IMG/VR virus record: IMGVR_UViG_2585427768_000008
Coordinates: 1-22,381 of that record
DNA from: a virus
Taxonomy: Duplodnaviria; Heunggongvirae; Uroviricota; Caudoviricetes
Direction: 5' to 3' (one strand)
Length of the DNA stretch: 22,381 nt
Shown: piece after piece, positions 1-22,381 of the stretch
Position numbering within the stretch: position 1 is the first letter of the stretch
Layout of the letters: each line of letters opens with the position of its first letter
Translations under genes and position numbers: made by a program
The notes under the pieces: model-generated
What the model saw: only the letters and a program-made list of their open reading frames with translations
Told to the model about the DNA's origin: nothing
The model's database searches: none

Positions 1-504
1 AGCATCAGAACCTACGCAGTGAATTGCAATGACGCATGGCTAAACACCGAAGGTGATGACATCTCCGGCTCATACGTTAAGTACAAAGACCATCAGGAAG
101 TGGTTGCCGCTCTTGAGGCCAAGTGCGCGGCGCTGGCTGCTGAGAATGCGGGAATAAAGTCTGCAATTCCAGAATCACGGGATATTGAGGATGACAATGA
201 CAATATGGATGACGTATCTCTCGCGGAAGACTTCGGGTTCAATCATGCAATAGAACGGATGAGGAGACAGATACCTGAAACGCCAACCACTGATGCTTTC
301 CTGGCTGAAGTCCGGGCGCAGGGGGTGGATGCTGCTATAGAAGCTGCAAAAAATCTGGTGGCCCAAGAATATGAGTATAAGGATTTCAAAGCGGCGCAGA
401 GTGATTGCTGTATGCACCCTGGTTCAGACCTGGTAGGGAAGGTTGAAATGACTGAGTGGTTAGTTGACTTTGCTGCCCAGCTTCGCAAAGGAGGCAACCA
501 GTGA
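1..504 (+). CDS. Ead/Ea22-like prophage protein, probably 5'-partial at window edge
   Basis: ORF frame is open from position 1 (first in-frame start is GTG at 19); stop TGA 502-504 overlaps the next start (GTGA). Acidic, coiled-coil-like sequence typical of small lambdoid early-left accessory proteins. Family assignment from memory only. Confidence 0.55.
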   Translation, partial: SIRTYAVNCNDAWLNTEGDDISGSYVKYKDHQEVVAALEAKCAALAAENAGIKSAIPESRDIEDDNDNMDDVSLAEDFGFNHAIERMRRQIPETPTTDAFLAEVRAQGVDAAIEAAKNLVAQEYEYKDFKAAQSDCCMHPGSDLVGKVEMTEWLVDFAAQLRKGGNQ

Positions 505-986
505 GCGAAATTAATTACCAGGCACTGCGTGAGGTGGCGGAACGTGCAATTCCAGCAATGGAACGCCTGTTAATGTTGCCAGCTGATGATGACTTGTTAA
601 GTGAACAGGAACTTAAAGATTACGGTGTGGATATTGATGCGCTCAACGCCTTCAAATTTCTGACCGGACCAGAAACCGTGCTGGCACTGCTGGATGAACG
701 GGAAAGAAACCTGCAATACATCAAAAGCCGCGATCAGGAGAACGAGGATATTGCGCTAACGGTAGGGAAGCTGCGCGTTGAGCTTGAAGCAGAAAAACAG
801 CGGGCAAAAGTTCTATTTATGGAAAATGCTCGGCTTAAGTCAGGCATAGCCGGTCTGATACACCTCGGTATTCGATATGCAGATGTTGAGGTCATGAAAA
901 TTGCTGGAGATGCCCAGCTTTCTACCCCATGCACTGACAGCATCATAAACAGCATTGCAACAGGCATTCGCATCAAAGGAGAGTGA
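501..986 (+). CDS. Ead/Ea22-like prophage protein
   Basis: 161-aa ORF, GTG start preceded by AGGAGG, translationally coupled to the upstream gene. N-terminus MSEINYQALRE resembles Ead/Ea22-family proteins as I remember them. Confidence 0.6.
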   Translation: MSEINYQALREVAERAIPAMERLLMLPADDDLLSEQELKDYGVDIDALNAFKFLTGPETVLALLDERERNLQYIKSRDQENEDIALTVGKLRVELEAEKQRAKVLFMENARLKSGIAGLIHLGIRYADVEVMKIAGDAQLSTPCTDSIINSIATGIRIKGE

Positions 987-987
987 T

Positions 988-1503
988 ATGGCGTTAACAC
1001 ACCACGAACTCTGTCAGATTGCGTACAAGTTCCTTAAGCGCAACGGGTTCAAGGTTTGTTTTCATGACCGCTTTATAGCTGTAACCAGTACCGGAGAACA
1101 GCCAGATGCTATGGGATTCAGAAATTCAGCATCATGCCTGATAGAGGCGAAGTGTTCTCGTGCTGACTTGTTAGCAGATAGAAAAAAGCGTTTTCGTAAA
1201 AATCCGTCTCTTGGAATGGGCGACTGGCGATTCTTTATTAGTGAGCCGGGAATTATTTCAATTGAGGATTTACCACCTGGCTGGGGGTTACTTCACGTTG
1301 TTAACGGAAGAGTACGGAAAGTACATGGGTGGCCCAGGGGTAATTGCTGTTGGGGTAATCCTGACGATAAGCCATTTACTGGAAATAAGCAGGTTGAATG
1401 CGATTACATGTTATCTGCATTAAGGCGCATGGAGTTGAGAGGGCACCTTAATGAAATATATGACGGTGTAATTGTTAATAAGAAAGAAGGAAACGCGGCA
1501 TGA
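988..1503 (+). CDS. hypothetical protein with PD-(D/E)xK nuclease-like motif
   Basis: ATG at 988 with AAGGAG 7 nt upstream (the track start at 955 lacks an RBS). Protein contains ...QPDAMGF...(x13)...LIEAKCS, a PD...ExK signature. Stop overlaps next start (ATGA at 1500). Confidence 0.6.
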   Translation: MALTHHELCQIAYKFLKRNGFKVCFHDRFIAVTSTGEQPDAMGFRNSASCLIEAKCSRADLLADRKKRFRKNPSLGMGDWRFFISEPGIISIEDLPPGWGLLHVVNGRVRKVHGWPRGNCCWGNPDDKPFTGNKQVECDYMLSALRRMELRGHLNEIYDGVIVNKKEGNAA

Positions 1504-2228
1504 TCACTATTACCAAAGAGCGACTACTGACAATCAAGCAGTGCCGCGAAACATACGGACCTGGTAGCAACGTTGTACTGCCAGCAGAAGAAGCGGAAGA
1601 ACTGGCACGGATTGCACTGGCATCGCTGGAAGCAGATCCAGTTAAACGAGTTAACTCAGATCAGATGCGCCGAGTCTGCTTAGAAGCTAATCGCCATTTA
1701 GATAAATATGACGCGATGGCGAAAGAGGTAAATAAGTTGCTTGGACGCATCGCCCCGCCAGCGCCGGTAGTGCCGGAAGAAGCAACTCCGGAAAACGTAG
1801 AAATGCTCTCTGGCTATGTTTCCACGTACAAATTAACCGATAGCGAGCGCGATATTGCTGCCGAAATATGGAACGCCTGCCGCGCCGCCATGCTTCAGTC
1901 CGGAAACTTTCGGGAAAATAAAGATTCGTCAACCAATAATTTTCGGAAAATCCCGGAAGCGTCAACCAACCATCCGGTAACTCCGGATGGTTGGATAAGC
2001 TGTAGTGATCGAATGCCAGAAATGGGAGAGCGACAATACTATGTGTTAGCAGCTGACTTTAAAAACAACTACCCACCAAGCATCCCCAACACTCAGGTCG
2101 GCGTATATGGCGACTGGTTTAATGATGGCAATCCCACTTGGGATGACGGTGATGGCGAAGACCTGCATCTCAAAGAAGTAACCCACTGGATGCCGCTACC
2201 AGAACCGCCGAAGGAGGTACGCCAATGA
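1500..2228 (+). CDS. DUF551-type prophage protein
   Basis: 242-aa ORF; C-terminal W/D-rich segment ending ...THWMPLPEPP matches my recollection of the DUF551 signature found in enterobacterial prophage early regions. Confidence 0.65.
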   Translation: MITITKERLLTIKQCRETYGPGSNVVLPAEEAEELARIALASLEADPVKRVNSDQMRRVCLEANRHLDKYDAMAKEVNKLLGRIAPPAPVVPEEATPENVEMLSGYVSTYKLTDSERDIAAEIWNACRAAMLQSGNFRENKDSSTNNFRKIPEASTNHPVTPDGWISCSDRMPEMGERQYYVLAADFKNNYPPSIPNTQVGVYGDWFNDGNPTWDDGDGEDLHLKEVTHWMPLPEPPKEVRQ

Positions 2229-2315
2229 CCTAGCCTGAAGCATTTGCAATTGTAGTGGCTGCCATTTCGATCGCACTGATTGTTTTTGCGATTTTGCCGC
2301 TGGGGGTAAAATAGT

Positions 2316-2507
2316 TCACCTGCATGGAGATTTGATGCCGGGGAATTGTGGGGGAGCATTCAAACCTCTCCCCTTCCCGGTTAAAGACTCCATTGCTTTG
2401 CGGTCAGAGAGATACATCAGCTTCATCAGCTTAATGAAACGCATAGATCCGCCATGCTTTTTCAGCAAATACGCTGCCATTTGCGCAACTTTTTCTTCAT
2501 TAAACAT
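2316..2507 (-). pseudogene. truncated Panacea (DUF4065)/SocA-like antitoxin fragment
   Basis: 63-aa ORF with N-terminus ...AQMAAYLLKKHGGSMRFIKLMKLMYLSDRKAMESLTG, resembling the Panacea LKLQKLLY core, but it ends after about 60 aa where full-length members run 150-300 aa. Confidence 0.35.
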
Positions 2508-2600
2508 AAATCGGCTCTCTGTCTCACATGAAATACTCTTTCTGACTATATGTTAATAGCTCCGGTTATTACAGGTTAATGTGTGTTTATTTCTTAATCA

Positions 2601-2630
2601 GCCCCGCACTTCCGTACGGGGCCATTTCTG
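2601..2630. terminator. GC hairpin between convergent gene sets, possible bidirectional terminator
   Basis: GCCCCG (2601-2606), 10-nt loop, CGGGGC (2617-2622), followed on the + strand by CATTTCTG. Lies immediately 3' of the giant gene stop (2631-2633, minus strand). Confidence 0.4.
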
Positions 2631-5600
2631 TTAATCCACTCCCACTTTTTTGTTGTACTCGCGGTTAAACCGATCCACGGCAACCTTCATATCCCGCTCT
2701 ACCGATTTCACCATCGCCGCCTGCTGCGCCAGACTGAGAGAACTGTCGGCATAAATGGCATCGCGCTGTTTGCGCAAATCCTTCAGTCTCTTCCGGGTAT
2801 CCTGCATAAGCCCGTTCATCAACAATTTTCCGTTGTTCTCGTCAATGAACGCCGTTCTTTCTGCACCGGTCAGACTCTTCAGCTCTGCGTGATACTGCGC
2901 AACCTCTGTCATCCGGTCGTACATCTTCTGCTGGTCTGCATACGGCATCACCTCACCCGAAATTTTCCCCAGGAAGGGCACCTGCTGTTCCGGTATATCA
3001 ATACCATTCAGCGATTTCACCGCCGCATCCGTGGTTTTGGAAATGAAGCGCCCTGTCCCTCCGGAGATATAGTCAATCCAGAATTTCAGCGATTCCGGTG
3101 TGATATCCACCGCGCCGGGACGATACTGGCTGCCACCTGAGAACGCATTCAGCCAGAATGCAAACGCCTTGTACGCTTCTGGCGTTGAACGTCTTCCCAG
3201 CTGGCTGTCAGGTTTTGGTGTACCAAACGGCATGTTCTCCTGGTAAATCTGCGCCCCCATGAAGTTTTCGTTCATGGCAAGATTCGCAAACGGACGCAGA
3301 ATTGTCGGTGCTGCATTTTTCAGCAATGCCCCCGACAACGTTTCCGACGTCTCGCTGCCGATCGGGCTGAATGCCCCCAGGATACCGCCGACAACATTAC
3401 CGGCAGCACGTGAAGCAGTCAGGTCGCCCGCTGCCACACCTTCAGCTGTATGACCAAGCAGGAAGAACACGTTGTACCCGTAAGGCAGAGGAATACTCCA
3501 GTACTCACCGGCCTTGCCCCCGAACATCGATTTCATGATGACGAGGTTACGCTCTTTCACATGAGACGGTACTTTGTCGTACCAGTTACCCCCGTCATCA
3601 TCCTCCCCCGCCACACTGCGGTTAAGCGAGCCAAGCAGATAACCCGCTCCCACAGCTGCAAGCACGATTTTCTGCGGTACATTGAGATTCTTCCAGCGAA
3701 GGCGCTCCAGTAACGGCCCGTCGCCATTAAGATGTCCGAGCGTTCTCACCAGGTTTGCGGTCCCCTGAATGCTGGCGTTGGCAAACATGTACAGCGAGTT
3801 CATCAGCATCCCCTGCTCACCACGACGGTTAAAGTTCACCGTCATGTTTTTGGCAAGAGACGCCGCCTGCTGGCGTGACAAACCGGCATCACGGGCGTGT
3901 TTATAGGCAGAAAGACGCAGAGCGTTTTCAACCGCGCCGTTGGCATCCTCGACCAGGTTCAGGAACGAATGCCATGCACCGATACTCTGGCCTTTCCATC
4001 CGCCCTTCGCCAGCGACACAAGGCGATCCATTTCCTTCTGCTGGCCCTCAAGGTCACCCATGTTAAACCAGCCGGTTTTACCTCCGTCCTCAACAAACTC
4101 TTTCCACACTTTCTGCCACTGTGCGCCTTTGCCCGTGAGGGTTTTACCCCGCAGACTTGCGTATACGGCTGACATGGCGGAACGGCTGTCTTTCACCACA
4201 GCCAGCGCGGATAAGTTATCCAGCTCTTTCAGTTTACCGTCGCTCCTTCCCTGCTCAGCCTTCAGGTTCATCACCGCAGTCTGCACGTCACGGATGAAGT
4301 TACTGACCAGAAATTCCGGGTTATACGACGTGTTCACCGTTGCCAGGAAGCGGTTAACTTTCCCCAGCGTACGGATTACGGCGTTACTGGTTTCCGGCCC
4401 CATGTTCTTCATCGCACGCATCAGGCGCGGATCATGAAGTTTAATGTAGTAAGTTTTGCCGTCCTTTTTGGTGGTGAAGTAGCGATCCGCCATCATTGCC
4501 ATCGGCACAGGGCGCTCGACAACTTCGCGAATGGTTTCACCAGTTTCCTGGTCCTTGCGCTCTGCAATCACACGCATTGTATCCGGTCTGTCATCAGTGA
4601 ATCCCTGCCAGTAATCCTTGTCGGGATTATCCTGTACCAGTTTCAGGAAGGCGTTACCCACTTCATTTTTGCGATTGCGGATCAGCGATTCACTCAAATC
4701 CTGTATCGCCTGAGTGGAAGGAGACTGTGCGCGGGATGCACGCCCCATGGCCTGCTTACTTTCACGCCCGCCGATGGTGAATCCCTTGCCTGTACGTGGC
4801 TGTGACACCACACCGTCAACATCCTGCCCTTTCAGGGGGACGTAGTAACGGTAGGCTTTCTGCCAGGCATCCACCACGCCGCTCTCTTCCAGTCCTGCCT
4901 CACGGATAATCTCACGGCGACGGGCCAGCATATCGTCAATAATCCCTGCCAGACGGTCATACTGTGCCTGTTTGCCGCTGTTACGCACACGCTGCATGAT
5001 TTCCGCCGCTTCCGCGTTGGTCATCCCCGAACCGCCGTCCGGCATTTTCGGGTTGATTTTCGCAATATGCACGTTACGTTCCGGCGCGTGACGGGCGTAG
5101 AGGTACTCATCCAGATCGGCCTGCGCAATTTTGTAGTCCGCCAGCAATTTGGCCAGCGGCTGAACGTAGCGCTCCTTCATTACGTTCAGGTCGTTTTCCG
5201 CCTTCCCGTGGAAGAGTTCTTCAGCCATATAGGCGTTATTGCTGTCATCTATTTTTCCGCCAGTTTTACGGATATTCTCCTGCACCGCCTTCAGCACCTG
5301 GAATTTATCCTGCATCTGGCGAACAAAACGGGATGCAATTGTCTCTTCCGGCGTCAGACTGCTGGTGCGGGAGTAATACGGCCCCTTGCGAATATCTTCA
5401 GGATAGAGTATTTTATCAACAGAGCCGCGATAAGAATGTTCCCCTTTGGGCAATTGGAGCCCTCTGTGCAGAAGGTTATCGCGGCTTAATTTTTCTCTCC
5501 GGTACAACGTTAAACCGGTCATTTCCATACTCTTCAGTTTTTTCCCGTTTTCCGTACCGTAAACAGATGCCACCTTGTTGATTTCCAGGCGCGACCGGAC

Positions 5601-8600
5601 AGCCTTCATGTGTACCGCTGACACCACCGGATCACCATTTTTATCCACGGCATCAAGCAGCATCACAACCGCGTTTCTTTCTGTCGCGGAACGGTAAATT
5701 GCATCCGGATCGTGCATCAGTTCCGGTAGTCTCTCGATAACATCCATCGGCACCACATGTTTCACACCATTGGTGGCCTTACGCACAGTGTCGCGGGAGA
5801 TAACCAGCGGCAAATCTGGTGCGCCAAGGTGACGCAATACCGGCGGCGTACGCCCGATGTTTACCGTTAAATCCGTTGAGCGCAGAGACTTCATCATTCT
5901 GGCAAGGTCATCACGATAACGCTCGCCCTCACCTTCCGGCACTTTGAACGGATCAGGCTTACCGCTACGGGAGTACTGAGACGATGCGTCCGCGCCATCC
6001 TCACGCGGCGTGTAACCTTCCCGCACACGCTGGCCTAACGTGCGAATAGTTTCGCGAACAAGTCTGATATCGTTCAGTTCCGTCGGCTTCAGTAACCCCG
6101 TACGACGCAGTACCCCTTTGACCAGGGCAACAACACGCTCCCATGCCGCCACGAATTTAATCGGCTGCTTCTCTGCCATATGCGCCAGAAATTCACCCGC
6201 CTGCACTTCCGGTGATTCCTTACCATAAGACGCATCAACCTTACGCCAGGCTTCACGGATGGTGGCGTTATCACTGTCACGGGTTTTCAGCACGGTCTTA
6301 ATAATCGTCTGATATTCCGCTGGCGTGACTACATGCTCCATTGCATGGTGAATAATCTCGTGACGTAACTTCTCGCGAACGGTCCGCCCGTCAGGGATGT
6401 TATCCGCCACCAGGACAATTTCACGTTTATCCGGACGATAGAACGCGTGCACCTTGCCGTAACCGTCGAATGATTCCCCCGCCAGTGCTTCAGCCTCTTT
6501 CTGTGACTTCACCACGCGGACCTTCAGGTCACTGTCCTTAATGCCACTAATCACGCCACGGGCAACAGCTTCAACCTGCGGGACCGGACTGCCTTTGGCT
6601 TCCGCACTACGGTTAACATCCGAAATCAGATTGCCTTCAGGTGTGCGGGTCACGCCCTTACGGGAATAAAACGCAACTCCCTTGTCCGTCTCACGGGTTT
6701 TCAGTGTTCGGAACAAGTGATCGAATGCCTCACGAATACCGCCATCCAGTTCTGCATTCGTCGGATAAGCGTAGGTGTCCGGCTGTCCATGGTCATCCGC
6801 CTTACGGATATTGACCAGATAATCATTCTCCACGCCAGCCATACGCGCTTTATCCTGAACATAACGCTCAAAGGCTCGCGCCGCCATTTCAACATCCGTT
6901 GACCAGTACGGTTTTGAACGAACGCCATCCAGGCGTTCAGAACGACGCAACATGTCACTGCTGTTAATGGCTTTCATCACGCCTTTAAACGCGTCGTAAA
7001 CCTCCTGACGTACCGGATATTCCGCATCAACATACCTGCCGTCTTTAAATACGCGCCCGGCACGCTGTGCTTCCGTCATATAGTCGCCACCTGACGTGAT
7101 CTTCCCGTCAGTGGAAACATCATAACGACCAAAATAATTATCCAGTGAATGGAACCATTCGTGGGCCAGCGCCCCCGGTCCGTTACCTTTTGTCAGGTTG
7201 ATTGCCACCTCACCCGGCTCATAGTGTGCCGCCGCCTTACCCTTACCACGGGCACCAAAAGCAAGCCCAAGACGACCGTTCAGAGAAAGCGCTTTTGTCG
7301 GCACGTTCAGCACGTCAGCCAGGTCATGCAGCGAGTCATAAGCCCGGTTCAAATCAGCCTGACGACGCGGACTTTCCACATAATTACCAAACTGCACACC
7401 ACGAAAACCAAACGCATCACTGAACTGCTCCGGCGAAACATCCCCCTTGCGGCGTTCTGGTCCGGTACGATCGCGGTTGGTGGCGTTACGCTGCTCCTCA
7501 CGCGAGACTTCACGCAGCGCCTTCACCTGATTAACCAGCTCATCACGATGTGTGCGCACATAATCATGTGCATCACGGGCAGACTCAAAACCGCCCTTCA
7601 GTTTCTGCCTGTTTTTGCCATAACCGATAAAAATGTCGCCACTGGCCTTATGCCGGTACACGTCAAAGGTTATTCTGTCATCAGCAGAGGTTGCTGGCGT
7701 TTCCCTTTCTCTGGAGCCTTGTTCATCGAAATATGCTTTCGCCTTTTTCAGTAACTCATCCCGGCTTTCCGAGAAAAAGAGGTCGCGCCCCTTGCTATCA
7801 CGAAGCGAATACATCATTTGCGGCGGATCGTAACGTTTTCCCCCGACAAACGAATAAACACCGGACCTGACACGATAGCCGGATGCTTTATCAATCTGCA
7901 ATGCAGAAAGCGTACGGAGCAGTTTCCAGGTATCCGACATGCTCCGTAACCCCGGCTTACTGTCCATCATATCAGCCAGTTTCGCTGCCGGAATTTTCCC
8001 CTCCAGCATACCGGCAGTAGCTTCGCGACCGCTTTTAACAATGCTGATCCATTTCTGCATGTTACGGCTTGTTCTGGTGGGAATTTCACTGCGATACAAC
8101 GCCATCATTGCCAGCGTGTCACTATCCACACCTTCTTTTTCCAGACGGGCATAATCCGGCTTTGGAAACAGTTTGCTCAGTGGTTGTGTCGCGTACTCCC
8201 CATCCTCCAGCGTTTTACCCATAGCTTCAGCAAGCTGCGCATAACGGTGTTTTGCCGCGCCCTTAATCTCCTCGCCAAAGTCTTCAATTTTCGCACCACG
8301 CGCCTGCTGGTGAGTGCTCGGTTTATCTACCGGCACCGGCACCTCAGTATCCGGAACATCGGTTATGGTCTGGCGATTATCCCCGGTCTGTCTGCGTGCT
8401 TCTGCCTGCTGTGCCAGTTCCGGAAGGGAGTCACGAACCATACGAGGGAGTGATTCAGGCTGTGGCATATCAACCCCACGCTGACTTTCAGGTGCAGGAA
8501 GACCTTCACGCACTGGTGCTGTGGCGTTCTGCTCATCCGGTGACGGCAGACCACGACGAACTGTTTCGCCCTCCAGTATTTCCCCCTGGCGACCAGCGGC

Positions 8601-10484
8601 ATTTTCCGGTGCCTGCGCACGTCCTTTCTGGAAACTCTGGCCCTTCACCTCACCGGTTGTGGTAAAACGACCACCACGTCCGGCCTGATTTTCATCCGGC
8701 GTACGCGCTACTTCTCCTGGTAACGGATATCCCTGTCCGGGATGAATATCGCCGGGAGCGGGAAGGCGTGGACGCTCAGTTAACTCCTGTGCTGTCGGAC
8801 CGGCATCACCTTCAGCCATCTGGGAACGCACCAGTTCTTCCGCCGTCGGCGCGTTGCCACGAGCAAGACGGGCCTGCACTTCTGTATCATCCCCCGTAAA
8901 ACCACGGAATCGCGGGTCACGCATGAACGCGGGCTGTTCCATCGGATCAGCATCAGTAATACGCTCTCCGTCAGCCAGAGTGTTAATGGTCTCCGTTGCC
9001 ACATCTTCAGAGAACGCAGGATTATCCATTTCAACGGCATACTGATTCTCGCCTTTCTTCACTACGGACGGTTTCAGGCCGGTGGCGCTGGCATTGCGGA
9101 AAACGTCGCTCCCCAGAGCACTTTTTTCATCCGTGAAATAACGGTTGTCCGGACGCACCTTTTCAATGCGTTCTGCTGGTCTGGACGCACCACTCTCGTT
9201 AATTTCAATACGAACTTCATCCGGATCGCGGAACCGCACCGTCGGGTAAATACTCCCGTCGCCATCATCCGCATTTTCCGGCTGTGGCTGTGCCTCCGGT
9301 CTGGCCTCCCGCTGAGGGCGAAGCACATCACGTATTGCCTGTAACTGCTGCTCTTCAGTATCAGTACGCCCTTCCTTCTGGCTGAGTTTTCGGTATTCCT
9401 CAAGCAGTTCAGGGCGCGGCTTCGCCTTCAGCTCATCCATCACCGCCTGTCGCTTCGCCTGTTCATCCAGTTCATTCAACAGCTGGCTGGCGGCTTCCCG
9501 GCGATGAACGGCAGACGTGTCTCCCTCATGTGCCATATCCGCATCAGCATACTGTTCCAGAAGCTGCTCGCGATTCATCCCCTGCATAGATTCACGATGC
9601 TGTGCCACCGGATCAACCGGTTCGGGTTGCGGAGCCGATTCGTCCTGAGGAACGCTTTCAGCCTCACGCATGGCTGCTTCATCTGCCGCCTGACGTTTTC
9701 CACGATATCCGGCAGCCGCACCGAATGGTGCCCCCATTGCAGCACCAAGGGCTGCACCTTCGATCGTTGCGTCAGCCACGCCCTCCCACGGTGACACATC
9801 CATTCCGGCGGTCTCACGCAATGCCGTGTTTTCCTGATAGCGTGAATAGCCACCCTGCGCCGCATTAATCGTCCCCTGTTCCGTGGCATTTCTGACAATG
9901 CCGCTTTTAACGGTCTTCGCCGTGCCCCGCATCGCCAGATTAAGCAACTGAGCATCGCCCAGTTTTGCCGCCATGGCATTCACAGCCAGCAATTCAGGAT
10001 CGGTTGCCAGCTGCGCACGCACCTCATCGGCAACACGCTCTTTTGCCAGGTCCATTTTCTGGCGGTCAGTAAGCTGCGCGTGCTGCGGATCTGCATCAAT
10101 TGACAAAAAGGTCTGCTGAAATTTCGGTGACTTCGCCAGCTCAGAATAATCCGCGTTAAGAACAGCATCTGCCGCTGCCATTGCACTCCGCCCTTGCGCA
10201 CTGACAGTGGAATGGGTGATCAGGCCTGCCTGGAAAAAATCCGGCATTTTTTTATCGACAGCTTCGGCTGCCAGTGCTGTGGCTCTTTCCGGCTGCATCC
10301 CTGCCGCGATGTATTTTTTCTCCAGCCCGGCGGTCAGCACTTTTCGCAGAGTGACATCACCCAGCTTTTTAGTCACACCGCCTGCAACCATATCCGGTAC
10401 AAGCGCACCAATCAGGTTAACTCCACAAGCCTTCGCAACTTCAGGGATGCCGACACCTTTAATCGGCTCATCAAGATTTTGCAT
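2631..10484 (-). CDS. giant multidomain protein (about 2617 aa) with zincin-like HExxH motifs; function unknown, possibly polyvalent-protein-like
   Basis: Uninterrupted 7.9-kb ORF on the minus strand. Preferred start is ATG at 10484 (AAGGA 7 nt upstream); the track start at 10517 has no RBS. HEWFH encoded at 7149-7163 and RHEIIHHAMEH at about 6334-6363. No Walker A or methyltransferase motifs seen. GC content visibly higher than the neighbouring AT-rich operon. Confidence 0.9.
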   Translation of the reverse strand: MQNLDEPIKGVGIPEVAKACGVNLIGALVPDMVAGGVTKKLGDVTLRKVLTAGLEKKYIAAGMQPERATALAAEAVDKKMPDFFQAGLITHSTVSAQGRSAMAAADAVLNADYSELAKSPKFQQTFLSIDADPQHAQLTDRQKMDLAKERVADEVRAQLATDPELLAVNAMAAKLGDAQLLNLAMRGTAKTVKSGIVRNATEQGTINAAQGGYSRYQENTALRETAGMDVSPWEGVADATIEGAALGAAMGAPFGAAAGYRGKRQAADEAAMREAESVPQDESAPQPEPVDPVAQHRESMQGMNREQLLEQYADADMAHEGDTSAVHRREAASQLLNELDEQAKRQAVMDELKAKPRPELLEEYRKLSQKEGRTDTEEQQLQAIRDVLRPQREARPEAQPQPENADDGDGSIYPTVRFRDPDEVRIEINESGASRPAERIEKVRPDNRYFTDEKSALGSDVFRNASATGLKPSVVKKGENQYAVEMDNPAFSEDVATETINTLADGERITDADPMEQPAFMRDPRFRGFTGDDTEVQARLARGNAPTAEELVRSQMAEGDAGPTAQELTERPRLPAPGDIHPGQGYPLPGEVARTPDENQAGRGGRFTTTGEVKGQSFQKGRAQAPENAAGRQGEILEGETVRRGLPSPDEQNATAPVREGLPAPESQRGVDMPQPESLPRMVRDSLPELAQQAEARRQTGDNRQTITDVPDTEVPVPVDKPSTHQQARGAKIEDFGEEIKGAAKHRYAQLAEAMGKTLEDGEYATQPLSKLFPKPDYARLEKEGVDSDTLAMMALYRSEIPTRTSRNMQKWISIVKSGREATAGMLEGKIPAAKLADMMDSKPGLRSMSDTWKLLRTLSALQIDKASGYRVRSGVYSFVGGKRYDPPQMMYSLRDSKGRDLFFSESRDELLKKAKAYFDEQGSRERETPATSADDRITFDVYRHKASGDIFIGYGKNRQKLKGGFESARDAHDYVRTHRDELVNQVKALREVSREEQRNATNRDRTGPERRKGDVSPEQFSDAFGFRGVQFGNYVESPRRQADLNRAYDSLHDLADVLNVPTKALSLNGRLGLAFGARGKGKAAAHYEPGEVAINLTKGNGPGALAHEWFHSLDNYFGRYDVSTDGKITSGGDYMTEAQRAGRVFKDGRYVDAEYPVRQEVYDAFKGVMKAINSSDMLRRSERLDGVRSKPYWSTDVEMAARAFERYVQDKARMAGVENDYLVNIRKADDHGQPDTYAYPTNAELDGGIREAFDHLFRTLKTRETDKGVAFYSRKGVTRTPEGNLISDVNRSAEAKGSPVPQVEAVARGVISGIKDSDLKVRVVKSQKEAEALAGESFDGYGKVHAFYRPDKREIVLVADNIPDGRTVREKLRHEIIHHAMEHVVTPAEYQTIIKTVLKTRDSDNATIREAWRKVDASYGKESPEVQAGEFLAHMAEKQPIKFVAAWERVVALVKGVLRRTGLLKPTELNDIRLVRETIRTLGQRVREGYTPREDGADASSQYSRSGKPDPFKVPEGEGERYRDDLARMMKSLRSTDLTVNIGRTPPVLRHLGAPDLPLVISRDTVRKATNGVKHVVPMDVIERLPELMHDPDAIYRSATERNAVVMLLDAVDKNGDPVVSAVHMKAVRSRLEINKVASVYGTENGKKLKSMEMTGLTLYRREKLSRDNLLHRGLQLPKGEHSYRGSVDKILYPEDIRKGPYYSRTSSLTPEETIASRFVRQMQDKFQVLKAVQENIRKTGGKIDDSNNAYMAEELFHGKAENDLNVMKERYVQPLAKLLADYKIAQADLDEYLYARHAPERNVHIAKINPKMPDGGSGMTNAEAAEIMQRVRNSGKQAQYDRLAGIIDDMLARRREIIREAGLEESGVVDAWQKAYRYYVPLKGQDVDGVVSQPRTGKGFTIGGRESKQAMGRASRAQSPSTQAIQDLSESLIRNRKNEVGNAFLKLVQDNPDKDYWQGFTDDRPDTMRVIAERKDQETGETIREVVERPVPMAMMADRYFTTKKDGKTYYIKLHDPRLMRAMKNMGPETSNAVIRTLGKVNRFLATVNTSYNPEFLVSNFIRDVQTAVMNLKAEQGRSDGKLKELDNLSALAVVKDSRSAMSAVYASLRGKTLTGKGAQWQKVWKEFVEDGGKTGWFNMGDLEGQQKEMDRLVSLAKGGWKGQSIGAWHSFLNLVEDANGAVENALRLSAYKHARDAGLSRQQAASLAKNMTVNFNRRGEQGMLMNSLYMFANASIQGTANLVRTLGHLNGDGPLLERLRWKNLNVPQKIVLAAVGAGYLLGSLNRSVAGEDDDGGNWYDKVPSHVKERNLVIMKSMFGGKAGEYWSIPLPYGYNVFFLLGHTAEGVAAGDLTASRAAGNVVGGILGAFSPIGSETSETLSGALLKNAAPTILRPFANLAMNENFMGAQIYQENMPFGTPKPDSQLGRRSTPEAYKAFAFWLNAFSGGSQYRPGAVDITPESLKFWIDYISGGTGRFISKTTDAAVKSLNGIDIPEQQVPFLGKISGEVMPYADQQKMYDRMTEVAQYHAELKSLTGAERTAFIDENNGKLLMNGLMQDTRKRLKDLRKQRDAIYADSSLSLAQQAAMVKSVERDMKVAVDRFNREYNKKVGVD

Positions 10485-10562
10485 AGGGATATCCTTTTTC
10501 GTACTTTCAGTACGCATTATGATTGAACTGAAAGTTTTTGCAAGTGCTTTAGTATCGTACTC
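10485..10562. promoter_or_regulatory. divergent promoter/operator switch region between giant gene and cI-like repressor
   Basis: Minus-strand promoter TTGCAA (10538-10543), 16-nt spacer, CATAAT (complement of 10516-10521). Perfect 15-bp palindrome CGTACTTTCAGTACG (10500-10514) just downstream of the -10; inverted partial copy ACTGAAAGT (10527-10535). A third CGTAC-N5-GTTCA element (10556-10570) overlaps the cI start. cI has no Shine-Dalgarno; TAGTAT (10550-10555) lies 7 nt before its ATG, suggesting a leaderless transcript as for lambda pRM. Confidence 0.5.
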
Positions 10563-11270
10563 ATGGTTCAGAATGAAAAAGTGCGCAAAGAATTCGCCCA
10601 GCGGCTAGCGCAAGCCTGTAAAGAAGCTGGTCTTGATGAACATGGTAGGGGAATGGCTATAGCCCGTGCCCTTTCTCTTTCGTCCAAAGGCGTTAGCAAA
10701 TGGTTTAATGCTGAGTCTTTACCGCGTCAGGAAAAAATGAATGCGCTTGCGAAATTTCTAAACGTTGATGTTGTTTGGCTTCAGCACGGCACTTCGTTAA
10801 ATGGAGCGAATGATGAAGATACTCTTTCATTTGTTGGCAAATTAAAAAAAGGGTTAGTGCGCGTGGTTGGTGAGGCAATTCTTGGTGTTGATGGTGCCAT
10901 CGAGATGACCGAAGAGCGCGATGGGTGGCTCAAAATTTATAGCGATGATCCAGATGCCTTTGGCCTTCGTGTGAAAGGAGACAGCATGTGGCCCAGAATA
11001 AAATCAGGAGAATATGTACTCATTGAGCCTAACACCAAAGTATTCCCGGGTGATGAGGTGTTTGTCAGAACCGTTGAAGGACACAACATGATTAAGGTTC
11101 TTGGCTATGACAGAGATGGAGAATACCAATTTACAAGCATTAACCAGGATCACAGGCCTATAACGTTGCCTTATCATCAAGTAGCAAAGGTGGAGTATGT
11201 AGCTGGTATTCTGAAGCAATCTCGCCATCTGGATGACATCGAGGCAAGGGAGTGGCTGAAAAGTTCGTGA
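10563..11270 (+). CDS. cI: CI-like prophage repressor (N-terminal HTH, C-terminal S24 LexA-like peptidase)
   Basis: 235-aa ORF. N-terminal HTH-like segment (GMAIARALSLSSKGVSKWFN) and C-terminal GDSMWP serine motif with a downstream conserved lysine (MIKVLG), as in LexA/CI autocleaving repressors. Position and orientation match cI relative to the pL operon. Confidence 0.88.
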   Translation: MVQNEKVRKEFAQRLAQACKEAGLDEHGRGMAIARALSLSSKGVSKWFNAESLPRQEKMNALAKFLNVDVVWLQHGTSLNGANDEDTLSFVGKLKKGLVRVVGEAILGVDGAIEMTEERDGWLKIYSDDPDAFGLRVKGDSMWPRIKSGEYVLIEPNTKVFPGDEVFVRTVEGHNMIKVLGYDRDGEYQFTSINQDHRPITLPYHQVAKVEYVAGILKQSRHLDDIEAREWLKSS

Positions 11271-11330
11271 CTTCATCGTCACATAGCTGGTAACCAGTGG
11301 CCAGAAGAAACGTTTGGGTGAGGAGGATAG

Positions 11331-11672
11331 ATGGCGTTCACTGACCTTGAATATCAAGCGGTCAAAAAAGAAGTTCACCAATTCATTGAAAGCATAAGGC
11401 CGCCTGAACATATCCGCAATGAACTGGATATTGTTTATAGCATCAATGACCAAACGATAGATATCGGCGAACAGCGCCCCGTGTGGCAGGGCAACCCAGG
11501 TGAAACAAACATCCTGCCATCAGCAAGAATCAAGTACATACGTTCTCTGGATAGATGGAAAATCTATTGGATGCGGAAGGATATGAAATGGCATCAGTAC
11601 AGTACTGAACTTTCGCTGACTGATGCGCTTGAGCTTGTGCGTGCTGACCCGGATTGCTGCTTCTTCGGATGA
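11331..11672 (+). CDS. hypothetical protein, first gene downstream of cI
   Basis: 113-aa ORF with strong RBS GAGGAGG before the ATG; same strand as cI and no terminator between them. No recognisable motifs. Confidence 0.6.
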   Translation: MAFTDLEYQAVKKEVHQFIESIRPPEHIRNELDIVYSINDQTIDIGEQRPVWQGNPGETNILPSARIKYIRSLDRWKIYWMRKDMKWHQYSTELSLTDALELVRADPDCCFFG

Positions 11673-11739
11673 GTGAAGAGACGTTTGGATGATGGATGGT
11701 CGCAGAGATGCGGCCTGATTCTAAAATAGGATATAAAAA

Positions 11740-12201
11740 ATGAGAATACTAGGTGTTAGAGCGGCGCCCAAAGTTACATCTTTTGTTGTATATTGCACTA
11801 ATGAGTCTGCACTCAAATGTGTTGATGTTATTAAAATACCTTCGACCTTAGACACACCAGAAAAATTAAAGTATGTGAGAAATAACATCCTCGACATTCT
11901 TAATTTATATAATGTTGAATTAGCTGCCATACGCGTTACTGAATCAAACTCTGATAATCTTAGCATTGACCGCCTTTATATAGAAGCTGTTATTCAAGAA
12001 GCATTTTCAAGCAGTGATGTAAGAAAATATTACACTATTAGAAAATCTGGCATGAAATCATCATTGAACCTAACAGAGATCGAGTATAAAGAAATATTGA
12101 AGTCACACCGCAATATAAATGGAATCGATAATTCTGGTTTTACAACTGAAACAAATGAAGCTGTTTTGGCTGCTCTATCTGCGGAGGTAAGGGGATGCTA
12201 A
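11740..12201 (+). CDS. hypothetical protein, upstream partner of Ser/Thr kinase
   Basis: 153-aa ORF in a markedly AT-rich segment; AGGA upstream of the ATG; 3' end overlaps the kinase start by 7 nt. No recognisable motifs. Confidence 0.6.
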   Translation: MRILGVRAAPKVTSFVVYCTNESALKCVDVIKIPSTLDTPEKLKYVRNNILDILNLYNVELAAIRVTESNSDNLSIDRLYIEAVIQEAFSSSDVRKYYTIRKSGMKSSLNLTEIEYKEILKSHRNINGIDNSGFTTETNEAVLAALSAEVRGC

Positions 12202-13241
12202 CTCCATACAAAAGAGCTGATGTAGAATTCGAATGGATTAGTGATCTAGAAGAACAGGGTTGTTTTTCAAAAGTATATCTGGCTCATGACAGACACCTAG
12301 CTCATGACTTGGTGATTAAAGAAATAGAAAAAAAAGAAAACACTAACCACGACGACTACTTTAATGAAGCAAGGCTTCTCTATAAACATGCACATCCAAA
12401 TATTGTGCAAGTTCAGTATGCTGCTCAATGTGAGAGCAATATCTATATAGCCATGCCATTTTATCATAATGGTTCGCTAAACCAATTAATGAAAAAAAAT
12501 AATCTTACAAGCAGGGAGATAATACGGTATTCCATTCAATTTTTAAGTGGACTTTATCATATACACTCAAAAGGTCTTATGCATTTTGATATAAAACCTA
12601 ATAACATTATGATATCAAACAGAAATGAGGCCATGCTATCTGACTTTGGATTATCTCAGTTAGTCAATGAGGAATCGAGAGCTGCGCCTGAGTTTGGATA
12701 TCATTTTCATGTGCCACCGGAATATTTTTCTTTATCAACAAATGATTATAATTTCACATATGACATATATCAGGCAGGATTAACCATATATAGAATGTGT
12801 GTTGGACATGATAATTTTGAAAGAGAAAGATCTGCATTTAGCACGATTGAACAACTCAGAGAGTCGATAATTAATGGCTGCTATCCATTAAAAGAGTATC
12901 CTCCCCATATACATAAAAAATTAATAACAATAGTGAACAAATGCATTCATGTAGATCCAAATGAAAGATATCAATCCGTACTAGATGTACTAAACGATCT
13001 CTCAGCTATAAGTGATGGCGTTCTTGACTGGCGTCTACAGATGACGAAACCAACTAACGGCACATGCGAATGGCAAAAAAAGTCTGGGGACGCTATACTG
13101 TCTATAGTTTTTGACGCAGAAAATTCGTCTACTACTGGTTTTCGTTTATACGATGATGGGCGGAAAAGGCGTGCTACGAACTTAACAATATCCTCAGGAT
13201 GTACCCCTACAAAACTGTATAGGTTATTAAAGGATAACTGA
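12195..13241 (+). CDS. eukaryotic-like (Hanks-type) Ser/Thr protein kinase
   Basis: 348-aa ORF with GGAGG 7 nt upstream. Kinase subdomain motifs in order: glycine-rich-like loop EQGCFSKVY, VIK lysine, catalytic loop HFDIKPNN (about 12583-12606), DFG (12642-12650), PPE (APE-like), DIYQAG. AT-rich. Confidence 0.85.
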   Translation: MLTPYKRADVEFEWISDLEEQGCFSKVYLAHDRHLAHDLVIKEIEKKENTNHDDYFNEARLLYKHAHPNIVQVQYAAQCESNIYIAMPFYHNGSLNQLMKKNNLTSREIIRYSIQFLSGLYHIHSKGLMHFDIKPNNIMISNRNEAMLSDFGLSQLVNEESRAAPEFGYHFHVPPEYFSLSTNDYNFTYDIYQAGLTIYRMCVGHDNFERERSAFSTIEQLRESIINGCYPLKEYPPHIHKKLITIVNKCIHVDPNERYQSVLDVLNDLSAISDGVLDWRLQMTKPTNGTCEWQKKSGDAILSIVFDAENSSTTGFRLYDDGRKRRATNLTISSGCTPTKLYRLLKDN

Positions 13242-13243
13242 TC

Positions 13244-13408
13244 ATGAAAAAGCGCGAGGAAGTAAGCAAGCTGCCTCGCAGACGTGATGCAGCATTAGCG
13301 GTTCCCTACAAAAAAGATGAGTTCATAAGCCCTTCTGATGACAAAAAATTTTCAAAGGCGAAAAGTTTTACATCTACATCTCTAAAAGATAAATACTTTA
13401 AAATCTAG
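13244..13408 (+). CDS. small basic protein (54 aa), translationally coupled to kinase
   Basis: ATG at 13244, 2 nt after the kinase stop, with AAGGA upstream; stop TAG 13406-13408 directly precedes the terminator. Not in the supplied ORF track (below its length cutoff); read by hand. Confidence 0.35.
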   Translation: MKKREEVSKLPRRRDAALAVPYKKDEFISPSDDKKFSKAKSFTSTSLKDKYFKI

Positions 13409-13434
13409 CCCGGCCTCAGCGCCGGGTTTTCTTT
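13409..13434 (+). terminator. rho-independent terminator ending the cI/kinase operon (tIMM-like)
   Basis: CCCGGC (13409-13414), 6-nt loop, GCCGGG (13421-13426), followed by TTTTCTTT. Confidence 0.7.
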
Positions 13435-13605
13435 GCCTCACGATCCCCCACCTAAAAAAACATAACTCATTGTATTTATTGATGTAACTCGCTAAACCAT
13501 GCAGTTCTGATCCCTGCCGCATAACCTTCATCAGCCACATTTTCAAAAATAAATTTCCTTATATATCAGAATCATACTTCGTAGAGTTAATAAATCACCA
13601 AAATT

Positions 13606-13650
13606 CGTACCAATAGTTCTTGATAATGTCGAACTATTGGTTCACTATTA
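13606..13650 (+). promoter_or_regulatory. candidate pL-like promoter with inverted-repeat operator
   Basis: 11-bp inverted repeat ACCAATAGTTC (13609-13619) / GAACTATTGGT (13631-13641) with 11-bp spacer containing TTGATA (13620-13625, -35-like); weak -10-like CACTAT at 13643-13648. CGTAC-N5-GTTCT at 13606-13620 resembles elements in the cI switch region. Confidence 0.4.
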
Positions 13651-13717
13651 TCGTCATCAGCAGGACGCATTACTCACCAGGGCGGTGAATATACAACGAT
13701 TCGAATATGAATCTACG

Positions 13718-13732
13718 GCGCTGACAAAGCGC
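13718..13732 (+). promoter_or_regulatory. nutL-like boxB RNA hairpin (P22 type)
   Basis: GCGCT GACAA AGCGC: 5-bp stem with GACAA pentaloop, the boxB form I recall for phage P22. Lies between the pL-like promoter and the N-like gene. No convincing boxA found upstream. Confidence 0.6.
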
Positions 13733-13742
13733 AATAACCAAA

Positions 13743-13885
13743 GTGAACTTTGGGGTGTGGTGAAGGGTTCATGGACGGGAATATGTCGCACGTAAAGCGG
13801 CGAGGCCTGTGGGACTATTGCCGAATTGAAGTAGGCCGAAACAGGTCGAAATGGGTCTCCCACCTACCACACCACCAAAGTTCAT
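13743..13885 (+). other. long-range helix in the N-like gene leader (possible RNase III-type processing or translational control structure)
   Basis: TGAACTTTGG (13744-13753) and GTGTGGT (13755-13761) pair with ACCACAC (13867-13873) and CCAAAGTTCA (13876-13885), about 17 bp with one bulge, enclosing about 105 nt. The helix ends 1 nt before the AGGAGG Shine-Dalgarno (13887-13892). Confidence 0.4.
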
Positions 13886-13897
13886 CAGGAGGTCTAT

Positions 13898-14998
13898 ATG
13901 ACACGCAGAACTCAGTTCAAAGGCAATTCACGTTCTCGTCGTCGTGAGCGTTTAAAGGCAAAGGCATTAGCTAACTGCGTACTGGCCCGCGAAGAAGCAA
14001 TAAGTTCAGAAGTATTACACCGCCCTACTCTAAGCAGAGCGCAGATTCAGGCTAAAGGTACTCACGAAACGCCTGAGCGCATAGAAGACGCTAAGCCAAT
14101 TAAGTTCATGGCACAGGACGTGATCTGGCAACAGAAAGAATACAGACGCAATCTGGAGCGAGCAGCCATTGTGTACGCGAATGAGTTTGGACATAAGCAA
14201 CCAGAAACTGGTGTATGTCTTCCAAACGTAGCCATTTACGCGGCAGGCTACCGGAAATCAAAACAACTGACGGCGAGGGGATTGATGACCACGCCTTCAG
14301 TTTTGCCGCAAAAGTTATGGCGTCCGCTTGCAGAGATTAAAAACTTCGTTGAAAAAATGCCTGATGGAGTTCGCCTTACGGAAGTTACTAAAAAAGTTAA
14401 GACATTTGCCGAACTGTCAGGAAAGGAGAGAAACCAGCTCATAGATTTTATCGATAAACGGGAAAGCATCATTGTATTTAAGGTCAGAAAAGAAGGTTCT
14501 GGTAACGGAGTAACCTTTTTCCGCCACAAAAAATATGGATATCCCAAACGGGAAGGAAACGTCACAATCACTAAGGACCTTCAATCAAAATTATGTACCA
14601 GATGCGGGCAGACAAAATCAGTCAATGATTTTTATTCAGATGCCAGCAAGCGTGACGGGAGAGCCATTTATTGCAAGAAGTGCGAATCTGCAATGAAACG
14701 CTCACGCAGAAAATGCAACAAATTAATTCTGCAACAACAGGAACCTGAAATGAATAACCTCAAAGCAGTTTCACCTTCACCAGAAATACTCAGAAAACAG
14801 GCTGAAGAATTGCTGAAAGCCGCCGAAATTGCGGAGAAAAAACGCCAGGAAGATGATGCATTCAACAAAAAACTTGCGCCCTTAAAACTTGAAATCCTTC
14901 AGGCCGCCGGAAAAATGCAGCTTAAACTGGACGAATTCATCGACTGTATGGATGAAATGAATAAAGCAGTTCAGAAGCTTAAAGAGCTGACCGCCTGA
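13898..14998 (+). CDS. N-like transcription antiterminator with arginine-rich N-terminus, extended by a CxxC...CxxC zinc-ribbon and coiled-coil C-terminal region
   Basis: 366-aa ORF, AGGAGG 5 nt upstream. N-terminus KGNSRSRRRERLKAKALAN resembles the arginine-rich motif of the P22 N protein (recalled as GNAKTRRHERRRKLAIER) and pairs with the P22-type boxB upstream. CTRCGQ...CKKCES motif near residue 250. Much longer than typical N proteins. Confidence 0.6.
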   Translation: MTRRTQFKGNSRSRRRERLKAKALANCVLAREEAISSEVLHRPTLSRAQIQAKGTHETPERIEDAKPIKFMAQDVIWQQKEYRRNLERAAIVYANEFGHKQPETGVCLPNVAIYAAGYRKSKQLTARGLMTTPSVLPQKLWRPLAEIKNFVEKMPDGVRLTEVTKKVKTFAELSGKERNQLIDFIDKRESIIVFKVRKEGSGNGVTFFRHKKYGYPKREGNVTITKDLQSKLCTRCGQTKSVNDFYSDASKRDGRAIYCKKCESAMKRSRRKCNKLILQQQEPEMNNLKAVSPSPEILRKQAEELLKAAEIAEKKRQEDDAFNKKLAPLKLEILQAAGKMQLKLDEFIDCMDEMNKAVQKLKELTA

Positions 14999-15029
14999 TA
15001 TTAATAAATTGCAACTACCGGAGTTAACT

Positions 15030-15389
15030 ATGAACGAAACAGAACTGAAGCACATTATCGCCCTGCTTCTGGAAGATGCCAGACAGGTTTATCGACTTAG
15101 CCCAAATTCCGCAACGCTGACACGCATCCAGATGGCAGAAAAAGCACTGAAACAGGATAATGAAAACAGCGCATCCGAAGTTGATGCTAATGGTGAAAAT
15201 GAAGTAATAGAAATAAACAGCAATATCAGCGATAGTTGCGTCGCTTACAGCCACCAAATAATTCGTGTAAGTGCAAGAATAATGGAAGTGATGGCAAGTG
15301 AGCTTGAAAAGAACAACATCAAGCCCACTGATTGTTGTTTAAGAACCGTAATGAACGTTATTTATTACTCGATGTTCCGAAGTCGCTAA
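15030..15389 (+). CDS. hypothetical protein
   Basis: ATG at 15030 with GGAG 6 nt upstream (the track start at 15009 is TTG without an RBS). 119 aa, no recognisable motifs. Confidence 0.5.
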   Translation: MNETELKHIIALLLEDARQVYRLSPNSATLTRIQMAEKALKQDNENSASEVDANGENEVIEINSNISDSCVAYSHQIIRVSARIMEVMASELEKNNIKPTDCCLRTVMNVIYYSMFRSR

Positions 15390-15567
15390 CAGCGTCGAGT
15401 TTTTCATCAAAAAATGATTCAAATGCATCGTAAAATACGGCAATAGCACCGCCCTTATCTACCGCGGCAGGAACTGCCTTTTGAGGTATATCTTTCTCCC
15501 TGAATTGTGTGTTGTAGGTATCGACAGCCAGCCGCATCAGAAACATCACTTTTTCTTCTTGTGTCAT
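15358..15567 (-). CDS. hypothetical small protein (69 aa), antisense to the surrounding operon
   Basis: Minus-strand ATG at 15567 preceded by a strong AAGGAGAG Shine-Dalgarno; 3' end overlaps the convergent + gene by 32 nt. Confidence 0.45.
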   Translation of the reverse strand: MTQEEKVMFLMRLAVDTYNTQFREKDIPQKAVPAAVDKGGAIAVFYDAFESFFDEKLDAVSDFGTSSNK

Positions 15568-15806
15568 AAATTCACTCTCCTTACGGGGTTTGTAGTTGAG
15601 GAGTTCTCCACGGGTGAGGTGGAGATCGTGCGCCGGACACGGGTAAGTTCCGGCACTCTCAGTTTACTGAACAGACATTACCCTGAAAGCCAGGGTACAA
15701 CACGAAAGTGCACGGCGAAGACTCTTTCCCATTGAAGGCTTGTCGTTAGATTTCTTCGACCGTGCGCTTCCGGTTGTGAATAACAACATTGCTGTGTGTA
15801 GCCCTT

Positions 15807-15848
15807 GGCGGACATCGGTTTGCCGATTGCTGATGTCCGCCCTTTTTA
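15807..15848 (+). terminator. rho-independent terminator (tL-like)
   Basis: GGCGGACATC (15807-15816), about 15-nt loop, GATGTCCGCC (15832-15841), followed by CTTTTT. Confidence 0.65.
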
Positions 15849-16023
15849 AAGTGAATTTTGTGATGCGGTGAATGCGGCTATGCGCACGCGGAACAGTTAA
15901 ACCGACAGGATGTCACGGAAAGTCATCGTCCCCTGACCCGGCGTTAGTTGTTAACTGGTTAACGTCACCTGGAGGTACCAGGCACCGCATCAACAAAGTT
16001 CATTTGTGAAAATGGAGATAATT

Positions 16024-16245
16024 ATGATTGTTCATCACTTCGGAACTGATGAAATACCACGTCAGTGCGTGACGCCTGGCGATTATGTTCTTCATGAAGG
16101 TCGGACATATATCGCTTCAGCAAACAATATTGAAAAGAGAAAACTCTATATTCGTAACTTCACAACAAAAACATGCATTACCGACTGCATGATTAAAGTT
16201 TTCATCGGGCGCGATGGCTTACCCGTAAAAGCAGCGTCGTTGTGA
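16024..16245 (+). CDS. hypothetical small protein
   Basis: ATG at 16024 with GGAG 6 nt upstream (the track start at 16006 is GTG without an RBS). 73 aa. Confidence 0.5.
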
Positions 16246-16328
16246 CGAGTAATAAAATACCCCTTCCATATCTGTAACAGACAAGCCGAAATAAAACCGC
16301 ATTAATTATCAATCACGGAAAAATCAAA

Positions 16329-16715
16329 ATGAAAGAACTTGCGCAAAATGAAATATTTTCCGAAACCAGTCCTGATGCAATAAATGAACTCAAAGAAATT
16401 GCAGAACGCATCAGTAAAATATGCAAAGAATACAAAATCGACTTTGTATTTTCTTTTTCAGTGCTTACAGAAGTTGGAAATAACGAATATAAGGACAGTC
16501 GTTTTGTTTTATGTGGGTTAAATGGCAAAACACCAAGCCCATATATTCATGCTGCACGTGAAGTTGTCAGAAGCAACATTGGAGTACAACAAATCCATAC
16601 ACTTGCACAGGCTCTTGAGTTTGCAAGAGAAAATTCTGAGTGCGACTGCCCTGAATGCCAGCACGAAAAGGGAAAAACAACTCACAAAACAGCAAACCAG
16701 GCAACCTTCCACTGA
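16329..16715 (+). CDS. hypothetical protein with C-terminal CDCPEC cysteine cluster
   Basis: 128-aa ORF, weak RBS, AT-rich; C-terminal SECDCPECQHEKGK. Confidence 0.5.
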   Translation: MKELAQNEIFSETSPDAINELKEIAERISKICKEYKIDFVFSFSVLTEVGNNEYKDSRFVLCGLNGKTPSPYIHAAREVVRSNIGVQQIHTLAQALEFARENSECDCPECQHEKGKTTHKTANQATFH

Positions 16716-16720
16716 AATAA

Positions 16721-16750
16721 AAATCCGGCAGCGCAGGCTACCGGATTTCT
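16721..16750. terminator. palindromic hairpin, possible weak terminator
   Basis: AAATCCGG (16721-16728), 12-nt loop, CCGGATTT (16741-16748), then CT; lies right after the stop of the 128-aa ORF. Confidence 0.3.
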
Positions 16751-16822
16751 CCCTGCGTCACCGTATTCGGAGAAATCAGACAAAGGGCCGCTAATTCTAA
16801 TCCAGCCAGAGGTTTAAATACA

Positions 16823-18895
16823 ATGAGCGCTGATAAACAGACTTTTGCACTACACTGCGAAGCAAAAAACGATAAAGTCAGAAAACGCCTTGGCATCAAA
16901 GGCGGTTTTTTCTGGACCGAGGCCAGAAAACTTTCTGTCGCAGTTTCCCGCTGCATTGCAGCCATGGACGATGCAGGCTACGACGAGGATGATTTCAAAA
17001 AACCCGTTCGCGTAAATTTCCCCGTCGTGAATGACCTTCCACCGGAAGGCGTGTTTGATACTGAATTCTGCAACCGCTATGAAAAAGGCGGGGAAGATGG
17101 CATCACCATGATGGCTATATCCTTCAATGACAACATCAACGGTGAAGATGCCACAACTGCTGGCGATGACAACGATGACCCGGACGGAACTATTCCGGAT
17201 GATGTGGAGAAAAGCGAATCCCCGGACAGCGACGATGACTGTTCTGAGTGTGAAATTCCCGTCGCCACTCTGAGCCTTACTCATCGCTTCCTTCACCTCT
17301 TCTTCTTCAGCAAGGATGAAGATGGAAAATACCGGCATCACGCCACACCAGAACAACGCAATAACGTGATCCGTATGGAGATGGACACAGAGGACAGTTA
17401 CCTTCAGAGCCTGCTTACTGCTGTGCGCGCCGCACATCATGAACTGGATAAACTGACGAACTATCACCTTAGTCGCCTGGCTGAATCTGTAGGGAAAGCA
17501 TTCCCCCACTCTGCAAATCATCGCATCAGCCCGGCTGAATTCGACAAGTTCATTTCCACCTGGATGAAAACTGACTACCTTGATCAGGGCCTGCTGACAA
17601 AAGAATGGCAGAACGGAAATTATGTTTCAGGCATTACCCGTACGCCTTCCGGTGCTAACGCTGGCGGCGGAAATCTTACCGATCGTGGTGAAGGATTCAA
17701 ACATGATAAGACATCACTCGCACGAGATGTAGCCACCGGCGTTCTGGCCCGTTCAATGGATGTGGATATTTATAACCTGCACCCAGCACACGCAAAACGC
17801 GTTGAAGAAATCGTGTCAGAGAATAAGCCGCCCTTTTCTGTTTTTCGCGACAAATTTATCGCCATGCCCGGTGGGCTGGATTATTCCCGCGCCATTGTGG
17901 TGGCTTCCGTGAAAGAAGCACCAATCGGCATTGAGGCCATCCCGGCACGCGTGACTGAATATCTCAACAAAGTGTTGACCGAAACCGATCACGCTAACCC
18001 GGATCCGGAAATCGTGGAAATTGCCTGCGGTCGCTCATCAGCACCGATGCCGCAGCGCGGAACAGCAGAAGGAAAACATGGCGATGAAGAAAAGCAACAA
18101 GCATCGGACACAATGGCTAATGAACAGGCAGCGCCTGAATCAGTGGAAGAAATTCCAGTTAAACATAATGAGGACACGCAATCACTGGAAAATGTCTCAT
18201 CTGTAGAAACGAAATACCAGGAACTGAGGGAGGAACTCAATAAAGCCAGGGAAAACATCCCCCCAAAAAATCCAGTCGATGCCGACAAATTACTGGCTGC
18301 CTCGCGTGGAGAATTCGTTGAAGGCATCAGTAACCCTGCTGATCCGAAGTGGGTGAAGGGGATCCAGACTCGCGACACTGAGGACCAGAATCAGTCCAAA
18401 GTGGAACAAATTGCCCCAGAAGCGGGACAAAACAGCCCGGATACGCAACAAAACGGGTCAGAAGAGCAACAGCCAGGGCCAGTAGCGCAACCGGAGCTGG
18501 AAAAAAACTGCCGCGTCTGTGGTCAGACTGGCGGGGGGAACTGCCCCGACTGTAGTGCGGTAATGGGCGATAGCACTTACACAGAAACTTTTGGAGAAAA
18601 TGACGCCGCTGATGGAGAAGACTCAGCACAAACTGAGGAGAAGATCATTCAGGAAAACTCTGTTGATGCCGCTCAGGAGGGCGAAACCGTTGTTCAGAAC
18701 GAGCCAGGCAGTGATACGTCCGGCGATGACGCCAATTCTGAGCCAGTAACTCTCGACTGGAAAAGACAGCTCGTGATTGCCGCCGTCTATGGTTTGTGCG
18801 CCAACCCCGCATGTATAGCCACAGCGCCAGCAATCCCTGATATCGCCATCATGATTGCCAACAGGCTTGAAAATTTCGGAGGTGATAAATCATGA
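16823..18895 (+). CDS. large acidic hypothetical protein (690 aa) with zinc-ribbon motif, translationally coupled to gam
   Basis: Long ORF whose stop overlaps the gam start (ATGA at 18892-18895). Strongly acidic D/E-rich tracts (e.g. [30 protein letters not shown]), CRVCGQ...CPDC motif, hydrophobic C-terminal tail. Confidence 0.8.
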
Positions 18896-19188
18896 ATGCC
18901 TGGCTTATCCCCGATCGCATTGAAGAGCAGTCATGGGCACGACACTACCAGCAAATTGCCCGTGAAGAAACTGAAGCTGAGCTGGCAGACGACCTGGAAA
19001 AAGGTCTGCCCCAACACCTGTTTGAATCGCTATGCATCGATAATCTGCAACGTCACGGGGCCAGCAAAAAAGCTATTTCCCGTGCATTTGATGACGATGT
19101 CGATTTTCAGGAACGCATGGCAGAACACATCCGCTACATGGCTGAAACCATCGCCCGTCACCAAATTAATATTGATTCAGAGGTATAA
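18892..19188 (+). CDS. gam: Gam host-nuclease (RecBCD) inhibitor, short form
   Basis: 98-aa protein that I recognise from memory as close to the lambda GamS sequence (...QSWARHYQQ...[35 protein letters not shown]...). Confidence 0.9.
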
Positions 19189-19193
19189 AACTG

Positions 19194-19979
19194 ATGAGTA
19201 CAGCACTCGCAACGCTGGCAGGGAAGCTGGCTGAACGTGTCGGCATGGATTCTGTCGACCCACAGGAACTAATCACCACTCTTCGCCAGACGGCATTTAA
19301 AGGTGATGCCAGCGATGCGCAATTTATCGCATTGTTGATCGTCGCCAACCAGTACGGCCTTAATCCCTGGACGAAAGAAATTTACGCCTTCCCTGACAAG
19401 CAGAACGGCATCGTTCCGGTGGTTGGCGTTGATGGCTGGTCCCGCATTATCAATGAAAACCAGCAGTTTGATGGCATGGACTTTGAGCAGGACAATGAGT
19501 CCTGTACATGCCGGATTTACCGCAAAGATCGCAATCACCCGATCTGCGTTACCGAGTGGATGGATGAATGTCGCCGCGCACCATTCAAAACCCGCGAAGG
19601 CAGAGAAATCACCGGACCGTGGCAGTCGCATCCCAAACGGATGTTACGGCACAAAGCCATGATTCAGTGTGCTCGCCTGGCCTTCGGATTTGCTGGCATC
19701 TATGACAAGGATGAAGCCGAGCGTATTGTCGAAAATACTGCATATACTACAGAACGTCAGCCGGAACGCGACATCACCCCGGTTAACGAAGAAACCATGT
19801 CGGAAATTAACGCCCTTCTTACTTCCATGGAAAAAACGTGGGATGACGACCTGTTGCCGCTCTGTTCCCAGATTTTTCGCCGCAACATTTACACATCTTC
19901 AGAACTAACACAGGCTGAAGCTGTGAAGGTTCTTGGATTCCTGAAACAGAAAGTCACAGAGCAGAAGGTAGCAGCATGA
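19194..19979 (+). CDS. bet: Bet (Red-beta) single-strand annealing recombinase
   Basis: 261-aa protein that matches my recollection of lambda Bet nearly residue for residue from [66 protein letters not shown] onward. Confidence 0.95.
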
Positions 19980-20653
19980 CACCGGACATTATCCTGCAAC
20001 GTACAGGGATCGACGTGAGAGCTGTCGAACAGGGGGATGATGCGTGGCACAAATTACGGCTCGGCGTCATCACCGCTTCAGAAGTTCACAACGTGATAGC
20101 AAAACCCCGCTCAGGAAAGAAATGGCCTGACATGAAAATGTCCTACTTCCACACCCTGCTGGCTGAGGTTTGCACCGGTGTGGCTCCGGAAGTTAACGCT
20201 AAAGCGCTGGCCTGGGGAAAACAGTACGAGAACGACGCCAGAGCCCTCTTTGAGTTCACTTCCGGCGTGAATGTTACTGAATCCCCGATCATCTATCGCG
20301 ACGAAAGTATGCGCACCGCTTGCTCTCCCGATGGTTTATGCAGTGACGGCAACGGCCTTGAACTGAAATGCCCGTTTACCTCCCGGGATTTCATGAAATT
20401 CCGGCTCGGTGGTTTCGAGGCCATAAAGTCGGCTTACATGGCCCAGGTGCAGTACAGCATGTGGGTGACACGAAAAGATGCCTGGTACTTTGCCAACTAT
20501 GACCCGCGTATGAAGCGTGAAGGACTGCATTATGTCGTGGTCGAACGGGATGAAAAATACATGGCTGGTTTTGACGAAATGGTGCCAGAGTTCATCGAAA
20601 AAATGGACGAGGCACTGGCTGAAATTGGTTTTGTATTTGGGGAGCAATGGTGA
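19976..20653 (+). CDS. exo: lambda-type 5'-3' exonuclease (Red-alpha)
   Basis: 225-aa protein matching my recollection of lambda Exo ([68 protein letters not shown]...); start overlaps the bet stop (ATGA). Confidence 0.95.
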
Positions 20654-20704
20654 TAGCCAGTAGCAACGAGGTGCAAATGATATGACAATTAAGGAATACT
20701 ACAG

Positions 20705-20956
20705 GTGTTCGTTCTAATCCAGCGCGGGCAGTCTTTCGTCGATGCCAACAACTATCCGGTTGAAGTCTGCAAAATCACTCTGACGCAGGTAATCTTCCGC
20801 AGGCTGGATGGGAGAACCAGAGCCGCTTCAATTAGCGCATTTAATGCAGAATTTGAGCGAATCGATCACAACGAACTACACATGATTAAAGCAGAAATTG
20901 AGAAGGAAAAGCATATTGCCAGCCTTCGAAAAATGCGCCGCATATCAATCAACTGA
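20705..20956 (+). CDS. hypothetical protein (weak call)
   Basis: 83-aa ORF with GTG start and AAGGAA about 9 nt upstream, between exo and xis. No recognisable motifs; could be non-coding. Confidence 0.3.
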   Translation: MFVLIQRGQSFVDANNYPVEVCKITLTQVIFRRLDGRTRAASISAFNAEFERIDHNELHMIKAEIEKEKHIASLRKMRRISIN

Positions 20957-20990
20957 CAACCGCCTTCGGGTGGTTTTTAATGGCGAAAAT

Positions 20991-21362
20991 ATGGATTCAC
21001 ACAGTATCACCCTCAAAGAGGCCTGTAAGTTTCTCAAGATATCAAGGCCAACAGCTGTTAACTGGATACGAACGGGCCGACTACAGGCAACCCGAAAAAA
21101 TTCTTCCGGTAAAAGATCACCTTATCTCACAACCCGGCAAGCCTGCATTGCAGCACTTCATTCACCGCTGCATACTGTCCAGGTGAGCGCGGGTGATGGC
21201 ATAACAGAGGAAAGAAAATGTCACTCTTCCGCAGAGGTGAAATATGGTACGCCTCGTACTCGCTCCCGGGCGGGAAGCGAATTAAGGAGTCTCTTGGCAC
21301 AAAGGACAAGCGGCAAGCTCAGGAGTTGCACGACAAGCGAAAAGCAGAACTCTGGCGAGTAG
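20991..21362 (+). CDS. xis: excisionase (P22 Xis-like, excisionase-family HTH)
   Basis: Segment [32 protein letters not shown] has the excisionase-family HTH pattern and sits directly upstream of int. Start chosen at ATG 20991 (track ORF opens at 20898); the 3' end overlaps int by about 145 nt in a different frame, so the exact boundaries are uncertain. Confidence 0.55.
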
Positions 21363-22381
21363 ACAGACTGGGGGATATGCCAGATGTCACTTTCGAAGAA
21401 GCCTGCCTGAGATGGCTTGAGGAAAAAGCCGACAAGAAATCCATCGATTCCGATAAATCCAGAATCGCATTCTGGATTGAGCATTTCGAGGGAATAAGGA
21501 TTAAGGATATATCGGAGGCAATGATCTACTCAGTTATCAGCAAAGCGTATAACCGAAAAACAAAGGAGAGATGGAAGTTGCAGGTGGAGGCTGCATTAAG
21601 AAAAGGGAAAGAACCACCAGCCTATATACCTAAATCGGTGAGCACGCAAACAAAAGCAACACACCTGGCAATGATCAAGGCTATTCTGCGCGCCGCAGAG
21701 CGAGACTGGAAATGGCTTGAAAAAGCACCTGTAATCAAAATCCCTGCCGTAAAAAACAAACGCGTGAGATGGCTGGAAAAAGAAGAAGCCAGGAGACTCA
21801 TTGATGCATGTTCTGATCCCCTGAAATCTGTAGTTAAATTTGCACTGGCAACTGGCCTGAGGAGATCAAACATTATTAATCTGGAGTGGCAACAAATCGA
21901 TATGCAGCGACGTGTTGCCTGGGTAAACCCTGAAGACAGTAAGTCAAACCGCGCTATTGGGGTCGCACTGAATGACACTGCCTGCAAGGTGTTGCGTGAT
22001 CAAATAGGCAAACATCACCGCTGGGTGTTTGTTTATACCACTGCTGCCAGAAGGCCTGACGGGACAATGACACCAAGCATCAGAAAGATGCGCCTGGACT
22101 ATAACACATCGTGGTTAACAGCATGTCGTCGGGCAGGAATTGAAAATTTCCGTTTTCATGACCTCCGCCATACCTGGGCCAGTTGGTTAATTCAGTCAGG
22201 TGTACCACTGTCAGTACTTCAGGAAATGGGCGGCTGGGAGTCTATCGAAATGGTGCGTAGGTACGCACACCTTGCACCTAATCATTTGACAGAGCACGCG
22301 AGGAAAATTGACGACATATTGGGTGACGATGTCCCAAATTTGTCCCACCCTGAGGTTTTTGAGGATGCAAAGAAAGCATAA
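21218..22381 (+). CDS. int: tyrosine integrase, P22 Int-like
   Basis: 387-aa protein, GAGGAAAG RBS. N-terminus [48 protein letters not shown] and C-terminal [44 protein letters not shown] (catalytic R...HxxR...Y box) closely match my recollection of P22 integrase. Stop codon is the last three bases of the window. Confidence 0.95.

What the first reader, a model, noticed from the sequence alone, without database searches (positions are those of the whole stretch)
13898..14998. N-like antiterminator is three times normal length and carries a zinc-ribbon plus coiled-coil extension
N proteins are typically about 100-130 aa and intrinsically disordered. This ORF is 366 aa: the N-terminal arginine-rich motif is followed by CTRCGQ...CKKCES (about residues 233-262) and a K/E-rich helical C-terminus. 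This may be a fusion of N with a second function, or an unrecognised frameshift joining two genes.
Basis: partly seen in the sequence, partly recalled or inferred. Interest (0 to 1): 0.55.

Follow-up and report, generated by a model that had tools for sequence, protein, structure and literature searches.

The report
Two phage genes joined by lost stop
The "triple-length N antiterminator" is an ordinary 127-residue phage N gene read straight into the separate gene behind it, because one base of N's stop codon differs in this one draft assembly, and that difference looks like a sequencing error.

Summary
The 366-aa ORF (13898-14998, +) is in the sequence as described: arginine-rich N terminus, CTRC/CKKC at residues 233/259, helical K/E-rich tail. 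It is not a long N protein. Residues 1-127 are the N protein of phage 933W (126/127 identical). Residue 128 (GGA) sits where every relative has N's TGA stop. After one more codon comes the ATG of a separate 237-aa gene (PHROG 2539, function unknown) that has its own Shine-Dalgarno site. 127+1+1+237 = 366.

A single T>G at 14279 makes the fusion. All 31 other loci retrieved have TGA. The fused protein is recorded on one contig only (KEN06022.1, E. coli 7-233-03_S3_C3). The identical unfused N is on 365 contigs and the identical 237-aa protein on 31.

A near-identical assembly (JORO01000083.1) has the stop. Of 10 substitutions private to this contig, 7, including 14279, are GGT>GGG, the classic Illumina systematic error (P about 6e-13 by chance). 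The best reading is a base-call or consensus error. The alternative is a private, neutral stop-loss in a prophage that has already lost cro through its tail genes.

The downstream gene is a conserved early-left gene: winged helix, optional zinc ribbon, helical hairpin. Interest is low.

The parts
13666..13732 (+). nutL (N-utilisation site) upstream of N
   Evidence: 67/67 identical to the feature annotated 'nutL' in phage 933W AF125520.
13898..14278 (+). N antitermination gene proper, 127 codons
   Evidence: Pfam N_peptide, E 1.6e-12, residues 2-127. phrog_271 'anti-termination protein N-like', E 1.5e-38. 126/127 identical to 933W N, with G27C. The exact 127-aa protein is recorded on 365 contigs.
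14279..14281 (+). GGA codon in place of N's TGA stop; the T>G substitution at 14279 creates the 366-aa ORF
   Evidence: Alignment A1. 31 of 31 other loci have TGA. No non-T variant was found in IMG/VR or in the GTDB representative genomes. The sister assembly has T. The sequence context GAGG_T>G is the Illumina GGT>GGG error motif.
14275..14282 (+). Shine-Dalgarno site of the downstream gene, overlapping N's stop (GAGGGGAT here, GAGGTGAT in relatives)
   Evidence: Duplex energy with the 16S 3' end is -14.7 kcal/mol for the relatives and -9.9 kcal/mol for the window. The block GCGAGGTGATTGATG is conserved behind three different upstream sequences.
14285..14998 (+). Separate 237-aa gene (PHROG 2539, function unknown), first gene after N in the early-left operon
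   Evidence: phrog_2539, E 6.6e-130, full length. Annotated as a separate hypothetical protein in PhiR5_2, phiSTEC1589, POCJ13, ML35, O104:H4 and ES5. The exact 237-aa protein is on 31 contigs. Homologues of 201-269 aa occur in other Enterobacterales.
14309..14527 (+). Predicted winged-helix domain (residues 9-81 of the 237-aa protein)
   Evidence: AlphaFold model with pLDDT 86-96 in this region. Weak Foldseek matches to winged-helix domains (BlaI, PadR/LmrR, Rpc34, RTP), E 0.05-0.5.
14561..14710 (+). Zinc-ribbon module (CTRC...CKKC, residues 104-133 of the 237-aa protein); absent in 6 of 29 family members
   Evidence: CxxC positions. Alignment A2 shows the module missing in P0019-22, P0028 and P0029. 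It resembles the N-terminal zinc ribbons of phage HNH, EndoVII, Stc1 and Lar-like proteins.
14780..14992 (+). Conserved C-terminal helical hairpin / coiled coil (residues 166-236)
   Evidence: Helices 166-190 and 192-236 (pLDDT by 10-residue block: 73 for residues 161-170, 90 for 171-180, 79 and 73 for 181-200, 90-95 from residue 201). This is the best conserved part of the family (invariant columns).
15030..15389 (+). Next early-left gene (119 aa, PHROG 2982, function unknown)
   Evidence: phrog_2982, E 4e-77. Called as a 119-aa gene in the source contig and in relatives.

Best explanation
The 366-aa ORF is two ordinary, normally separate genes of a lambdoid (933W-like) prophage: N (127 aa) and the first early-left gene behind it (237 aa, PHROG 2539). 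They are run together because the T of N's TGA stop reads G at 14279. The genes are 3 nt apart and in the same frame, so loss of the stop gives N-Gly-Leu-(237 aa) = 366 aa. The change is private to one draft assembly (JORV01000119.1, E. coli 7-233-03_S3_C3) and has the GGT>GGG signature shared by most private substitutions on that contig. It is therefore most likely a base-call or consensus error, not biology. In the real phage, N is made from its own ATG and stops at TGA. That stop lies inside the strong Shine-Dalgarno site (GAGGTGAT) of the next gene, which is translated separately from its own ATG at 14285. Shown here: the anatomy of the junction, its uniqueness, and the error signature. 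Inferred: that the base is wrong in the assembly rather than mutated in the strain.
For: 1) Junction. The window has AGG GGA TTG ATG where PhiR5_2, phiSTEC1589, POCJ13 and 933W have AGG TGA. 31 of 31 other loci carry TGA.
2) Arithmetic and annotation. In the 98.5%-identical phage PhiR5_2, N (127 aa) and a 237-aa hypothetical protein are separate CDSs 3 nt apart. The same holds in ML35, O104:H4 and ES5.
3) Rarity. The exact 366-aa protein is on 1 contig. The exact N is on 365 contigs and the exact 237-aa protein on 31. No non-T junction was found in IMG/VR or in the GTDB representatives, against 25 IMG/VR contigs with TGA. None of the 49 complete E. coli genomes that carry the junction is identical to the window (the best, ML35, has 1 mismatch in 201 nt); the 36 of them listed are each annotated with two features at the junction.
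4) Independence of the downstream gene. It is a full-length PHROG 2539 member. All 28 homologues are stand-alone proteins with a conserved MTPSxLP start. The gene occurs behind 933W-type N, a 90-aa N, a phage-21-like N with an intervening gene, and N36-type N.
5) Error signature. The sister assembly JORO01000083.1 differs from this contig at 5 sites in 14.6 kb. Three of them, including 14279, are GGT>GGG. The left 10.4 kb has 6 private differences, 4 of them GGT>GGG on the minus strand. That makes 7 of 10 in a class expected to account for 0.9% of random substitutions, P = 6e-13. GGT>GGG is the strongest Illumina systematic-error motif (PMC3295828).
Against: No reads were available, so the base cannot be checked directly. 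Systematic Illumina errors are strand-specific and normally lose out in a consensus. I could not confirm from the tools which platform or assembler was used for this assembly. All seven signature changes are A:T>C:G transversions, which a MutT-type mutator would also produce, although a context-free MutT model fails (P = 1e-9). One of the signature changes (18538) also occurs in two other isolate-derived contigs (L022 and L025), so at least that one could be a real polymorphism. The prophage carries a large deletion, so a real, unselected stop-loss would not be surprising.
Confidence: 0.8

Rival explanations
1. The T>G is a real, strain-private stop-loss mutation in a decaying prophage. The cell could then make an N-Gly-Leu-237aa fusion from N's ATG, and probably still some free 237-aa protein from the weakened internal ribosome-binding site. 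The fusion would be a neutral or mildly deleterious accident, not an adapted protein.
For: The prophage in the window has lost everything from cro codon 23 to LPD38 codon ~187, that is replication, Q, lysis, head and tail genes. The junction shows 4-nt microhomology, which an assembler would not create. N function is therefore no longer needed. cI is intact, so N would be repressed anyway. The internal SD keeps a GAGG core at good spacing, -9.9 kcal/mol.
Against: The substitution belongs to a class (GGT>GGG) that accounts for 7 of 10 private differences on this contig, against 0.9% expected. T>G is among the rarer spontaneous base changes in E. coli (my own knowledge). The variant is seen on a single contig among billions of proteins.
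Confidence: 0.16
2. The long ORF is an evolved, functional N variant. The N-terminal third antiterminates, and the winged-helix / zinc-ribbon / coiled-coil part adds a second activity in cis.
For: The ORF is uninterrupted, and both parts are intact and identical in protein sequence to functional-looking relatives.
Against: There is no second occurrence anywhere. The two halves are separate genes in all relatives, including a sister assembly with 5 differences in 14.6 kb. [quoted passage not shown] By inference, a 239-aa folded C-terminal appendage is more likely to hinder than to help.
Confidence: 0.02
3. The in-frame arrangement N-TGA-TTG-ATG reflects programmed stop-codon read-through that normally makes a little N-X fusion, and the window merely fixes that product.
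For: In E. coli phages the two genes are always in the same frame, 3 nt apart, with a TGA stop.
Against: All E. coli examples share the same junction sequence, so they are one event, not independent conservation. In other genera the spacer is 1, 2 or 20 nt and the frames differ. The stop context TGA-T is not a known leaky context in E. coli (my own knowledge). The layout is fully explained by translational coupling, with the stop inside the next gene's SD.
Confidence: 0.02

Closest known systems
Antitermination protein N of Stx phage 933W / H-19B type (AAD25425.1, 127 aa)
   Same: Residues 1-127 are 126/127 identical (G27C). The arginine-rich motif is the same, nutL upstream is identical, and the position after the cI-stk moron block is the same.
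   Different: In 933W the gene ends with TGA and is followed by a different gene (L0079). Here the stop reads GGA and the ORF runs into the next gene.
Escherichia phage PhiR5_2 (PV340546): N (XSB41356.1) plus hypothetical protein XSB41355.1
   Same: Same two genes in the same order, 98.5% DNA identity over 1.75 kb, and the same junction sequence apart from one base.
   Different: PhiR5_2 has the TGA stop, so the two are annotated as separate CDSs of 127 and 237 aa.
PHROG 2539 (unknown function), the family of the C-terminal 237 aa
   Same: Full-length match, E 6.6e-130. Stand-alone homologues of 201-269 aa lie in early-left operons of lambdoid prophages of Kluyvera, Enterobacter, Klebsiella, Edwardsiella, Salmonella, Providencia and Serratia.
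   Different: Only in this window is it read as the tail of N. No member has an assigned function.
GenBank KEN06022.1, 'anti-termination N domain protein' [E. coli 7-233-03_S3_C3]
   Same: Identical 366-aa sequence. The window is the first 22,381 nt of its contig, JORV01000119.1.
   Different: None. The fused ORF is already deposited, with an automatic name.
N-terminal zinc ribbons of phage HNH / endonuclease VII / Stc1-domain / Lar-like proteins
   Same: The ~40-residue CxxC...CxxC module superposes at 0.5-1.5 A rmsd with 30-40% identity. PHROG hits have E 1e-6 to 2e-9.
   Different: No nuclease domain follows the module here, and it is dispensable in the family (absent in 6 of 29 members).

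Membership tests
Lambdoid N antitermination proteins (Pfam PF25694 N_peptide; phrog_271) | N-terminal arginine-rich motif and a profile match over the whole N length | tested here: met
   PF25694: 48.2 bits against a cut-off of 27.9, residues 2-127. phrog_271: E 1.5e-38. 126/127 identical to 933W N.
Lambdoid N antitermination proteins (Pfam PF25694 N_peptide; phrog_271) | Position directly downstream of pL/nutL, next to the immunity region | tested here: met
   nutL is identical to the one annotated in 933W, at 13666-13732. cI lies at 10563-11270 and stk at 12195-13241, both upstream.
Lambdoid N antitermination proteins (Pfam PF25694 N_peptide; phrog_271) | Small protein (about 90-130 aa) that ends before the next gene | tested here: not met
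   In the window as given, the stop is replaced by GGA and the ORF is 366 aa. The feature is met in all 31 comparison loci. The failure is attributed to one suspect base.
Lambdoid N antitermination proteins (Pfam PF25694 N_peptide; phrog_271) | Antitermination activity at nut sites with Nus factors | not testable with these tools
   This needs a nut-terminator reporter assay.
PHROG 2539 (early-left gene after N, function unknown) | Full-length profile match | tested here: met
   E 6.6e-130, residues 3-237 against profile positions 1-229 of 229.
PHROG 2539 (early-left gene after N, function unknown) | Independent gene with its own start codon and ribosome-binding site | tested here: met
   ATG at 14285 is preceded by GAGGGGAT (GAGGTGAT in relatives). 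26 of the 28 homologues start MTPxxLP, and the two with an AlpA-like HTH N-terminal extension (P0021, P0029) also do not begin there; the others that deviate (P0009 MSP, P0028 MQH) still have their own Met start. The SD+ATG block is conserved behind three unrelated upstream contexts.
HNH / endonuclease VII nucleases | beta-beta-alpha-Me catalytic motif following the zinc ribbon | tested here: not met
   Only the zinc-ribbon part aligns. The model shows a disordered linker and a helical hairpin after it. There is no Pfam HNH or Endonuclease_7 hit.

The most novel reading that the evidence does not exclude
The most novel reading not excluded has two parts. First, the T>G may be real, so that this strain makes an N-(winged helix / zinc ribbon / coiled coil) fusion that still works at nutL. 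That would be a natural test of whether N tolerates a large C-terminal cargo. Second, and independent of the artefact, the PHROG 2539 protein is translationally coupled to N (N's stop lies inside its SD) and follows N of several unrelated types across Enterobacterales. It may be an uncharacterised DNA-binding partner or modulator of the early-left programme, for example an anti-defence or host-takeover factor.
Probability: 0.05. Interest if true: 0.4.

Novelty: not a real feature. Interest (0 to 1): 0.07.

Why it matters
It matters mainly as a caution. A single suspect base in a draft assembly produced a deposited protein (KEN06022.1, 'anti-termination N domain protein') that looks like a new domain architecture. 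The same contig carries at least six other substitutions with the same GGT>GGG signature, two of which change valine to glycine in the giant LPD38 protein. Nothing about N biology changes. One small useful by-product is that the gene directly after N in many 933W-like and other lambdoid prophages is a conserved, uncharacterised protein (winged helix, optional zinc ribbon, helical hairpin), tightly coupled to N translation. It could merit an experiment in its own right.

Tried and rejected
- Evolved N fusion: rejected. The fused protein is on a single contig, and the two genes are separate in every relative.
- Frameshift: rejected. The two genes are in the same frame, there is no indel, and only a T>G substitution is involved.
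- Programmed TGA read-through: rejected. The frame relation is not conserved in other genera.
- Context-free MutT-type mutator as the source of the A:T>C:G changes: rejected. All 7 lie after GG, P = 1e-9.
- Function of the 237-aa protein: NCBIfam gave nothing. PADLOC gave nothing. Pfam gave only sub-threshold Stc1. A PDB profile search gave only the Hpy99I zinc ribbon, E 0.024. Foldseek against the PDB gave only weak winged-helix hits. BFVD gave only zinc-ribbon and uncharacterised matches. The afdb50 library was not available. A faint precomputed Pfam hit to 'YonG_N' (PF27269) led nowhere in the literature.
- Rfam scan of the whole window: no family at gathering score.
- I could not retrieve the strain name of the sister assembly GCA_000713235.1, or the sequencing platform of either assembly.

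Full report
**1. Observation**

The ORF 13898..14998 (+ strand, ATG start, 366 aa) exists as described. It begins with the arginine-rich MTRRTQFKGNSRSRRRERLKAKA. It has CTRC at residue 233 and CKKC at residue 259. Its last 96 residues are 28% K+E. Pfam's N_peptide model matches residues 2-127 only (48.2 bits, cut-off 27.9).

**2. What the ORF is made of**

The closest phage, PhiR5_2 (98.5% identical over 1.75 kb), annotates two genes here. One is N (127 aa). The other is a 237-aa hypothetical protein that starts 3 nt after N's stop.

An alignment of the junction shows AGG TGA TTG ATG in PhiR5_2, phiSTEC1589 and POCJ13, and AGG TGA in 933W. The window has AGG GGA TTG ATG. One base, T>G at 14279, removes the stop. 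The two genes share a frame, so 127 + Gly + Leu + 237 = 366.

The N part is 126/127 identical to 933W N. The upstream nutL (13666-13732) is 67/67 identical to the one annotated in 933W.

**3. The downstream gene is independent**

- It is a full-length member of PHROG 2539, function unknown (E 6.6e-130).
- A search of 5.8 billion proteins with the whole 366-aa query returned only stand-alone proteins of 201-269 aa, from E. coli, Kluyvera, Enterobacter, Pluralibacter, Klebsiella, Edwardsiella, Salmonella, Providencia and Serratia. Almost all begin MTPSxLP; the exceptions are two with an AlpA-like N-terminal extension and two with other Met starts.
- The block GCGAGGTGATTGATG (SD plus ATG) is conserved behind three different upstream sequences. 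These are 933W-type N, a 90-aa N allele, and a non-N sequence in phages that carry a phage-21-like N plus an extra gene.
- In Kluyvera- and Edwardsiella-type prophages the gene again follows N (N_peptide or N36 type), but with spacers of 1, 2 or 20 nt and in a different frame. In Providencia it lies four genes downstream of N.
- In relatives, N's stop codon lies inside an 8-nt perfect Shine-Dalgarno site, GAGGTGAT (-14.7 kcal/mol with the 16S 3' end). The window's GAGGGGAT still pairs at -9.9 kcal/mol.

The normal arrangement is therefore translational coupling of two separate cistrons, not a fusion and not programmed read-through.

**4. How rare the fused form is**

- The exact 366-aa sequence is in the 15-billion-protein collection once. 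It is KEN06022.1, 'anti-termination N domain protein', E. coli 7-233-03_S3_C3, on one contig. The identical 127-aa N is on 365 contigs and the identical 237-aa protein on 31.
- The window is the first 22,381 nt of that contig, JORV01000119.1 of GCA_000713355.1.
- A scan for the junction with any base other than T at the stop position found nothing in IMG/VR or in 185,579 species-representative genomes. The T form is in 25 IMG/VR contigs.
- Of 5,426 complete E. coli genomes, 49 carry the junction. None is identical to the window; the best (ML35) differs at one base in 201 nt, and each of the 36 listed has two annotated features at the junction (ML35 and O104:H4 examined).
- All 31 other loci fetched have TGA.

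**5. Real mutation or error?**

A sister draft assembly from the adjacent accession series (GCA_000713235.1, JORO01000083.1) carries the same early-left region, with N and the 237-aa gene separate. Over contig positions 10418-24998 (14.6 kb) the two assemblies differ at five sites:

| Position | Change | Context | Note |
|---|---|---|---|
| 14279 | T>G | after GAGG | N stop to Gly |
| 18538 | T>G | after GGGGG | synonymous |
| 18547 | T>C | after CCC | synonymous |
| 24875 | T>G | after GGG | |
| 21727 | C>A | | private to JORO |

The left 10.4 kb differs from its three closest relatives at six sites. Four of them (3589, 3606, 4603, 6477) are A>C before CC(CC), which is GGT>GGG on the minus strand. 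The other two (138, 141) lie within about 140 nt of the contig end.

So 7 of 10 substitutions private to this contig fall in the strict GGT>GGG class. That class makes up 0.9% of all possible substitutions on the contig (P = 6e-13). GGT>GGG is the strongest motif of Illumina systematic errors (Meacham et al. 2011, PMC3295828).

A context-free MutT-like mutator would also give A:T>C:G changes. It would not place 7 of 7 after GG (P = 1e-9).

The coding effects are four synonymous GGT>GGG changes (three in LPD38/RecE Gly codons plus one more), two Val>Gly, and one stop>Gly. There is thus no sign of selection either way.

I conclude that 14279 is most likely a base-call or consensus error (about 0.8). 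Caveats:
- There are no reads.
- The platform is not confirmed.
- The 18538 change recurs in two other isolate-derived contigs (L022 and L025). That fits either a replicable systematic error or a real polymorphism.
- The pair 18538/18547 also perfects a short inverted repeat (CGGGG...CCCCG), which is compatible with a real quasi-palindrome correction.

**6. If the base were real**

The prophage in the window is already defective. At 10418-10424 the first 22 codons of cro are joined in frame to codon ~188 of the giant LPD38-domain gene, through a 4-nt microhomology (TAAC). This removes cII, O, P, Q, the lysis genes and the head and tail genes. With cI intact and no lytic functions left, N is not under selection. 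A stop-loss there would be neutral decay.

[quoted passage not shown] By inference, a 239-aa folded appendage would probably impair N rather than extend it. This is not tested.

**7. What the 237-aa protein looks like**

An AlphaFold model built on 29 sequences has mean pLDDT 82.6. It shows:
- a winged-helix-like domain (residues 9-81, pLDDT 86-96);
- a small beta-rich zinc ribbon with a following helix (93-142);
- a disordered linker (144-160);
- a long helical hairpin (166-236).

Foldseek against the PDB finds only weak winged-helix matches (BlaI, PadR/LmrR, Rpc34, RTP; E 0.05-0.5). Against BFVD, the ~40-residue zinc ribbon matches the N-terminal ribbons of phage HNH, EndoVII and Stc1 proteins at 0.5-1.5 A, but no nuclease domain follows.

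The ribbon is absent in 6 of 29 family members. The N-terminal domain and the C-terminal hairpin are conserved. Two members carry an extra AlpA-type HTH at the N terminus.

My working inference, at low confidence, is a dimeric or oligomeric DNA-binding early protein. No known function can be assigned.

**8. Verdict**

The 'long N' architecture is not real. The window contains 933W-type N plus a separate PHROG 2539 gene, joined by one suspect base in one draft assembly. Novelty: not a real feature. Interest: low.

Noticed in passing
window 10418-10424 (ORF 2631..10484/10517, minus strand): Deletion junction. The first 22 codons of cro are fused in frame to codon ~188 of the giant LPD38/LPD5/MuF_C-domain gene (2,617-2,628 aa here, against 2,783-2,784 aa in relatives) through a 4-nt microhomology (TAAC). 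The prophage at the ynfG site has lost cII, O, P, Q, the lysis genes and the head and tail genes. The sister assembly JORO01000083.1 has an intact cro side.
   Followed up: partly
window 3589, 3606, 4603, 6477 (LPD38 gene); 18538, 18547 (RecE gene); contig position 24875: Other substitutions private to this contig that carry the same GGT>GGG signature (one is CCCT>CCCC). Two of them change Val to Gly in LPD38. They are probably further base-call errors in this draft assembly. 18538 T>G also occurs in two IMG/VR isolate-derived contigs (L022, L025).
   Followed up: partly
window 11331-13241: The block between cI and pL is as in 933W. The Ser/Thr kinase Stk (12195-13241) matches PADLOC mad6 (E 7e-50) and PD-T4-6 (E 1e-37) defence models. 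The DUF3024 protein (11331-11672) matches candidate defence family PDC-S43 (E 7e-42). A 153-aa gene annotated as RuvC-family in strain ES5 lies between them.
   Followed up: no
window 14285-14998, and loci L035-L040: The PHROG 2539 family is a conserved, uncharacterised gene that directly follows N of several unrelated types in lambdoid prophages across Enterobacterales. Its zinc ribbon is an optional insert, and two members have an added AlpA-like HTH. In E. coli phages N's stop codon lies inside this gene's Shine-Dalgarno site.
   Followed up: partly
L029 7786-8530 (IMG/VR UViG 2778261105_000012): In this phage the PHROG 2539 gene lies behind a phage-21-like N (145-aa ORF) and an extra 117-aa arginine-rich ORF, with about 350 nt of spacer. 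It keeps the same SD+ATG block.
   Followed up: no
window 15030-15389 (+) and 15358-15567 (-): A 119-aa gene (PHROG 2982, function unknown) and an overlapping, convergent 69-aa ORF. Both are annotated as hypothetical proteins in all relatives.
   Followed up: no
window 138 and 141: Two further private substitutions (A>T, G>T) within about 140 nt of the contig start, in an Ea22-like gene. They may be contig-end errors or repeat-copy variation.
   Followed up: no

Follow-up and report, generated by a model that had tools for sequence, protein, structure and literature searches.

Do two short open reading frames that converge and overlap in the early-left operon of a lambdoid prophage form a functional unit and, if so, of what kind? 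The question arises from a stretch of 22,381 nucleotides of viral DNA (positions 1 to 22,381 of IMG/VR record IMGVR_UViG_2585427768_000008), referred to here as the window. A first-pass annotation, made from the sequence letters, had proposed a plus-strand gene of 119 aa and a minus-strand gene of 69 aa sharing 32 nt at their 3' ends, the latter preceded by a strong Shine-Dalgarno (SD) sequence, and had placed both in the early-left (pL) operon. The geometry proved exact in its coordinates, and the SD sequence of the shorter gene, AAGGAGAG, does lie at 15582-15575 on the minus strand, 7 nt before the ATG. The features on which the argument turns are the following.

10563-11270: cI
13898 onwards, plus strand: N, followed by a 237-aa ORF and then by the ORFs of 119 aa and, on the minus strand, 69 aa
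15030-15389, plus strand: pL-sense gene of 119 aa, here called the partner (ATG at 15030, stop codon ending at 15389, GGAG 8 nt upstream)
15255-15389, plus strand: conserved C-terminal domain of the partner (C-domain), approximately residues 76-119
15358-15389: 32-nt 3'-3' overlap of the two coding regions
15358-15567, minus strand: antisense gene of 69 aa, here called the short gene (ATG at 15567-15565, stop codon ending at 15358)
Downstream of the pair: a KilS/DicF-like sRNA, then kil (16024-16245), a 128-aa ORF, recE, gam, bet, exo and int

Megablast against phage records assigns the window to an E. coli lambdoid prophage of the Stx-phage type, with PhiR5_2 and phiSTEC1589-Stx1c as its closest relatives. 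The early-left setting was confirmed by the plus-strand gene order, N > ... > kil > recE > gam > bet > exo > int, in which N starts (13898) some 1.1 kb upstream of the pair; cI lies about 4.5 kb away from it. Between cI and N, positions 11331-13241 (plus strand) encode a DUF3024 protein, a 153-aa ORF for which no match was found and a eukaryote-like, Stk-like Ser/Thr kinase (Pkinase, E 2e-46), a block that looks like cargo expressed alongside the repressor. At 14279-14281 the window reads GGA where PhiR5_2 and phiSTEC1589 have TGA, the stop codon of N, so that N is fused in frame with the 237-aa ORF (ORF 13898-14998, 366-aa product); a genuine mutation, in a prophage undergoing decay, and a sequencing error could each account for the change. 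The 237-aa ORF itself corresponds to phrog_2539 and contains a Zn-ribbon/HNH-like stretch. On the minus strand, 2631-10517 encodes a 2628-aa 'polyvalent' protein with LPD5, LPD38, LPD1 and MuF_C domains; in Stx phages such as POCJ13 and 75/02, its homologue is the large ORF located at the extreme right. In the window this gene starts 45 nt from the start of cI (junction near 10424-10563), cro, cII, O and P being absent between them. The interval that runs from cro to the late region seems to be missing altogether, which makes the prophage probably defective; pR may now drive the 2628-aa gene.

RefSeq/PGAP holds the partner as WP_001005962.1 and the short protein as WP_000189936.1, both hypothetical. 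The 119-aa gene is annotated in the GenBank records of PhiR5_2 and phiSTEC1589, while the short gene is absent from their annotation. Both proteins match PHROGs along their full length, the partner phrog_2982 (E 3.5e-77) and the short protein phrog_2605 (residues 1-69 of 69, E 1.5e-45), the latter family being matched also by distant short-protein homologues (E 1e-22 and 5e-15). PHROGs list phrog_2605, phrog_2982 and phrog_15476, to which we return below, as separate families of unknown function.

By itself a 69-codon antisense ORF means little, since many spurious ORFs of 30-107 aa are listed in the same area. Conservation was assessed among homologues of the short gene at 30-60% identity, which come from two E. 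coli prophage types, the Edwardsiella phage EPP-1, a Buttiauxella chromosome and metagenomic viral contigs. The frame is open in all 17 distinct homologues, while each of the other five frames contains one to eight stops, save for one sequence-frame combination. Across codons 2-22 the extra nucleotide states number 21, 14 and 46 at codon positions 1, 2 and 3, respectively; the encoded N-terminal helix is nearly invariant (MTxEEKVMFLMRLAV[DE]T), and one Arg codon is written CGG, CGA, CGC or CGT across four loci. Pairwise dN/dS is 0.2-0.44 for the short gene, where dS is saturated, and 0.3-0.5 for the partner against its homologues. Every homologue of the short gene has a purine-rich, SD-like sequence 5-12 nt upstream. 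Judged from these patterns of substitution and conservation, both ORFs are real protein-coding genes. The short family is tiny: an exhaustive HMMER search of 1.84 billion representative proteins yielded 15 clusters at 50% identity and no remote link to a known family, and its named members are all 'hypothetical'.

The partner is built differently at different loci. Partners of 57, 62, 64, 119, 121, 140, 175, 177, 195 and 201 aa have in common a C-domain of about 45 aa with the motif LLxISSExLxxLKSELxxxGIKPTPxxLRxVMxII, their N-termini being unrelated, and variable or altogether absent between loci. A BLASTP alignment of the window partner with that of EPP-1 (E 6e-8) is limited to the C-terminal part, and residues 75-115 of the former match phrog_15476, a stand-alone family of 68 aa, at E 9.5e-4; the minimal partners match the same family at E 3e-11 and 4e-7. 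The C-domain thus corresponds to phrog_15476 as a free-standing protein and, in phrog_2982, to the C-terminal end. The N-terminal extensions correspond to other PHROGs (1363, 1744) which are separate genes elsewhere. A shared C-domain carrying unrelated extensions implies that the core module consists of two proteins of around 60 aa each. The 201-aa partner of the Qin type (locus L009, 4170-4775) is one such fusion, its first ~130 residues being phrog_1363. Most O157:H7 and other EHEC genomes carry the phrog_1363 part without the C-domain and without the short gene, and when the module was looked for in O157:H7 only this unrelated N-terminal part of the Qin-type partner was found.

Are the two genes inherited together? 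The short gene (58-69 aa) and the C-domain gene were each recovered by searching with the other. A short gene converging on a C-domain gene is present at around 25 loci, which belong to Escherichia, Edwardsiella and metagenomic phages. Searched from the side of the short gene, a convergent partner bearing the motif is present in the window and at L004, L009, L046-L055, L057-L059 and L062-L064; searched from the side of the C-domain, 15 of 15 viral loci carry a converging ORF of the short family, frameshifted in two of them. Wherever the pair is intact the coding regions overlap, by 18-45 nt and in either of two relative frames, and the pairwise distances of the two families correlate (r = 0.65, Mantel p ~2e-4). 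The Qin prophage of K-12 lacks both genes: there, ydfC is joined to the dicF leader and homology resumes about 20 nt outside the SD of the short gene. Neither gene is present in lambda or Rac. Among 5426 complete E. coli genomes, the whole module is found in Qin-type form in eight and in Stx-type form in 65, and overall the module occurs in approximately 1-3% of such genomes, the O104:H4 outbreak lineage included.

Variants with a single gene also exist. The Stx phages POCJ13 (L056, 1859-2107) and 75/02 keep the partner, and a deletion has taken the first ~35 codons of the short gene together with its leader. Conversely, on the Buttiauxella chromosome (L014, 3169-3270) the short gene is intact and of the partner only the last 28 codons are left, and at two further loci (L060, L061) a short gene with a GTG start has no recognisable partner.

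Taken as a whole, these comparisons show the pair to be one conserved two-gene cassette, gained and lost as a unit, which occupies the 'sieB slot' of lambdoid early-left operons. The conserved arrangement makes it probably functionally important. We regard it as very likely that the two are a real, co-inherited and probably functionally coupled pair of protein-coding genes.

The slot deserves comment. The first-pass interpretation was borne out in part, but it had considered antisense genes to be rare in the pL operon. This view did not stand: lambda and Rac each carry an antisense sieB in the same slot. In lambda, sieB (34482-35036, plus strand) abuts N (35037-35438, minus strand) end to end, and in Rac ydaG and ydaF come before antisense sieB, which shares 4 nt with ydaF, and the sRNA KilS and kilR after it, to be compared with partner, antisense short gene, KilS homologue and kil in the window. 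Like sieB, then, the short gene is antisense in the pL operon, convergent with the preceding pL gene and upstream of kil. The encoded proteins differ, however: SieB of Rac and lambda has 162-184 aa and belongs to PF14163, whereas the short protein has 58-69 aa, about a third as many, and while SieB is a membrane protein of around 160-190 aa, the short protein is predicted to be soluble and is acidic. Equally, Esc is an in-frame part of sieB, whereas the partner is a separate, convergent gene. The short protein was tried as a SieB/Esc homologue and rejected, since hhalign comparison with Rac and lambda SieB gave a probability of 0.15% and no Pfam match was obtained. A bona fide sieB adjoins the pair at L064, so that the short gene is distinct from sieB.

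SieB nevertheless provides the closest biological parallel to the slot. The prophage expresses it, a product made from pL of the same phage counteracts it (PMC12197685, PMC7067206) and, in P22, translation of sieB is under the control of the sas RNA (PMC12197685); genes antisense to lytic genes typify the accessory loci of prophages (PMC7067206). A further likeness is to lambda oop and cII, in which a convergent transcript covers the 3' end of an early gene and an RNase III-sensitive duplex is expected (PMC7067206). Oop differs in being a non-coding RNA, whereas the antisense transcript here carries a conserved protein-coding gene. Literature searches by accession and by topic found no study of either gene. 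What is new is that the convergent pairing is conserved and involves a portable partner domain, of which the annotations and literature consulted contain no earlier record; the pair is otherwise an uncharacterised version of the known theme of an antisense accessory gene in the pL operon, and its novelty is modest.

The KilS homologue (K-12 b4833) lies at approximately 15757-15848 on the plus strand, between the short gene and kil, and ends in a terminator, GGCGGACATCGG...CTGATGTCCGCC followed by T5. Rfam, run over the whole window, gave no match at gathering thresholds and at lenient thresholds only DicF and RprA, both outside the pair; these are the sub-threshold scores of the KilS homologue, 29.5 bits for DicF and 29.7 bits for RprA. 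Within it, the single-stranded segment AACAACAUUGCUGUGUGUAG is almost identical to the 3' stretch of RprA covered by the Rfam alignment. The KilS homologue may be a phage sRNA with an RprA-like seed; the name KilS is that used in PMC8175672.

How the short gene might be expressed was considered from its leader, in which three features are relevant.

15577-15604, minus strand: possible hairpin of the short-gene leader, ACTCCT ... AGGAG, that would sequester the SD
15606-15624, minus strand: hairpin CTCCAC-N7-GTGGAG in the flanking leader, found also in K-12 Qin, which lacks the pair
15661-15689, minus strand: CTTTCA-17-TAAACT, weakly resembling a sigma-70 promoter, some 94 nt upstream of the short gene

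In a consensus promoter scan of the minus strand upstream of 15567, no match in the window passes the threshold. The best candidate in a relaxed scan is CTTTCA-17-TAAACT, which agrees with the consensus at 7/12 positions here and at 8/12 in L004, L009 and L046; it is not established as the promoter of the short gene. A second type of leader, seen in Edwardsiella-like and other phages, contains a conserved block, TTTYAC-N16-TGNTATCTT, that resembles a -35 element plus an extended -10 and ends 33 nt before the ATG in most leaders not of the E. coli type. The window leader lacks the TGNTATCTT block. Its own type is shared with the leader of Qin dicF (dicF/kilS) even where the pair is absent, so the short gene cannot be taken as the reason for its conservation; the E. 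coli leader may instead be conserved for the sake of the pL-sense RNA. The same shared leader contains, at 15679-15697, a perfect 8-bp hairpin, TACCCTGG-CTT-TCAGGGTA, which is kept among E. coli loci and might be a processing site in a pL-sense sRNA precursor.

In leaders of either type, the SD can base-pair with a pyrimidine stretch that precedes it. The resulting hairpin appears in the minimum free energy fold of 9 of 12 leaders and its arms change together between lineages (CTCCT/AGGAG, CTCCAT/ATGGAG, TCTTGG/CCAAGA, TCCTG/CAGGA and TCCTC/GAGGA). It was judged by folding each sequence separately, because a MAFFT alignment set the arms in different registers. The fold z-scores are modest, at -0.9 to -2.7, with no clear strand preference, and sequestration of the SD is proposed tentatively. 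The two readings of the leader conflict, since the hairpin needs a transcription start upstream of the putative extended -10.

Nothing usable on either protein, or on its family, came from Pfam, PADLOC, PDB sequence profiles or Foldseek searches of the PDB and BFVD, and no homology to exclusion, defence, toxin-antitoxin (TA) or anti-defence families was found for either. These searches therefore yielded no match to the TA and exclusion modules with which the first-pass annotation had compared the convergent overlap. PADLOC, applied to eight family members, produced no significant match, the sole weak one being to DrmC (E 0.026) for the L064 partner. AlphaFold2 models the short protein as two helices (3-22 and 31-65) and the partner as all-helical, at low confidence in both cases (pLDDT 64 and 58, respectively, from shallow alignments). 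The short protein has a pI of 4.55 and a maximum 19-residue hydropathy of 0.99, with no transmembrane stretch; more generally, both proteins are acidic (pI 4.5-5.3; maximum KD19 <= 1.3) and without hydrophobic segments. Both are accordingly predicted to be soluble and helical. The possibility that short protein and partner are homologous to each other was rejected on comparison.

What might the pair do? The best reading, advanced tentatively and at somewhat less than an even chance, is of a co-evolving antagonistic pair, the two products of which would act on one another although expressed in opposite states. The partner would appear only on infection or induction, when pL fires; in several phages it is the first gene behind a near-consensus promoter adjoining the repressor gene. 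The short gene, pointing against pL, would be expressible only with pL silent, either in the lysogen or late, after shut-off by Cro. Collision with, or occlusion by, N-antiterminated transcription from pL would silence it, and the two mRNAs would form an obligatory RNA duplex at their 3' ends; from the geometry, transcriptional interference between the two genes is plausible. The short protein would then most likely serve as an accessory function of the prophage state, for example in exclusion of, or abortive interference with, incoming relatives, and the cognate early partner would neutralise or regulate it, by analogy with SieB/Esc/sas of P22. An exclusion/escape antagonism of the SieB/Esc/sas type is the most economical biological reading. 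Such a pair fits better than an addictive toxin because each gene is tolerated alone. The block resembling a -35 plus an extended -10 in the second leader type also speaks for it. Against it, both proteins are acidic and offer no charge complementarity for binding, parallel divergence is expected of any adjacent genes, and the POCJ13 and 75/02 Stx phages keep the partner without an intact short gene. The lack of homology to known exclusion or defence families and the low confidence of the structure models count against it too, and transcription is its weakest side, the leader in the window having the 7/12 promoter match, no TGNTATCTT block and two conflicting readings.

Might the two genes simply be unrelated neighbours? 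The short gene would then be a moron in the sieB slot, the overlap a result of genome compaction and the co-occurrence a matter of linkage only. There are precedents, since functionally unrelated pairs also abut or overlap convergently, N and sieB with a gap of 0 nt and ydaF and sieB with an overlap of 4 nt; the length and relative frame of the present overlap vary, each gene can stand alone, and adjacency would of itself produce the parallel divergence. However, the flanks of the pair recombine freely, as seen in the two leader types, the unrelated upstream genes and N-terminal extensions and the varied downstream genes (kil, dicB, yfdP), yet the C-domain and the short gene, searched from both sides, are still together down to approximately 30-40% identity. 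Furthermore, the K-12 indel takes out exactly both genes. We consider mere linkage unlikely.

A second alternative places the pair in the lysis-lysogeny switch. The C-domain, as a DNA-binding domain resembling the ribbon-helix-helix (RHH) fold or as a regulator-binding domain, would be made first from pL, while the short protein, or else its antisense transcript, would determine by convergent transcription the threshold at which pL fires. We think this quite unlikely. The idea draws on loci at which the pair directly adjoins the repressor gene. In EPP-1 (L003, 5579-5633) a bidirectional intrinsic terminator follows the repressor gene and leads directly into TTGACA-16-CATAAT (11/12), whose spacer holds a TGTACC-N5-GGTACA palindrome; this is presumably pL with its operator, and its position makes the partner the first pL gene in this phage. 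L058 has a comparable match, TTGACA-17-TAGATT, and in EPP-1, L058 and L062 alike the partner comes first after a near-consensus promoter beside the repressor gene, so that the short gene faces pL from some 430-580 bp in EPP-1 and L058. In the window, by contrast, the pair is not beside the switch, being removed from cI and the start of N by the distances given above.

The C-domain is, moreover, of RHH size and shows an RHH pattern, with a beta-like hydrophobic stretch, an S-x-E-L helix, a G-x-K-P-T-P turn and a further helix, and hhalign aligns it to P22 Arc in the RHH register. The probability of that alignment is only 2%, though, and for Mnt 0.7%; searches of Pfam and PDB profiles gave no match and Foldseek nothing with E < 4. 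AlphaFold2 models the stretch as helix, at low confidence, and the domain is acidic, with a putative strand devoid of polar base-contacting residues. The RHH likeness, first read from the motif, is thus a lead rather than a finding.

Distinctly improbable is a third alternative, an addiction or abortive module akin to TA systems, in which one protein would be harmful and its opposite-strand neighbour the antidote, with the 3' RNA overlap adding antisense control. Two small co-evolving genes, strictly paired and borne on mobile elements, would suit such a role, and convergent 3' overlap is a feature of some type I TA loci, such as bsrG/SR4 and txpA/RatA. Those loci resemble the present pair in comprising small prophage genes with this geometry, but their toxins are hydrophobic membrane peptides and their antitoxins RNAs, whereas here purifying selection acts on two hydrophilic, acidic proteins, neither of them hydrophobic or basic. 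Type II systems do involve two proteins, but these are encoded in a co-transcribed operon and have TA domains, whereas the present genes converge, are not co-transcribed and have no match in PADLOC or the TA families of Pfam. In addition, there are apparently healthy genomes in which one gene or the other occurs on its own, namely those of the POCJ13 and 75/02 phages and the Buttiauxella chromosome. Finally, the notion that the minus-strand ORF is not a gene at all, its conservation reflecting a constraint on the pL transcript or DNA, could appeal to the lack of an established promoter in the window and the very small family, but it is close to refuted by substitutions falling mainly at third positions, by a frame open in 17 divergent sequences in which the others are closed and by the conserved SD-like sequences, and is scarcely credible.

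A broader proposal, which we consider doubtful, is that the pair represents an unrecognised kind of module: a small protein of the prophage state and its early, cognate neutraliser or regulator, rendered mutually exclusive by convergent, 3'-overlapping transcription, as a protein-protein counterpart of SieB/Esc/sas. Such a module would be portable among the lambdoid phages of Escherichia, Edwardsiella and their relatives, with its neutraliser domain often fused to early proteins.

The early-left operons of lambdoid and Stx phages contain many small genes for host takeover, exclusion and anti-defence, most of them without an assigned function. Here, two 'hypothetical proteins' become one defined, testable unit, minimally of ~60 aa plus ~60 aa in a fixed geometry, which also offers natural single-gene variants and a known analogue slot, that of sieB. 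Should the unit serve in exclusion/escape or in tuning the switch, it would influence which Stx-type phages can superinfect a given strain or be induced in it, and would illustrate cleanly, in nature, how convergent transcription can wire protein antagonists.
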